64,000 bases of DNA. It comes from an uncultured Acidobacteriota bacterium (GTDB lineage: Bacteria; Acidobacteriota; Thermoanaerobaculia; UBA5066; Gp7-AA6). The position numbers were made by a program, and so were the translations under genes. The notes beneath the pieces are model-generated. The model saw only the letters and a program-made list of their open reading frames with translations, was not told the DNA's origin and did no database searches. Shown here piece after piece: positions 1 through 64,000 of the stretch (positions are counted from its first letter, which is position 1; the number at the start of each line of letters is the position of its first letter). The DNA lies in contig CAVXTP010000024.1 in the NCBI GenBank assembly GCA_963764715.1, positions 3,099 through 67,098 of the forward strand, given 5' to 3'.

Positions 1-1
1 G

Positions 2-1371
2 CGAGAGCGGGGCCACGTCCCAGTCGGAGCCGAAGGCGACCTTCGCCTTCGCGTCGAGGAGCCAGCGGAAGGCATACGTCCCGAGGCTGCGCTCTCCCCC
101 GCCGAGCCGCCGGTCCGCCCAGCGCCCGTCGTCGACCGCGTGGTAGGGCTGCATGGACGCGATGACCCCCTGCTCGGAAAAGCGCGGGATCTCGGCGCGG
201 CGCATGTGCTGCGCGTGCTCGATGCGGAACCGACGGTCCTTCGGCCCGTTCTTCTTCGCCACCCGGGCGAAGATGTCGAAGAGCTCGGCGATGGCCCTGT
301 CGCCGATGGCGTGGACCTCGACCTGGAGGCCCGCGGCGTCGGCCCCGGCGATGCGGTCCTCGATCTTCGAGAGCGGGATCGCCTCGGCGGCGTAGACGCC
401 GGTGTTGCCGGGATCGTCGGTGAACGGCTCGAACATCACGGCCGTCCCCGCGCCGAGCGCCCCGTCCATGTAGCCCTTGACGCCCCCGACCCTCAGCCAG
501 GCGTCCTGTTTCATCGAGGTCTGCGCCTTCTTCGCCCCCTGCCAGTCGGCGATCGAGGGGCGGAAGTTCACCCGGAGGGTCGTGAGCCCGCCCGCGTTCC
601 GGATCGCGTCCCAGGCCGCGAGGTCCATCGCCGTTCCCGGAAGGTCCTGCACCGAGGTGACGCCGTTTTTCGCGGCGTGCTTGATCGCGGCGCGCAGTCC
701 TTCGACGATCTCCGCCTGCGTGCGGGGCGGACGGACCTTCCAGACGAGGTCCATGGCCGCGTCCTTGAGAACGCCCGTCGGCTCGCCGGAGGCGTCCTTC
801 ACGATCACGCCACCCGGGGGATTCGGAGTCGCCTGCGTGATGCCCGCGAGCTTCAGCGCCAGGCTGTTGCAGACCATCATGTGGCCGTCCTGGCGGCCGA
901 GGCAGGTCGGCCGGTCCCCCGTCGCCGGATCGAGGAGGGCCTTCGTCGGCAGCTGCGGGGGCGTCCACTGCTCGTGGTCCCAGGCGCCGTCCGTCAGCCA
1001 CTGTCCGGCGGGCCTGGTCTTCGCGAACGCCGCGACCTGCCGCGTGAAGTCGGCCGGGTCCTTCGTCTTCCGCAGATCGAGGGCGAGGAGGTTCAGGCCC
1101 CCCATCGACATGTGTGTGTGACAGTCGATCATCCCGGGCACGACGCGCCGCCCCTTGCCGTCGACGACGACGGTGCCTGCGCCCTTCAGCTTCTCCACGT
1201 CGGAGTTCGTTCCCACGGCGACGATCCGCCCGTCCTTGACGGCGAGGGCCTCCGCCTCGGGGCGCGCGGGATCGCCCGTCCAGACCTTCGCCGAAACGAG
1301 GATCAGGTCGGGCGGCGCTCCGGCCGGAGCGAGACCGAGGAGGGCGGACGCGGCGGCGGCCAAGAGGATGC

Positions 1372-1375
<4 letters not shown>
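2..1375 (-). CDS. Metal-dependent amidohydrolase (YtcJ/Amidohydro_3-like), secreted; 3' end runs off window
   Basis: Not in the supplied ORF track because it has no stop inside the window. My own minus-strand translation from ATG 1375 gives MSILLAAAASALLGLAPAGAPPDLILVSAKVWTGDP...PGMIDCHTHMSMGG...RFRIEHAQHM...AFGSDWDVAPL. It shows a signal peptide plus H-x-H type metal motifs. Its start and the ppdK stop form an ATGA overlap. Confidence 0.75.
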
Positions 1376-4088
<2,713 letters not shown>

Positions 4089-4092
<4 letters not shown>

Positions 4093-6206
4093 TTTTCCAC
4101 CACGATTTCGGAAAAGTCCGCCAGCCGGGAGAATTCTTGCTGAATCGAGGCGAGGAGCGCCAGCCGGTTCCGGCGCAGGTCCTCCTCGGGAGCGTTGACG
4201 AGGACGTCCACGAAGAAGCGATCGAGCGAGGGCGCGATCGAGGCGATCGTCTCCATGGCCTCCCGGTAATGCCGGTCGGTCGCGAAGCCGTCGATCGCCT
4301 GCCGCGCCTGCATGAAGTCCGAGGCGAGGGCCCGCTCGGCCGGCTCCCGGTAGAGCTCGGGCGCCGGCGTGCCCGGCGCGGCGTCGCCGACGATGTTGCG
4401 GATCCGCTTGGCGGCGAGCACCAGGGACCGGAAGTCCATGTGGCGGCGGGCGTCCGAGAGCGCCCGCGCGCGGTCGGCGACGTCCGCGAAGTCCCAGACG
4501 CCGACGTTCAATACCGCCGAGATCTCGTCGTAGGTCGAGCCGCGCCGCTCGAGGACGGCGCGCAGGCGGTCGGAGAAGAAGCGCTCGAGCTCCTCGACGA
4601 CCGCGTCGGGCTCGAGGCCGCCGACCTGCGGGGGATACAGCGACAGCGCCCGGCGCACGACCGGCCGCCAGTCCGTCCGCCAGTTGCGGCCGATCGCGAT
4701 CGACACGATGCCGAGCGCGGCGCGCCGCAGGCCGTACGGGTCCTTCGAGCCGGTCGGGACGAGGCCGACGCGGAAGAGGCCGCAGAGCGAGTCGAACCGG
4801 TCGGCGAGCGAGAGGATCGCCCCGGACGCCTCGTGCGGCGGATCGTCGGAGCCCGAGGATGGACGGTACTGGTCGTAGATGGCCTTCCAGACCGAGTCGG
4901 GCCGGCGCTCGCGCCGCGCGTAGAGACCGCCGATCACGCCCTGGAGGTCGGTGAATTCCTTCACGACATGGCTCGTCAGGTCCGCCTTCGAGAGCAGTGC
5001 CGCCGTGCGCACCGTCTCGACGAGCTCCGCGCGGCCGACCTGCACCGCGATCGCCTCGGCGAGATCCTGGAGGCGCGCGGTCTTCTGCCGGTAGTCGCCG
5101 AGCTTCTCCTGGAAGGTCAGCCGGGAGAGCTTCGGAAGCTGCGCCTCGAGCGTCTCCTTCGCGTCTTCTTCGTAGAAGAAGCGGGCGTCCGCGAGGCGGG
5201 CGTTCAGGACCCACTCGCAGCCCTTGGCAATGAAGCCCTTCCGGTCCGCGTCGTTGTCCATCACGGCGACGAAGTGCGGCAGGAGGCCGGCCGGCCCGCG
5301 CACCGGGAGGAACTTCTGGTGCGTCCGCATGACCGTGACCGTGATTTCTTCCGGCAGTTCGAGGAACTCCGGGGCGAAGGAGCCGCGCACGAGCCCCGGC
5401 CACTCGACGAGGTCCGCGAGAGTGTTCGCGAGGTCCGCGTGCGCTTCGACCTGTCCGCCGACGCCCGACGCCAGGGCGCGGGCCTTCTCGAGGATCGCGA
5501 TCCGCCGGACCTCGGGGTCCGGCTCGACGAAGCTCGCGCGGAGCTTCGCGAGGTAGTCGTCCGGGCCGGTGACGACGATCTCCCCGTCGGCGAGGACGCG
5601 GTGGCCCGTCGTCCGGTCACCCGCCCGGACGCCGTAGAGCTCGAGCGGGACGACGCGCCCGCCGAGAAGGGCCACGACGCCGCGCACGGGGCGCACGAAC
5701 GAGCGCTCTCCCCGGCCCCAGCGCATGGTCTTCGGAAACGAGAGGCCGCCGACGACCCGCGGGATCGCTTCGGCCAGGACGTCCGCCGTGGAGCGGCCCG
5801 GGATGGTCTTGCGCGCGGCGACCGTGCGGCCCCGCGGCGAGTCGACCACGACGAGATCGGAGACGTCGACCTTCTGCGCCTTCGCGAAGCCTTCCGCGGC
5901 GCGCGTGGGCTTGCCGTCCTTGCCGAACGCGCTCGCCTCGGGGGGACCGAGGACTTCGGCGAACCGGTCCTCCTGGCGCTCGGGCAGGCCGCGGAGGACG
6001 AGGACGAGGCGGCGGAGCGTCGCGTAGGACTCGATCGCCGCGGGCGCCAGCCCCTCGCCGGCGAGGGCGTCGCCGGCCGCGCGCGAAAGCTCCAGGCGCG
6101 CCGGCAGCAGCGCCGGCGCCGGGATCTCCTCCGTCCGGATCTCGAGTAAGAAGTCTTGGGCGTTCACTTCTGCTGATTGCCGCCGTGCGGGCGCCGCCGG
6201 ATCCAC
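4089..6206 (-). CDS. glyS: Glycine--tRNA ligase beta subunit
   Basis: 705-aa ORF containing FLLEIRTEEIPAPAL, a typical GlyS N-terminus. Both candidate starts are GTG (6206, or 6167 giving VNAQDFLLEI). It lies directly downstream of glyQ. Confidence 0.9.
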
Positions 6207-6261
6207 CGTTGACAGCCGCGGGAAAAACTCTCCGCTCTCGTCGGGCGCGTCGAGCGCCCGC

Positions 6262-7149
<888 letters not shown>

Positions 7150-7281
7150 GGAGAAGAGTTTATCGCAGGCGCAGAGGCCGTTCGCTCGGGCCTCAGGATC
7201 GGGCGAGCCCTTCCTCGCCTGGCAGGATTCCCCATGTCGCGGGGGCCGGAGCGGGTGCGAAGATCCATCGCCCGGCAGCGT

Positions 7282-9936
7282 TCAGCGTGGCGGCAGATCG
7301 ATTAGCACGACGTCCGAATTCTCGCGATAGCGATCGAACAGGATCTGCTTGCCGTCGGGCGAGACGTCGAAGCTCCGAATGCTGCGGTCCTGGCGCAGGT
7401 CCGTGAGCCGCCGTAGCTCCCCGGTGGCGATATCGAGCAGCGAGAAGTTGAAGTCGCGGGGCCAATCACCCTGCATCAATACCAGCGACTTGCCCCCGGG
7501 CAGAAAGCGATAACGGTTACCTCCGATTATGACGAGGATCTCCGGCAGCGGGAACGGTTGCCCTTCCGGAGTGATCGCCTTCACTCGGTTCCAGGCTCGA
7601 AAGCCGCGCTCGGAATAGACAATGAGCTTCCCATCGGGTGACCAGACCGGGTTCACGTTGATGCCGCGGATGAGGCGCACCGGGCCTGTACCGTCGAGCG
7701 GGACCTTATACAGCGGTTGCTCGTTGCTCTCGAAAGCGGTGACGGCGATCCACTTCCCATCGGGAGACCAGGTCGGGGCATCGCGGGCGTCGAGCGACTC
7801 CGCGATTCGGCGAGATCCCGTGCCATCCGCAGCCATGACGTAGAGATGGCCACGCCCCCCCTGTCGAACTACGAAACAAATCCGGGCCCCGTCGGGCGAG
7901 ATCGCCGGCGCGGCGGCCACCATCCCCTCGCTCCCACGCCACAGCTCGGTCGCCACGCCGTCCTTGAAGCTCCAGAGCCCATCGGCACCCCCCTTGGACG
8001 ACAGGAAGAGAAGGTAGTCGGGCCCAAATCGAGGTGCCTCCGCCCGGGAAGCGGGAAGGGAAAACCGATTCACGGCGCCCTCGTCCACGATGTGATCCGT
8101 GATCGGCGCCGTCCAGAGCTGCGAGGTCGGATTCGCTACGGTCGCGGCGAGGCGCCGCCCATCGGCACTTGCCGCGATCGAGAGATACTCTTCGAGGCCG
8201 GAACTGACGGCGTGAGGAATTCGCCGGTCGATGTCCATGGCGTACAGACCCGATCCCGAGCCGTCGGGCCGCGCGGCGGCGTAGACCAGCGTATGCGCGT
8301 CCAGAAAGGCCGGGTACGCCACCCTCGAGTGGTGGTTCGTCAGGCGCTCGACCAAGCCGCCGCCCGACGGGATCCGCCAGATGTCCATGTCATACGGGTT
8401 GGAGAGGCCACGGACAAAATAGATGAAACGGCCGTCGAGGGACCAGACCGGGTACTGGTTCGCAATCCCCCGCTCGCCGACGAAAATCTGCTTCTTGTTG
8501 GCGCCGTTGCGGTCGGCAACGATCAACACCTCAGCACTATCGCCCGTGTTATAGACGAGCCGCGCGCCATCCGGTGACCACGCGATCGAGATTGCGCCTG
8601 GCAGGAAAGGACGCGGGTTGCCGCCGAGCGTCGGCACGAGCCACAGGTCGCTCTGGAGCTCCTTGCTGGAAGTCCCCAACCAGATGTGAGAGTCGTCGCC
8701 GAAGAACCCGACGTTGCGCCTTCGATTTCCGTAGGTCACCTGAATCAAGTTCCGGGACAGATTGATGAGCTGGTCGCTGCCGACTTGCATGACCCAGGCG
8801 TCGGCAGGACCGGCCTGCACGGAGACGAACGCGACAAATTTGCCGTCGCTCGAAATCGCCGCGTCGAACTCGGACCCTTCCCAATCCGTCAGCCGCGTGA
8901 ATCGGGCGCCGGCGAGCGGGTTCTTCCAGAAGTAGTCGCTTTGACGAAGACGCCATCCCACGATCCCGAGAGTCAACAGCATCGCCGCGGCGATCGCCGC
9001 GCGAATCCACCAGCGACGCCTCGGCGTCGGCTCCGGCTCGGCCGCGAGCACTCCGCCACTGCTCGAGACCTCGGACAGGTTGTCGCGGATCGTCGCAAGC
9101 TCGCGGGCGAGGTCTTCGGTCGAGGCGTAGCGGCTCCGTGGCGCCTTTGCGAGGCATCGCAGCACCGTGAGGCGCAAGGGCGCCGGGATCCTGGGATTCA
9201 GCGCTCCGATCGGGTCGGGCTCGTCCTGGATGATCGCCGTCTGTGTCTGGGGCGCCGAGGCGCGCTGGAACGCCCGGCGGCCGGTCGACATCTCGTAGAG
9301 AATGGATCCGAACGAGAACTGATCCGACCGATAGTCGACCGGCGCCCCCGTGGCCTGCTCGGGAGACATGTAGCCGACGGTGCCCACGATGACTCCCTCC
9401 AGGGTCGCTCCCGAGATCGTCGGCGCCGGCGGCCGGCCGTCGCCGCCCGAGTCCGGTTGCGTCAGCTTGGCCAGGCCGAAGTCCAGGATCTTGACGTGCC
9501 CCTCCTCCGTCACCATCACGTTCTCGGGCTTCAGGTCCCGATGCACGATGCCCGACTCGTGCGCCTTCGCAAGCCCCTCGGCCACCTGGGCGCCGACCTG
9601 CAGGAGGCGCCGAATCGGCAAAGCCCCGTCCAGGAGCACCGCTCGAAGCGACTCCCCGTTGACCAGCTCCATGGCGATGTAGGACACGGAGTCGGAGGAG
9701 CCGACCTCGTAGATCGTGACGATATTGGGATGGTTGAGCGCCGAAACCGAGCGCGCCTCGCGTTCGAACCGCCTCACCCGCTCCGGGTCCGCGGCGAGCC
9801 CGCTCGGCAGCACCTTGATGGCGACGTCGCGGCCCAGGCGCGTGTCCCGCGCCCGGTACACCTCCCCCATCCCCCCCGCGCCGAGCGGCGCGAGGATCTC
9901 GTAGGGGCCGAGGCGGGCGCCCGATTGCAGGGACAT
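7282..9936 (-). CDS. Ser/Thr protein kinase with one TM helix and a C-terminal TolB-like (PD40/WD40-like) beta-propeller region
   Basis: Start taken at MSLQSGARLGPYEIL (ATG 9936). Kinase motifs present: GAGGMGEVY, VAIK, HRDLKPEN, DFGLAK, GTVGYMSPE. TM helix: WWIRAAIAAAMLLTLGIVGW. It continues with repeated SPDG/WSPDG propeller-type repeats. Confidence 0.9.
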   Translation of the reverse strand: MSLQSGARLGPYEILAPLGAGGMGEVYRARDTRLGRDVAIKVLPSGLAADPERVRRFEREARSVSALNHPNIVTIYEVGSSDSVSYIAMELVNGESLRAVLLDGALPIRRLLQVGAQVAEGLAKAHESGIVHRDLKPENVMVTEEGHVKILDFGLAKLTQPDSGGDGRPPAPTISGATLEGVIVGTVGYMSPEQATGAPVDYRSDQFSFGSILYEMSTGRRAFQRASAPQTQTAIIQDEPDPIGALNPRIPAPLRLTVLRCLAKAPRSRYASTEDLARELATIRDNLSEVSSSGGVLAAEPEPTPRRRWWIRAAIAAAMLLTLGIVGWRLRQSDYFWKNPLAGARFTRLTDWEGSEFDAAISSDGKFVAFVSVQAGPADAWVMQVGSDQLINLSRNLIQVTYGNRRRNVGFFGDDSHIWLGTSSKELQSDLWLVPTLGGNPRPFLPGAISIAWSPDGARLVYNTGDSAEVLIVADRNGANKKQIFVGERGIANQYPVWSLDGRFIYFVRGLSNPYDMDIWRIPSGGGLVERLTNHHSRVAYPAFLDAHTLVYAAARPDGSGSGLYAMDIDRRIPHAVSSGLEEYLSIAASADGRRLAATVANPTSQLWTAPITDHIVDEGAVNRFSLPASRAEAPRFGPDYLLFLSSKGGADGLWSFKDGVATELWRGSEGMVAAAPAISPDGARICFVVRQGGRGHLYVMAADGTGSRRIAESLDARDAPTWSPDGKWIAVTAFESNEQPLYKVPLDGTGPVRLIRGINVNPVWSPDGKLIVYSERGFRAWNRVKAITPEGQPFPLPEILVIIGGNRYRFLPGGKSLVLMQGDWPRDFNFSLLDIATGELRRLTDLRQDRSIRSFDVSPDGKQILFDRYRENSDVVLIDLPPR

Positions 9937-10035
9937 GGAGTCCAGTAATCCTACCGCCGCGGGCGGGACACCCGCCGGAGCCCGAAGGGCCGTGTCCTTT
10001 GCGCAGCGTCTGAGCAAACCATGCCTGGGATGGTT

Positions 10036-10692
10036 CTATGGATCGACGGCCGTCTGGGTCGAGTAGGGCAGCGAGAACATCCTGAATGTCAGGGCGACCG
10101 TGCCGATGCGGATCCGAGCACCGTCGTCGAGCGGCACCGGAACTTCGACCCTCCGGTCTCCGAGGTGAGTGCCATTCTTGCTGCCCAGGTCCTCGAGCGT
10201 GGCGCCCTCCTCCGTCACGACGATTCGCGCGTGGCGGCGAGAGACGCTCGGGTCGTCGATGAAAAGGCCAGCGCCTGGATCCCTTCCGATGACGTTCTCG
10301 CCCGCGTCCAGGGCCGTTCGCTTCCCGGCTCCCAGGATCCAGAAGGACCTCTTGCGGGCCGGGCCGAAAGACACCGCTTCGCGGACTTCCTCGGCGCTCC
10401 CGCTGAACGCGTAGCCGAACCCATGGACGGTCCGCACGTAGAGAGGCCGCCGCGCCTCGTCGCCGATCACGTCGCGCACTTCGACGAGCAGGCTCGTCAG
10501 CGTGGCGTCCGAAACGAACGTCCCGGGCCAAAGTCTCTCGTGGATCTGGCTCTTCGACACGGCTTTGGGCCGATTCTGGAGCAGAAGCTCCAGAAACTGG
10601 AACGCCTTGGGCTGCACATGGACACTCTCGCCGCGGACATACAACTCCCGCGTCTCCGAGTCGAGCACGCATTCACCGAAACGAATCCGCAT
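10036..10692 (-). CDS. One-component regulator: N-terminal OmpR/CadC-type winged-helix DNA-binding domain + C-terminal FHA domain (copy 1)
   Basis: 218 aa. The wHTH region is LDSETRELYVRGESVHVQPKAFQFLELLL...VRTVHGFGYAF. The FHA region is NVIGRDPGAGLFIDDPSVSRRHARIV...LGSKNGTHL. It is a paralog of 16071..16727. Confidence 0.85.
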   Translation of the reverse strand: MRIRFGECVLDSETRELYVRGESVHVQPKAFQFLELLLQNRPKAVSKSQIHERLWPGTFVSDATLTSLLVEVRDVIGDEARRPLYVRTVHGFGYAFSGSAEEVREAVSFGPARKRSFWILGAGKRTALDAGENVIGRDPGAGLFIDDPSVSRRHARIVVTEEGATLEDLGSKNGTHLGDRRVEVPVPLDDGARIRIGTVALTFRMFSLPYSTQTAVDP

Positions 10693-10839
10693 CGGCGCCC
10701 CCGCGGATTATCGCGCACTCCGGTGGCTCCCCTGCCAGCGCAAATGCAGCTTCTTTCAAGGATCCTCCCAACGACTCGGCCCGCTCCAAAACCATAGGGT
10801 GCGTTGCGGAGGGAATCCGGAGCTCCGGGTTCGACACTC
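10693..10839. promoter_or_regulatory. Divergent intergenic region conserved with 16728..16865 (shared core about 100 bp)
   Basis: By-eye alignment of the two copies gives GGATTATCGCGCA..CCGG.GGCTCCCCTGCCAGC.CAAATGCAGC...AGGAT..TCCCAACGACTCGG. On the minus strand the core contains a GATAAT (-10-like) box shortly upstream of each regulator start. Confidence 0.4.
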
Positions 10840-12999
10840 ATGAAAACAGATCGTGCACGGTCGGCCGAGTCTTCCAAGCTCTCCCGGATCGTCGCGTCGC
10901 TACTCGTCGCGCTGGGCTGCTGTCTCGCCGTGCCCGGGCTGGGGCAACCCGTCTTCCTGCCGGCGTTTCAGGTGGATGCGTACGGGTCGGGACTCTTCGG
11001 CGACAGTCACGCGGAAGCCGCCGTGATGGGCGAGGACGGCAGCTTCGGCGTCGCCTGGCTGTCCGGCGGAGATGTCTTCGCTCGACGGTTCAGCGCACAG
11101 GAAAGCCCTCTCAACGGGTTTTCCCTGGGATCCAGCTACATCGGCGCGGACCGATCCTCGATGGCCCGGGATGCGTCGGGACGCATCGTCGTCGTCTGGA
11201 AGGATGGCAATTGGAACGTTTCGGGCCGCCGCTTCGCATCGAATGGGACTCCGCTTGAAGGGACGTTCGTGGTTACCGCGTCGGAGCTGGTCACTGTTGC
11301 TGGCCCGCGCGTTGCCTGCGATCCCTCCGGAAATTTCGTCGTCACGTGGACCTCGCACGGCAGCGAGGGGTCGAAAGTCGTGGCGCGGCGATTCGATCGC
11401 TCCGGCTCACCGCTCGGATACGAGTTCGTGGTGAACGCGTCCACGCAGGGCCTGCGGGAGTCGGCCGGTATCGGGATGTCGGAGGCCGGCTTCGTGGTGA
11501 CCTGGAATGCCATTGAACCGTCGGGGAACGGTGTTTTCGGACGGGGGTTTCGTGCTTCGGGAGAGCCGCTCACCGGCGACTTTCAGGTCGTCAATACCGG
11601 TGCCGCCTTTCCCGGCCCGTCGGACGTCGCGATGACCGCCAGGGGCGACATCGTCGTCGTCTGGAGCCAGGGCTCCGCAACGCTGGCGCGCCGCTTCGAC
11701 AACGCCGGCTCGCCCCGTGGGGACGTTTTTCCGGTCGGCACTCCAGTCAGTGACCAGCCCCGCCCGCAGGTCGCGTCGGACTCGTCCGGCAACTTTCTGG
11801 TCGTCTGGAACTCGCCTGCCAGCATCGTGGGCCGCGCCTTCGACGCATCCGGCAACCCCGCCGGCGCCGAGTTCCAGGTCGCCGAATCTCCATCCCCTGG
11901 GGGATACCTGGTCAGCCGCGACCCGCATCCGGCGATCGCGGACGACGGCTCCTTTGTCGTCGCATGGACCGACCTCTTCTCCGACTACTACGGCAACCGG
12001 GGGCAAAGCGTCAGCGCTCGCAAGAGCGGGGTCCGCGCGTCGAGCGGAATCGAGGTGGGTTTGTCGGCCCTCCGCTCCGATTCTTCCGCCCCGGGCGTCA
12101 ACGACGTGAATGACGTTCTTGAGCCCGGAGAGACGGTGGTTGTCGCCAGCGCCTGGGAAAACCTGACCTCGTCCAGCGCCGCGATCAGCGGAACGGCCCC
12201 CTTCTTTACGGGACCTGCCGGAGCGACGTACACGCTCGTGGACGCGACCGCCGATTACGGCATCGTCGGCGCCCACCAGAGGGCAAGTTGCTTCTCCGTC
12301 GGGAACTGCTACGAGGTCGCCGTCTCGGCGCCGGCTGTTCGGCCGATCCAGCACTGGGACTCGCAGCTCCAGGAAAACCTCAACATCGGCGTGCCCAAGA
12401 CGTGGACGCTCCACATCGGCGAAAGCTTTCCCGATGTTCCGACCAGTCACGAGTTCTACACGTTCGTCGAGACGGTCTTCCACAACGGCGTGACCGCCGG
12501 GTGCGCCGACGGCGGCTACTGCCCGGAGGATCCCGTCACCCGCGCGCAGATGGCCGTCTTCCTCCTGAAATCCAGGTTCGGCGCGGCCCATGTGCCGCCA
12601 CCGTGCACAGGAGCCGTGTTCTCGGACGTGCACTGCGCGGGCGGGCCCTTCGATCCCTGGATCGAGGAGCTCGCCGGTCTGCAGATCACCGGGGGCTGCG
12701 GTGGCGGGCTCTACTGTCCGAACGACACCGTGACGCGACAGCAAATGGCCGTCCTCCTGCTCAAGACGCGGGACGGCTCCGCCTACGACCCTCCCGACTG
12801 CGCCGGGATTTTCGCCGACGTGCCCTGTACGCCCGGTGCGGGCTTCTCGGACTGGATCGAGGAGCTCTCCAACCGCGGGATCACCGGCGGCTGCAGCGGC
12901 GTCCCCCATCTCTACTGCCCGACGAACCCGAGCAACCGCGGCCAGATGGCCGCACTCCTGAGCAAGACCTTCGGACTCGTGCTCTACGGCGGGCGGTGA
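10840..12999 (+). CDS. Secreted repeat protein: about 7 tandem ~48-aa repeats (propeller-like) + three C-terminal SLH-like domains
   Basis: Start at MKTDRARSAESSKLSRIVASLLVALGCCLAVPGLGQ, which is a signal peptide. The repeats follow the pattern G-F-VVW ... RRF-x-x-G-P-x-G-x-F-V. The C-terminus has three F-x-DV...I(T)GGC...YCP...TR-x-QMA-x-LL-K units. Confidence 0.8.
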   Translation: MKTDRARSAESSKLSRIVASLLVALGCCLAVPGLGQPVFLPAFQVDAYGSGLFGDSHAEAAVMGEDGSFGVAWLSGGDVFARRFSAQESPLNGFSLGSSYIGADRSSMARDASGRIVVVWKDGNWNVSGRRFASNGTPLEGTFVVTASELVTVAGPRVACDPSGNFVVTWTSHGSEGSKVVARRFDRSGSPLGYEFVVNASTQGLRESAGIGMSEAGFVVTWNAIEPSGNGVFGRGFRASGEPLTGDFQVVNTGAAFPGPSDVAMTARGDIVVVWSQGSATLARRFDNAGSPRGDVFPVGTPVSDQPRPQVASDSSGNFLVVWNSPASIVGRAFDASGNPAGAEFQVAESPSPGGYLVSRDPHPAIADDGSFVVAWTDLFSDYYGNRGQSVSARKSGVRASSGIEVGLSALRSDSSAPGVNDVNDVLEPGETVVVASAWENLTSSSAAISGTAPFFTGPAGATYTLVDATADYGIVGAHQRASCFSVGNCYEVAVSAPAVRPIQHWDSQLQENLNIGVPKTWTLHIGESFPDVPTSHEFYTFVETVFHNGVTAGCADGGYCPEDPVTRAQMAVFLLKSRFGAAHVPPPCTGAVFSDVHCAGGPFDPWIEELAGLQITGGCGGGLYCPNDTVTRQQMAVLLLKTRDGSAYDPPDCAGIFADVPCTPGAGFSDWIEELSNRGITGGCSGVPHLYCPTNPSNRGQMAALLSKTFGLVLYGGR

Positions 13000-13068
13000 C
13001 CGTGTCCGCAGCCGGGGACGGCGTTTCGGCGCCGGACAGTGAATATGGCGCAATCAGGTTGAGTGAGC

Positions 13069-15885
13069 CTAGAACGAGGCTCTCAGACCGAACTGAATGC
13101 GGCGGGGGTCGGCGACGATGTTCGGGGTTCCGAACCCGGGATTCGGCGCGCGTTGGCGGTTCAGGTAGCGGACATTGTCGACCTGAACGACGTTTTCGCG
13201 GTTGAAGAGGTTGAACACCTCCAGCGTCGCTTCGAGAACCACGGGACCGACCGGGACGATGCGCGCGATCCGCACGTCCACGTTGAAGGAGTTCGGGAGC
13301 TCTCCGCTGTTGCGCGAGACACCCTCGGGGCGGTCGGACGCCGGATCGCCATTCTCGTTCCGGTCGAAGCCCGCGAGCACGTTGTACGGGCGCCCCGCCT
13401 CGAAAGCGGCGATCGTCGCAAGATTCCAGTCGCGCGCGTACCAGGGCAGACCGCTCCCCGCCGTCGTGTAGATCGCGGCGAGGGTGGCCCGGTGCCTGGG
13501 GACGTGGATGGACGGGCCGCGCTCGTCTTGCGGGTTCAGGGGATCCTGGAGCTGAATCGGAGTGAGCCAGTCGATGTAGTCGTCCTCGGCGTCCGCATAG
13601 GTGTAGAAGGCGGACATCTCGAAGGGCCCGCCGGCCCGCGTCTGCAGGCCCGCCGTCACGCCGTTGTACCAGGTGTTGCCCGAGCCCGAGTCGACGACGA
13701 TGTTGCCGTAGGCGGGGTTCGGGCGAGGTCCCCCATCGATCAGAGGGTTGATGTTGCGCGACGCCATGATGTTCCTGCCGCGGGCGTAGAGGTAGTCGGC
13801 GTTGAAGAGCAGCCGGGGGCCAATCTCGATCTCGAATCCGAGGTTGGCCTGATCGGTGTAGGCGCTCTCGAATTGAGCGCAGCTTTCGAGGTCGGGGTTC
13901 GCAGGCATTGCATTCTCGCAGCCTGCGGGCCGCACGACGGGCTGAGGGGCGAGGTCGGCCCCGGCGCTCGCCGGATCCTGGAATCGGCGGTCCGGCAGGT
14001 TCCATGGCTCGACCGGGGATTGATCCGTCACCCCCAGAGTCCTGCCGTCGTAAACCGTCTGGATCCCGTTGTTGACCGCGACCCCAAACATCGGGGCGAT
14101 CGCGGCGACGCCGTAGAAGCGGCCGAGACCGCCCCGCACGCGCCACGCGTCTGCGCCTGCCCAGGAGAACGAGAACCTCGGCGCCCAGTTGTTCGTGTCG
14201 TCCGGGAGGGGGTCGGCCGGCTTCTCGTAGTCGTAGCGCAGGCCCAGGCGCAGGAGCAGGCGGTCCGTGAGGTTCCACTCTCCCTGCACGAAGGCACCGA
14301 GCAGGTTTGTCGTTCCTTTCCAGTACGGATCGCCGAACCCCTGGCTGAAGACGTAGGGCAGACCGGCCGCGAACGCCTCTCGCGCGGAGAGCCCGCCCAC
14401 CGGCTGAAACAGGTACGAGCCGGCGAAGTTCGCCGGGACGCTCCCGGCGAACGCCGTGTGGGTGTAGTCGAATCCGGCCTTGTAGGAGCTGCGGCCTCCA
14501 AACCACGAGATCGCGTCGAAGATCTGGTACACCTGCGTGTCGCGCGGATTCGGTAGCAGCGGCTGCGTGCCGAAGGTCGCCACGCCGACGATCGTGACCT
14601 GGGGGCTTCGGTGCGGGTCGAGAGAACCGAGGAGTTGTGACCGATCGCCGTAAAGAGCTCGCAGCTCGTTTGAGACGCTGGCCGTGAGGATCGACGTGCC
14701 CGTCAGGCCGACCGTCCCGTCCTCGAGATTTTGAACTCCCCCGTTGCTGCGCGCCACGGGGCCGCCCCAGGCCTGCTGGTTCTCGTCGAGGGATCGCGCG
14801 TAGGTACCCCGCAGGGAGAAGGTGTGGCTCGCCGACGGCATGAGGTCGAGCCTTCCGAACACGGATTCTCCGTTTCGGTCGAACGGAACGACGCCATTCT
14901 GGATGTCGAAACCCGCCGCGCGGATCATGGCGACGTCGTCATCCGAGATCGTCACGACTTTCGCGTCGGCGACAGTCAGCCGCTCGGCGGCCGCAAAGAA
15001 GAAGAGCCGATCCCGCAGGATCGGACCGGCGAGGCTTGCCCCGTACTGGTTCTGCTGAAACGGAGTCCGGGCACCGGTGAGGAAGTTGTCCGCCGACAGG
15101 CTCTCGTCGCGAAAGAACGCGAAGGCCGAGCCGTGCCACGCATTGGAGCCGGAACGGGTCACGACGTTGATGATGCCGCCGGTCGCTTTGCCATACTCCG
15201 CCGGGTAGGAGCTCTGGATGACCTGGTACTCGCGAACGGCCTCCTGGGAGATCGTCGAACGCGCCGAGCCGACCACGGAATCGTTGTTGTCCACGCCGTC
15301 CACGAGGATGTTGTTGTAGCGGGGGCTCTGTCCGTTGATCGAAAGCCCCGATGTGGGAAAGGTCCCGACCTGCGGTCCTCGACCGACGGTCACCCCAGGA
15401 GTGGTCAGCGCAAACTCGAGAACGTTGCGCTGGTTGATGGGGAGATTTCGGATCTTCGCCTCGTCGACGGTCTTGGAAAGTTCGGTCGACGACGTGTCGA
15501 TGAGAGCCGTCTTCGCTGTCACCGTGACCGCTTCCGCAACCGCGGAAGGCTCGAGGCGCAGTTCCAGTGTGGTCGTCGTACCGACCGACAGGCGGACGTT
15601 CGGTACGTCCGCTGCCCGCAAGCCCGGGAGAGAGGCGGAGACCCGGTACAGGCCCGGGGAAAGCAGGCGGATCACAAAGGAGCCGCCGGCGTCCGAGGTG
15701 GCCTGGCGCGAGAAGCCGGTGTCCTGATTGGTCGCGCTGATCGTTGCGCCGGGGAGAGCCGCGCCCGCCTCGTCGGTCACGAGGCCGCGCAGATCTGCCG
15801 TCGTCGTTCCCGTCGCCTGGGCCAGCAGGCCTGCTGCGGTCAGGAGAAGCGAGCTTGCGAGCGCGAACCGCCGCATCACGGCCAT
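13069..15885 (-). CDS. TonB-dependent outer-membrane receptor with N-terminal carboxypeptidase-regulatory-like domain
   Basis: Start at MAVMRRFALASSLLLTAAGLLAQ, a signal peptide. GLVTDEAGAALPGATISATNQDTGF...GLYRVSA is CarboxypepD_reg-like. A long beta-barrel region follows and the protein ends ...RIQFGLRASF with a terminal aromatic residue. Confidence 0.85.
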   Translation of the reverse strand: MAVMRRFALASSLLLTAAGLLAQATGTTTADLRGLVTDEAGAALPGATISATNQDTGFSRQATSDAGGSFVIRLLSPGLYRVSASLPGLRAADVPNVRLSVGTTTTLELRLEPSAVAEAVTVTAKTALIDTSSTELSKTVDEAKIRNLPINQRNVLEFALTTPGVTVGRGPQVGTFPTSGLSINGQSPRYNNILVDGVDNNDSVVGSARSTISQEAVREYQVIQSSYPAEYGKATGGIINVVTRSGSNAWHGSAFAFFRDESLSADNFLTGARTPFQQNQYGASLAGPILRDRLFFFAAAERLTVADAKVVTISDDDVAMIRAAGFDIQNGVVPFDRNGESVFGRLDLMPSASHTFSLRGTYARSLDENQQAWGGPVARSNGGVQNLEDGTVGLTGTSILTASVSNELRALYGDRSQLLGSLDPHRSPQVTIVGVATFGTQPLLPNPRDTQVYQIFDAISWFGGRSSYKAGFDYTHTAFAGSVPANFAGSYLFQPVGGLSAREAFAAGLPYVFSQGFGDPYWKGTTNLLGAFVQGEWNLTDRLLLRLGLRYDYEKPADPLPDDTNNWAPRFSFSWAGADAWRVRGGLGRFYGVAAIAPMFGVAVNNGIQTVYDGRTLGVTDQSPVEPWNLPDRRFQDPASAGADLAPQPVVRPAGCENAMPANPDLESCAQFESAYTDQANLGFEIEIGPRLLFNADYLYARGRNIMASRNINPLIDGGPRPNPAYGNIVVDSGSGNTWYNGVTAGLQTRAGGPFEMSAFYTYADAEDDYIDWLTPIQLQDPLNPQDERGPSIHVPRHRATLAAIYTTAGSGLPWYARDWNLATIAAFEAGRPYNVLAGFDRNENGDPASDRPEGVSRNSGELPNSFNVDVRIARIVPVGPVVLEATLEVFNLFNRENVVQVDNVRYLNRQRAPNPGFGTPNIVADPRRIQFGLRASF

Positions 15886-16070
15886 GGCTCCGGTGGACGT
15901 GAGAGGCCGAACCCCTCCGGGCGGGAGCAAAGGGTGCTGCGGCTCATGCCCCGACATCTTCACCTCGGGCGGCGCCCTCGCAGCCGGCGCCGTGCTTGGG
16001 AAGCGATGCCGGAGCTTTTTCTTCGACGCCGATGGCTGGCGTCTCCGGGTCCGATGCGAGGCGGCTCATT

Positions 16071-16727
16071 CTATGGATCGACGGCCGTCTGGGTGGAGTA
16101 CGGCAGCGAAAACATCCGTAACGTCAGTTCGACCGTGCCGACCCGGATCCGAGCGCCGTCGCCGAGTCCGGAGGGAGCCTCGATTCTGCGATCGCCCAGG
16201 CAGGTGCCATTCTTGCTGCCGAGGTCCTCGACCGTGGCGCTCCCCTCCATCACGACGATCCGCGCGTGGCGACGGGAGACGCTCGCGTCGTCGATGAAGA
16301 TCCCTGCGCCCGGATCTCTCCCGATGACGTTTTCGCCCGCCTCGAGGGCCGTTCGCTTTCCGGCGCCCAGGACCCAGCAGGACCACTTGCGCGTCGGGCC
16401 TGAAGGAACCTCTTCGCGCACGTCCTGGGCGTCCGCGCAGAACGCGTAGCCGAACCGATGGACGGTCCGCACGTAGAGGGGATTCCGCGCCTCGTCGCCG
16501 ATCACGGCGCGCACCTCGACGAGGAGACTCGTCAGTGTGCTGTCCGAAACGAAGGTCCCGGGCCAGAGTCTCTCGTGGATCTGGCTCTTGGACACGGCCT
16601 TCGGGCGGTTCTCGAGGAGGAGCTCGAGGAACTGGAACGCCTTGGGCTGCACATGCACCGTCTCGCCGCGGACGAACAACTGCCGCGTCTCTGAGTCGAG
16701 CAGGCATTCACCGAAACGAACCCGCAT
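16071..16727 (-). CDS. One-component regulator: winged-helix + FHA (copy 2)
   Basis: True start is MRVRFGECLLDSETRQLFVRGETVHVQPKAF (ATG 16727, preceded by SD GGAGGAA). It is 218 aa and collinear with copy 1 without gaps. The 599-aa track ORF extension is antisense to the next gene. Confidence 0.85.
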   Translation of the reverse strand: MRVRFGECLLDSETRQLFVRGETVHVQPKAFQFLELLLENRPKAVSKSQIHERLWPGTFVSDSTLTSLLVEVRAVIGDEARNPLYVRTVHRFGYAFCADAQDVREEVPSGPTRKWSCWVLGAGKRTALEAGENVIGRDPGAGIFIDDASVSRRHARIVVMEGSATVEDLGSKNGTCLGDRRIEAPSGLGDGARIRVGTVELTLRMFSLPYSTQTAVDP

Positions 16728-16865
16728 CGATTCCTCCGGGAAGCGAGCTGGATTATCGCGCAACCCGGCGGCTCCCCTGCCAGCACAAATGCAGCCGTTT
16801 TCGAGGATTTTCCCAACGACTCGGGCCGACCGGAACCCGTAGCGTCTGCTGTGGAGGTGATTGTC
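16728..16865. promoter_or_regulatory. Divergent intergenic region, copy 2 of the conserved core seen at 10693..10839
   Basis: It has the same conserved blocks as copy 1, plus a roughly 12-nt insertion next to the regulator start. Confidence 0.4.
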
Positions 16866-18140
16866 ATGACCACGATAGGTCGCCGGAGACTCCTGAACAC
16901 CCTGCTCGCGCTGACGATGGTATGTGCAGCCGCTCCTCTGCTGGCTCAAACGATCATCGTCACGACGACCGCCGAGCTGGAGGCCGCTCTCACGCCGGCC
17001 AATGCGGGAAAACGGATTCTCGTTCGTGCCGGTGTGTACGATCTCGGCCAGGCGCTGACCGTACCCGATGACGCGACCCTCGTCGGTGAGGGCGAGATGA
17101 TGTTCGACGACTCGGGGCTGCCGACCGGGTTCGAGCCGTCGGGACGAACGCTCCTCCGGAGCACGCTGGCGCTCGTCGGCGATGTCCTGACGCTCGGCGA
17201 TGGCGCGACGGTGCAACGCCTCGCCGTCGAAGACGCCGCGGGTCGGCAGGGAAACGTGGTCGTCGTGTCTTCGAGGGACGCCGGCGACGACGTCTCCGCG
17301 GAGCTCGTCGAATGCGAGATCATCAATCCGAATCCTTCGGCAATCGTGCCGGCAGGGTCCCTCGGCCGGGCGCTGGTGGCCATCGCTCGCAATCTGAATC
17401 TCGATGCGGATCCGCCGCCCCAGGAGGGTGCCGTCGTCGAGGTGCGGATGAGGCGCTCGATCATTCGGTCGCCGGGCGCCGGGATCGGAGTCTTCGCGAT
17501 CAGCTTTGCATCTCACACGGAGATCAGCCTCGATCTCCAGCGCAATGTCATCGGCGGTGGACTGAACTTGAGCGGCGGCGTCAGCAGGCCCGAGGCCGTG
17601 ACCGGCGCCAGCTTGACCATCAAGTCGAGGCGGAACCTGTATCGGTCCGACAGTGTTGTCCCGACGGCGACCGGCTGGAGTCTGATCGGGGGAGCGACTG
17701 CCCCAATCCCCGGCCTCGTGTCGGGGGCCTCGACCTTCAACACGCTTCGGATGGATTCCCGAAACGACATGATCGACGGCTTCCAGACCGGCATACTTGC
17801 TATGGGAGGACTGCGGACGGGGCCGCTTCCCGCGCCGAGCTCCTCGAACCTGGTCGAGATGGATCTCCATGACGTGCGTGTTCAGACGACGACAGCGGAC
17901 CTGATGCTGTTTGGAGCAAACTCATTCGTTCCTGGCGTGTCTCCGGGTGACGGAAACGCCGTTCGCCTGCTCCTCAAAAAGTCGACCGGCAGCGGGCCCC
18001 GGGCCAATCTGTACACCGACAGCGCGATGGGCCTTGGAGTCGGAAACGAGCTCGAGATCGTGGGCACGGAGAAGGCCTTCGTTCGAAGCAACGAAGACTT
18101 CGACCCGATGCCTCCAGCCGAGTTCTTCACTCAGCCATGA
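16866..18140 (+). CDS. Secreted hypothetical protein, possibly right-handed beta-helix-like
   Basis: ATG 16866 is preceded by GGAGGTGA. N-terminus is MTTIGRRRLLNTLLALTMVCAAAPLLAQ, a signal peptide with an RRR that may indicate Tat export. The body is periodic and rich in G, V and N. No motif that I can name with certainty. Confidence 0.65.
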   Translation: MTTIGRRRLLNTLLALTMVCAAAPLLAQTIIVTTTAELEAALTPANAGKRILVRAGVYDLGQALTVPDDATLVGEGEMMFDDSGLPTGFEPSGRTLLRSTLALVGDVLTLGDGATVQRLAVEDAAGRQGNVVVVSSRDAGDDVSAELVECEIINPNPSAIVPAGSLGRALVAIARNLNLDADPPPQEGAVVEVRMRRSIIRSPGAGIGVFAISFASHTEISLDLQRNVIGGGLNLSGGVSRPEAVTGASLTIKSRRNLYRSDSVVPTATGWSLIGGATAPIPGLVSGASTFNTLRMDSRNDMIDGFQTGILAMGGLRTGPLPAPSSSNLVEMDLHDVRVQTTTADLMLFGANSFVPGVSPGDGNAVRLLLKKSTGSGPRANLYTDSAMGLGVGNELEIVGTEKAFVRSNEDFDPMPPAEFFTQP

Positions 18141-18243
18141 GCCACCCGCGTCACGCGATGCTCGCAGCGGGTACACGTTCCATGCCACAGGCGTTCGATC
18201 GGTGCGCAGCCGGGATTCGAACTCCGGCCGGAGGGGAGGCAAC

Positions 18244-20076
18244 ATGATTCGGAACACGCTTCGTCACATCGCGGCTGTCGGTGTCCTGCTGGTGGCCGCC
18301 GGGGCTCTGAGAGCAGACGCGAATTCCTGGACGGGAGGCCGCCCGGTCGAAACGGCCGAGGGTGTCCCCCGTCTCGTGGCGGCGGATCCCGACAGTCCCT
18401 ACGTCGTCTACGCAGCTTTCGGACCCATGCTCCATCGCAGCAGCGACGGCGGCCGCACCTGGAGCCGCCTGCGATCGTTCTCCGAGATCCGGGCGGTGAT
18501 GGTCCACCCGGCGTCGCCATCGACGATCTACGTCGCCGCTGACGACGTCTACAAGAGCACCGACGGCGGAGAAACCTGGTCTACAACGTCGATCAGGTAC
18601 GTCGATAGCCTCGCAGGGAGCCCGACCGATGCATCCACCGTATTCGCCGGCGCGTGGGACCGGATCTACAAGACGACGGACGCGGGCACGAGCTGGTCTT
18701 CGGTCTCCTACACAGGTGTGATCGCCAGCCTCGTGATCGATCCGCGGGACCCGACGATTGCCTACGCCGGCGCGGAGGGCATCGACTACTGGGGCTGGTA
18801 CCCCGGCTCGATAGGCAAGACGACGGACGGCGGAGCGAGTTGGCAGAAGCCGAGTCCGGACGCTCCCGACAGTGTCGTTGCTTTCGGAATCGATTCCGTC
18901 GAGAGCTCGACCGTCTACCTCGCGACCGGAGATTTGCCACCGATTGACGGGTCCTACGTCGCACCGCGGGTGCTGCGCTCGGAGGACGGCGGGGTGTCGT
19001 GGACGTCGGCCGACGGGGGGCTGCCCTCCGGCGGCGCCCGATGCCTGGCGGTCGATCCGCGTGTCTCGGGAACGCTCTACGCCGGAACACGGGCGGGGGT
19101 CTACCGGAGTCGCGACGGCGGCCGGAGTTGGACCGCGTTCAGCCAGCGGCTGGCCGGAGTGCCGATCACGTCTCTGGCGATCGCCGACTCGGGTCGCCGT
19201 CTCCACGCCGGAACGTACGGCGGCGTGTACGACCTGGAAATCGCGCGCGGCCCCCTCGACGTGGCCGCCGGACCGGCTGGCGAAAGCCGCGTCCTCGTGT
19301 GGGACGGTGATCGGCTCGCCGTCGGCAAGCTCGACGCGTCGGGGAACTGGGCGAGCACGCCTCCCGGGGACCTATCGGCGACGTGGACGGCCATCGCGAT
19401 CGCAACCGCCGGGGACGAGCGTGCGCACGTGCTCTGGCAGAACGGCGATGGCCGCACCGCGCTCGAGATCGCCGGTCCCTCCGGCCGGCAGTCGGTCACC
19501 ACGTTCGAAAAGCGTTCGGGCTGGATCGCGACGGATCTCTCGGTGCGGCCCGACGGGCAGTCCAACGTCCTGTGGTCGGGCGCCGATGGGCGGATGTCGA
19601 TCGCGAGGATGAATTCCTCCGGCGGGACGAGCGACGGGCCGGAATACGGGCCGGCGCCGGGGTGGTCGGCCGTCGCGATCGCCGATGGTCCCGGAGGCGA
19701 CACCTGGGTACTCTGGCGCTCGACCGATGGACGCGCGGCGGTCTCGGTCCACCGTGACGGCACGATGGTGGCCTCGTACAAGTACGCCGCCCAACTGGAT
19801 GAGGCCGTCGAGGACGTGGCCGTGGCGGCGGATGGCCGCCCGCGGATCCTTCGGACCAATCCCGCCGGCCTTGCGTCCGTGGCCACGGTCGATGCCACGG
19901 GACGGCTGACGGCAGGGCAGCATTACGAGCTGCCGGGATTGACGCCGCGGCGGATCGCCGCGGGCGCGGACGGCCGCACGCGCCTGCTCTTCGGCAGCGG
20001 CGACGGCCGGGGTGAGCTGTTGCTGCTCAATCCCGACAACACGTTGAGCGCCCGGCACGCGTTGCAGCCCCGCTGA
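18244..20076 (+). CDS. Secreted BNR/Asp-box repeat protein with C-terminal ~40-45-aa repeat region
   Basis: ATG 18244 follows GGAGGGGAGG. N-terminus is MIRNTLRHIAAVGVLLVAAGALRA. There are six Asp-boxes: SSDGGRTW, STDGGETW, TTDAGTSW, TTDGGASW, SEDGGVSW, SRDGGRSW. The C-terminal half carries W-x-A-x-x-IA...DG...LW...DGR repeats. Confidence 0.8.
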   Translation: MIRNTLRHIAAVGVLLVAAGALRADANSWTGGRPVETAEGVPRLVAADPDSPYVVYAAFGPMLHRSSDGGRTWSRLRSFSEIRAVMVHPASPSTIYVAADDVYKSTDGGETWSTTSIRYVDSLAGSPTDASTVFAGAWDRIYKTTDAGTSWSSVSYTGVIASLVIDPRDPTIAYAGAEGIDYWGWYPGSIGKTTDGGASWQKPSPDAPDSVVAFGIDSVESSTVYLATGDLPPIDGSYVAPRVLRSEDGGVSWTSADGGLPSGGARCLAVDPRVSGTLYAGTRAGVYRSRDGGRSWTAFSQRLAGVPITSLAIADSGRRLHAGTYGGVYDLEIARGPLDVAAGPAGESRVLVWDGDRLAVGKLDASGNWASTPPGDLSATWTAIAIATAGDERAHVLWQNGDGRTALEIAGPSGRQSVTTFEKRSGWIATDLSVRPDGQSNVLWSGADGRMSIARMNSSGGTSDGPEYGPAPGWSAVAIADGPGGDTWVLWRSTDGRAAVSVHRDGTMVASYKYAAQLDEAVEDVAVAADGRPRILRTNPAGLASVATVDATGRLTAGQHYELPGLTPRRIAAGADGRTRLLFGSGDGRGELLLLNPDNTLSARHALQPR

Positions 20077-20279
20077 CGAGCATCGTCGTCACGACGGCCT
20101 CCGAGCAGAAGTCCGGACCATCGACCACTTTTGTTGCACCGCTCGGGACGACTACGACTAGGGCACCGTATTCAAGCTCGAGCCCGCGAACGGCTACGCG
20201 AACGACCCCCCGTCCGTAGGGGCTCGCCCCGGCCCCCTCCCCAGGGTCGGGAAGCGCGCCGCAACTCGATCGGCACGTG

Positions 20280-20305
20280 AGGGGGCGCCCGCAAGGGGCG
20301 CCCCT
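20280..20305. terminator. GC-rich hairpin between convergent BNR gene and recO
   Basis: AGGGGGCGCCC-GCAAG-GGGCGCCCCT folds into a stem of about 10 bp with one bulge. It has no clear U-tract on either strand, so its terminator function is uncertain. Confidence 0.3.
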
Positions 20306-20323
20306 ATTGTTGCACGGTGCATC

Positions 20324-21061
20324 TCAACGCAGGACGTCTTCGAGCACCCGCTGGCTCTTGAGCTCGTGCCCCAGGAAGTGCCGTCGCGCGAGGCGTGCCA
20401 CGCGGGCGATCTCGGCCAGGCCCGGGGGCCGCGCCGACGGATCGAGCGGGCCGCCGAGGAAGCCGCGCAGCGTGGCGTGCGCGTCGGCCGAGACGCGCAT
20501 CGCTTCCGACCGCCGGCACTCCGCTCCGATGAACCCCGGACGGCCTTCGTCGAAAATCAGCGCCCCGGCCTCCTCGAGCGGCCTCCCGCAGCCGGCGCAC
20601 TCGCGCGGGGTCGGGAAGAGGCCCGACAGCTTCAGGATCCAGACGTCGAAGTAGGCCGCCGTCAGCGACGCCGGCGCCCCGGCGAAGAGCGCGTCCATCA
20701 CGTGCCGGGCGAGGCGATAGAAGGGCTCGGCCGGATCGGACTCCGAGACGAACGTCTCGAAGCTCTCGGCGAGCGTCGAGAGGAGCAACGCCTTCTCGAG
20801 CTCCGTCGACAGCGCGAACGACGGCCGGATCGGATCCACGGCGTTGATCGAGACGAGCTCGCGTCCTTCCTTCTCGAAGTACACGATGCGCGCCTCCGTC
20901 ATCGGCTCGAGGGCGCCGGAGAAGATGCTCCTCGCCCGCCGCGCGCCGCGCGCCACGCCGCGCTTCTTGCCCGCGTCACGCGTCAGGAACGAGACGATCC
21001 GGTCGGTCTCGCGCAGGGCGTACGTCGCGAGAATGAAGGACTCGGAGGTGTGGAGCTTCAC
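20324..21061 (-). CDS. recO: DNA repair protein RecO
   Basis: 245 aa with a GTG start. KLHTSESFILATYALRETDRIVSFLTRDAGKKRGVARGAR is the RecO OB-fold N-terminus, and a C-x-x-C Zn motif (ECAGCGRP) is present. Confidence 0.9.
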   Translation of the reverse strand: MKLHTSESFILATYALRETDRIVSFLTRDAGKKRGVARGARRARSIFSGALEPMTEARIVYFEKEGRELVSINAVDPIRPSFALSTELEKALLLSTLAESFETFVSESDPAEPFYRLARHVMDALFAGAPASLTAAYFDVWILKLSGLFPTPRECAGCGRPLEEAGALIFDEGRPGFIGAECRRSEAMRVSADAHATLRGFLGGPLDPSARPPGLAEIARVARLARRHFLGHELKSQRVLEDVLR

Positions 21062-21084
21062 GGCAAGCGATTATGATCAGGAGA

Positions 21085-21140
21085 CGGCGGCAACGATGCC
21101 TAATAAAATTAGAATTCAAGCTATAAACGCCTAATTTCGT
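21085..21140. promoter_or_regulatory. AT-rich island in divergent recO / MFS intergenic region
   Basis: CCTAATAAAATTAGAATTCAAGCTATAAACGCCTAATTTCGT lies immediately before ATG 21141. It stands out strongly against the GC-rich background and contains a TATAAA box. No -35/-10 pair with proper spacing could be assigned. Confidence 0.35.
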
Positions 21141-22352
21141 ATGTCAGACAGCCAGAAGGACCGACTAAATACCGGCGTCCTCACCCTGGGCTGGGTTTCC
21201 TTCCTGTCCGATGTCGCGTCGGACATGATCTTTCCGCTCCTGCCCGACTTCCTGACGCGGACTCTCAAGGCCGGCCCGGCGGCGGTCGGCGTGATCGAGG
21301 GGGTCGCCGAGGCCACGTCGTCCTTCATGAAGATGGTCTCGGGCCGGTTGTCCGATCGCGTCGCCCGGCGCAAGCCCCTGATCGTCGCCGGCTACTCGAT
21401 CGCGGCGTTCGCCCGGCCGCTCATCGGACTGGCGGCGAGCTGGACCCAGGTGCTCGTGATCCGGTTCACGGACCGGATCGGCAAGGGCATCCGGACCTCG
21501 CCGCGCGACGCCCTGCTCGCGGATCTCGTGCCGCCCGAGAAGCGCGGCCGGGCCTTCGGCCTGCAGCGCGCGATGGACAACGCGGGAGCCGTCGTCGGGC
21601 CGCTCCTCGCGGCGGCCCTCCTGAAGTTCGCCTTCGAGGACGAGCGCTCGATCTTCCTGCTCGCGGCGATCCCCGGGCTCGCGACGGTCGCCCTGCTCGT
21701 CTTCGCGGTGAAGGAGCCGCCGAAAACGCGGCGGGACCCGGCCGCGCCGCGGGCGCCCTCCGCGCCGCTGCCGAGGCGCCTGCGGACCGCGATCGGGATC
21801 TTCGTGCTCTTCACGCTGGCGAGCTCCACGGACGCCTTCCTGGTTCTCCGGGCGAGCGACGCGGGAGTCACGCTCTGGCAGCTTCCGCTTCTCTGGGCCT
21901 TCTTCAACGGCGTCAAGGCCGCGGCCGGCGTCCCGGGAGGGGCCCTCGCGGACCGGCTGGGACGCGTCCCCGCCATCGTCGCCGGCTGGATGGTCTACGC
22001 CGTCTCCTACGTCGGGTTCTCCTTCGTCTCGAGCCCCGCGCCGATGTGGGGATGGATGGGCTTCTACGCCCTCTTCTACGCGATGACCGAAGGTGCCGAG
22101 CGGGCGCTCGTGGCCGATCTCGCGCCCGCCCGGCTGCGGGGCAAGGCCTTCGGCGCCTTCCACGCCTCGGTCGGTTTCGCGTCGCTGCCCGCCTCGATTC
22201 TCTTCGGCCTGTGGTGGAAGGCGTTCGGCCCCCGCGGGGCCTTCCTCATCGGGGCCGCCATTGCACTCGTGGCCGCCGCCGCGCTCCTCGTCTTCCGGTC
22301 GCGCTCGGGCCCGCTGCGCGCCGTCGAGGAGCGGGAAACGGCCTCGGCGTGA
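21141..22352 (+). CDS. MFS transporter
   Basis: 403 aa with about 12 predicted TM segments. The loop motif GRLSDRVARRKP between TM2 and TM3 matches the MFS signature position. Confidence 0.85.
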   Translation: MSDSQKDRLNTGVLTLGWVSFLSDVASDMIFPLLPDFLTRTLKAGPAAVGVIEGVAEATSSFMKMVSGRLSDRVARRKPLIVAGYSIAAFARPLIGLAASWTQVLVIRFTDRIGKGIRTSPRDALLADLVPPEKRGRAFGLQRAMDNAGAVVGPLLAAALLKFAFEDERSIFLLAAIPGLATVALLVFAVKEPPKTRRDPAAPRAPSAPLPRRLRTAIGIFVLFTLASSTDAFLVLRASDAGVTLWQLPLLWAFFNGVKAAAGVPGGALADRLGRVPAIVAGWMVYAVSYVGFSFVSSPAPMWGWMGFYALFYAMTEGAERALVADLAPARLRGKAFGAFHASVGFASLPASILFGLWWKAFGPRGAFLIGAAIALVAAAALLVFRSRSGPLRAVEERETASA

Positions 22353-22406
22353 CCCGACGGGCCGCCCGGGCCGCGACCTGATAGCATTTCCGCCGGGGGT
22401 GACGGA

Positions 22407-22631
22407 ATGGGCCCGGTCTGGCGCCTCATCAAGGGACAGAAGGACATGTGCCACCGGTGCGGCCGGGAGATCGTCGATTTTCCGGCCGTCGGGCGCGTCA
22501 TCGACTTCCAGTTCCGGCCGGAAGAGAAGTACTGCTGGGACTGCTACCGGTACCTGACGCCCTTCGTCGACGACATCTCCCCGGTGTCCCAGGACCCCTT
22601 TCAAAAGGTGACCAAACCGGCGATTCCGTGA
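22407..22631 (+). CDS. Small zinc-ribbon-like protein (74 aa)
   Basis: Two Cys pairs are present: CHRC and CWDC. Third codon positions are GC-rich. SD GGGGGTGA lies 5-6 nt upstream. Its stop overlaps the GTG start of the next gene (GTGA). Confidence 0.55.
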   Translation: MGPVWRLIKGQKDMCHRCGREIVDFPAVGRVIDFQFRPEEKYCWDCYRYLTPFVDDISPVSQDPFQKVTKPAIP

Positions 22632-23764
22632 CGGACCTTCTCTCCTCCTATCGCCGATCCGAGCTTCTCCCCCTGGCCGAGAAGACGCTCGCCGGGGAAC
22701 GCCTGTCCTTCGAGGACGGGGTCCGGCTCTTCGAGACGCGCGACTTTCTCGGGCTCGGCCGTCTCGCCAATCACGTCCGCGAAGCCCGCCACGGGAACCT
22801 GGCGTTCTACAACGTCAACCGCTACCTCAACCCGACGAACCTCTGCTGGGTCGACTGCGCCCTCTGTGCGTGGGCCAAGAAGGTCAACGAGCCGGGCGGC
22901 TACGAGATGGCGATCGACGAGTGCGTCGCGGAGGCGGGCAAGGGCTACAGCGAAGCCGTCACCGAGTTCCACATCGTCGGAGGACTCCACCCGACGTGGC
23001 CCTTCGAGTACTACACGGGCCTCCTCCGTGCGCTCAAGGAGCGCTTCCCGGGCGTTCACCTGAAGGCCTGGACGATGGTCGAGCTCGACTGGATCGCGAA
23101 GGTCGGCGGGCGCGACCTGCCGGACGCGATCCGCGAGCTGAAGGCCGCGGGAATGGATACCTGCCCGGGGGGCGGCGCCGAGATCTTCGCCCGTCGGGTC
23201 CGCGACATCATCTGCACCAACAAGATCTCGGGCGAGCGCTGGCTCGAGGTCGCGCGGGAATGCCATCGCCAGGGCGTCCGGACCAACGCCACCATGCTCT
23301 ACGGCCACGTCGAGACCGTCGAGGAGCGGGTGGACCACCTGCTGCGCCTGCGAGCGCTGCAGGACGAGACGGGCGGAATCCCGGGGCTCATCCCGCTGGC
23401 GTTTCACCCGGAGAACACGCCCCTGGCGCACCTGCCCTCCTCGACCGGGCAGCTCGACCTGCGGGTGATCGCGGCCTCGCGGCTCCTGCTCGACAACGTT
23501 GCGCACATCAAGGCCTACTGGATCCAGATCGGGACCAAGCTCGCGCAGGTCGCGCTCTTCTTCGGCGCGGACGACCTCGTCGGAACCGTGGTCGACGAGA
23601 TCATCACCCACGCCGCGGGTGCCACCACGGCCTCGGGAATGACGCGCGCGGACTTCGAGCGCATCATCCGCGAGTCGGGCCGCGAGCCCTACGAGCGCGA
23701 CTCCGAGTACCGGCGCGTCGAGCGGCGCGGGCCGCGGGCGGAGCCGGTCCCGGCCCTGGCGTGA
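22628..23764 (+). CDS. Radical SAM enzyme of the MqnE/MqnC (futalosine-pathway menaquinone biosynthesis, CofH-like) family
   Basis: GTG 22628 gives TDLLSSYRRSELLPLAEKTLAGERLSFEDG. The cluster motif is NPTNLCWVDCALCAW (CxxxCxxC). Family blocks present: HIVGGLHP, PGGGAEIF, ATMLYGHVET, IKAYW. I cannot distinguish MqnE from MqnC by eye. Confidence 0.85.
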   Translation: MTDLLSSYRRSELLPLAEKTLAGERLSFEDGVRLFETRDFLGLGRLANHVREARHGNLAFYNVNRYLNPTNLCWVDCALCAWAKKVNEPGGYEMAIDECVAEAGKGYSEAVTEFHIVGGLHPTWPFEYYTGLLRALKERFPGVHLKAWTMVELDWIAKVGGRDLPDAIRELKAAGMDTCPGGGAEIFARRVRDIICTNKISGERWLEVARECHRQGVRTNATMLYGHVETVEERVDHLLRLRALQDETGGIPGLIPLAFHPENTPLAHLPSSTGQLDLRVIAASRLLLDNVAHIKAYWIQIGTKLAQVALFFGADDLVGTVVDEIITHAAGATTASGMTRADFERIIRESGREPYERDSEYRRVERRGPRAEPVPALA

Positions 23765-24690
23765 GTCCGGGCCGCCGGGCGCGCGCCGCCGGCGGAGCTC
23801 TCGCCGCCTCGCTCGCCGTCTCCTGTGCCGGGGGCGGATACGCCGGCAAGCCCTCGATCGCCGTGGCCGACGGCGATCCGATCGTCCAGCTCGAGAAGGC
23901 CGGCCGGCCCCCGAGCCTGGTCGCTCCCGTGCTCGTGCCGCTCAGCAAGCACACCGACCCGCCGTTTCGCCGCGAGAGGGTCGTGGGAGTCAGCCTCGGC
24001 GAGCCGGCGCGGATGTACCCCATCGGCCTTCTCGACGGTTATGCGGCCGTCAACGACGAGGCCGAAGGCGTGCCGTTCGCCGTCGTCCGCGACCCGATGA
24101 CGGACCTCGCGGCCGTGCTCGACCGGAGGGCGGCCGGCCGCACGCTCACGCTCGAGGGCTCCGGCGCGGTCTGGCGCGGCGTGCGGGTGCTGCGCGACCG
24201 CGAAACCGGGACGTACTGGGCGCCCGTGACCGGCCGGGCGCTCTCGGGCCCGCTCGCCGGCGAGACGCTCGCCCTGATCCCGGCCCCGGTCACGACGGCC
24301 GACGCGTGGCGGGAGCTCCACCCCGCGACGGTGTGCCTCGAGACCGGGGAGCTGACGGCCGTCTCGCTGACACTGCGCCTCTACGCGGCCTCGGCGACCG
24401 AGGGCGTCACTGGAGAAAGGACGGCGGACAGGAGGTTCGCCCCGAAGGAGACGGTGTTCTTCGTCGCCGGGCGGAACGAGGCGCTCGCCTTCGCCGCCGC
24501 TTACGTGCGCGAGAAGAGGTCCGTCCCGGCCGCCCTCGAGGGCGATGCGCTGACGATCGAGTTTGACGGCGCCGTGCGTTCGCCGCGCGCTTTCCGCCAG
24601 GTCGAAGGGGCGCGCCAGGAGCTTCCCGTCGTGTCGATGTACTGGTTCGCGGTCGTGGAGCAGTTCTCGAGCGTCAAGACGTTGCCGTAA
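23761..24690 (+). CDS. DUF3179-family lipoprotein
   Basis: GTG 23761 overlaps the previous stop (GTGA). The N-terminus ALAASLAVSCAGGG is lipobox-like. The body (VNDEAEGVPFAVV..., RDRETGTYWAPVTGRALSGPLAG, MYWFAVVEQF) resembles DUF3179. Confidence 0.7.
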   Translation: MSPGRRARAAGGALAASLAVSCAGGGYAGKPSIAVADGDPIVQLEKAGRPPSLVAPVLVPLSKHTDPPFRRERVVGVSLGEPARMYPIGLLDGYAAVNDEAEGVPFAVVRDPMTDLAAVLDRRAAGRTLTLEGSGAVWRGVRVLRDRETGTYWAPVTGRALSGPLAGETLALIPAPVTTADAWRELHPATVCLETGELTAVSLTLRLYAASATEGVTGERTADRRFAPKETVFFVAGRNEALAFAAAYVREKRSVPAALEGDALTIEFDGAVRSPRAFRQVEGARQELPVVSMYWFAVVEQFSSVKTLP

Positions 24691-24730
24691 GAGGGCTTAC
24701 GAGGGGGTCAGAGGGCTTACGAGGGGGTCA
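24691..24730. repeat. Perfect tandem direct repeat, 2 x 20 bp (GAGGGCTTACGAGGGGGTCA)
   Basis: Read directly from the sequence. The repeat starts at the first base after the DUF3179 stop codon. Confidence 0.9.
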
Positions 24731-24792
24731 GGTCTTCATTTTTCGGTTTTGAGGGCCTCCCGGACTCGAGGCTGAAAAATGAACACCTGACC
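24726..24792. repeat. Long imperfect inverted repeat (18-nt arms, 17/18 complementary) between convergent genes
   Basis: The arms are GGTCAGGTCTTCATTTTT (24726-24743) and AAAAATGAACACCTGACC (24775-24792). The 31-nt spacer has its own small GCCTC/GAGGC stem. The A/T tracts are inside the stem, so this is not a canonical intrinsic terminator. Confidence 0.7.
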
Positions 24793-24803
24793 CTGGCCTC
24801 GGC

Positions 24804-25724
24804 TCAGTGGCCCGGCTCCGGGGCCTCGGGCTCGGGCACGATCTCTTCCTCGGTGCCGACGGAGAACTTCTTGTAGTCGGAGTACTCCGAAAAGATGTCG
24901 ACGCGGGTGCTGAAGACCAGAAGCGCCTTCGCCGCGCCGGTGAAGCGCGCTTCGGTGGGGAGCCAGATCTCGCCGTTGATTTTGCGGCGCTGGAAGTAGG
25001 CGCTCGCTCCCTTCTGCAGACGGGCGACCCGGATCGGACCGACGCCGAGCGTGTCGAGCAGGCGCGCCTCCAGGCGCACGAGCTGCCGGTCCTCCTCGTC
25101 GATCCAGGCCTGGCCCGACAGCTTCTGGATGACCTTGCCGCCCTCGGTGACCGGTTTGAAGCCCGGCTTCGGCTCGAACTCGACGATGATCGTCGGCCGG
25201 CCGTCGACGACCTCGCGCCCGACGATCCGGATCTCGTCCATCCGGAAGACCTCGTCGACCACCGCCTGCTCCTCCTGCCGCTTCTCTTCCTCCTTCGCCC
25301 GCCGGCGGGCACGGGCGGCCTCGTCTTCCTCGGCGCGCCGGCGCGCGCGTTTCTCCGTCTTCTCCTCCTGCTTGCGGTCCTGCTCGGCGAGCTCTTTCTC
25401 GGTGAGCTTCTGCCCGTCGCGCGCCACGAGCCGGCGATAGAGGCGGCCGGCCTCGGCCGACGGATAGACCTCGTAAGTCTCGACCTTGGTCTTCTTGACG
25501 GCGCCCTTCGAGTCGAGCTTCTTCTCGGTGTAGACCTCGCTGAAGGTGTATTGCTCGAGGAGCGTGTTGTCGCTGCGGAGGTTCTGGCGGACTTCGTCGA
25601 GAAACGTGCGGGTGTCCGGGAGCGGGGGCGCGGAGGTTTCCTGGGCGAGCGCCGCGGCCACAGAGAGCGCAAAAGACGCGGCCAGAACGGGGACTCGGAC
25701 CTTCCTCATCAGTTTGCGGAACAC
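24804..25724 (-). CDS. Secreted hypothetical protein with central K/E/R-rich helix; C-terminal part LolA-like/outer-membrane lipoprotein-sorting-like (uncertain)
   Basis: The signal peptide is MFRKLMRKVRVPVLAASFALSVAAALAQ. The charged stretch is EKELAEQDRKQEEKTEKRARRRAEEDEAARARRRAKEEEKRQEE. Confidence 0.65.
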   Translation of the reverse strand: MFRKLMRKVRVPVLAASFALSVAAALAQETSAPPLPDTRTFLDEVRQNLRSDNTLLEQYTFSEVYTEKKLDSKGAVKKTKVETYEVYPSAEAGRLYRRLVARDGQKLTEKELAEQDRKQEEKTEKRARRRAEEDEAARARRRAKEEEKRQEEQAVVDEVFRMDEIRIVGREVVDGRPTIIVEFEPKPGFKPVTEGGKVIQKLSGQAWIDEEDRQLVRLEARLLDTLGVGPIRVARLQKGASAYFQRRKINGEIWLPTEARFTGAAKALLVFSTRVDIFSEYSDYKKFSVGTEEEIVPEPEAPEPGH

Positions 25725-25807
25725 GGGGGAAAAGACGGGGAATTCCCGGGCGGATGATCCAGACGCATTACGGGAAACTCGGCGGCCTGCATATAATCCT
25801 GACCCGG

Positions 25808-26470
25808 ATGCATCAGCCGCGAGAGTTCATCGGGTCGTCCATCGGTCGCAAGGTCGTCATGGCCGTCACCGGCGCCGTCCTCTTCGGCTTCGTCCTGGTC
25901 CACATGCTCGGCAACCTCCAGGTCTACCTGGGGCCCGAGTCGCTGAATGCCTACGGCGAGTTTCTCCGGCATCTTCTCCACGGGGCCGGGATCTGGATGT
26001 TCCGGGCCGTGCTGCTTCTCGCGGTGGTCCTGCACATCTGGTCGGCGACCTCCCTGACGCTGACGAGCCGCCGGGCCCGGCCGATCGCTTACCGCGAGCA
26101 GAAGTGGAAGGAGTCGACCTACGCCTCCCGCACGATGCGCTGGAGCGGGGTCATCCTCTTCTTCTTCATCGTGTACCACCTGATGCACTTCACGATCGGC
26201 AACGCCCACCCGAGCTTCATCGAGGGCGACGTCTACCACAACTTCGTCTCCGGGTTCCGGAGTGTCCCGGTTTCGATCGTCTACATCGTCGCGATGGTCC
26301 TGCTCGGGCTCCATCTCCGCCACGGCGTCTGGAGCATGTTCCAGACGCTCGGCGTCTCGCACCCGCGGTACATCGCGATGGCGAAGACGGGAGCATGGAT
26401 CTTCGCCGCCATCATCGTGCTCGGCAACATCTCGTTCCCGCTGGCCGTGCTCGCGGGGATCATCCGGTGA
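25808..26470 (+). CDS. sdhC: Succinate dehydrogenase cytochrome b558 subunit (single 5-TM anchor type)
   Basis: Start at [22 protein letters not shown]. The TM helices carry His residues (HMLGN, LHIW, YHLMHF, LHLRHG). It lies directly upstream of sdhA. Confidence 0.85.
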
Positions 26471-26489
26471 CCGGAGGAGAAACCAGGCC

Positions 26490-28403
26490 GTGAAACTCGA
26501 CTCCAACGTCCCCTCCGGGCCCCTCGAGAAGCAGTGGGACAAGCACCGCTTCGAGATGAAGCTCGTCAACCCCGCCAACAAGCGCAAGTACACGGTCATC
26601 ATGGTCGGGTCGGGCCTGGCGGGCGCGGGCGGCGCGGCCTCCATGGCGGAGCTCGGCTACAACGTCAAGTGCTTCTGCTACCAGGACTCCCCCCGGCGGG
26701 CGCACTCGATCGCCGCCCAGGGCGGCATCAACGCCGCGAAGAACTACCACAACGACGGCGACAGCATCCGGCGGCTCTTCTACGACACGATCAAGGGCGG
26801 GGACTTCCGGGCGCGCGAGTCCAACGTCTACCGGCTGGCGCAGGTCTCGGTCGACATCATCGACCAGTGCGTCGCGCTCGGCGTGCCCTTCGCCCGCGAG
26901 TACGGCGGCCTCCTCGACAACCGCTCCTTCGGCGGGGCCCAGGTCTCGCGGACCTTCTACGCCCGCGGGCAGACGGGCCAGCAGCTGCTGCTGGGCGCGT
27001 ACCAGGCGCTCGAGCGGCAGGTCGGCCTGGGCTCGGTCGAGATGTACCCGCGCCACGAGATGCTGGAGCTCGTGGTCGTCGACGGCCGCGCGCGCGGCGT
27101 CGTGGTGCGCGACATGGTCACCGGCGCGATCCAGACACACATGGCCGACGCCGTGTGCCTGGCGACCGGCGGCTACGGCAACGTCTTCTACCTCGCGACC
27201 TACGCCAAGGGCTGCAACGGGACGGCGATCTGGCGCGCGTACAAGAAGGGCGCCGCCTTCGCCAACCCCTGCTTCACGCAGATCCACCCGACCTGCATCC
27301 CGGTCACCGGCGAGTACCAGTCCAAGTTGACCCTGATGTCCGAGTCGCTCCGAAACGACGGCCGCATCTGGGTGCCGAAGGCCAAGGGCGACAAGCGGCC
27401 GCCGGGCGAGATTCCGGAAGAGGAGCGCGACTACTACCTCGAGCGCATGTACCCGAGCTTCGGGAACCTCGCGCCGCGCGACATCTCCTCGCGGGCCGCC
27501 AAGAAGGTCTGCGACGAGGGCCGCGGCGTCGGGCCCACGGGATTCGGCGTCTACCTGGACTTCCAGGACGCCATCGAGCGTCTGGGCAAGAACAAGATCG
27601 AAGAGAAGTACGGCAACCTCTTCGAGATGTACGAGCGCATAACCGACGAGAACCCGTACGCGGTCCCGATGCGGATCTACCCCGCCAGCCACTACACGAT
27701 GGGCGGCCTGTGGGTGGACTACAACCTGATGAGCACGATCCCGGGGCTCTTCGTCCTCGGCGAGGCCAACTTCTCCGATCACGGAGCCAATCGCCTCGGC
27801 GCGTCGGCGCTGATGCAGGGACTGGCCGACGGGTACTTCGTCATCCCGTACACGATCGGCAACTATCTCGCCCGGGAGAAGTTCGAGAAGGTCCCCGAGA
27901 GCCACCCCGAGGTCGTCGCCGCCGAGGCCGCCGTCGCCGCGCGCACGAAGCGCCTGCTCGCGGTCAAGGGACGCCGGACGGCGACCTCCTTCCATCGCGA
28001 GCTCGGCAAACTCATGTGGGACCACTGCGGCATGGCCCGCGACAAGAAGGGCCTCGAGCACGCTCTGGGCAAGATCCCGGGCCTGCGCGAGGAGTTCTGG
28101 AAGAACGTGAACGTCCCGGGCTCCGGCCAGGAGCTGAACCAGACCCTCGAGGCCGCCGGCCGCGTGGCCGACTTCCTCGAGCTCGGCGAACTCATGTGCC
28201 TCGACGCGCTCGAGCGGGACGAGTCCTGCGGCAGCCACTTCCGCCTCGAGCACCAGATGGCGGACGGCGAGGCGAAGCGGAACGACAAGGACTTCTGCCA
28301 CGTGGCCGCATGGGAGTACACCGGCGACGGGAAGAAGCCCGAGCGGCACACCGAGCCCCTGACCTACGAGAACGTCGAGCTCGCCGTCCGGAGCTACAAA
28401 TGA
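26490..28403 (+). CDS. sdhA: Succinate dehydrogenase/fumarate reductase flavoprotein subunit
   Basis: GTG 26490 follows GGAGGAGA. The N-terminus is [48 protein letters not shown]. The FAD-attachment context [14 protein letters not shown] is present. Confidence 0.95.
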
Positions 28404-29182
28404 AGATCACGCTGAAGATCTGGCGGCAGAAGGACGCGAAGGCCCCGGGCGGCTTCGTCACCTACGACGCGACGGACGTCAACGAGGAGATGTCGTTTCT
28501 CGAGATGCTCGACGTCGTCAACGAGGGCCTCATCGGGAAGGGCGAGGACCCGATCGCGTTCGACCACGACTGCCGGGAGGGCATCTGCGGCACCTGCGGC
28601 GTCGTGATCAACGGCCGGGCGCACGGCCCGAAGACCCGCACGACCGCCTGCCAGCTCCACATGCGGAGCTTTTCGGACGGCGACGTCCTGACGATCGAGC
28701 CGTGGCGCGCGGGGGCTTTCCCCGTCATCAAGGACCTCGTCGTCGACCGCAGCGCCTTCGACCGGATCATCGCGGCTGGCGGCTTCATCTCCGCCGCGAT
28801 CGGCGGCGCGCCCGACGGCAACGCGATTCCGATCCCCAAGGAAAACGCGGACCTCGCGATGGACGCCGCGGCCTGCATCGGCTGCGGCGCCTGCGTCGCC
28901 GCCTGCCCCAACGCGTCCGCCATGCTCTTCGTGTCGGCCAAGATCTCGCAGCTCGCGCTCCTGCCGCAGGGGCAGCCCGAACGCCCCGACCGGGCGCGCA
29001 CCATGGTCGCGCAGATGGACGCGGAGCGCTTCGGCACCTGCACGAACCACGGCGAGTGCGAGGCGGCCTGCCCCAAGGGCATCCGCATGCAGTTCATCGC
29101 CATGATGAACTCCGACTACGTGAAGGCCAAGCTGACCGAGGGCCGGCGCCCGAGCGGGCTCTCGGACGGCGGCTCGGGATAG
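28400..29182 (+). CDS. sdhB: Succinate dehydrogenase iron-sulfur subunit
   Basis: The start forms an ATGA overlap with sdhA. The three cluster motifs are [22 protein letters not shown] and [12 protein letters not shown]. Confidence 0.95.
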
Positions 29183-29194
29183 CGAGGCCGATCC

Positions 29195-30598
29195 TTGACG
29201 GACGCGAAGAAGACCCGCACCGAGTCCGACACCATGGGGCCCGTCGAGGTCGCCGCCGACCGTTACTGGGGCGCGCAGACCGAGCGGTCCCTCCACCACT
29301 TCCGGATCGGGCCCGAGCGCTTCCCGCGGGAGCTGATCCGGGCGCTCGGCATCCTCAAAAAGGCGGCGGCCGTGGTCAACCGGGACCGCGGGGCGCTGCC
29401 CGCCGAGAAGGCCGACGCGATCATCCAGGCGGCCGACGAGGTCATCGAGGCCAAGCTCGACGACCACTTCCCCCTCTCGGTCTGGCAGACCGGCAGCGGC
29501 ACGCAGACCAACATGAACGCCAACGAGGTCATCTCCAACCGCGCGATCGAGATCCTCGGCGGCGTGCTTGGCTCGAAGAAGCCGGTCCACCCCAACGACG
29601 ACGTCAACAAGAGCCAGTCCTCCAACGACACCTTCCCGACCGCGATGTCCATCGCGGCCGTCGAGCAGACGCGCTTCCGGCTCATCCCCGCCGTCCGGAA
29701 GCTGCGCGACACGCTCGACCGGAAGGCGAAGGAGTTCGCCGGCATCGTCAAGATCGGCCGGACGCACCTCCAGGACGCCGTCCCGATGACGCTCGGCCAG
29801 GAGATCTCGGGCTGGGTCTCGCAGCTCGACCATTCGGTCGCCCACCTCGAGGACTCCCTGCCGCACCTCCAGGAGCTCGCGCTCGGCGGGACCGCGGTCG
29901 GCACGGGCCTGAACGCCCCCGCCGACTTCGGCCCCAGGGTCGCCGCCGAGATCGCGAAGCTGACCGGGATCCCCTTCGTCACGGCGCCCAACAAGTTCGA
30001 GGCGCTGGCCGCGCACGACGCGCTCGTCGCCGGGCACGGCGCCGTCCGGACGCTCGCCGCGGCGCTCATGAAGATCGCCAACGACGTCCGGTGGCTCGCC
30101 TCGGGCCCGCGCTCGGGACTCGCCGAGATCCGGATCCCGGAGAACGAGCCGGGCTCCTCGATCATGCCGGGCAAGGTCAACCCGACGCAGTCCGAGGCGC
30201 TGACGATGGTCTGCGCCCAGGTCTTCGGCAACGACGTCGCGGTGACGGTCGGGGGCGCGTCCGGGAACTTCGAGCTCAACGTCTACAAGCCGCTCATCAT
30301 CTCGAACTACCTGCGCTCGGTGCACCTGCTCGCCGACGCGTGCGAGTCGTTCGAGGAGCACTGCGCCCGCGGCATCGAGCCCGACCACGAGAAGATCAAG
30401 GAGCACGTCGGGCGATCGCTGATGCTCGTCACGGCGCTGGCGCCCCGGATCGGCTACGACAAGGCCGCGGCGATCGCCAAGAAGGCGCACAAGGAGGGCT
30501 CGACCCTCCGGGAAGCGGCGCTCTCCCTGGGCTACCTCACAGCCGAGGAGTTCGACCGCGACGTCCGTCCCGAGAAGATGGTCGGCCCCGGGGACTGA
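29195..30598 (+). CDS. fumC: Class II fumarate hydratase
   Basis: 467 aa with a TTG start. The N-terminus is [24 protein letters not shown]. The signature [16 protein letters not shown] is present. Confidence 0.95.
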
Positions 30599-30600
30599 CG

Positions 30601-31074
30601 GTGCCCGAACACTCTTCCATCTTCACCTCGGTCCACGTCGACTCTCTCCTCCTCGCCTCGGGGCGGCTCGCGTTCGCCGCCGTGCTCGGGGCCGTGCTCG
30701 GCTTCCAGCGCGAGCGCGTCCACAGCGCGGCCGGACTGCGGACGCACATCCTCGTCGCCGCCGGATCGGCGCTCATCGTGCTCTCCGGCATCCAGTCGGG
30801 CTTCAACACGGGCGATTCGAGCCGCGTCATCCAGGGCGTCGTGGCCGGGATCGGGTTCCTCGGCGCCGGGACGATCCTGAAGCTCGGCGACCGCGTCGAG
30901 GTGCACGGCCTGACGACCGCCGCCAGCATCTGGCTGACGGCCGGCGTCGGCGTCGCGGCCGGCCTCGGCCATTTCTGGCTGCCGGTCGTCGCCGCGCTGA
31001 TCGGCTGGCTGATCCTCGGGCCCCTCGCCCGCCTGGAAAAGGCTCACCCCGGCGCCGGCCCGCCGCGCAGCTGA
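30601..31074 (+). CDS. MgtC/SapB family membrane protein
   Basis: GTG 30601 lies 2 nt after the fumC stop. Family-like blocks are GFQRERVHSAAGLRTHILVAAGSAL and GVVAGIGFLGAGTIL. Confidence 0.8.
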   Translation: MPEHSSIFTSVHVDSLLLASGRLAFAAVLGAVLGFQRERVHSAAGLRTHILVAAGSALIVLSGIQSGFNTGDSSRVIQGVVAGIGFLGAGTILKLGDRVEVHGLTTAASIWLTAGVGVAAGLGHFWLPVVAALIGWLILGPLARLEKAHPGAGPPRS

Positions 31075-31085
31075 GCCGGCTCAGC
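31070..31085. repeat. 16-bp perfect palindrome GCTGAGCCGGCTCAGC containing both convergent stop codons
   Basis: The mgtC-family stop TGA (31072-74) and the TlpA-like stop (31081-83, TCA on the plus strand) sit symmetrically inside the palindrome. Confidence 0.85.
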
Positions 31086-31815
31086 GCAGCAGCGACGCGA
31101 GCTTCGTCTCGGCTTCCGCGTGCAGCGTCGGCGGCGCGCCGTAGAACGCCCCCGCGGCGCGGCCTTCCGCGTCGAAGACGAGGAGCGTCGGCACCGCGCT
31201 GACGTCGCCGAACGAGCGGACGAGGTCGGGCGGACCGATCACCCACGTCAGCGGGAGCTTGAGCTCCGCGACGAGCTTCCGGACCTTCGGCTCCTCGGAC
31301 TCGATCGCGACGGCCGCGACGACGAGCTTCTCCCCGTACCGCTTCTTGAGCTCGCCGAGCCAGCCGAGCGTCGCGCGGCAGGGCGGGCACCAGGTCGCCC
31401 AGAACTCGACCAGCACGACACGGCCCTCGAGGTCCTGGCGCGAGACCGTCTTTCCTTCGAGGTCGGTCAGCGTGACCGCGGGGAAGGCCGCCACCTCGTG
31501 GCCCTTCGACGGCGACGCCGCGGCGCGCGCGTCGGCTTTGCGCCCCGCGAGCAGGAGCTCGATCATCCGGGTCAGATCGCCCTGGAACCGCTCGTGCGCG
31601 GCCACGCTCTTGAGGGGCGCGTAGCGCCCGCCCTCCTCCTTCTCCCCTTTCCCGTAGAAGCCGAAATCGTTGGGGGTCGCGACGAGCACGTCGTCGACGA
31701 AGATCGCGGGATAGCGCGTCACGCCGAAGCGCTTCGCGAGAGCCGAGTCGCCGTAGTTCTCCGAGACGAAGCGGGCCTTCCCTCCGAACTTCTGGACGAC
31801 GCTCCGGGCCAGCAA
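31081..31815 (-). CDS. Thioredoxin-fold remnant + TlpA-like thiol:disulfide oxidoreductase (WCPPC); probably the C-terminal part of a longer UGA-containing protein
   Basis: The motif VVLVEFWATWCPPCRATL is present. As an ORF it has only a TTG start, no SD and no signal peptide. It is in frame with 31837..32997 and begins in the middle of a thioredoxin fold. Confidence 0.7.
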   Translation of the reverse strand: MLARSVVQKFGGKARFVSENYGDSALAKRFGVTRYPAIFVDDVLVATPNDFGFYGKGEKEEGGRYAPLKSVAAHERFQGDLTRMIELLLAGRKADARAAASPSKGHEVAAFPAVTLTDLEGKTVSRQDLEGRVVLVEFWATWCPPCRATLGWLGELKKRYGEKLVVAAVAIESEEPKVRKLVAELKLPLTWVIGPPDLVRSFGDVSAVPTLLVFDAEGRAAGAFYGAPPTLHAEAETKLASLLR

Positions 31816-31831
31816 ACTTGCCGGGTCGGAG
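31802..31831 (-). other. SECIS-like stem-loop immediately 3' of in-frame UGA (31837-31839)
   Basis: The mRNA reads UGA-AAC-CU-[CUCCG]AC[CCGGCA]AGUU[UGCUGG]CC[CGGAG]. That is a 5-bp lower stem, a 2x2 internal loop, a 6-bp upper stem with one G-U pair, and an AGUU apical loop starting 19 nt after the UGA. Confidence 0.35.
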
Positions 31832-31836
31832 AGGTT

Positions 31837-32997
31837 TCAGGTGTAAGGCCAGCGGACGAGCGTCACGGTCACGGTCGCGGGCGGCGTCGCGGGGCGCGGC
31901 CGGGCGGGCTCGAGCGCCGCGAAGTACCGGGGAAGGACTTCGGCGACGACGGCCGAGGCCTGCGCGGGAGAGGCGCCGGCGGCCGCGGAGGCCGCGTCCG
32001 CCTCGCCCGCCTCCAGGAAGATCCGGCCGATGCTCTGGTCGACCCCGCCGGACTCGGAGAGTCGGGGACGGAGCTCCGCCAGCCTCGCCTTCGCCTGCCC
32101 GGCCGTCAGCTCCCGGACCTTTCCGGTCAGCGGGGCGACCCGCAGCACGGCCTGGAGGTACCGGAGCATCGTGCCGTAGGCCAGACCGGCGGCATCGAGC
32201 TCGCGCGCCTCCTTGAGGGTGGAGCTCGCGGTGATGAAGTCGCGGTGCCGGTCGATCGAGGCCGGCGGCCGGTACGCCGACAGGAGCTCGCCCTCGAGCG
32301 CGTCGAGCTCGGCCTGGAGGCTCCGCATCGGGGGCGGCCGCAGGCTCGAGGGTGTCGAGAGCGTCCGGCAGAAGGCGCCGAGGTCGCGCTGGGCGCGGGC
32401 GACCCCGAGGTAATAGAAGCCGACTTCGGGCATCGTGTTGCGCTCGTACTCGAGGCTCGCGTCGTAGAAGACGCGGACGGCCGGGACCGAGGCCTCGCCG
32501 ACCGCGCGCACGGCCGCCGGCGTCACGCCGTCGAGGGCCTTCGCCGACGGAGCGCCGAGGTCCTTCGCGAGCTCCTGTCCCGTCCGCTTCCAGGCGTCCT
32601 CGAACGCGGCGTCGCTGTTGCGTTCGGCCGCAGGCAGCGATCCGAGGTACTTCGACGCCTCGAGGTCCGGCTGCACGCTCGCCAGGCGCTGGAGCGCGAG
32701 GAGGCGGCGGCCGCCCTGCATGGCCTCCTCGACGCGCCCCATCGCCGGCTCGGCGCCCTGCTTGATCTGGAGCCACATGTCGTCCTTCGACGCGTTCGAC
32801 TTCAAGTAGGCCGACCAGCTCTGGATCGCGGCGGCGAGCGGATCGGCCGCGTGCGGCGGCGACGCGGCGATCGAGGCGAGGGAGGCGGTGGCGACGACCG
32901 CCGCGGCGAGAAGGACGAGACGGGCCGGACGCATCGCGGCCCGGAGCATGGCACGGGAGGCCGCGGCGAATCGCCGGGCGACCCCTGAGGATCTCAT
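31837..32997 (-). CDS. Secreted, mostly alpha-helical hypothetical protein ending at in-frame UGA
   Basis: ATG 32997 forms an ATGA overlap with the upstream protease gene. The N-terminus is MRSSGVARRFAAASRAMLRAAMRPARLVLLAAAVVATASLASIAA, a signal peptide. The ORF ends ...ATVTVTLVRWPYT*, which looks like a thioredoxin beta1 strand. Confidence 0.7.
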   Translation of the reverse strand: MRSSGVARRFAAASRAMLRAAMRPARLVLLAAAVVATASLASIAASPPHAADPLAAAIQSWSAYLKSNASKDDMWLQIKQGAEPAMGRVEEAMQGGRRLLALQRLASVQPDLEASKYLGSLPAAERNSDAAFEDAWKRTGQELAKDLGAPSAKALDGVTPAAVRAVGEASVPAVRVFYDASLEYERNTMPEVGFYYLGVARAQRDLGAFCRTLSTPSSLRPPPMRSLQAELDALEGELLSAYRPPASIDRHRDFITASSTLKEARELDAAGLAYGTMLRYLQAVLRVAPLTGKVRELTAGQAKARLAELRPRLSESGGVDQSIGRIFLEAGEADAASAAAGASPAQASAVVAEVLPRYFAALEPARPRPATPPATVTVTLVRWPYT

Positions 32998-33914
32998 CGG
33001 GAAGTCATTGGCGCGCCGGCCAGGCGCTGGAGCTCGGCCGACTCGAGGGCCCGGACCTCGGCCGGCGTCAGCGCCGCGAGCTGCTCGAGCGTGCGGGTCT
33101 TCCCGGCCTCGCTCGCGATCCGGTAGCCCAGCGCGTAGCCCGATCGCGAGGGAATGTCGAGCTCGGCGCCGCCGAGGAAGAAGCGCGCGTAGTCCTCGCG
33201 CTTCGTGCTGTCGAGCAGCCGCAGGATCTCGGCCGCCAGACCGGGGATCATCGTGTCGGGGACCGACGGCATGCAGCAGATCTGCGAAACCGACAGCTTC
33301 GGATTGAGCCGCCGGCTGACATAGGTCGCGAGGCCCTCGCTCCAGAGCGCCCAGCCGACCGTCTCCGGGTCCTCGGCCACGATCTCGCCGTGGTAGACGT
33401 GGAAGAGCTCGTGCACGACGAGGGGCGAGAGCTCCTCCTCGAGCCGCGCGATGACGTCGAGACCGAACATGAGGGCCGACTTCCCGTCCACGTCGCGCGT
33501 CGCGCCGTCGAAGGCGCCCGCCGAGTAGACGAAGTAGACGGGCGTCGAGCACCGGAACCGCGGAAACGCTTTGCGGAACGCGTCGAGCTCCCCCGGCAGC
33601 TCGGCCGAGAGTCGTGCGGAGAGGTCCCGCATCGAGGCCTCGATCGCCGGCACCGTCTCGAACGACGTCGGGACGAATTCCGCCGGGGGCTTGCGCGCGC
33701 CCTGGAAGACGCCTTCGTACACGGCTCCGTTGGGCTTGCGGACGAGCTCCTCGAAGAGGCGGTACTGCTCGGCGGGGGCCTGGCCGCGGGCCTGTCCCCA
33801 GAACGTCCAGAACGCGGGCATGAGGTCCGCCGTGCGGCAGCCGGGCGCCGGGGGGGACGGCGACGCGAGGGCCGCCGCGAGGAGGATCGACGGGACGAGC
33901 GGAAGCGGAGTCAC
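32994..33914 (-). CDS. Putative Zn-dependent protease, DUF2268-like (HExxH)
   Basis: 306 aa with a signal peptide. The metal motif is VVHELFHVYH. Other family-like blocks are WALWSEGLATYVS and PSRSGYALGY. Confidence 0.7.
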   Translation of the reverse strand: MTPLPLVPSILLAAALASPSPPAPGCRTADLMPAFWTFWGQARGQAPAEQYRLFEELVRKPNGAVYEGVFQGARKPPAEFVPTSFETVPAIEASMRDLSARLSAELPGELDAFRKAFPRFRCSTPVYFVYSAGAFDGATRDVDGKSALMFGLDVIARLEEELSPLVVHELFHVYHGEIVAEDPETVGWALWSEGLATYVSRRLNPKLSVSQICCMPSVPDTMIPGLAAEILRLLDSTKREDYARFFLGGAELDIPSRSGYALGYRIASEAGKTRTLEQLAALTPAEVRALESAELQRLAGAPMTSR

Positions 33915-33950
33915 GCCCTCACATACGAGGGCACGACGGAGAAGTTCGGC

Positions 33951-34286
33951 TCAGGCGCCGTGCGGCGCGCGAGGGCGGCGGATCCGATGAACGGCCACGA
34001 GCAGGAGCGCGGTCGCACCCGTCACCCAGGGCAGCCAGCGCTTGCCGGCCTCGACGTAGAGCCAGGTCATCGCGGCGATGACGACGGCCTCGAGCACCAG
34101 GAAGAGGGCTTCCATGTGCGGGAAGCGCGGCTCGAGCCTCCGGTGCAGGGCCGTCCCGGCGAAGACGACGATCCCCGCGCCGACGAAGAGCGCGACGAAG
34201 AGGGCGTGCTCGGGCCAGTGGTCGGCTTTCGCGACTCCTTTCAGCACGAACACCACGCCGAGAAGGGCATGTCCGAGCGACGTCAT
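33951..34286 (-). CDS. Small hypothetical membrane protein (about 4 TM)
   Basis: MTSLGHALLGVVFVLKGVAKADHW...ALFVALFVGAGIVVFAGTAL...LVLEAVVIAAMTWLYV...ATALLLVAV. Only the C-terminal third of the track ORF 33951..34826 looks protein-like. Confidence 0.5.
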   Translation of the reverse strand: MTSLGHALLGVVFVLKGVAKADHWPEHALFVALFVGAGIVVFAGTALHRRLEPRFPHMEALFLVLEAVVIAAMTWLYVEAGKRWLPWVTGATALLLVAVHRIRRPRAPHGA

Positions 34287-34306
34287 CCGCTCCTGCAGCT
34301 TCACGT

Positions 34307-35062
34307 TCACGGCGCCCTCCACTTCGCGAGGGCCGCGGCCGCGCCCTCCTGCATCGCCCGGGCGTCGTCCGGCGGAACGCTCAGCGGCGCGCCGCCCGCC
34401 GCCGGAAGCTTCGACGGGAGACCCACCGGGGATCGGCCGTAGAGAAGGCCGTAGAACGTGAGCGCGGCGACGTAGGTTCCGGCCGGCGTGGGATGGAGTC
34501 CGTCGGGCGAGTAGAGCGCCAGCGTCGGATCCTTCTTCCGGGCTTCGCGCCACGCCTCTCCCGCCGGGCACAGCAGGCCTCCGACCTGCTTCGCCGCGCC
34601 GGCGTAGGACTGGACGACGCCGTCGAAATCCTCCGGCCGGCTCGTCGACGGCCAGACCATATAGAGCACGGGGCGCGCTCCGACCGCGCGGATCGCCTTC
34701 GCGAATTGGTCCGCGTAGGCGCGCAGGACGGTGATCCCGTCCGAGGAGGCCGAGGGGCCCTGCTGGAGCACCACGTAGTCCCAGCCCCCTTGGGCGATCG
34801 CCTTCTGCGCGTCTCCCTGGTTCCACTGGTCTTCGAGGCTGAAGCCCGGGCCCGTCACCGCGCGGACGAAGGGCCGCGGCTCGCCCGCCGCCTCAGCCAG
34901 AGAGCGGAACATGGCGGGCAGGTCGTTGAAGTAGGTCAGGCTGTTGCCGATGAAGAGAACGTGGATCGGGGCCCGGACCTCCTCGTCCGCGCGCTCCTGG
35001 CCGAGCGCGGCGCCCGTCGCCGCGGCGAGGGCGAGGACGACGGCGAGCCGGCGGCGCCTCAA
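34307..35062 (-). CDS. SGNH/GDSL-like hydrolase, secreted
   Basis: TTG 35062 overlaps the upstream stop (TTGA). The N-terminus LRRRRLAVVLALAAATGAALGQ is a signal peptide. HVLFIGNSLTY is the block I Ser motif. Confidence 0.65.
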   Translation of the reverse strand: MRRRRLAVVLALAAATGAALGQERADEEVRAPIHVLFIGNSLTYFNDLPAMFRSLAEAAGEPRPFVRAVTGPGFSLEDQWNQGDAQKAIAQGGWDYVVLQQGPSASSDGITVLRAYADQFAKAIRAVGARPVLYMVWPSTSRPEDFDGVVQSYAGAAKQVGGLLCPAGEAWREARKKDPTLALYSPDGLHPTPAGTYVAALTFYGLLYGRSPVGLPSKLPAAGGAPLSVPPDDARAMQEGAAAALAKWRAP

Positions 35063-36924
35063 GACGGCGCCTTGACGAGAACCGGGATCGCGACGTGCGA
35101 GGGATGGGAGGACGAGCGGTAGACGCGATGGGTCGCCGCGCGGAAGTCCGCGGCCTTCGCCTCGAAAATGTTGGGCACGAACGTCTGGGGGTTGCGATCG
35201 ATGATCGGGAACCAGGTGCTCTGCACCTGCACCATGATGCGGTGGCCCTTGCGGAACGCAAAGCTCTGCGTGTGGAGGCTGTAGGCGTACTCGAGGACCG
35301 CGCCGGGAGCGATCGGCTCGGGCTTCTCGAAGGACTTCCGGTACCGTCCGCGGAAGACCTCGTTGGAGACCATGAGCTGGTAGCCCGCGAGGTCCCAGTT
35401 CTCCGGGTACCGCTCCGGGTAGACGTCGATGAGCTTGACGACCCAGTCGGCGTCGCTCCCGGTGGTCGAGGCGAAGACGTGCGCCGCGACCTCGCCCGCG
35501 ATCGTCACGTCCTCGGTCAGCGGCTGCGACTCGTAGGTCAGGACGTCCGCCCGGTCGTCGACGAAGCGCTGGTCCTCGACGAGCCAGGTCGGCCACTTCG
35601 ACCCGCCCGGAAAGTACGTCGTCTGGATCGGGCGCCGCCGGTACGGGACCGGGTGCGCGGGATCGGAGAGGTACGCGTCGGACGCCTCGGCCTCGCCGGA
35701 GGCGCCGGGCGGCGGGGCCTCGAACCCGAGGGAGCCGTCCGCCCCGAAATAGAGGTTGCGGACCTGCGTGCGCGCGGCCGGAGGCCACGCCTCCCACCGC
35801 CGCCAGCGGTTCGCTCCGGCCTCGAAGGTCAGGGCCTCGGGAAGGTTGAGAGTTCCGCGATCCTTGAGGTAGTAGGCAAACCAGGGCGCCTGGATCTCCT
35901 CGCGGAAGTACTTCGCCGTCGCGCTGTCGAACGGGATTGCGCCGAGACGGTCGCCGTCGCCGTGCGTCCAGCCGCCGTGGTTCCACGGTCCGACGACGAG
36001 CCGGTTGACGTCCTTCGGATCGTGCTTCTCGAGCGCCGCGTAGATCTGCAGCGGGCCGAAGAAGTCCTCCTGGTCCCACCAGCCGGCGACGTTCAGCGTC
36101 GGCACCGCGACCTCGCGAAGGTGCGGGATGACGGTCTGCTTCTTCCAGAACGCGTCGTAGTCGGGGTGCCCGACGAAGTCGTTCCAGGTCGGGATCTTGC
36201 CGTGGAAGAAGAGGGCGTTGACGTTCGACAGCGGGCCCAGGGCCAGATACCACTTGTAGGTGTCGTAGCGATCGAAGCCGAAGGCCTCCAGGTTCTTGCC
36301 GCTCTCGAGCCAGTACGCGTACTCGAGCCCGTAGCTCAGCCGAAACGCGCCGTTGTGGTGAAAGTCGTCCCCGAGCCACATGTCCGAGGGCGAGGCCTGG
36401 GGGGAAATCGCCTTGAGCGCCGGGTGGGGCTCGAGCGCCCCCATGATCGTCGTCCAGCCGTCGTAGGACACGCCGAGCATCCCGACGCGGCCGTTGTTGC
36501 CGGGGACGTTCTCGAGGAGCCAGGCGATGGTGTCGTACGTGTCGGTGCCCTCGTCCAGCGTCTTCGTGTCACCCGGCGCGCGCGCCGGCCGCTGCATCAC
36601 GAACACGCCCTCCGAACCGAACTTCCCGCGCAGGTCCTCGAAGACGAACACGTAGCCGTCGTCGGCGAACGCCTTGAGCGATCCGTCGAGCCGCTTGCCG
36701 GATTCCGCGACGCCGTAGGGCGTGCGCTGGATCAGGATCGGGAGCGGCCCGTGCGCGGCGCGAGGCTCGAAGATCTTCGCGTGGAGCCGGACGCCGTCGC
36801 GCATCGGGATCATGACGTCCCGATCGACGTACGGCTCCTCGACGCTTCCGGCGCGGGGGACGGCGGCCATCCCACCGAGCGCGAGGCACAGTGCGGCCGC
36901 GGCGGGAACGAGGCGGATCTTCAT
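35059..36924 (-). CDS. CocE/NonD family hydrolase (X-Pro dipeptidyl-peptidase, S15)
   Basis: 621 aa with a signal peptide. Family blocks are IQRTPYG, GMLGVSYDGW (nucleophile elbow) and the PepX_C-like C-terminus. Confidence 0.9.
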   Translation of the reverse strand: MKIRLVPAAAALCLALGGMAAVPRAGSVEEPYVDRDVMIPMRDGVRLHAKIFEPRAAHGPLPILIQRTPYGVAESGKRLDGSLKAFADDGYVFVFEDLRGKFGSEGVFVMQRPARAPGDTKTLDEGTDTYDTIAWLLENVPGNNGRVGMLGVSYDGWTTIMGALEPHPALKAISPQASPSDMWLGDDFHHNGAFRLSYGLEYAYWLESGKNLEAFGFDRYDTYKWYLALGPLSNVNALFFHGKIPTWNDFVGHPDYDAFWKKQTVIPHLREVAVPTLNVAGWWDQEDFFGPLQIYAALEKHDPKDVNRLVVGPWNHGGWTHGDGDRLGAIPFDSATAKYFREEIQAPWFAYYLKDRGTLNLPEALTFEAGANRWRRWEAWPPAARTQVRNLYFGADGSLGFEAPPPGASGEAEASDAYLSDPAHPVPYRRRPIQTTYFPGGSKWPTWLVEDQRFVDDRADVLTYESQPLTEDVTIAGEVAAHVFASTTGSDADWVVKLIDVYPERYPENWDLAGYQLMVSNEVFRGRYRKSFEKPEPIAPGAVLEYAYSLHTQSFAFRKGHRIMVQVQSTWFPIIDRNPQTFVPNIFEAKAADFRAATHRVYRSSSHPSHVAIPVLVKAPS

Positions 36925-36933
36925 CCGGCGAGT

Positions 36934-37386
36934 TTACGTCTTCGGATTGGCCGTCAGCGCGCACGCGGCGATCCGCCACTTCCCGTCGGCTTCCTTCCGC
37001 CAGACGATCAGGAACTTCGAGGTCGACGGCGGGCCGGTCGCGTTCGGGAGGGTCACCGCGGTCGACCCGGTCTCCCAGGCGAGGTCGCCGCCGGGCGCGA
37101 CCTGGACCGAGTCGGTAGTCGCGCGGAACGTGTCGAGTCGGGGCAGGCGCTCGGAGTACATCTTCTGGATCGCGGCCTTCCCCTTCAACGCGGCCTCTCC
37201 GTTGAAGTGAACGACGGCGTCCTCGGCCCAGAACGGCATCACGGCGAGGGCGTCCTTGCGGGCCTCGGCATCCGCGACGCCGCGGCTCGCCTGGCGGACT
37301 TCGGCCTCGGCCTCGGCCGTCGAGGGCCGCCGGCAGGCCGCCGAAAGAAGCAGGAGCCCCAGGAGCGCCGCAGCGCGTACCTTCAT
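36934..37386 (-). CDS. NTF2-like (DUF4440/SnoaL-like) lipoprotein
   Basis: The N-terminus MKVRAAALLGLLLLSAAC is lipobox-like. The C-terminus FLIVWRKEADGKWRIAACA is typical of DUF4440. Confidence 0.65.
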   Translation of the reverse strand: MKVRAAALLGLLLLSAACRRPSTAEAEAEVRQASRGVADAEARKDALAVMPFWAEDAVVHFNGEAALKGKAAIQKMYSERLPRLDTFRATTDSVQVAPGGDLAWETGSTAVTLPNATGPPSTSKFLIVWRKEADGKWRIAACALTANPKT

Positions 37387-37406
37387 GCCTTCTCCTCCGA
37401 CGCGCC

Positions 37407-37979
37407 TCAGTGCTTGAGGACGTCCTCGACTGCCCCGGTGTTCGCGTTGACGATCACCGAGAGACCGCCGTCCTTGCCGTCGGCCTTGCTGTAGTTGATG
37501 TACCAGGTCGCATGCCGATCGCTCGGCGCGGCCGCCGTCCCGAGCGACACGGTGTAGCCCTGCTGGAGGAGGGCCTCGCCGTGCTTCTTCGCGAGCGCGT
37601 AGAGCGCCGCCCCGTCGCGGTAGAAATCGGGCTTCAGGTCCGGGAGGCGGCCGGCCGGACCGGGCTGCGCCCAGCAGGTCAGCGAGCCTCGGAACGTGTT
37701 GATCGCGACGCTCGCGTTCGACTGCGCCGAGAAGAACATCAGGCTCCAGGCCGTCGAGGAGCCGTCCGGCTGGAGGGGGCCGAGGCTCGTGTTCGTGATG
37801 CGGGCCGGGACGGCGTCGGCCTTCCAGGCCTTGGCGTACTTGTCCGCCATCGTCCACATCTCGGAGAGCTTGACCGCCGGGTTCTTCAGCTGGACCGTCT
37901 TGCAGGCTTCCTGGGCGGCCGCCGCGCGCGAGAGGCCGAAAGCCGCGAGAATGACCCAGAGCGCCGCTCGTCTCTTCAT
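37407..37979 (-). CDS. Secreted hypothetical protein
   Basis: ATG 37979 follows AGGGGGAAAA and overlaps the atl-like stop (ATGA). The N-terminus is MKRRAALWVILAAFGLSRAAAAQ. No family recognised. Confidence 0.6.
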   Translation of the reverse strand: MKRRAALWVILAAFGLSRAAAAQEACKTVQLKNPAVKLSEMWTMADKYAKAWKADAVPARITNTSLGPLQPDGSSTAWSLMFFSAQSNASVAINTFRGSLTCWAQPGPAGRLPDLKPDFYRDGAALYALAKKHGEALLQQGYTVSLGTAAAPSDRHATWYINYSKADGKDGGLSVIVNANTGAVEDVLKH

Positions 37980-38401
37980 TTTTCCCCCTTGCTCCATCTC
38001 GTCGTTCGCGACGTCCGCGGGCCATCCTCCGCGGTCCGCCACCGGAAGCGCTCGAGCGAGATCGCTCCCGTCCCGCCGAAACGCACGCCTTCCTTCTCCA
38101 GGAGAAACCGCTGGATCCGGTCCATCGGCCGGCCGTCCGAGCGCAGGCTGATCTTCCCGGCCGCGTTGACGACCCGGTGCCAGGGCACGCGGCTGCCCTC
38201 GGCGAGGGCCGACAGCGCGTAGCCGACCATCCGCGCGTGGCCCGGCAGCCCGGCGGCGCTCGCGATCTGTCCGTAGGTCGCGACGCGGCCGCGTGGAACC
38301 CGCTCGACCGCCGCGTAGATCCGGGCGTACGTTGCGCGCGGCGCGCTCGCGTTGCTCGAGGTCGATGTCTCCGGCAAGGTCCCGCGGATGATACGCCTCA
38401 C
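37976..38401 (-). CDS. Alkyltransferase-like protein (MGMT/Ogt DNA-binding domain with Trp in place of catalytic Cys)
   Basis: The domain reads VPRGRVATYGQIASAAGLPGHARMVGYAL...VPWHRVVNAAGKIS. The PCHR active site is replaced by PWHR. Confidence 0.8.
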   Translation of the reverse strand: MRRIIRGTLPETSTSSNASAPRATYARIYAAVERVPRGRVATYGQIASAAGLPGHARMVGYALSALAEGSRVPWHRVVNAAGKISLRSDGRPMDRIQRFLLEKEGVRFGGTGAISLERFRWRTAEDGPRTSRTTRWSKGEK

Positions 38402-38420
38402 CGGCCGGAGCGCCGAGGGG

Positions 38421-38612
38421 TCAGAAGTGGGCCGGGATCACGGCCTGGCGCGGGATCGCCGCGAGGCGCTCCTTGAAGCAGCGCCCGTGGCAGAACCACG
38501 CCTGGGTCATTCCTTCTTCGGTTTCGACCCGGACGACGCAGGGATCGACCGCCGTGCGTTCGATCACGTGGCCGCAGAAGCAACAGGGACCGCCGATCTC
38601 CGCCTCGCCCAT
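38421..38612 (-). CDS. Small Cys-rich hypothetical protein (63 aa)
   Basis: ATG 38612 follows GGAGAACGA. The sequence MGEAEIGGPCCFCGHVIE...WFCHGRCFKERL contains C-x-C and C-x-x-x-C pairs. Third codon positions are GC-rich. Confidence 0.45.
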   Translation of the reverse strand: MGEAEIGGPCCFCGHVIERTAVDPCVVRVETEEGMTQAWFCHGRCFKERLAAIPRQAVIPAHF

Positions 38613-38707
38613 TCGTTCTCCATTCCGCCCGGAGGGTCCGGGCACACTGCATTGGATTTATCACAGGCAACGGCGAGAGCCATGATGCCGTTGGCTCTGG
38701 ACACGAA

Positions 38708-39238
38708 TCAACCGCAGTATTTCGCTGCGATCCTCCGGACGGTCGTGACGTTGCGGAGCGTCGTCGGCACGCCGAGGGTCTTCTCGATTCGAGACCCGGA
38801 AAAAGGAGAATCGGCGAAGCTCGTCCGGCAGTGCCAGTAGAGCTCGCGCCCGAAGATGCGAAAGAGGTCCGTCGCCGTGCTGCCGCCGACCAGCTTCTTC
38901 GAGACGGCCGCCGGCGGCGCGGCGGAGAGGAAACCGACGTAGAGGCGGTCTCCTTCGCCGAGCGTGAAGGGCTCCCGCCCGGCGGCTTCCGCGAGCTCCT
39001 TCGGAGTCCGCAGGAAGGTCGCGACCTCGTAGCCCAGCGCGTCCTCGAGGCTCGCGGCGAGCCGGGAAGCGAGCGACGCCTCGGACTTCGAAGCGGAGTC
39101 GAAGATCACGTTGCCGCTGGCGATGACGGTCTCCACGCTCGTGCAGCCGGTCTTCTCGAAGATCCGCCGCAGCGCGTCCATCTTGACGACGTGCCCGCCG
39201 ACGTTGATGGCGCGCAGAAACGCGACGTAGCGCGGCAC
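38708..39238 (-). CDS. DUF1697 family protein
   Basis: MPRYVAFLRAINVGGHVVKMDALRRIFEKTGC...TLRNVTTVRRI matches the typical DUF1697 start and end. Confidence 0.85.
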   Translation of the reverse strand: MPRYVAFLRAINVGGHVVKMDALRRIFEKTGCTSVETVIASGNVIFDSASKSEASLASRLAASLEDALGYEVATFLRTPKELAEAAGREPFTLGEGDRLYVGFLSAAPPAAVSKKLVGGSTATDLFRIFGRELYWHCRTSFADSPFSGSRIEKTLGVPTTLRNVTTVRRIAAKYCG

Positions 39239-39289
39239 TCGGACTTCGAGCCTATCCGCGGCCCGCGGATGCGAAGGAGCCGCCCGCCG

Positions 39290-39715
39290 TCATCGCTTCT
39301 CGGCGACGTAGATCTTGTTGACGATCCTCCACTCGTCGCCGAGCTTGAGGAGATTGAGGTAGTCCGTGTAGGTCGAGTCCGGGTAGGCCTCGACGACCTT
39401 CACCGCGGCGGCGGAGCCCGTGACGTCCACGGCCGCGATCCGGAGGTCGCCGGTCTCTTCCTTGCCGGCGTTCTTCCGGAAGCCCTCGTACCACTGCTCC
39501 TGCGTGAGCTGGCCGAGCGTCCCGTCCTTCTTCCGGAAGAAGAGCCTCGCTTCCGGATAGAACGCCTTCTTGAGGCTGTCGACGTCGTTGAACTTGAGGC
39601 CGTGCAGGTAGGACTCGACCGTCTGCCTCACGGCGGCGGCGTCGGCGGAAGGTTCCGCGGCTCGAACCGCCGCCGCGCAGGCCAGGACGAGACCGAACGC
39701 CAGGGCTCTCCTCAC
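39290..39715 (-). CDS. NTF2-like (putative lumazine-binding/SnoaL-like) secreted protein
   Basis: GTG 39715 overlaps the upstream stop (GTGA). The N-terminus RRALAFGLVLACAAAVRA is a signal peptide. The body includes VESYLHGLKFNDVDSLKKAF...DEWRIVNKIY. Confidence 0.65.
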   Translation of the reverse strand: MRRALAFGLVLACAAAVRAAEPSADAAAVRQTVESYLHGLKFNDVDSLKKAFYPEARLFFRKKDGTLGQLTQEQWYEGFRKNAGKEETGDLRIAAVDVTGSAAAVKVVEAYPDSTYTDYLNLLKLGDEWRIVNKIYVAEKR

Positions 39716-40248
39716 GGTGTCTCCTTCTCCGCGCGCAGGCGGATGGAATCGAAGAAGGCGTCGACCGAGGCCTCGTGGAGGATGTCGCGCGTCTCGGCCG
39801 TGTACGTGATGCTGTAGAAGCCGTCGCCCGAGTCGATCATGATCACCCGGTGGGGAGGCGGCCGGTCGGGCTTGGAGCCATAGAGCTCGACGCTCAGGTA
39901 GCGGATCTTCGCCGGGTCGAGGCCCTTCGGCTGCCAGCGCTCCGCGAGCATGTCCGGGAAGGACTGGCGCGTGACGGCCATGTCGGCGCGAACGAAGGAC
40001 TCGAGGTCCGCGAGCGCCGGCACTTTCGGGTCCTTCGCCTGGTACGCGATCGCGATGGCGCGGTCGGTGTTCTGGGGGGTCTTTCCCTTCGGGAGGAACA
40101 TCAGCTCGACGCCGGCCTTGCGGGCCCCGGGGGCGTCCATGACCCACCCCGCGGGCACGTCGTAGGTCAGCGTGGCGGGCCCCGGCGCTCCCGCGGCCGT
40201 CCCCACGAGGGCCGCCGCCGCGAAGAAGCCTCGTCCCGCGGCGCGCAT
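39712..40248 (-). CDS. Secreted hypothetical protein
   Basis: It starts MRAAGRGFFAAAALVGTAAGA. The start lies 2 nt downstream of the argF stop. No family recognised. Confidence 0.55.
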   Translation of the reverse strand: MRAAGRGFFAAAALVGTAAGAPGPATLTYDVPAGWVMDAPGARKAGVELMFLPKGKTPQNTDRAIAIAYQAKDPKVPALADLESFVRADMAVTRQSFPDMLAERWQPKGLDPAKIRYLSVELYGSKPDRPPPHRVIMIDSGDGFYSITYTAETRDILHEASVDAFFDSIRLRAEKETP

Positions 40249-40250
40249 GG

Positions 40251-41249
40251 TCAGCCGAGCGTCGCCACGAGGATGGCCTTGATCGTGTGCATGCGGTTCT
40301 CGGCCTGGTCGAACACGATCGACGCGGGCGACTCGAAGACCTCCTCCGACACCTCGAGTCCTTCGAGCCCGAACTTCGCGTAGAGCTCTTCGCCCTTCGT
40401 CGTTTCCCGGTTGTGGAAGGCGGGCAGGCAGTGCATGAACTTCGCCCGCGGGTTGCCGGTCGCCTTCATGAGCGCCGCGGTCACGCGATACTTCTCGAGC
40501 GCCCGGATGCGCTTGCCCCAGGCGTCGGCCGGCTCCCCCATCGAGACCCAGACGTCGGTGTGGACGAAGTCGCAGCCCTCGACGCCCTTCTTCGGGTCCT
40601 CGGTCAGCGTCAGCTTCGCGCCCGAGTCCTTCGCGAGGGCGCGCGCGCGCGAAATCACGGCGGCCGCGGGCCAGAGCGCCTTCGGCGCCGCGAGGCGGAC
40701 GTCCATGCCCATGCGGGCGCCGACGAGCAGCAAGGAGTTGCCCATGTTGTTGCGCGCGTCGCCGAGATAGCAGTAGGCGACCCGATGGAGCGGCTCGTCC
40801 GAGTGCTCCTCCATCGTCAACAGGTCGGCGAGCATCTGGGTCGGGTGCGACTCGTCCGTCAGGCCGTTGTACACGGGCACGCCCGCAGAACGCGCCAGCT
40901 CCTCGACGACGGTCTGCTTGAAGCCGCGGTATTCGATGGCGTCGTACATGCGGCCGAGGACGCGCGCCGTGTCCCTGATCGACTCCTTGTGGCCGATCTG
41001 CGAGCCCGAGGGATCGAGGTACGTCACGCCCATCCCCTGGTCGTAGGCGGCGACCTCGAAGGCGCACCGGGTGCGGGTCGACGTCTTCTCGAAGATGAGG
41101 CAGAGGTTGCGGCCCTTGAGCCGCGGGACCTCGGTGCCGGCATACTTGGCGCGCTTCAGGTCCTTCGAGAGGTCGAGGAGGAAGCGGATCTCCTCCCGGG
41201 AGAAGTCGGACATCTCCAGGACGCTGCGGTTCTTCAGGTTGACTGGCAT
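40251..41249 (-). CDS. argF: Ornithine carbamoyltransferase
   Basis: 332 aa. The motifs STRTR, HPTQ, DVWVSMG and HCLPA are all present. Confidence 0.95.
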
Positions 41250-41268
41250 GGCGGATATTCTCTCCCGT

Positions 41269-41295
41269 AGGGGCGGGGCTTGCCCCCGCCCTTTT
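41269..41295. repeat. GC-rich REP-like hairpin (CGTAGGGGCGGGGC-TTG-CCCCCGCCC) followed by TTTT on plus strand
   Basis: An 8-bp G/C stem (41271-78 pairing with 41284-91) plus A-U and G-U closing pairs. It lies between two minus-strand genes. Its 5' core is shared with the elements at 43708 and 20215. Confidence 0.6.
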
Positions 41296-41313
41296 CGATC
41301 GTGGAACCGGGCG

Positions 41314-41976
41314 TCAATCGACCGGAGCCCAGGGCAGCGGTGGGCGGATGCCTGCCGCCCGGTCGACGTCGACCGTGATCGCGTCGACCGCCGCGCCGAT
41401 TCTGGACAGCGCCTCGGCGTCCGGCATGTCCGCGGGAATGCGAAACGGCGCGCCGTACCCGACGACGCAGCGCGAGAACGGCTTCGGAACGAGGTATCGG
41501 TCCCAGGACCTCAGGAAGAGCGGCCGCGCGCTCGAGCCTGCGTGGGGGAGAATCCAGGCGTCGGTCTTGCGCGCCAGCCGCAGGACCCCCGGCTGCACGA
41601 CACGCGGCGGACCCTTGGGGCCATCGACGGTCATGGCGGCGGGATGCCCCTGCCGGACGATGTCGATCATCTCGCGAAGCGCCGTGCCCCCGCCCTTGCC
41701 GGTCGAGCCCCGGGCGGCCGCATAGCCGTTTCGGACCATCCACCGCGCGATGACCTCGCCGTCCTTGGACCGGGAAGCCATTGCCACCATGCCCTCGTGG
41801 CGGTGCACCAGGGCCGGCAGGACCATCCGGCCGTGCCACAAGGTATAGAGGATCGGCTCCCCGCGCGCGAGAAGCGCTTTCTCGTGTTCGGGGTGCAGGG
41901 TCTCGATCCGGAGCGTGGCGCGCAGGCCGAAGATTCCCGCGCCGACGAGGCCGGCCCTGAAGGTCGAGCCCGGCAT
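41314..41976 (-). CDS. DUF374 domain protein (lysophospholipid acyltransferase-like)
   Basis: Start chosen at [10 protein letters not shown] (ATG 41976, 7 nt after the upstream stop). Family-like blocks are [17 protein letters not shown] and [25 protein letters not shown]. Confidence 0.8.
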
Positions 41977-41983
41977 GCCGTCT

Positions 41984-43114
41984 CTAGGGCCGGCGGGCGG
42001 CAGCAAAGTGCGCCGCGACCTTCTCGTAGACGCTCGGGATGACCTCGGGGACCTTCTTCACGCCCTGGGTGAAGACGGCCACGATGAAGTCGGACGCGTT
42101 CGGGAGGGCGACGCGCGCGACGAGGTGGTGAAAGTCGTACGCGTCGCCGGACTTCGCCCAGACGCGGCTTCCCTTCGGCAGGTTCTGGCCCGCCAGGCGC
42201 GCGTCCTCGAGCTCGAGGTCCTCGAGGGCCTCGCTCCCGGTGATGTCGCGCGCCAGCAGCATGAGCATCTCGTCGGTCAGCGCCTCGCCGGCGACCTCGC
42301 CGCGGACGATCTCCTTGAAGATCCGGGCGACCTCCGCGGCCGTCATGCGGTTGCGGTTCCTGCCCCCGTCGCGAAACGCCTGCTCCCGTCCGTAGGCGTC
42401 CTCGCAGAAGGTCTTCTGATTGGCGTTGAGGTTCGTGTAGCCGCGCCCCCGGTACCAGTCGTTGACGACGTTGCGCCTGGCCTTCCAGCGCTCCCACTCG
42501 GCGCCCGAGAGCTCGGGGCCCGAGGTCGTTCCGGTGATCGAGTCGACCACGAAGCCGGTCGCGTCGTTCGAAGAGACGGTGATCATGTCCTTGACCGCCC
42601 GCACGAGCTCCGGGGTGTCGGCGAGCTTGCCGTCCTGCTTGCGCGCCTCGTAGTACGACAGGAAGCAGAGCTTGACGACCGAGCAGGGGTAGTAGGAGAC
42701 GTCGCCCCGGTAGGAACCGGCCGGGAACGAGGCGCCGGGGGTCGGCGCGGTCATGTCGATGACGGCGATCGACAGGCCCTGGTCGGTCAGCCCCCGTCCG
42801 GCGAACTCCGCCACGGTGTCGGCGGCGATCTTCGCCAGGGCCGCGTCGAGGGCCGGGGAGGGATCGAGCTTCGAGATCGGCGCGGGCCCTTCCGCCGCCG
42901 AGAGCGCCGCCGCGAGGCCGAGCGCGGCGACCGTGCCGGCCGCCAGCTTCAGGAGCGGGCCCCCCGCGACTCGGGAAAGGCGAGCGGCGCCGGGGCCGGC
43001 GGAAGCGAGGCGGCCTGACGCCGCCGGGCGCGCAGGACGAGGAAGACCAGGGTCCCCGCGGCGGAGAACGGCATCGCGACCATCAGGAGGATCGACCAGT
43101 ACATCCCGCGCCAC
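41984..43114 (-). CDS. Serine hydrolase, class A beta-lactamase-like fold (start uncertain)
   Basis: The motifs are CSVVK (SxxK), SSND (SDN) and KSG (KTG). The only canonical in-frame start is ATG 43114, which overlaps the upstream small ORF by 166 nt. A signal-like segment LLKLAAGTVAALGLAAALSA begins about 50 aa in. Confidence 0.65.
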   Translation of the reverse strand: MARDVLVDPPDGRDAVLRRGDPGLPRPARPAASGRLASAGPGAARLSRVAGGPLLKLAAGTVAALGLAAALSAAEGPAPISKLDPSPALDAALAKIAADTVAEFAGRGLTDQGLSIAVIDMTAPTPGASFPAGSYRGDVSYYPCSVVKLCFLSYYEARKQDGKLADTPELVRAVKDMITVSSNDATGFVVDSITGTTSGPELSGAEWERWKARRNVVNDWYRGRGYTNLNANQKTFCEDAYGREQAFRDGGRNRNRMTAAEVARIFKEIVRGEVAGEALTDEMLMLLARDITGSEALEDLELEDARLAGQNLPKGSRVWAKSGDAYDFHHLVARVALPNASDFIVAVFTQGVKKVPEVIPSVYEKVAAHFAAARRP

Positions 43115-43242
43115 ATCCCGGGGCCGCTGTCGGGGACCTCCTCCTTGCAGAGGGGGCAGGCGGAGGCGACGGCCGTCAGGACGACGGCGAGGAGCGCCGC
43201 CACCGCGAGGACGCGCAGGAGCTTCCGGCCGGATCCGCTCAT
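42949..43242 (-). CDS. Small two-TM membrane protein with CPLC motif (97 aa)
   Basis: MSGSGRKLLRVLAVAALLAVVLTAVASACPLCKEEVPDSG...YWSILLMVAMPFSAAGTLVFLVLRARRR. It starts 5 nt after the DUF420 stop. Confidence 0.5.
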   Translation of the reverse strand: MSGSGRKLLRVLAVAALLAVVLTAVASACPLCKEEVPDSGPGMWRGMYWSILLMVAMPFSAAGTLVFLVLRARRRQAASLPPAPAPLAFPESRGARS

Positions 43243-43247
43243 CGCCG

Positions 43248-43688
43248 TCACCTTACCCGAATCGGGCCGGGATCGTAAAGCTGGTAGAGCATCAGGTAGA
43301 TCACGACCCCCGTCACGGACACGTAAACCCAGAGCGGGAACGTCCAGCGCGCCAGCCGCCGGTGCCGGTCGTCCCGGCGCTTCAACCCGAGGTAGAGCGT
43401 CCGCAGGACCATCGGGACGATGGCGGCGGCGAGGATCGTGTGCGTCGTCAGGATCGTGAAATAGACGAGGCGCACGGGGCCCTGGCCGGTGAACCGGACC
43501 GAACCCACCGCGGCGTGGTAAACGAGGTAGCAGACGAGGAAGACGGCGGAGGTCGAGGCAGCCGCCAGCATCAGCGCGCGGTGCCGCTCGATCTCCCGGG
43601 CGCGGACGGCCCGGTAGCCGAGGAGGAGCAGGACCGCGCTCGCCGCGTTCAGGGTGGCGTTGACCGCGGGAAGCTGGGTGACGTCCAC
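43248..43688 (-). CDS. DUF420 family membrane protein (oxidase-associated, CtaM-like)
   Basis: 146 aa with 4 TM. Family-like blocks are LPAVNATLNAASAVLLLLGY, FLVCYLVYH and HRRLARWTFPLWVYVSVTGVVIY. Confidence 0.85.
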   Translation of the reverse strand: MDVTQLPAVNATLNAASAVLLLLGYRAVRAREIERHRALMLAAASTSAVFLVCYLVYHAAVGSVRFTGQGPVRLVYFTILTTHTILAAAIVPMVLRTLYLGLKRRDDRHRRLARWTFPLWVYVSVTGVVIYLMLYQLYDPGPIRVR

Positions 43689-43707
43689 GGGTGATTCTCG
43701 GCCCGGT

Positions 43708-43760
43708 CGTAGGGGCGGCCCTTGCGGCCGCCCGAGGGCGGGGACGAGCCCCGCCCCTAC
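43708..43760. repeat. REP-like double GC hairpin
   Basis: Hairpin A is GGGCGGCC-CTTGC-GGCCGCCC (43713-33). Hairpin B is GGGCGGGG-ACGAG-CCCCGCCC (43736-56). The outer GTAGGGG/CCCCTAC arms can also pair. Confidence 0.6.
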
Positions 43761-43769
43761 CCCGGAGAC

Positions 43770-44372
<603 letters not shown>

Positions 44373-44425
44373 GTGCCTCTCTTCCGAATTCCCTGCTTAC
44401 TGCTTACTGCTCACTGCACACTGAT

Positions 44426-44725
44426 TCACGGCCTCGGCAGAATCAGCTCGCCGATTCCGACCGACACCAGGATGCATCCGAGGATGAGCGTCGACGCGAA
44501 CAGCACGCCCATGATGCGGCGCTCGAATTTCAGGTGCATGAAGTACAGGGCGACGAGCACCGCCTTGATGACCGCGAGGCCCACGATCCCGCCGGCCAGC
44601 ACGAGCTCGGAGTGGTGCGGGATGATCGCCCAGGCGATTTCGCCGATCGTCAGGCCCAGCAGCCACCAGAAGATGGCCATGTAGTTGGGTATCTGGTGCG
44701 TGTCGCTGTGTGCTTCGGACGTCAT
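44426..44725 (-). CDS. Cytochrome c oxidase subunit IV family protein
   Basis: It starts MTSEAHSDTHQIPNYMAIFWWLLGLT. VIKAVLVALYFMHLKFE is the CoxD-type motif. Confidence 0.8.
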   Translation of the reverse strand: MTSEAHSDTHQIPNYMAIFWWLLGLTIGEIAWAIIPHHSELVLAGGIVGLAVIKAVLVALYFMHLKFERRIMGVLFASTLILGCILVSVGIGELILPRP

Positions 44726-44735
44726 CGTTCCCCCT

Positions 44736-44843
44736 TCAGTGCGCTCGCGAGACGATGAAGAGAATCGACCCGAGGAAGAGCCCCACGCCGAGGCTGACGA
44801 GGATCCAGAGGACCCGGCGGTTGCTGGCATCCGAAGCGGTCAT
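44736..44843 (-). CDS. 35-aa single-TM peptide
   Basis: MTASDASNRRVLWILVSLGVGLFLGSILFIVSRAH. Its ATG overlaps the ctaB stop (ATGA). Confidence 0.4.
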   Translation of the reverse strand: MTASDASNRRVLWILVSLGVGLFLGSILFIVSRAH

Positions 44844-45733
44844 CGGTCGAACACCATGAGCCCGAGGAGCGCCGGCAGGTACAGGACCGACGCGAGGAAG
44901 AGGCGTCGCGCCGCCGGGATCGAGCGCTGCCAGGCGAACACGAGCGTGAAGCCGAGGAAGACCGTCCCGAGAAGCAGCGCCCCCCAGAGGTAGCCCCGAC
45001 CGGCGGAGGCGAGGAGTCCCGCCGCGAGGGTCACCGGCAGCAGCGCGGTCGCGTACAGGACGGCCTGCCGCCCGGTCGAGGTGCCGTCGCGGTCGGTCAC
45101 GGCGAGCATCGGGAAGCCTCCGCGGGCGTAGTCCTCGCGGTAGAGCCAGCCGATCGCCAGGAAGTGCGGGAGCTGCCAGAGGAAGAGGATCGCGAAGAGA
45201 CCCCACCCGGCCGGGCCGAGGGAGCCGCGCGCGGCGGCCCAGCCCATGAGCGGCGGGAGCGCCCCGGGCACGGCGCCAACGACCGTGCAGAGGGAGCTGA
45301 CGCGTTTCATCGGCGTGTACACGAAGACGTAGGACAGCAGCGACGCCGCGCCGAGCGCGAGGGTCAGCGGGTTGACGGCCGCGAGCAGCGCGAGCCCCGC
45401 GGCGGACAGGGCGATTCCGAACGCCCGGGCGTCCTCGGCGCGGAGCCGTCCCGACGGGATGGGGCGGCGGCTCGTCCGGTGCATCAGGGCGTCGGTCTCG
45501 CGCTCGGCGTAGTTGTTGAGGGCCGAGGCGCCGCCGCACAGGAGGGCCGTTCCGGCCATGAAGAGCAGGAACGCCAGGAACGAGAAGCTCCCCGGGCCGC
45601 CGACGGCGTACCCGACTCCGGCCGTCACGAGGACCAGCATGGTGATGCGGGGCTTGGCGAGCTCGAGGTAGTCCCCGAAGCGCGGGGACGTCTCCTCGGC
45701 CGGCAGCGCGGCGGCAACGGGAGCTACTTCCAC
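44840..45733 (-). CDS. ctaB: Protoheme IX farnesyltransferase (heme O synthase)
   Basis: GTG 45733 gives ...FGDYLELAKPRITMLVLVTAGVGY. Conserved blocks are NNYAERETDALMHRTSRRPIPSG and YTPMKR. Confidence 0.9.
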   Translation of the reverse strand: MEVAPVAAALPAEETSPRFGDYLELAKPRITMLVLVTAGVGYAVGGPGSFSFLAFLLFMAGTALLCGGASALNNYAERETDALMHRTSRRPIPSGRLRAEDARAFGIALSAAGLALLAAVNPLTLALGAASLLSYVFVYTPMKRVSSLCTVVGAVPGALPPLMGWAAARGSLGPAGWGLFAILFLWQLPHFLAIGWLYREDYARGGFPMLAVTDRDGTSTGRQAVLYATALLPVTLAAGLLASAGRGYLWGALLLGTVFLGFTLVFAWQRSIPAARRLFLASVLYLPALLGLMVFDR

Positions 45734-46707
45734 CCGGCCACCCTTCCCGGCATCGACGGCCGGATCGGAACGACGTTGTTGCGGCGGCGGTCGAGGGCGA
45801 GCGCCGAGACCGTGAGGGCGACCGTCGACCCCAGGAGCAGCGCGCCCGTCGCGACGTGCGCCGTCGTGAGGATGACGTCCTTCTTCGACAGCACGGTCAG
45901 CGCGCCGAGGGTCACCTGGACGGCGACGAGCCCGCACAGCGCCGTGGCCGTGCGCGACAGCCCCCGGCGGCCGGAGCGGAACGCGCGGACGGCCGAAGCG
46001 GCGACGAGCGCCACGACGGCGAGGGCGCCCAGCCGGTGTGCGAAGGCGATCGCCACGGGAAAGGTGCCGAGGGGCGGAACGACCTGCCCGAGCGAGAGCG
46101 GGAAGTCCGGGATCGCGAGGCCCGACTTCGTGTGGCGCATGACGGCGCCCACGAGAAGCTGGAGAAAAATGACGGCCGCGGTCGCCCCCGCGAGCCGCGC
46201 CACGGGGCTTCCGCGGAAGGCCGCGGAGAGGCTCACCGGAGCGGCCTCGCGGAAGCGCGGCGAGGTCGCGACGGCGATCGTCACGGTCAGCCCGAAGAAG
46301 ATCTGCGCCAGGCAGCCATGCGCCACGGAGATCGGCGTCGGCAGCAGGTAGATCACGGTGAGCCCGCCGAGGAGGCCCTGGGCGACGACCGCCGCGAGCG
46401 CGGCGTAGCCGAGCCGCCGGACCCACGCGCGATCCTCGCGCCGGGCGAGCCAGATCGCGAGGACGATCGTCAGGAACCCGACGCCGGAGGCGATCAGCCG
46501 GTGCGTGTGCTCGAAGCGGATCCCACCGACCATCTTCGACAGCGGGAACGTGAACATGTTCCAGCCGTACGTCGTCGGCCAGTCGGGCACCGAGAGGCCG
46601 GACTCCGTCGACGTCACCAGCCCTCCGGCGACGATCAGGACGAGCGTCGACGCGGCCACGAGGACCGCGTAGGCGTGGAGGCCGCGGGACACAGAGCGAT
46701 CAGCCAT
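45724..46707 (-). CDS. ctaA: Heme A synthase (COX15/CtaA)
   Basis: 327 aa. Conserved blocks are GGLVTSTESGLSVPDWPTTYG, FEHTHR and AHRLGA. Confidence 0.9.
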   Translation of the reverse strand: MADRSVSRGLHAYAVLVAASTLVLIVAGGLVTSTESGLSVPDWPTTYGWNMFTFPLSKMVGGIRFEHTHRLIASGVGFLTIVLAIWLARREDRAWVRRLGYAALAAVVAQGLLGGLTVIYLLPTPISVAHGCLAQIFFGLTVTIAVATSPRFREAAPVSLSAAFRGSPVARLAGATAAVIFLQLLVGAVMRHTKSGLAIPDFPLSLGQVVPPLGTFPVAIAFAHRLGALAVVALVAASAVRAFRSGRRGLSRTATALCGLVAVQVTLGALTVLSKKDVILTTAHVATGALLLGSTVALTVSALALDRRRNNVVPIRPSMPGRVAGWK

Positions 46708-48485
46708 GCGAGCGGGCGGGGGCCGGGCCCGTAGGGGCCTCGCTCTGGGGCCAGTAGTCGGAGCCGTGGCCGGGAACGCTGTACTCGTAGGGGCCGCGGT
46801 GCACCGTCGGGATGCGCCCCTTGAAGTTCTCGTGCGGCGGGGGCGACGAGGTCTGCCACTCGAGGGTGTTCGCGTGCCACGGGTTGGGCCCCGCGACCTT
46901 GCCGCGGCGCATCGACAGGAAGAAGTTGAAGACGAGGATCAGCTGCGCCACGCCCAGGACGAAAAGGGCAATCGTCATGAACTGGTTCATGGGCTGCAGG
47001 TTCTTGAAGAGCGAGTACTGCGTGTAGTCGTAGATCCGGCGCGGCATGCCCCGCATCCCGAGGAAGTGCATCGGGAAGAAGACGAGGTTGAAGGTGACGA
47101 ACGTGATGGCCCAGTGAATCTTGCCCCACGTCTCGTTCATCATCCGGCCGAACATCTTCGGGTACCAGAAGTAGAGGCCGGCGAACGCCCCGAAGAGGGA
47201 GCCGCCGAAGAGCACGTAGTGGATGTGGCCCACGATGAAGTACGTGTCGTGGATGAAGATGTCGACGGGCGTCGAGGCCATGAAGAGGCCCGAGAGGCCG
47301 CCGATGACGAACATCGAGACGAAGGAGAGGGCGTTTAACATGGGCGTCGTGAAGCGGACGTTGCCGCCCCAGACCGTCCCCAGCCAGTTGAACGTCTTGA
47401 TCGCCGACGGAACGGCGATGACCATCGTCGAGATCATGAACGTCGTGCCGAGAATCGGGTTCATGCCGCTCTGGAACATGTGGTGTCCCCAGACGATGAA
47501 CCCGAGGCCCGCGATCCCCATCATCGAGTAGGCCATGGCGCGGTAGCCGAACACGGGCTTCCGGCAGAAGACGGGCAGGATCTCCGAGGTGATGCCCATG
47601 GCGGGCAGGATCATGATGTAGACCTCGGGGTGCCCGAAGAACCAGAAGAGGTGCTGCCACAGCAGCGGCTGCCCGCCGCCGGCGTTGGTCAGAGCCTGCC
47701 CGGACACGATCAGCCCGGCCGGCAGGAAGAACGTCGTGCCGAGCGTCCGGTCGAAGAGCAGCATGATCAGCGCGGCCGAGAGGACGGGCAGCGCCAGCAG
47801 CAGCAGGACGGCCGTGATGAAGAGGGCCCAGACGGTCAGGGGCATCCGGAAGAAGCTCATGCCGGGCGCGCGCATGTTGACGATCGTCGTGATGAAGTTG
47901 ACCGCCGTCAGGAGCGACGAGAGGCCCAGGATCAGGAGCGAGATCAGCCAGATCGTCTGGCCCCGCGGCTGGATCGCCGAGAGCGGCGCGTAGGAGGTCC
48001 AGCCCTCCGGCCGCCGCGCCCCCGGTCACGAAGAACGAGTAGATGATGAGGACCGCCGCCGGCACCGCCACCCAGAAGGACATCATGTTGAGCTTCGGGA
48101 AGGCCATGTCGCGGGCGCCGATCTGGATGGGGACGACGAAGTTGCCGAACGCGCCGATCAGGATCGGCATGATCGCGAAGAAGATCATGATCGTCGCGTG
48201 CATCGTGAAGAGCGAGTTGTAGAACTCGGGCAGCATCACGCCGCCGGGCATCCCCTCGGGCGCGAGCTTGCCCATGAACGGGAGCGGCCGCCCCGGCCAG
48301 GCGAGCTGGTACCGGACGAGGGTCGCGAGCAGACCGCCGATCACGAGCATCGTGAGGGCGTAGAACAGGTACTGGATCCCGATGACCTTGTGGTCGAGCG
48401 AGAAGACGTACTTGCGGATGAACGAGGTCGGCGCCGCGTGTCCGCCGGCGTGGGCGTGCGCCTCGAGGGGCCGGGCGGTGCTCAA
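46700..48485 (-). pseudogene. ctaD: Cytochrome c oxidase subunit I, reading frame broken by one extra nucleotide near 48002-48005 (sequencing error, true frameshift or recoding)
   Basis: The N-terminal 161 codons are in the frame of track ORF 46635..48485 (...IIYSFFVTGGAAAGG). The remaining 433 aa are in the frame of ORF 46700..47875, extended upstream (WTSYAPLSAIQPRGQTIWLISLLILGLSSLLTAVNFITTIVNMRAPGM...). The start is TTG and overlaps the ctaC stop. Confidence 0.85.
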
Positions 48486-49339
48486 GAGTTCCCTCCCTTT
48501 TCACTGAGCGCGACGGCCGGGGCCGCCGCGGGCTGCGCCTGGACGGCGGCCGGCGCCGCGGCCGGGGCCTGCTCGGCGGCCTGGGCCGCGGCCTGCTCGG
48601 CCATCCATTTCTGGAAGTTCTCGGGCGTGTCGACCGTGACGAAGCCCTTCATCCGGAAGTGGCCGAGGCCGCAGAGCTCGGCGCACGCGATCTCCCAGTT
48701 CCCGACGCGGTTGCCCTCGAACCAGATGCGCGTCTTCATCCCCGGAACGGCGTCCTGCTTGACGCGGAATTCGGGCAGGTAGAACGAGTGGATGACGTCC
48801 TTGGACGTCACCGTCGCGACGACGGCCTTCCCGACCGGGAAGTGGAGCTGGTTGAGCGTCACGATGTCGTCGGGGGTGTCGAACTTCCCGTCCGCCCCGG
48901 CGTAGCGGATGTTCCACGCGAACTGCTCCGCGGTGACGTGGACCTGGAGGGCTTCGTTCGGCATCTTCTCCTTGATCTCCTCCCAGATGCGCCGCGAGAG
49001 GAGCGCGAGCATCACGCAGATCAGGGCCGGCACGATCGTCCAGATGACCTCCAGCCGGTTGTTCCCGTGGGTGAAGTGGGCCGTGCGGCCCTCGCGGTGG
49101 CGGTACTTCCAGAGGAAGAAGATCAGGAGGGCCTCGACGATCACGAACACGACCCCCGTGATCCACATGATCAGGTGGAAGATCGAGTCGATCTCGTGGG
49201 CGAAGGTCGACGCCTGCTCCGGCAGGTGCATCCAGAACGGCAGCGCGCCCGCGGCCGACGGCGCGAGGGCCGCGGCGGAAAAGAAAAGCGCCGGCCGGAG
49301 AGCCCGGACGGCGCCTGACAAACGATGTGTGTTGTTCAC
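48482..49339 (-). CDS. ctaC: Cytochrome c oxidase subunit II (CuA)
   Basis: 285 aa with two TM helices. The CuA site is DVIHSF...CAELCGLGHFRM. The C-terminal tail is A/P/Q-rich, and no heme c CxxCH motif was seen. Confidence 0.95.
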   Translation of the reverse strand: MNNTHRLSGAVRALRPALFFSAAALAPSAAGALPFWMHLPEQASTFAHEIDSIFHLIMWITGVVFVIVEALLIFFLWKYRHREGRTAHFTHGNNRLEVIWTIVPALICVMLALLSRRIWEEIKEKMPNEALQVHVTAEQFAWNIRYAGADGKFDTPDDIVTLNQLHFPVGKAVVATVTSKDVIHSFYLPEFRVKQDAVPGMKTRIWFEGNRVGNWEIACAELCGLGHFRMKGFVTVDTPENFQKWMAEQAAAQAAEQAPAAAPAAVQAQPAAAPAVALSEKGGNS

Positions 49340-49358
49340 GGCGGGATAGATTATCGGA

Positions 49359-50156
49359 CTATCCCTTGAAGGTGAAGTCGACCGTTTTCGCCTCGTTGCC
49401 GGTGATGGTCACGTTCTGCGTCTGCGTGCCGTACTTCTCGTGCCACGCCTCGATGACGTAGTTGCCCGGCGGCAGGTTCTTGATCTCGAAGGCGCCCTGG
49501 TCGTTGGTCACCGCGAAGAAGGGGTGGTTGAAGACGCCGGTGTACGCGCCCATCCACTTGTGGACGTCGCACTTGAACCGGATCGGGACCTCGACCGAAT
49601 CGAACTTCTTGACGGTCTCCATGCCCTTGAAGGGCTGGCCGATGTTGAACTCGGCGTTCTTCTTCGGGAGGGCGTGGATGTTGTGCAGCGTGCCGTCGCT
49701 GTTGAGGATCTTCAACGGCTGGCCCGCCATCATTCCGAAGATGTGCGGACGGTACTGGCAGCCGTGCTGATCGAGGGTCACGGGCTCCGTCGGCACCGGG
49801 TAGTTGCCCGAGACGCCCTCCTTGACGTACACGAGCACCCACTCGAGCGTCTTGTTGGGGTTGACCACGACCTCCTGCTCGTACACGGGCTCCTTGTGCT
49901 CGGACTTGCAGAAGGCGTCGGCGTCCATCTTGATGGCCGGCATCGCCGGCGCCGTGCCGTCGAAGTTGACCTTGCCCGTCAGCGTCGCGCCGCCCACGGC
50001 CGGGGCCGCCGCGGGGGCCGCCGCCGGGGCCGCGGCCGTCGAGGTCGCCGGAGTCTCCTCCTCCATCAACGCGTCCTCGTCCTTCTGGCCGCCGCAGGCC
50101 AGGATCGGCAGGGACGCGGCTGCCGCCAGAAGCAGAAATAGACCGCGCTTGGACAT
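49359..50156 (-). CDS. Lipoprotein with cupredoxin-like type-1 copper motif and carboxypeptidase-regulatory-like C-terminal domain
   Basis: The N-terminus MSKRGLFLLLAAAASLPILACGG is a lipobox, followed by an A/P linker. The candidate copper ligands are LHNIH...FKCDVHKWM (H, C-x2-H-x2-M). The C-terminal domain begins FFAVTNDQGAFEIKNLPPGNYVIEAWHEKYG. Confidence 0.6.
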   Translation of the reverse strand: MSKRGLFLLLAAAASLPILACGGQKDEDALMEEETPATSTAAAPAAAPAAAPAVGGATLTGKVNFDGTAPAMPAIKMDADAFCKSEHKEPVYEQEVVVNPNKTLEWVLVYVKEGVSGNYPVPTEPVTLDQHGCQYRPHIFGMMAGQPLKILNSDGTLHNIHALPKKNAEFNIGQPFKGMETVKKFDSVEVPIRFKCDVHKWMGAYTGVFNHPFFAVTNDQGAFEIKNLPPGNYVIEAWHEKYGTQTQNVTITGNEAKTVDFTFKG

Positions 50157-50286
50157 CGGACTCTCCTTAACCCTTAACGTGAAATTCGGCAGACCGCGCT
50201 CCGGAACCGAGCGCGCTTCTGCGAAGCCGCCGCCAGAGCGCGGGCATCATACCCAAGCCCTTCCACGCTTTTCAAGCGGCGCGGGG

Positions 50287-50949
50287 ATGGTATCGTCAAT
50301 CCACAGAGTGCTTTCGACAACGCTCCTCGCCGAGGACCTCGACAAGTCGTTCGCGGGACCTCCCCTCTTCTCCGGCTTCTCCGCACGGATCGAGGCCGGT
50401 CTGACCGCCGTCACCGGCCGGAACGGAACCGGCAAGACGACCCTGCTGAAGATCCTCGCGGGGCTCCTGCGCCCGACCGCGGGGCGGGTGCGCGTCGAGC
50501 GGGACGGCCGGGCGCTCGAGGGCGACGAGCGGCGGCTGGCGATCGGCTGGGCCGGGCCCGACCTCGCCTTCTACGGCGAGCTGACGGGCGTCGAGAACCT
50601 GCGCTTCTATCGCGAGGCGGCCGGACGGCCCCTGCCCGAAGCCGACATCCGCCGCCGGCTCTCCGAGATCGGTCTCGCCGCGACCGCGGCCGACCGCCGG
50701 GTCGGCGAGTACTCGACGGGCATGCGGCAGCGGCTGCGCGTCGCGTTCGCGGTCCTCTTCGACCCGGCGATCGTCCTCCTCGACGAGCCGTTCCTGGGGC
50801 TCGACGTCGAGGGCCGGGAGATCGTGTACGCCCTCATCGAGGGGGCGCGGCACCGCGGCGCCGTCGTCCTCGCCTCCAACGACGAGCGGGACTTCGCGGG
50901 ACCCGAGCGGCGGATCGAGCTCGGCGCGGGGTCCGGGCCCAACGCATGA
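50287..50949 (+). CDS. ccmA: Heme exporter ABC ATP-binding protein
   Basis: Walker A is GRNGTGKTT, the signature is YSTGMRQRL and Walker B is VLLDEP. Its stop overlaps the ccmB start (ATGA). The start ATG 50287 is approximate. Confidence 0.85.
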   Translation: MVSSIHRVLSTTLLAEDLDKSFAGPPLFSGFSARIEAGLTAVTGRNGTGKTTLLKILAGLLRPTAGRVRVERDGRALEGDERRLAIGWAGPDLAFYGELTGVENLRFYREAAGRPLPEADIRRRLSEIGLAATAADRRVGEYSTGMRQRLRVAFAVLFDPAIVLLDEPFLGLDVEGREIVYALIEGARHRGAVVLASNDERDFAGPERRIELGAGSGPNA

Positions 50950-51617
50950 GCGTGCCCGGACGGATCTGGGTCGTCTGCGCCAAGGACGCCCGCCAGGAGC
51001 TGCGGAACCGGATCGCAACCCTCGCCGTCCTCTTTTTCGCCGCGACGGCGCTGGCGCTGACCTCCTACTCGATCGGCCCGTTCGGGCTTCCCGCGGCGGA
51101 CCGGCCTCCCCTCCAGGCGGCCCTCCTCTGGATCATCCTCTTCTTCGCGGCGGCGACGGGCCTGCCGCGCGCGTTCGTCCAGGAGGAGGAGACGGGCACC
51201 GGGCTCGCCCTCCGCAAGACGCTGTCGGGCTCGCTGGTGCTCGCCGGTAAGTCGCTCTTCAACTTCGGCCTGTTTCTGGCGATCGCGGCGGTCGTGATCC
51301 CGGGCTTCTTCGTCCTCCTCGACTGGCGGGTGGCGAGCCCGGGGACGCTCGCGGCGACGATGCTCTTCGGCGGCTTCGGGCTCGCCGTGGTCTCGACGTT
51401 CCTCTCGGCCCTGACGGCGCGGGCCGGCCAGCGCAACGTCCTCTTCGTGCTGGTCGCGTTCCCGCTCGTCCTGCCGCTGCTCCTGACGGCGATCTCCGCG
51501 ACTCTGGCGGCGACGCGCGGGACCGACGCGTGGTCGTCGCTGCGCGTGCTGATCGCTTACGACGGCGCGGCGTCCTGCGCGGCGTATTTGCTTGCGGAAG
51601 TGGCCTGGGAGGATTAG
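50946..51617 (+). CDS. ccmB: Heme exporter protein B
   Basis: 223 aa with 6 TM. ...FVQEEETGTGLAL... is the CcmB-type loop. It lies between ccmA and ccmC. Confidence 0.85.
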   Translation: MSVPGRIWVVCAKDARQELRNRIATLAVLFFAATALALTSYSIGPFGLPAADRPPLQAALLWIILFFAAATGLPRAFVQEEETGTGLALRKTLSGSLVLAGKSLFNFGLFLAIAAVVIPGFFVLLDWRVASPGTLAATMLFGGFGLAVVSTFLSALTARAGQRNVLFVLVAFPLVLPLLLTAISATLAATRGTDAWSSLRVLIAYDGAASCAAYLLAEVAWED

Positions 51618-51658
51618 AAAGCCCGAGGCAGAGCTCAGGAGGCAGGAGGAGATACGCG

Positions 51659-52321
51659 ATGAAGGCTCTCAAGTTGTTGCTGCTCCCCTACATGGCGGCC
51701 GTCGTCGGCGCGGCGTTCCTGTGGCCGCAGCCTGCCGCCGGCTTCATCGGAGAGTCGTCGCGAATCGTCTTCTTCCACGTCCCCTGCGCCTGGACGTCGA
51801 CCCTCGCCTTCCTGTTCGCCGCCGGGTACTCGCTCGCCTACCTCCGCACGCGCAACCCGTGGCACGACGAGATCGCGTGCGCCGCCGTCAAGATCGGCCT
51901 GCTCTTCGGCGTTCTGACGTTGATCACCGGCTCGCTCTTCGCCAACATCATGTGGGGATCCTGGTGGAACTGGGACCCCCGCGAGTCGTCCTACCTCCTG
52001 CTCGTTTTCCTGTACGCGGCTTACCTGTTTCTCCGGGCGGCCGTCGAGGACCCCGAGCGGCGGGCCCGGATCGCGGCGGCCTACGCCCTCTTCGCCGCCG
52101 TGCTGATGCCGTTCCTCGTCTTCATCGCGCCCCGCGTCACCGCCTCGCTCCACCCCCAGACCGTGATCAATCCGCAGGGCAAGATCCTGATGGACACGCC
52201 CACCCGGGCGGTCTTCTTCGGCGCGCTCGCCGGGTTCTCGGGACTGTTCGCCTGGATGCTGTCCCTCGAGGCGCGTGCGGCTCGCCTCGCCCGGCGCAAC
52301 GGGCGTCGGCCCGTCGCCTAG
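51659..52321 (+). CDS. ccmC: Heme exporter protein C
   Basis: ATG 51659 follows AGGAGGCAGGAGGAG. The WWD motif is WGSWWNWDPRE. FFHVP His and LHP His are present. Confidence 0.9.
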   Translation: MKALKLLLLPYMAAVVGAAFLWPQPAAGFIGESSRIVFFHVPCAWTSTLAFLFAAGYSLAYLRTRNPWHDEIACAAVKIGLLFGVLTLITGSLFANIMWGSWWNWDPRESSYLLLVFLYAAYLFLRAAVEDPERRARIAAAYALFAAVLMPFLVFIAPRVTASLHPQTVINPQGKILMDTPTRAVFFGALAGFSGLFAWMLSLEARAARLARRNGRRPVA

Positions 52322-52334
52322 CGAATCACAGGGC

Positions 52335-52366
52335 AAAAAAAAATGGGCCGCCCGAAGGCGGCCCAT
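52335..52366 (-). terminator. Rho-independent terminator of the 52387..55155 gene
   Basis: On the minus strand it reads ATGGGCCGCC-TTCG-GGCGGCCCAT followed by a run of eight more T (nine consecutive T when the last stem base is counted). It begins 20 nt after the stop codon. Confidence 0.8.
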
Positions 52367-52386
52367 GACGAAGCGCGATTGGATCG

Positions 52387-55155
52387 TTACGGCAGGTTGA
52401 GCTGCCAGGCGCTGCGGCCGTGCGTGGCCGCGTAGAGAATCCGCGAGCCCGGGATGATCGTGAGGCCCGGGACCTCGACCGCCGGCAAGCCTGAACCCGC
52501 CACCGTCCAGGTGGTCGAGCCGTTGGCCAGCCGCATGACGCCGAAGTCGGAGGCCGCGTAGAGGTCGCCCTTGACGCTGTCGCTGACGAGGGCCGTGATC
52601 GGGAAGTCGGGCAGGTTGTAGCTCTTGTCGACGAACGTGGCCGCTCCCGCTCCGCTCCAGGTCACCTCGAAAACGTGTCCGGTCACCGTGTCGTTCAAGT
52701 TGTAGCCGTTGTACCCGATCCACGCGTGACGCCCGTTCGTCGGGTCGACGAAGATCTCGCTGATCGCCCGGTTGGGAGTCGTCGCGGAGTCGATTCGATT
52801 CCAGACCACGCTCGCCGCCGGATCGTTGGCGTCCTCGGTGATGAACACGCGGCCGGTGCCCGTCGCGGCCCACATCGTGCCGCCATCCTGCGAGGCCCGT
52901 GCGATCCAGGCAACTGCGCCGCCGCGGCGGGTTGAACCGTAGTTGACGGCAAACGTGTCCGTCAGGTCTGTCGCTCCACCGGGTCCGATGGGAACGAAAT
53001 CGCCGCACCCAGGCTGCGCCGAGGACGTCGTGAATTCAGGGCAGTTGGCCTCCAGATAGGCCTGATCGCCGCCCCAATCCTGTGTCCTCCAGACCGAGAA
53101 CGACCCTTGGAAGATCGAGCCCGCATAACCGGGATTCGGGTCTGCAATGATGGGCGGGTAGAAATACGCCCCCTCGGGGCTGCCCGTCATTGGCGCGCCG
53201 ATGATGACCCACTTCGTCGGGTCGCCGTTGCGGAAGTTGGCGTCGTTGGCCTGGCCGGTGAACGTGTTGAAGCGCAGGCTGTCGTTGGAGACGTTGAAAC
53301 CGGACTGCCCGCCATCGCCGTAGATGATCTGGGGCCAGACGTTCGGCGAGCCATTGCCCTGGAACGTCCCGTTGTCCTGCGTGCCGCCCTGAAGCAGGTT
53401 CTTCGGCCTCTGGGCGCTCACCGAAAGGCTCTGGAACTGCAGGGTCGAGAGGCCGTTGTTCATGTTGAGGAGCTTGTTCGGCACGTTGCTGAGCAGGCTC
53501 TGGCAGAGCGCCAGGTCGTCCCCGGTCAGCCCGCGCGGGCCACACTTGGCCGAGACGTCCGCGTACTTGCCATCCGAGCCGACGACGCCGCCGTCTCCGC
53601 CGGTGATGAACTGGAGCGGCTTGCCGGGAACGGTGACGATCGCGTGCGAGTCGGGGTGAATCGCCTCCGCGTGGTTCGGGTCGCCGTCCTGCGTCAAGTC
53701 GCTGAACGAAGTTCCGCCGTTCGTCGACAACAGCCAGGCGCGGCCGTTCGATTGCGCGTGGAGCTGACCGTAGGAGTACGACCCGCCGAGGTAGACGACG
53801 TCGGGTGCGCCGGGGGGCGTGTAGACGACGTTGTCGTACCAGCACTGTCCGGTGCAGTAGCCGATGTTCTGCGCCGTGGTCATGTCCGCAAAGACCGCGG
53901 CACCGGAGGCATCGTCAGTGCGATAGTAGCGAGCCCGGTTCGCGCCCGCGTCACTCTGGTTGCCGACGCCGACGTACATTCGGGTGTTGCCGTTCGGCAG
54001 CGTCGTCACGTCGAACTCGGCGCAGTCGGTGCTCAAGCCGGCATTCAGCGGCGTCTTGATCTGAGTCCAGGTCGCGCCGTTGTCGATCGAGCGCCAGACT
54101 CCCCGTGAGAACTCGTTGACGTAGATGACCCCCGGATGCGTGGGGTCGATTCTGACGGTCGTGGAACCGCGGGCAGTGGCCACGGCGACGATCGGCCGGA
54201 TGAGCGTGAAGGTCGCTCCATTCTGGCGCCAGAGACCGCGGGTAACCAGCGGGTGCCCGGTCGCGCCGCTCGACGACGCGCCGCTCGAGACCGAGCTGAT
54301 CCCGCGCACGGCACTTGCGACCGGAACGAGCAGGTTGCCGGCGTTGTCGAAGGCCATCTGCCCGATCGCCCGCTGGAAGAAGATGTCGCTGCCCGGAACG
54401 AGGGCCCAGGTCGCGCCGCCGTCCGTCGTCTTGTAGATGCCGACCCCGGCTTCCGAATCGCCAGAGGCGTTCGACTCGCCCGTGCCGGCATACACCGTGT
54501 TTCCGGTGGAGTCGCTGGGGTCGATCAGGAGCGAACCGATCGCATTGATCCCGAAGCTGCCGGAGACGAACTGCCAGTTCGACCCATTGAGCGCCTTGTC
54601 CGTCCGCCAGACGCCGCCTCCCGCCGCCCCGACGTAGAGAACGCATCGGTTCGAGTTGCAGGTCGGCGACATCGCCATCGCCGTCACACGGCCGCTCGTG
54701 ACGTATTGGGCTCCGTCGCCCAGGAAAGGATTGAGCACGGCCGGATAGGTGGCCTTGCTCGGACCGATGAGCTGCCAGGTGCCGGCCGAATGCGCGCCGG
54801 CGTTCAGGGCCGCCCAGCCGCTCCGGGCCGCCAGGGTGGCCTCGCCCGGAACTTCCGCCTCGGGGTAGGCGCGCAGCAGGTACGACTCGACTTCGGCGGA
54901 AAAGTCCGGGTTGCGGGTCTCGGCCGAGCCGATGGTCGTTTCGGCGTTCCTTCCGGGCTTGACCGTCTCAGGCTCCCGCTTCTTGGAGACGGCGGCATCC
55001 GCCCGAGCCTTCAAGAGCGCTTCCCGGGACTGCGGCTCCGGGACGTTGCCGGACGCGCGGGACTTCGCGGCCCGCGTGACGAGAACCGCCGAAACGACAC
55101 CGACGATGCAAAGCAGGCCGAGCAGGAACGGTTTGAACCTTCGAAGCTTCTTCAA
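52387..55155 (-). CDS. Large secreted BNR/Asp-box (sortilin/GH74-like beta-propeller) protein
   Basis: 922 aa. The N-terminal anchor is MKKLRRFKPFLLGLLCIVGVVSAVLV. The Asp-box-like motifs are TTDGGATW, SIDNGATW and STNGGTSF. Confidence 0.8.
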   Translation of the reverse strand: MKKLRRFKPFLLGLLCIVGVVSAVLVTRAAKSRASGNVPEPQSREALLKARADAAVSKKREPETVKPGRNAETTIGSAETRNPDFSAEVESYLLRAYPEAEVPGEATLAARSGWAALNAGAHSAGTWQLIGPSKATYPAVLNPFLGDGAQYVTSGRVTAMAMSPTCNSNRCVLYVGAAGGGVWRTDKALNGSNWQFVSGSFGINAIGSLLIDPSDSTGNTVYAGTGESNASGDSEAGVGIYKTTDGGATWALVPGSDIFFQRAIGQMAFDNAGNLLVPVASAVRGISSVSSGASSSGATGHPLVTRGLWRQNGATFTLIRPIVAVATARGSTTVRIDPTHPGVIYVNEFSRGVWRSIDNGATWTQIKTPLNAGLSTDCAEFDVTTLPNGNTRMYVGVGNQSDAGANRARYYRTDDASGAAVFADMTTAQNIGYCTGQCWYDNVVYTPPGAPDVVYLGGSYSYGQLHAQSNGRAWLLSTNGGTSFSDLTQDGDPNHAEAIHPDSHAIVTVPGKPLQFITGGDGGVVGSDGKYADVSAKCGPRGLTGDDLALCQSLLSNVPNKLLNMNNGLSTLQFQSLSVSAQRPKNLLQGGTQDNGTFQGNGSPNVWPQIIYGDGGQSGFNVSNDSLRFNTFTGQANDANFRNGDPTKWVIIGAPMTGSPEGAYFYPPIIADPNPGYAGSIFQGSFSVWRTQDWGGDQAYLEANCPEFTTSSAQPGCGDFVPIGPGGATDLTDTFAVNYGSTRRGGAVAWIARASQDGGTMWAATGTGRVFITEDANDPAASVVWNRIDSATTPNRAISEIFVDPTNGRHAWIGYNGYNLNDTVTGHVFEVTWSGAGAATFVDKSYNLPDFPITALVSDSVKGDLYAASDFGVMRLANGSTTWTVAGSGLPAVEVPGLTIIPGSRILYAATHGRSAWQLNLP

Positions 55156-55482
55156 CTGTCACCTCCGTGGCTAAAAAAAGTCCTTTCGGACCAAAAGAAA
55201 GCGGGATCCCGAAAAGCCGAGGCCGGTGCGAGGCGAAGGAGGCAGAACCCGACCGCATACCCGTCCGGAACTGGCATTCCGGACGCCGAAGCCAAACCTG
55301 GAACACGTCGGTCGAAAACGCCGTTCTCTGTCTCCTGTGGAAGGCTGCACCCTATCCCCGGCCGGGCGGGCCGGTCAAGGGGAGTCGTGAATTGCCAGGG
55401 TTCTGATGCATTCGCATCACGGTCCGGGCACCTGTTCCCTGCGACAGTTGAACTCGATGACGATACAGGAGAGACTGAATCC

Positions 55483-55593
55483 ATGAGCAGCCTCGGGTAC
55501 CTCGCGGCCGTGAACGTGGTGATCTGGGTTGGTCTCTTCTTCTACCTCTGGCGCCTCGACCGGCGCCTGACCGAATCGGAGCGCAAACCATGA
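55483..55593 (+). CDS. ccmD: Heme exporter protein D (CcmD family)
   Basis: 36 aa, MSSLGYLAAVNVVIWVGLFFYLWRLDRRLTESERKP. SD AGGAGA lies upstream. Its stop overlaps the ccmE start (ATGA). Confidence 0.65.
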   Translation: MSSLGYLAAVNVVIWVGLFFYLWRLDRRLTESERKP

Positions 55594-56003
55594 AGAAGGG
55601 CTACTGGATCGCCGCGGTGCTCACGCTCGCCTTCGTCGGCTTCGGCCTGACCGCCTTCCAGAAGACGCTGACCCCGTACCTGTCGTTCGACGAGGCCCGC
55701 AAGTCCTCCGGAGTCGTCCAGGTCATGGGCGGCCTCGACAAGCAGAGCGACCGCTACGACACCGGCCGCGAGGAGCTCTCGTTCGACCTCGTCGACCCCG
55801 CGGGCCACCGCATGCCGGTCACCTACCGTGGGACTCGTCCGGGCAACTTCAAGGACGCGATCTCGATCGTCGCGATCGGCCGCTTCCAGGACGGCCGGAT
55901 CGAGGCCGAGAAGCTCCTCGTCAAGTGCCCGTCGAAGTACCAGGGAGCGGAAGTCGAGAAGGCCTACTCGGCGCAGCCCGCGGCTCCGGCGCAAAAGAGC
56001 TGA
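55590..56003 (+). CDS. ccmE: Cytochrome c-type biogenesis heme chaperone CcmE, CxxxY variant
   Basis: 137 aa with an N-terminal anchor and an OB-fold region (VVQVMGGL...SFDLVD..MPVTYRG..PGNF). The heme-binding position reads LLVKCPSKY instead of the canonical H-x-x-x-Y. Confidence 0.9.
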   Translation: MKKGYWIAAVLTLAFVGFGLTAFQKTLTPYLSFDEARKSSGVVQVMGGLDKQSDRYDTGREELSFDLVDPAGHRMPVTYRGTRPGNFKDAISIVAIGRFQDGRIEAEKLLVKCPSKYQGAEVEKAYSAQPAAPAQKS

Positions 56004-58348
56004 TGTACATCTGGCCCGGGGTGGCGGCGATCTGGGGAGCCCTCTTTGCGGGGATCGCCTCGGCGTTCGTCTATTTCCTGGTGGACCGGGGCCGGAAGGA
56101 GCTCCTCCCGCTCGCGCGGACGACCTACGCGGCGTTTGCGACCTGCGTCGTCGTCGCGTCCGCGATCCTGATGACCCTGCTGCTGCAGCACCGGTTCGAC
56201 GTCGCCTACGTCAACTCCTACTCGGCGACCGACCTGCCGCTCCACTTCCTGATCTCGACGTTCTGGGCCGGCCAGGAGGGCTCCTTCCTGCTGTGGTGCT
56301 TCTGGGGCGCGATCATCGGGCTCTTCGTCTGGCGGAGCGCCAAGGAGCAGGAAGCGCCCGTGATGATCGTCTACCTCGCGACTTTCCTCGGCATCATCGC
56401 GATCCTGTGCAAGCAGAGCCCGTTCAAGCTGCTCCCGCCGCCGGTGCCGCAGGACGGCGTCGGCCTGAATCCGCTCCTCCAGGACCCGTGGATGGTCATC
56501 CATCCCCCCGTGATGTTCATCGGGTTCGCGTCCCTCTCGGTCCCGTTCTCCTTCGCGATCGCGGCGCTCTGGAAGAAGCGCTGGGACGGCTGGATCGCGC
56601 GGACGCTCCCGTGGGCGCTCCTGACCTTCCTGACCCTGGGAACCGCCATACTGATGGGCGGCTACTGGGCGTACAAGACGCTCGGCTGGGGCGGGTACTG
56701 GGGCTGGGACCCGGTCGAGAACACGAGCCTCGTCCCCTGGCTCTTCACCGCGGCTCTCGTCCACGGCATGTTCCTGCAGCGCGCGCGCAAGCGCCACCGC
56801 AAGGTCAACCTGATCCTCGCCTGCACGGCCTACGCGACGATCCTCTACGGCACGTTCCTCACGCGTTCGGGAGTCCTCGCGGACTTTTCCGTGCACTCGT
56901 TCATCGACCTCGGGATCACGGGCTGGCTCGTCGCGATCCTCGGGACGTTCGTCGGCCTGTCGATCCTCATGATCGCCTGGCGGTGGCGGTCGATCCCCAC
57001 GGCCTCCGACGAGGAAGGGTCGCTCCTTTCCCGCAGCGTGCTGTTCATCCTGGGAATCGCGGTCTTCTGCGCGCTCGGCCTCGTGATCCTCCTCGGAACG
57101 TCGGCCCCGATCCTGACGCGGCTCTCGGGCACTCCGTCGCAGGTCCAGACGTCCTTCTACGGCCGGACGACGTCGCCCGCGGGCTTCCTCCTCCTGCTGC
57201 TTTCGGCGCTCGTCCCGTTCGTGTCCTTCAAGGGCACGACCCTTCGCGAGCTCTTCAAGAGCTCGCTGCGATCCCTCGCGGTCGCCGCCGTGGTGATCGT
57301 CGCGGCCTTCGCCCTCGGGGCCCGGGGGACCGAGCCGCTCGTCCTCATCTTCACGGCGGCCTTCGCGGCCGACATGAACCTCCGCGCCGTCCTGCGCAAG
57401 GCCTCGAGCGGCAAGCTCGGCGGGGCCGGCGGCTACCTGGCCCACGTCGGTGTCGGCATCATGCTGGCCGGCGTCGTCGTCTCGGGCGCCTACGCGAAAA
57501 CCCAGAGGCTGACCCTGCGGGTCAACACGCCGACCAAGTCGGGCGACGCCACGCTGACGTACCTGCGGGTCGTGCCCGGAACCAGCCGCACCAAGCAGGC
57601 CATGGAGGTCCGGGTCGTCACGGCGGCCGGGAAGACCTTCTACGCCTATCCCAAGATGTACGAGAACAGCCGGACCGGCCAGCTCATGGTGAACCCCTCG
57701 ATCAAGAGCTCCGCCGTGACCGACCTCTACATCGCTCCTCAGCAGTACGATCCGGGCCAGCCGGAGATGGTGGGCCGCGACGTCCGGCTGACGAAGGGAA
57801 CGACCACCAACATCGACGGCACGGGCTTCACCTTCCGCGATTTCAACGCGGACCGGTCGGCCATGATGCGCGGCGAGAAGACGGTCCTCGTCCTGACCGA
57901 CCTGACGATCACTCCGCCCGACGGCTCGCAGCACGACGTGACCCTCAAGTACGTCTTCCACCTGGACGGCGGCGAGACCGAAGCCGAAGCCGTGGCGATC
58001 CCGGGCTACGCCGACGCGAAGGCGCGGGTTCTCGCCGTCTCCCCCAACGACGGCGCCGTGATCATCCGGTTGAACGGCGTGTCGAAGAACCCGGCCGACG
58101 AGTTCTCCCCGGCGACGGTCGAATCCCTCTCGATCGAAGTGACGCGCAAGCCCCTCATCGCTCTCGTCTGGGGCGGCTTCTACGTCATGATGGCCGGCGG
58201 CCTCCTCGCCTTCATCAAGCGCGCGGGCGAAGCGCGCCGCGCCGTCGTCGAGGCCGGCCAGGCGATGGCGGAATCCCGTTCCGAGCCGCCCGTCGTCGGC
58301 GCGACGGGGCCCGCCCTGCCGGCCGTCACCCGCTCGCGCCTCGAGTAG
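56003..58348 (+). CDS. ccmF: Cytochrome c-type biogenesis protein CcmF
   Basis: It starts MYIWPGVAAIWGALFAG (ATG 56003, 1-nt overlap with the ccmE stop). The WWD motif is WGGYWGWDPVEN. There are multiple TM helices and a C-terminal extension. Confidence 0.9.
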   Translation: MYIWPGVAAIWGALFAGIASAFVYFLVDRGRKELLPLARTTYAAFATCVVVASAILMTLLLQHRFDVAYVNSYSATDLPLHFLISTFWAGQEGSFLLWCFWGAIIGLFVWRSAKEQEAPVMIVYLATFLGIIAILCKQSPFKLLPPPVPQDGVGLNPLLQDPWMVIHPPVMFIGFASLSVPFSFAIAALWKKRWDGWIARTLPWALLTFLTLGTAILMGGYWAYKTLGWGGYWGWDPVENTSLVPWLFTAALVHGMFLQRARKRHRKVNLILACTAYATILYGTFLTRSGVLADFSVHSFIDLGITGWLVAILGTFVGLSILMIAWRWRSIPTASDEEGSLLSRSVLFILGIAVFCALGLVILLGTSAPILTRLSGTPSQVQTSFYGRTTSPAGFLLLLLSALVPFVSFKGTTLRELFKSSLRSLAVAAVVIVAAFALGARGTEPLVLIFTAAFAADMNLRAVLRKASSGKLGGAGGYLAHVGVGIMLAGVVVSGAYAKTQRLTLRVNTPTKSGDATLTYLRVVPGTSRTKQAMEVRVVTAAGKTFYAYPKMYENSRTGQLMVNPSIKSSAVTDLYIAPQQYDPGQPEMVGRDVRLTKGTTTNIDGTGFTFRDFNADRSAMMRGEKTVLVLTDLTITPPDGSQHDVTLKYVFHLDGGETEAEAVAIPGYADAKARVLAVSPNDGAVIIRLNGVSKNPADEFSPATVESLSIEVTRKPLIALVWGGFYVMMAGGLLAFIKRAGEARRAVVEAGQAMAESRSEPPVVGATGPALPAVTRSRLE

Positions 58349-58366
58349 GCCCCCCCCGGCCGTTCC

Positions 58367-59107
58367 TCAGGTCGGAGCGTCGACCTCGAGCTCCAGGCCG
58401 TCGTGCGCCGCGGTCACCGAGCAGCCCGGAGGCTTTTCGGCCGCGAGCTCCTCGAGGGCCTCGACGAGGGCCTTCTCCCCCATCTCGATCGGCCCCTTGC
58501 CGAAGTGGGAGAAGATGGCGCGCAGCACCCCGAAGCGCGAGAGCCAGCCGAGCTGCGCCCGGACGGTCGTGTGCCCGATGAGGACCCCGCTCGGGTGCCG
58601 GCGCACGAGCGAGCCGCGAAGGGTCGAGCCGTCGCCGATGTAGAGATCCGCTCCCCGCAGCGCCGCCTCCGGGTTCTCGAACGCCACGATGTCTCCCGAA
58701 TAGACCACCGTCAGCCCGCCCGCCTCGATGCGGGCGCCGACGCACGGGCAGCGCACCGAGTGGATCGCGGGGTGGGCGCTCAGGCGGAACGGGCCGATGT
58801 CGACGGGTTCCTCGGGCTCGAGCGTCACCCGGTGGGTCAGCGGCAGCTCGCGCAGGAGCTCGTGCGTCACGGCCGACGCGTGGACCGGCACGTCGGTGCC
58901 CTCCCAGAGTCCCCAGCCATGGTCCGGGTGCGCGTGCGAGACGAAGATCGCGTCGGGGCGGATCTTCGGGAGCATTCCCTTCCGGTTGTCGCCGAAGTCG
59001 CAGAGAAGGCGGAAGCCCTCCGCCTCCAGGACGAAGGCCGAGTGGCCCGCGTGCGCCTTCGAGGACTCCTCGACGTACGCCTTCGTGCCGTAAAACCGGA
59101 TCTTCAC
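58367..59107 (-). CDS. MBL-fold metallo-hydrolase
   Basis: 246 aa. The motif is SHAHPDHGWG (HxHxDH). Confidence 0.85.
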   Translation of the reverse strand: MKIRFYGTKAYVEESSKAHAGHSAFVLEAEGFRLLCDFGDNRKGMLPKIRPDAIFVSHAHPDHGWGLWEGTDVPVHASAVTHELLRELPLTHRVTLEPEEPVDIGPFRLSAHPAIHSVRCPCVGARIEAGGLTVVYSGDIVAFENPEAALRGADLYIGDGSTLRGSLVRRHPSGVLIGHTTVRAQLGWLSRFGVLRAIFSHFGKGPIEMGEKALVEALEELAAEKPPGCSVTAAHDGLELEVDAPT

Positions 59108-59366
59108 CCGACGCAGTCTAGAAGCATTCCGGGATCCGAAGGTCCAGATTTTCCCAATCTCTCGGACCCATTGCCGAGCGCAAATCGTTTCCGCTCCTCG
59201 GAAACATCCGCTCGCGGCGCGAGGAATCTCCGCGAGCGCAGCGGAGGACGCCTCGCGCCGCGGGAGCGAGCGCGGAGCGCAGGGTCAGGCCCGCGGTCGA
59301 GCCCACAGGCGAGCCGCGGGCCGGTGCGCCGTCAGGCGCAGACCCGGAGCTCCGCGCTCGCGACGG

Positions 59367-60542
59367 TCAAATTTCCCGCAACGCGGTCGTGATCTTGAGG
59401 CGGGCGGCGCGCATCGCGGGAAACCATCCACCGACGACGCCCATCGCGAGGGCGAAGCCGAGGCCCCCGGCGATCAGCTGGGGCGTCATGCGGAAGTTGA
59501 ACAGGACCTCGGAGAAGGTCCGGAAGTTCATCGTGCCCGTCGGCTTCGTCAGGAACAGGTTGAAGACGAGGAACGTGATGACGACGCCCAGGATGCCGCC
59601 CGCCAGGCAGAGCATCAGGGCCTCGATCACGAACGAGGCCAGGATGGAGCGCCGGGAGAACCCGATCGCGCGCAGCGTCCCGATCTCGCGCGTCCGCGCC
59701 GAGACTTGGGCATACATCGTGTTCATCGCCCCGAAGGCGGCCCCGATCGCCGTGAAGATCCCGACGAGGAACGCCAGGGCCTTGATCGGGGCGCCCGTGA
59801 TCATCTGCTCGTCGAAGTACTTCCGCTCGGTCTTGCCCTCGAGCTTGAGGCGCTGGTCGCCCTTGACCGTCTCGATGAAGCGGCTCGCCGAGTCGTCGTC
59901 GGGCAGGCGCACGAAGACCGTCGAGTAGATGTTGCGTTTGGTCTGCTGCTGCAGGTCGGTGACGTCGGTCCAGATCTCCGACTCGTAGGCGCTGCCCTGC
60001 GCGTCGAAGAGGCCCACGATGACCCACTGGAAGCTGCCCGACCGGAGCCTGTCCCCGACGTTCATGTGGGCGAAGCGCCGGGAGAGGTTGCGCGACACGA
60101 TGGCCTCGTTGGTCGCCGGGTTGAACATTCGCCCGTCGACGATCCGCACGCCGGGCCGGATCTCGACGCCGATCGGAGCCATCCCCCGGACCTGGACGTT
60201 CGAGTTCGTCTTGCCGTCGTAACGCGGGACGTTGATCAGGGTCAGCAGCTCCGGCGAGACGTAGGGCTTGCCGGAAGCGTTTCGCTCGGGGCCAGGGAGG
60301 GCCTGGATCTGGTCCGCCTGCTCGCGAGTGATGACGCTCTGCATCTCGGCCTGGGCGCCGACCCGCATGGCGAGCACGTTCCGGGTCGAGGCCGTCACCG
60401 ACAGGGTCCGCGTCACGCCCTGGACCAGGGCGAGGACGCAGAGGAAGACGGCGACCACGAGTCCGATGACGAGCGCCGTCATTCCCGTCGACATCCGGCG
60501 CGCGACGAGGTTCCGGAGGTTGTACTTGAGGGGGATGGCCAT
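59367..60542 (-). CDS. ABC transporter permease, FtsX/MacB family
   Basis: It starts MAIPLKYNLRNLVARRMSTGMTALVIGLVV. It has a large periplasmic loop and the C-terminal FtsX 3-TM module ...REIGTLRAIGFSRRSIL.... Confidence 0.85.
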   Translation of the reverse strand: MAIPLKYNLRNLVARRMSTGMTALVIGLVVAVFLCVLALVQGVTRTLSVTASTRNVLAMRVGAQAEMQSVITREQADQIQALPGPERNASGKPYVSPELLTLINVPRYDGKTNSNVQVRGMAPIGVEIRPGVRIVDGRMFNPATNEAIVSRNLSRRFAHMNVGDRLRSGSFQWVIVGLFDAQGSAYESEIWTDVTDLQQQTKRNIYSTVFVRLPDDDSASRFIETVKGDQRLKLEGKTERKYFDEQMITGAPIKALAFLVGIFTAIGAAFGAMNTMYAQVSARTREIGTLRAIGFSRRSILASFVIEALMLCLAGGILGVVITFLVFNLFLTKPTGTMNFRTFSEVLFNFRMTPQLIAGGLGFALAMGVVGGWFPAMRAARLKITTALREI

Positions 60543-60544
60543 GG

Positions 60545-61711
60545 CTACACCACCCGCCGCAAGCCGTCGACGATGTTCAGCCGCGAGGACCGGATGGCCG
60601 GCACGAATCCCGCCAGGACTCCGACGCCGACGGAGACGGCGAACGCGAGCAGCAGGGTCTGCGAACTGAGGCGGAAGTTCACGAGCCAGATGGAGATCGA
60701 CGTCTTGTTCCCGACGGCGAGCAGCATCGGGATGAAGATGAACTTCGCGAGCAGGACGCCGAGGACCCCGCCGAGGAGAGCCATCAGGACCGACTCCGAA
60801 AGGATGAAGCCCAGGATGTGGCTGCGGCCGAAGCCGAGGGTCCGCATCACGGCCATCTCCGTGACCCGTTCGCGGGCCGACATCGCGACCGTGTTGGCGA
60901 CGATCAACGTCACGGCGAAGAGGATGATGAGCGAGATGCCGTTGATGAGGAACTTGACGTTGCCCATCATCTCCATGAACTGCAGCTGGAACTGCTTCTC
61001 GGTCAGGGTCTTCGTCGGCGCGTCGCTGTTCTCGAACATCTGGTCGATCGCGGCCGCGACCCGCGGCACGTCCTCGGACGTCGCGACCTTCAGGTAGTAG
61101 ATGCCGGTGTACTTGTCGGCGCCGAACCACTTCGACTGGTTGAGGTACTCGTTGTGGAAGAAGATGTTCGTCTCGTCGCCGGCGTTGAACGGCCCGATGT
61201 AGACGAGGTCGAGGTTGATCGGAATGTAGGTGCCTCGCAGGATGATGTGCTCGCCCTTCCTCCAGTGGAACTTGTCCGCGATCTTCTGGCCCGCGACGAA
61301 TCCGTTGCGGGTCGCCTTCCACTCGTTCTTGACGGCCGGATCGATCGTCGCGTCGTCGAAGACCTTGTCGAAATAGATCTCGGGGTCGCAGGAGAGCTGC
61401 CCGATCCAGTTCTCCGGCTTGTCGTCCTTGTAGACCCCGCCGAACCAGATCTGCGGCGAGACCGCGACGACGCCCGGGATCTGCTCGATGCGCTGGCGCT
61501 GGGAGATCGGCAGGAAGTTGCCGAGCCCGGTCGCGTGCTGGACGACGAGACGGTTCGCCCCGCGGCCGCCCGACGGGTCGGCCTGCATCGCCTGCAGGAG
61601 CGAGGTCAGGATCACGATGAGGACGAGGACGAGGACGATCGAGAACGCCGTCAGTGTCGTGCGCAACTTCTTGCGGAAGACGTTCTTCCAGACCAGCCGG
61701 AAGTACTTCAT
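60545..61711 (-). CDS. ABC transporter permease, FtsX/MacB family
   Basis: It starts [30 protein letters not shown] family block is [20 protein letters not shown]. The start forms an ATGA overlap with the ATPase stop. Confidence 0.85.
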
Positions 61712-62421
61712 GCCTTCCTCCCCGCGCCGACCTCCGTCCGCTCGTCGGTGTGGAGGACGCCCTTGTCGAGGTGGACCATCCGGTGGGCCCGGGACGCGGC
61801 CTTGGGGTCGTGCGTGACCATGACGATCGTCTTGCCGAACTCCTCGTTGAGCCGCCGGAGGAGCTCGAGGATCTCGTCGCCCGACTTCGCGTCGAGGTCG
61901 CCCGTGGGCTCGTCGGCCACCAGGATCTTGGGGTCCGAGACGATGGCGCGGGCGATCGCGACGCGCTGCTCCTGGCCGCCCGAGAGCTGCCGGGGGTAGT
62001 GGTCCATCCGGTCGGCGAGGCCGACGATCGAGAGGGCCGTCTCGACGTGCTTCTTGCGCTCGGCCCGCTTCAGGGGCGTCAGGAGGAGCGGCAGCTCCAC
62101 GTTCTCGAACGCGGAGAGCACGGGCAGGAGGTTGTAGAGCTGGAAGATGAACCCGACGGTGTGCGAGCGCCACTTCGCGAGCTCGGTCTGGCCGAGCGTC
62201 GCGATGTCGCGGCCGCCGATCACGATCCGGCCGCGGGTCGGCGAATCGATGCCGGCGATGAGGTTCAGGAGCGTCGTCTTGCCCGAGCCCGACGGGCCCA
62301 TCAGGGCGACGTACTCCCCTTCCGGAATGTCGAGGTCGAGTCCCATGAGGACCGGGATCTCGATCTGGTCCCGGCGGTAGATCTTCTCGACCTTCTCGAT
62401 GCGAATCAGCGCGTCGGCCAT
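61708..62421 (-). CDS. ABC transporter ATP-binding protein (MacB/LolD-type)
   Basis: Walker A is GPSGSGKTT, the signature is [14 protein letters not shown] and Walker B is [11 protein letters not shown]. Confidence 0.95.
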
Positions 62422-62425
62422 TGCG

Positions 62426-63583
62426 TCACTCCTGTCCTTCCACGCGGACCCTGTCGCCGTCCCGGATCGCGAGCTCGCCGGCGCGCGCGATCAGTCGCTC
62501 GCCGCCCTGGAGCCCCTCCGTGATTTCCACCTGCCCCTGCACGTCGCCGCCGGCCGTCACGGGACTGAATTTCGCTCGGCCGTCGACGATCCGGAAGACC
62601 CCGGTCTTCCCGTCGACCGTCGTCAGCGCCCCCTTCGCCACCACCACGCGCGACTTCGCCTGATGGCCCTGCGTCGGCTCGGCCGTGAAGCTGACGCGCG
62701 CCGAGAGGTCCGGCAGCACGCGGTCGTCGGCGTCGAGGAACGCCACCTTCACCCGCACGGTGGCCTTCTGGCGGTCGGCCGCCGGCACGATCTGGCGCAG
62801 CCGCCCGTGGTACGTCTTGTCCGGAACGGCGTCGAGCGAGATCTCGGCCGGCTGGTCCTTCGCGAGCTTCGACAGGTTCGCCTCGTTGACGTCGGCGCCG
62901 ACGTAGAGGGAGGAGAACTCGACGATGGTCGCGATCGCCCCTCCCGAGCCGCCGCCCGACGGGGAGGATCCGAACGGCGACACGGCCTCGCCCACGAACG
63001 CGCGCTTGGCCGTGATGACGCCGGTGAAGGGCGCGCGGATGATCGTGTAGTCGAGGAGCGCCTCGACGTAGCGCACGCGCGCCCGCGTGGCCGCCTCGGT
63101 GGCGACCGCGGCGTCGAGCGCCGACCGCGTCGAGAGCCCCTGGTCGAAGATCGCCTTCTGACGGGTGAGCTCCGCCTGGGCGTTGACCCAGTTGGCCTTC
63201 GCCTCGGCGAGCTGCGCGTCCAGGTCGGTCGAGTCGAGGCGCGCGACGATGTCTCCCTTCCGGACGCGGGTGCCCTCGGTCACGTTGAGCTCGGTGATGC
63301 GGGACGTGATCTTGGGCGAGAGGTCGGCCTTGCGCTCGGCCTCGACGTAGCCCGTCGCCGTCAGGACGGTGGTGGCCTGTCCCTCGGTCACGACGGAAGC
63401 CGTGACGGTCTCGACCTTGCGGGGGCGCAGCCCCCGCCCGGCGAGGAAGTAGGCGGCGGCGCCCGCCGCGACGACGACGACGGCGCCGAGGAGGATCCAG
63501 CCCTTCGGCCCGCCGCGGCGCTCGGGCTCGCGGTGGATCCGCAGGGCGGAAAGGTCGTGGGGGCGCGGTGCTTCCTGGCTCAT
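62426..63583 (-). CDS. Efflux periplasmic adaptor (HlyD/MacA-like membrane fusion protein)
   Basis: Start chosen at [11 protein letters not shown] (ATG 63583). The TM anchor is [19 protein letters not shown]. It has a lipoyl/hairpin pattern ([26 protein letters not shown]) and beta-barrel domains. Confidence 0.85.
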
Positions 63584-63739
63584 AGGATCAAATTGAGTCA
63601 GACATTCTATGCCGGGGACCTCCGGGAAGGGCGGCCGTATCTCCTTCAAATCAGGCCACGTTGGCGGCCGCCCGGCGTCCGCGCCCGCCCGGCGGGAGCG
63701 TCACCGCGTGATAATCTGGAAAGGTTGAGGAGGTGGGCC

Positions 63740-64000
63740 ATGCGGAACCGATTCGTCCTCTGCACCGCGCTCTTCGCGTCGGCCCTCGCCCTCGAGGCCC
63801 AGCAGAACATGTTTCGGATCGAGCTCGTCCCGACCGGGCGCATGGTTTCCCTCAACGAGCCGACCCTGGTCAACGGTTCCTACCTCTTCCAGGCCTGGCC
63901 CGACGGAGAAACCACGCGGCTCCCGCAAAACGTGGTCCGCAAGATCAGCCGCATCACCGGCAAGTACGAAGACATGACGGTCTACCAGGTGATGTTCTAC
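63740..64000 (+). CDS. Secreted hypothetical protein, 5' part only (runs off window end)
   Basis: Not in the track. ATG 63740 follows GAGGAGGTG. My own translation is MRNRFVLCTALFASALALEAQQNMFRIELVPTGRMVSLNEPTLVNGSYLFQAWPDGETTRLPQNVVRKISRITGKYEDMTVYQVMFY. Confidence 0.5.
   Translation, partial: MRNRFVLCTALFASALALEAQQNMFRIELVPTGRMVSLNEPTLVNGSYLFQAWPDGETTRLPQNVVRKISRITGKYEDMTVYQVMFY

Follow-up and report, generated by a model that had tools for sequence, protein, structure and literature searches.

A probable secreted selenoprotein of Acidobacteriota that joins a helical domain, a selenocysteine-containing thioredoxin-like module and a TlpA-like domain

A minus-strand gene of an uncultured Acidobacteriota bacterium very probably encodes a single secreted selenoprotein, in which an in-frame UGA is decoded as selenocysteine (Sec). 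The stretch of DNA that we analysed (the window; 64,000 nucleotides) contains, from 32997 to 31081, a minus-strand frame that is open throughout save for one TGA at 31837-31839, and a scan of the 64 kb found no other coding-like in-frame TGA codon. The junction peptide in the window reads ...TVTVTLVRWPYT-*-NLSDPASLLARSVVQKFGGKARFVSENYG... A preliminary description of this DNA had proposed that the two open reading frames (ORFs) on either side of the codon form one selenoprotein gene. On re-reading, they do lie in the same frame and are parted only by the TGA, and the selenoprotein reading is supported by conservation of the TGA, by homologues with cysteine in its place, by selection on the flanking peptide, and by a SECIS hairpin. 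The product length given there, about 638 amino acids, corresponds to 638 codons if translation begins at 32997; the true start may instead be ATG 32949 or ATG 32934, because the N-termini of homologues are shorter by 16-22 residues, and the protein is expected to be ~620-640 amino acids long. Public gene calls all split the locus into two products, of 244 or 239 and of 364-386 amino acids, and the NCBI, ENA and JGI records enter the family as two "hypothetical proteins". The proposed features are collected in Table 1.

Table 1. Coordinates of the proposed selenoprotein gene and its parts in the window
Feature	Position	Strand	Remarks
Putative complete selenoprotein CDS	31081..32997	-	638 codons plus stop; UGA is codon 387
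In-frame TGA, read as selenocysteine codon (residue 387)	31837..31839	-	
Predicted signal peptide region, residues 1-51	32845..32997	-	Hydrophobic core LVLLAAAVVATASLASIAA; ends ..PPHAA before invariant D52; judged by eye
All-alpha domain, ~315 aa, residues 52-366	31900..32844	-	No Pfam match
Sec thioredoxin-like module, residues 375-483	31549..31875	-	Beta1 TVTVTLVR; WPYT-U-NLS-DP at start of alpha1
cis-Pro motif RYPAIF in Sec module	31699-31716	-	
TlpA/ResA-like thioredoxin domain, residues 504-631	31105..31488	-	Both Cys kept
WCPPC motif	31378-31392	-	
Putative SECIS hairpin	31802..31831	-	CUCCG/AC/CCGGCA-AGUU-UGCUGG/CC/CGGAG
Upper stem-loop CCGGCA-AGUU-UGCUGG	31809-31824	-	Conserved; nt 16-31 from U of UGA
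Lower stem	31827-31831 with 31802-31806	-	Conserved in part (63% of cells paired)

Comparison of the window with 33 homologous junctions from 32 public genomes or loci (n=34 in total) showed that the codon at the recoding site is TGA in every case, with no TAA or TAG among them; at the true ends of these 34 genes, by contrast, all three stops occur (13 TGA, 16 TAG and 5 TAA). The TGA form is spread over Thermoanaerobaculia, Vicinamibacteria, Terriglobia, Pyrinomonadaceae, Ca. Eisenbacteria and one Planctomycetota metagenome-assembled genome (MAG), and the recurrence of TGA, flanking peptide and hairpin in 33 further junctions is far beyond chance. The conserved junction peptide, TLVRWP[YF][TS]-U-x[LI][SC]DPA[SG]LL, is kept despite synonymous codon changes on either side of the TGA. 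At codons -8 to -1 the amino acid is invariant or nearly so, with at most one conservative alternative, and is written with 2-5 synonymous codons at each position; codons +2 to +5 behave likewise, and codon +1 encodes N, S or H. Judged from these codon patterns, the peptide on both sides of the TGA is under selection at the protein level. Homologues that are continuous across the site have Cys aligned with the UGA (P0044, P0125, P0191, P0194, P0207, P0220 and P0254), P0125 being a full-length Cys form of 599 amino acids, and the Cys codon is TGC in loci L084 and L085. The relatives examined in this way thus carry either Cys in an unbroken frame or TGA, and the Cys falls exactly where the preliminary description had put the UGA, at the first-Cys position of a CxxC-type motif (U-N-L-S).

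The hairpin proposed directly 3' of the UGA, with a GU-containing loop 19 nt beyond it, was reproduced as the minimum-free-energy fold of the window sequence (-17.5 kcal/mol, z = -2.9; 0 of 200 shuffles as good). The stem-loop begins 12 nt downstream of the UGA, and its loop, which starts at the 19th nt after that codon, occupies nt 22-25 counted from the U of UGA. Conservation among relatives held for the upper stem, where nt 16-21 and 26-31 are paired in 98% of cells, and only in part for the lower stem. Loop residues G23 and U24 are invariant across the 34 sequences; pair 18:29 is G-U in 18 sequences and A-U in 16, and positions 22:25 covary perfectly (A-U in 25, G-C in 9). Third-codon positions 21, 24, 27 and 30 have zero entropy, compared with ~1.5 bits elsewhere, four synonymous sites inside the hairpin being invariant, and RNAalifold independently predicts the same stem. 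Classical compensatory covariation is limited to pair 22:25 because most of the stem is invariant. In free RNA, pair 22:25 would close a 2-nt loop. A natural control is provided by the Cys forms at L084 and L085, which encode the same DPASLL peptide as CCC GCG AGC CTG CTK rather than CCR GCA AGT TTG CTG, and from which both hairpin and GU loop are absent. An Rfam scan of the window returned no model matching the hairpin, even at E values up to 10.

The closest parallel is UGA140 of Escherichia coli fdhF, which, like the codon described here, is directly followed by a stem-loop within the coding region. The apex of the fdhF SECIS (GCAGGUCUGC, nt 19-28) recurs, identical in sequence and register, in nine members of the family, and G23 and U24 therefore lie at the same distance from the UGA in both systems; the window carries the GCAAGUUUGC variant of this apex, and the family consensus is GCA-RGUY-UGC. 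The two elements differ in that the upper stem of the family has no counterpart of the bulged U17 of E. coli-type SECIS elements, nt 16-21 pairing continuously with nt 26-31. SelB requires this bulged U17 in the upper stem in work on E. coli. The lower stem is also unlike that of fdhF and is poorly conserved within the family. The encoded proteins are unrelated, the fdhF product being a molybdopterin enzyme and the family protein a candidate secreted thiol/selenol oxidoreductase. These comparisons suggest that SECIS elements of Acidobacteriota may be marked by an RGUY loop, usually AGUU, in the fdhF register.

All public gene calls treat the UGA as a true stop, in which case the downstream thioredoxin/TlpA protein would be made by re-initiation or from an internal start, and the hairpin would serve mRNA stability, translational coupling or a similar role. 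Two real genes would fit with Blastocatellia-type loci, where the helical domain is truly a separate protein, and with the fact that Sec machinery was not seen in the window or the fetched flanks (~0.6 Mb); nevertheless, we consider this arrangement extremely improbable here. The earliest possible start in the downstream ORF of the window is TTG 31815, with no GGAG, GAGG or AGGA upstream of it, and this start is not conserved: TTG stands at codon +8 after the TGA in 25 of 34 sequences and is absent in the other nine, in which the first start is a GTG at +13 to +39. A Shine-Dalgarno-like motif precedes the downstream ORF in only one of the 34, and the ORF has no signal peptide, bearing out what the preliminary description had said of its start. 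A separate downstream product would also lack the modelled strand beta1, and selection on the amino acid acts on the codons that separate the TGA from any start that could be used. At three loci (L025, L027 and L030) the upstream ORF has just 44-54 codons, so that the supposed gene would be a signal peptide plus beta1 with nothing attached. The exclusive use of TGA where real stops vary, and the existence of continuous Cys forms, argue in the same direction. Alternatively, the locus could be a pseudogene, or the TGA could have arisen in a Cys-type gene through faulty sequencing or assembly. In favour of this are a Myxococcaceae MAG (L031) with a deletion and frameshift exactly at the UGA site, and homologue P0181, which has Arg at the aligned position. 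This explanation appears effectively refuted by the presence of TGA in 34 independent sequences across assemblies, technologies and phyla, and by strong purifying selection on both halves of the gene.

If the UGA is recoded, the amino acid inserted could be one other than Sec. It might be Cys, brought by a tRNA-Cys that has a UCA anticodon and depends on SelB, or Trp, if the hairpin promotes a low level of read-through by tRNA-Trp. Vargas-Rodriguez et al. (2018) reportedly described a non-canonical tRNA-Cys that, with SelB, recodes a Sec UGA to Cys, and sequence evidence cannot tell which amino acid goes in. We nonetheless rate such decoding as very unlikely, given that the hairpin has a SelB-type apex, that homologues alternate only between UGA and Cys, as in every established selenoprotein family, and that no homologue has Trp at the UGA-aligned position. 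Further genes with an in-frame TGA lie on the contigs of two loci (L016 and L017); they score above the NCBIfam cut-offs of recognised selenoprotein families (the SelL-related NF040769 and the AhpD-like TIGR01926), and hairpins with AGUU-type loops follow both. Acidobacteria are documented users of Sec (PMC1794560 Table 2; PMC12013277 Table 2; PMC13582414). Searches for the decoding apparatus close to the family genes were negative: ARAGORN found no tRNA-Sec in the window or in loci L001-L036, and tblastn with E. coli queries gave no match to selA, selB or selD in the window and loci L001-L080 (~0.6 Mb of flanks), nor did an FdhF query in the same set. Decoding as Sec is the reading that we adopt for the protein described below.

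The region that the preliminary description had taken as a signal peptide in the upstream ORF has a recognisable hydrophobic core by eye, and short-form homologues have signal peptides of their own. The all-alpha domain that follows resembles no solved structure in a Foldseek search of the PDB with a confident model (best E 1.2, TM <0.3), and at 90% identity the N-terminal domain alone falls into at least 1,249 clusters, the majority of which come from MAGs and metagenomes. In Blastocatellia-type loci it is encoded by a separate upstream gene; the two genes overlap by ATGA and each has a signal peptide, so the helical protein can exist alone.

An AlphaFold2 model of the junction module and TlpA domain, built on the natural Cys form P0044, gave the order beta1-[U/C]-alpha1-beta2-alpha2-beta3-beta4-alpha3 for the junction module (E58-64, [C69], H74-84, E90-96, H101-106, E113-116, E119-122 and H147-165). 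The active-site region is modelled with moderate confidence (mean pLDDT 70, and <50 at residues 67-69). On this model the junction module is a divergent thioredoxin/glutaredoxin fold in which Sec stands where helix alpha1 begins at its N-terminal end; together with the invariant Pro of a (Y/F)P(A/V) motif, this agrees with the thioredoxin-fold order previously proposed around the junction. The active-site motif is mostly UxxS, with UxxC in some relatives. No Pfam or NCBIfam model scored above its cut-off for the Sec module, and none of the curated Trx, Grx and Thioredoxin_x models was significant: Pfam Glutaredoxin came closest (E 0.0035, below cut-offs), followed by Thioredoxin_3 (E 0.044) and PDB profile hits at E ~0.3. 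Kinship with ArsC-like CxxS proteins was also considered and rejected, as no ArsC model scored. The C-terminal domain is more readily placed, and the periplasmic-type TlpA domain with WCPPC that had been proposed was recovered as Pfam Redoxin (59.1 bits, cut-off 26.6) and AhpC-TSA (47.6, cut-off 26). Foldseek aligned it to ResA, TlpA and CcmG with E = 7e-12 and target-normalised TM of 0.8-0.88. The domain falls short of the NCBIfam orthology cut-offs for TlpA (50.6 vs 230), ResA (61.4 vs 170) and DsbE (32.2 vs 123.15).

Thioredoxin-fold selenoproteins of bacteria include Sec-containing thioredoxin and glutaredoxin, a Prx-like thiol:disulfide oxidoreductase, and the entries 'UGC-containing TlpA', 'Redoxin family UxxC' and 'thiol-disulfide isomerase-like UxxC' (PMC13188914 Table 1). 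As far as these table entries describe them, they share with the present family a CxxC-type motif at the N-terminus of alpha1 whose first Cys is replaced by Sec, Cys homologues, and a presumed redox function. They differ, on the same entries, in that their Sec lies inside a recognisable Trx, TlpA or Redoxin domain, whereas here it is 149 residues upstream of WCPPC in a separate module; the mostly UxxS motif and the additional ~315-aa all-alpha domain are likewise unlike the thioredoxin-fold selenoproteins listed. The WAxxUGC_long model reached only 29.3, its cut-off being 300. Of the 119 families in the selenoprotein inventory of 2026, none appears to match the Sec module, as judged from a table of which two of the three parts were read and the rest was covered by keyword. 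A full-text literature search on junction motif strings returned nothing relevant.

Outside the selenoproteins, the C-terminal domain of the family is alike in sequence and structure to the TlpA/ResA/CcmG/Etrx reductases. Exported TlpA-like domains fused to the catalytic domain that they recycle are known from Neisseria PilB (Trx-MsrA-MsrB) and from Etrx/MsrAB systems. In PilB-type fusions the partner is an Msr, whereas here it would be the Sec module. The Sec module shares with glutaredoxins and monothiol CxxS proteins the beta-alpha-beta-alpha-beta-beta-alpha topology and a single nucleophile followed by xxS. Its weak profile hits (E. coli Grx1, PDI, BdbD, Thioredoxin_3 and HyaE) all lie below significance; the Grx1 alignment is one residue off at the active site, and nothing indicates glutathione binding.

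Immediately upstream of the selenoprotein gene is a gene (32994..33914) with a match to Pfam DUF2268 (E = 8.9e-9), and the two overlap by ATGA. Both the overlap and the DUF2268 assignment had been noted previously and stand, but coupling is not a trait of the family, because the neighbour is conserved in only one close relative (L001); by this comparison the arrangement is a local accident. Across 33 sources (32 loci and the window), nothing within ~9 kb of the junction was conserved beyond the gene itself, with the exception of an FtsX/MacB-type permease family, identified by eye at 8 loci, which is probably uninformative. The same comparison revealed no conserved ccm, sco or dsbD neighbours, and no conserved neighbour that hints at a substrate or an electron donor.

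The evidence set out above bears on the recoding, on the order of the domains and on their folds. SelB bearing Sec-tRNA(Sec) would bind the SECIS stem-loop within the coding sequence, so that Sec is inserted at the UGA; the resulting protein would comprise, in order, a signal peptide, the all-alpha domain, the Sec module and a TlpA/ResA domain whose WCPPC is intact. For the chemistry and the electron route we infer that, once the protein is in the periplasm, its selenolate could attack some oxidised substrate, for instance a disulfide, sulfenate, peroxide or metalloid, and that the selenenylsulfide or selenenic acid so formed might be resolved by the adjacent CPPC of the TlpA domain, which in turn could be re-reduced by a membrane electron transporter of the DsbD/CcdA type. 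Since the helical domain is exported on its own as a partner protein in the loci with a split gene, its role is probably to bind the substrate or to present it.

A further idea, which we regard as unlikely, is that the UGA and SECIS form a switch by which selenium decides which of two functional secreted products is made. If translation ended at the UGA, a complete, independently folding all-alpha domain would be freed, and Sec insertion would yield that domain covalently fused to its Sec-thioredoxin/TlpA partner. Were such a switch real, the family would stand for a new redox pathway of soil Acidobacteriota that is extracytoplasmic and depends on selenium.

Returning to the UGA as a Sec codon within one gene, its recognition would restore a single exported enzyme and correct a split annotation, and would extend the known selenoproteins of the thioredoxin fold by a family that is widespread in soil bacteria. 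The register of the RGUY loop could improve selenoprotein prediction in the under-studied and poorly cultured Acidobacteriota. The combination of a helical domain, a UxxS module and a built-in TlpA reductase, as predicted here, points to selenium-dependent redox chemistry in the cell envelope of these bacteria.

Reading the minus-strand frame 32997..31081 as one gene gives 638 sense codons with a sole interruption, TGA 31837-31839 (codon 387). The peptide across this junction, ...PATVTVTLVRWPYT-*-NLSDPASLLARSVVQKFGGKARFVSENYGDSALAKRFGVTRYPAIFVDD..., is as quoted in the preliminary description, which had proposed a selenoprotein with a SECIS-like hairpin. That observation is confirmed as a whole and the selenoprotein reading is supported: the UGA is very probably recoded as selenocysteine (Sec) within a single gene.

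When the junction and C-terminal part were searched against 5.8 billion proteins, nearly all of the ~120 close homologues returned were 244 or 239 aa long, lengths indicating that gene callers everywhere start these proteins just past the TGA. The N-terminal ORF has 1,249 homologous clusters, of which the best 120 are almost all 347-410 aa, are called "hypothetical protein" where named, and have no Pfam domain, with the exception of P0275 (654 aa, PF10026). Among the matches listed, each NCBI, ENA or JGI protein for these loci is one split half. Scanning GTDB with a single genome for each species yielded 80 loci; the junction motif was found in 32, with two junctions in locus L003, and TGA occupied the junction codon in 33/33 junctions as well as in the window. 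The terminal stops of the same 34 genes, which served as an internal control, were TGA in 13, TAG in 16, and TAA in 5. Carriers are labelled Thermoanaerobaculia, Vicinamibacteria, Terriglobia, Ca. Angelobacter, Ca. Acidoferrum, Bryobacteraceae, Pyrinomonadaceae, Acidobacteria gp7, and Ca. Eisenbacteria, together with one Planctomycetota MAG. Most TGA forms contain UxxS, while L012, L024, and L028 contain UxxC.

Homologues either carry TGA (the 33 junctions and the window) or are continuous with Cys at the same position. Protein P0044 (326 aa) reads ..VTLVRWPYS-C-NLSDPASLL.., and exhaustive HMMER searching (1.84 billion cluster representatives) added P0125 (full length, 599 aa), P0191, P0194, and P0254, all with Cys at the site, plus two short Cys forms with a signal peptide (P0207 and P0220). 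By a rough count of the HMMER table, ~50 representatives begin at query residues 77-95, just past the stop, versus 6 Cys forms.

Several family members depart from these patterns. P0181 (117 aa) has Arg at the Sec position (..RWPFT-R-NLSDPAGLL..); CGA would be one mutation from TGA. P0254 (438 aa) carries a Cys-form module (..VVVVRWPFL-C-RLSDPASIL..) without the TlpA domain, and its N-terminal region resembles, by eye, an ECF sigma factor joined to a membrane anchor. In a Myxococcaceae MAG (L031, ~9950-10050), the homologue lacks the WPYT-U-NLSDP segment and has a frameshift exactly at the Sec site, with GCAAGTTTGCTGG kept; this could reflect gene decay in a lineage without Sec use, or else an assembly error. 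In L003, two complete paralogous copies follow each other in tandem (148 and 1934). Database ORFs P0127 and P0155 (550 and 545 aa), in which a TlpA domain runs directly into a helical domain, suggest in-frame fusion of tandem copies; such proteins could contain more than one Sec.

Independent translation of the downstream ORF would need a start past the TGA. As initially described, the ORF finder places a TTG at 31815, eight codons past the TGA, and a conserved start is lacking: TTG at +8 is the first in-frame ATG/GTG/TTG in 25/34 sequences but is missing in nine, where GTG at +13 to +39 comes first, and a Shine-Dalgarno-like motif precedes it in only 1/34. The residues flanking the TGA are kept despite synonymous changes (see table), indicating protein-level purifying selection on codons ahead of any possible restart. 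At L025, L027, and L030 the upstream in-frame ORF has just 44-54 codons, encoding a signal peptide and ..VTITLVRWPYT; a signal peptide plus a single beta-strand is sensible only if the ribosome passes through the TGA. In L025 the start ATG of the mini-ORF shares an ATGA overlap with the stop of a distinct helical-domain gene, which has its own signal peptide. In these Blastocatellia-type loci (L025:8889-10819, L027, L030) gene fission or fusion has left the helical domain as a separate secreted protein; the short gene, overlapping the helical-domain stop by ATGA, consists of signal peptide, Sec-thioredoxin module, and TlpA domain. Separately, global UGA reassignment was excluded: TGA is an ordinary stop in the window's genome, terminating among others the DUF2268 gene and the focal gene itself.

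The proposed hairpin (31802-31831, 30 nt) is the minimum-free-energy fold of the 42 nt past the UGA, at -17.5 kcal/mol compared with a mean of -10.7 kcal/mol for shuffled sequences (z = -2.9; 0/200 shuffles as stable). Its conservation among relatives holds for the upper stem but less so for the lower. With numbering from the U of UGA (nt 1), 98% of cells across 34 sequences show pairing in the upper stem, CCRGCA at nt 16-21 with UGCUGG at nt 26-31; for the lower stem (nt 9-13 with 34-38) the figure is just 63%. At pair 18:29, 18 sequences have G-U and the other 16 have A-U; nt 22 and 25, on either side of the invariant G23-U24, are A..U in 25 and G..C in 9, with zero exceptions. RNAalifold, unprompted, pairs nt 17-21 with 26-30. 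Third-codon nt 21, 24, 27, and 30 have zero entropy in the 34 sequences, against ~1.5 bits at neighbouring third positions, and among the codons so constrained are AGT and TTG, both rare, in a ~70% G+C genome. The Cys forms at L084 (P0044) and L085 (P0125) keep the peptide DPASLL but encode it as CCC GCG AGC CTG CTG/CTT rather than the CCR GCA AGT TTG CTG of TGA forms, changes that destroy the stem and GU loop; thus, the nucleotide constraint exists only alongside the TGA.

In the E. coli SECIS, loop bases G23 and U24 are contacted by SelB and U17 is bulged. The E. coli fdhF sequence after UGA140 is UGACACGGCCCAUCGGUUGCAGGUCUGCACC, and its nt 19-28 (GCAGGUCUGC) occur in the same sequence and register in nine family members, such as L003; the window's counterpart is GCAAGUUUGC. 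The family hairpin differs in having no U17 bulge.

No homologues of tRNA-Sec, SelA, SelB, SelD, or FdhF were found in the window or fetched loci. Indirect evidence for Sec decoding came from the flanks, where a scan for in-frame TGA codons with a coding-like context and a hairpin behind them picked out two unrelated genes on family members' contigs (see table). The SelL-related gene of L017, a Terriglobia contig, reads ..FLRHYG-U-IFC.., with the hairpin CGCGC-AGUU-GCGCG past its TGA; the AhpD-like gene of L016 reads ..NRCVY-U-IDSH.. (CxxU), followed by CGCAG-AGUUU-CUGCG. Its model, TIGR01926, is listed as an AhpD-like CxxU selenoprotein family (PMC13188914). These two sequences suggest that AGUU-type SECIS loops are common in Acidobacteriota. 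Sec users are known from the phylum: three selenoprotein families were reported for Acidobacteria (PMC1794560, Table 2), three known selenoprotein genes for Occallatibacter riparius (PMC12013277, Table 2), and [NiFeSe] hydrogenases for Acidobacteriota MAGs (PMC13582414).

Features of the window, of the P0044 structural model, of the TGA-flanking codons, and of additional TGA-containing genes
Feature	Position	Strand	Remarks
Sdh/Frd-type Fe-S subunit	within 28430-31074	+	
Class II fumarase	29195-30598	+	
MgtC-family protein	ends 31074	+	convergent with selenoprotein gene
S15 X-Pro dipeptidyl-peptidase	35059-36924	-	upstream
GDSL/DUF4886-like hydrolase	within 33951-36924	-	upstream
Small protein	within 33951-36924	-	upstream; no Pfam match, membrane-like by eye
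P0044 beta1	58-64		AlphaFold2 (AF2)
P0044 WPYSC	65-69		AF2, low confidence
P0044 alpha1	74-84		AF2
P0044 beta2	90-96		AF2
P0044 alpha2	101-106		AF2
P0044 beta3 + beta4	113-116 + 119-122		AF2; past invariant Pro of (Y/F)P(A/V)
P0044 alpha3	147-165		AF2
T-L-V-R-W-P-[Y/F]-[T/S]	codons -8 to -1		essentially invariant; 2-5 synonymous codons each, Trp apart (34 sequences)
N, S or H	codon +1		synonymous codon use varies
[L/I]-[S/C]-D-P	codons +2 to +5		2-5 synonymous codons each
SelL-related redox protein	L017:3506-4147, TGA 3740	+	NF040769, 126.6 bits, cut-off 120 (read-through product)
AhpD-like peroxidase-related gene	L016:16966-17568, TGA 17281	+	TIGR01926, 121.6 bits, cut-off 81.8

The thioredoxin-fold order anticipated for the junction module is borne out by AlphaFold2 modelling of P0044, a naturally occurring Cys form (27 homologues, mean pLDDT 70). 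The predicted topology is that of a thioredoxin/glutaredoxin fold, with Sec/Cys at the N-terminal end of alpha1. Sequence profile matches to the module are all sub-threshold and all thioredoxin-fold (Grx1, PDI, BdbD, Thioredoxin_3, HyaE, DUF1525). The expected TlpA domain with WCPPC was recovered as Pfam Redoxin/AhpC-TSA (residues 504-631); in Foldseek its structure matched ResA, TlpA, and CcmG (E = 7e-12, target-normalised TM 0.8-0.88), and its sequence fell short of the TlpA, ResA, and DsbE NCBIfam cut-offs. Pfam gave no match on the first 500 residues. The N-terminal domain (residues 52-366) yields a confident all-helical model (pLDDT 86.6, pTM 0.81) for which Foldseek found no solved-structure neighbour (best E 1.2, TM <0.3). 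This domain (31900-32844, minus strand) has many invariant polar residues, such as those of a YRPPxSIDRH..F motif; Cys210, almost invariant within ..AFCRxLS.. (32356-32376), could be a redox partner of Sec.

No gene neighbour is conserved across loci. The described ATGA overlap with a DUF2268-like gene is present in the window (32994..33914, overlapping the candidate ATG; Pfam DUF2268 E = 8.9e-9). The upstream DUF2268, GDSL-like, and S15-peptidase genes are local context, as are the MgtC, FumC, and Sdh/Frd Fe-S genes on the downstream side; beyond the window they recur only in its closest relatives, L001 and L002. More than one start codon is possible (32934-32997, minus strand): ATG 32997 overlaps the DUF2268 stop, and homologue N-termini 16-22 residues shorter fit ATG 32949 or 32934. 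The first 21 residues from ATG 32997 hold RRF, loosely Tat-motif-like. At L085:6001-7800 (GCA_018268315.1, JAFDWU010000002.1), a full-length Cys form lies beside a DUF2339 gene and genes resembling ccmC/ccmB/ccmA of cytochrome c maturation, with a TonB-ExbBD-receptor cluster on the other flank; none of these neighbours was seen at Sec-form loci.

For the chemistry, we give roughly even chances to a redox relay running from the Sec module through the TlpA CPPC to a membrane reductase. The exported protein would use the selenolate of its UxxS active site as the single nucleophile; the fused TlpA domain would resolve the oxidised selenium (selenenylsulfide or selenenic acid) through its adjacent CPPC and be recharged in turn by a membrane reductase of the DsbD/CcdA type. 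The pattern behind this proposed recharging is that of TlpA-like domains that are joined to MsrA/B or act as their partners. The helical domain, fused in some loci and separately secreted from an overlapping gene in others, would be the likely partner that binds or presents substrate.

A 2026 inventory describes 119 prokaryotic selenoprotein families, several Trx, Prx, TlpA, and Redoxin entries among them; in the relevant entries compared, Sec lies inside the CxxC motif of a recognisable domain (PMC13188914, Table 1). NCBIfam release 20 covers many selenoprotein families, but none of its models fits the Sec module or the helical domain; WAxxUGC_long comes closest, at 29.3 (cut-off 300) and on the TlpA domain only. 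A full-text literature search for the junction motif found nothing. Judged against that table, this is probably a new family, and its three-domain architecture is unusual. Together, the results describe Sec recoding of the usual bacterial type in a redox protein with a thioredoxin fold: a solid, publishable addition, of a kind that specialists already expect, which also corrects annotation on a large scale in a dominant soil phylum.
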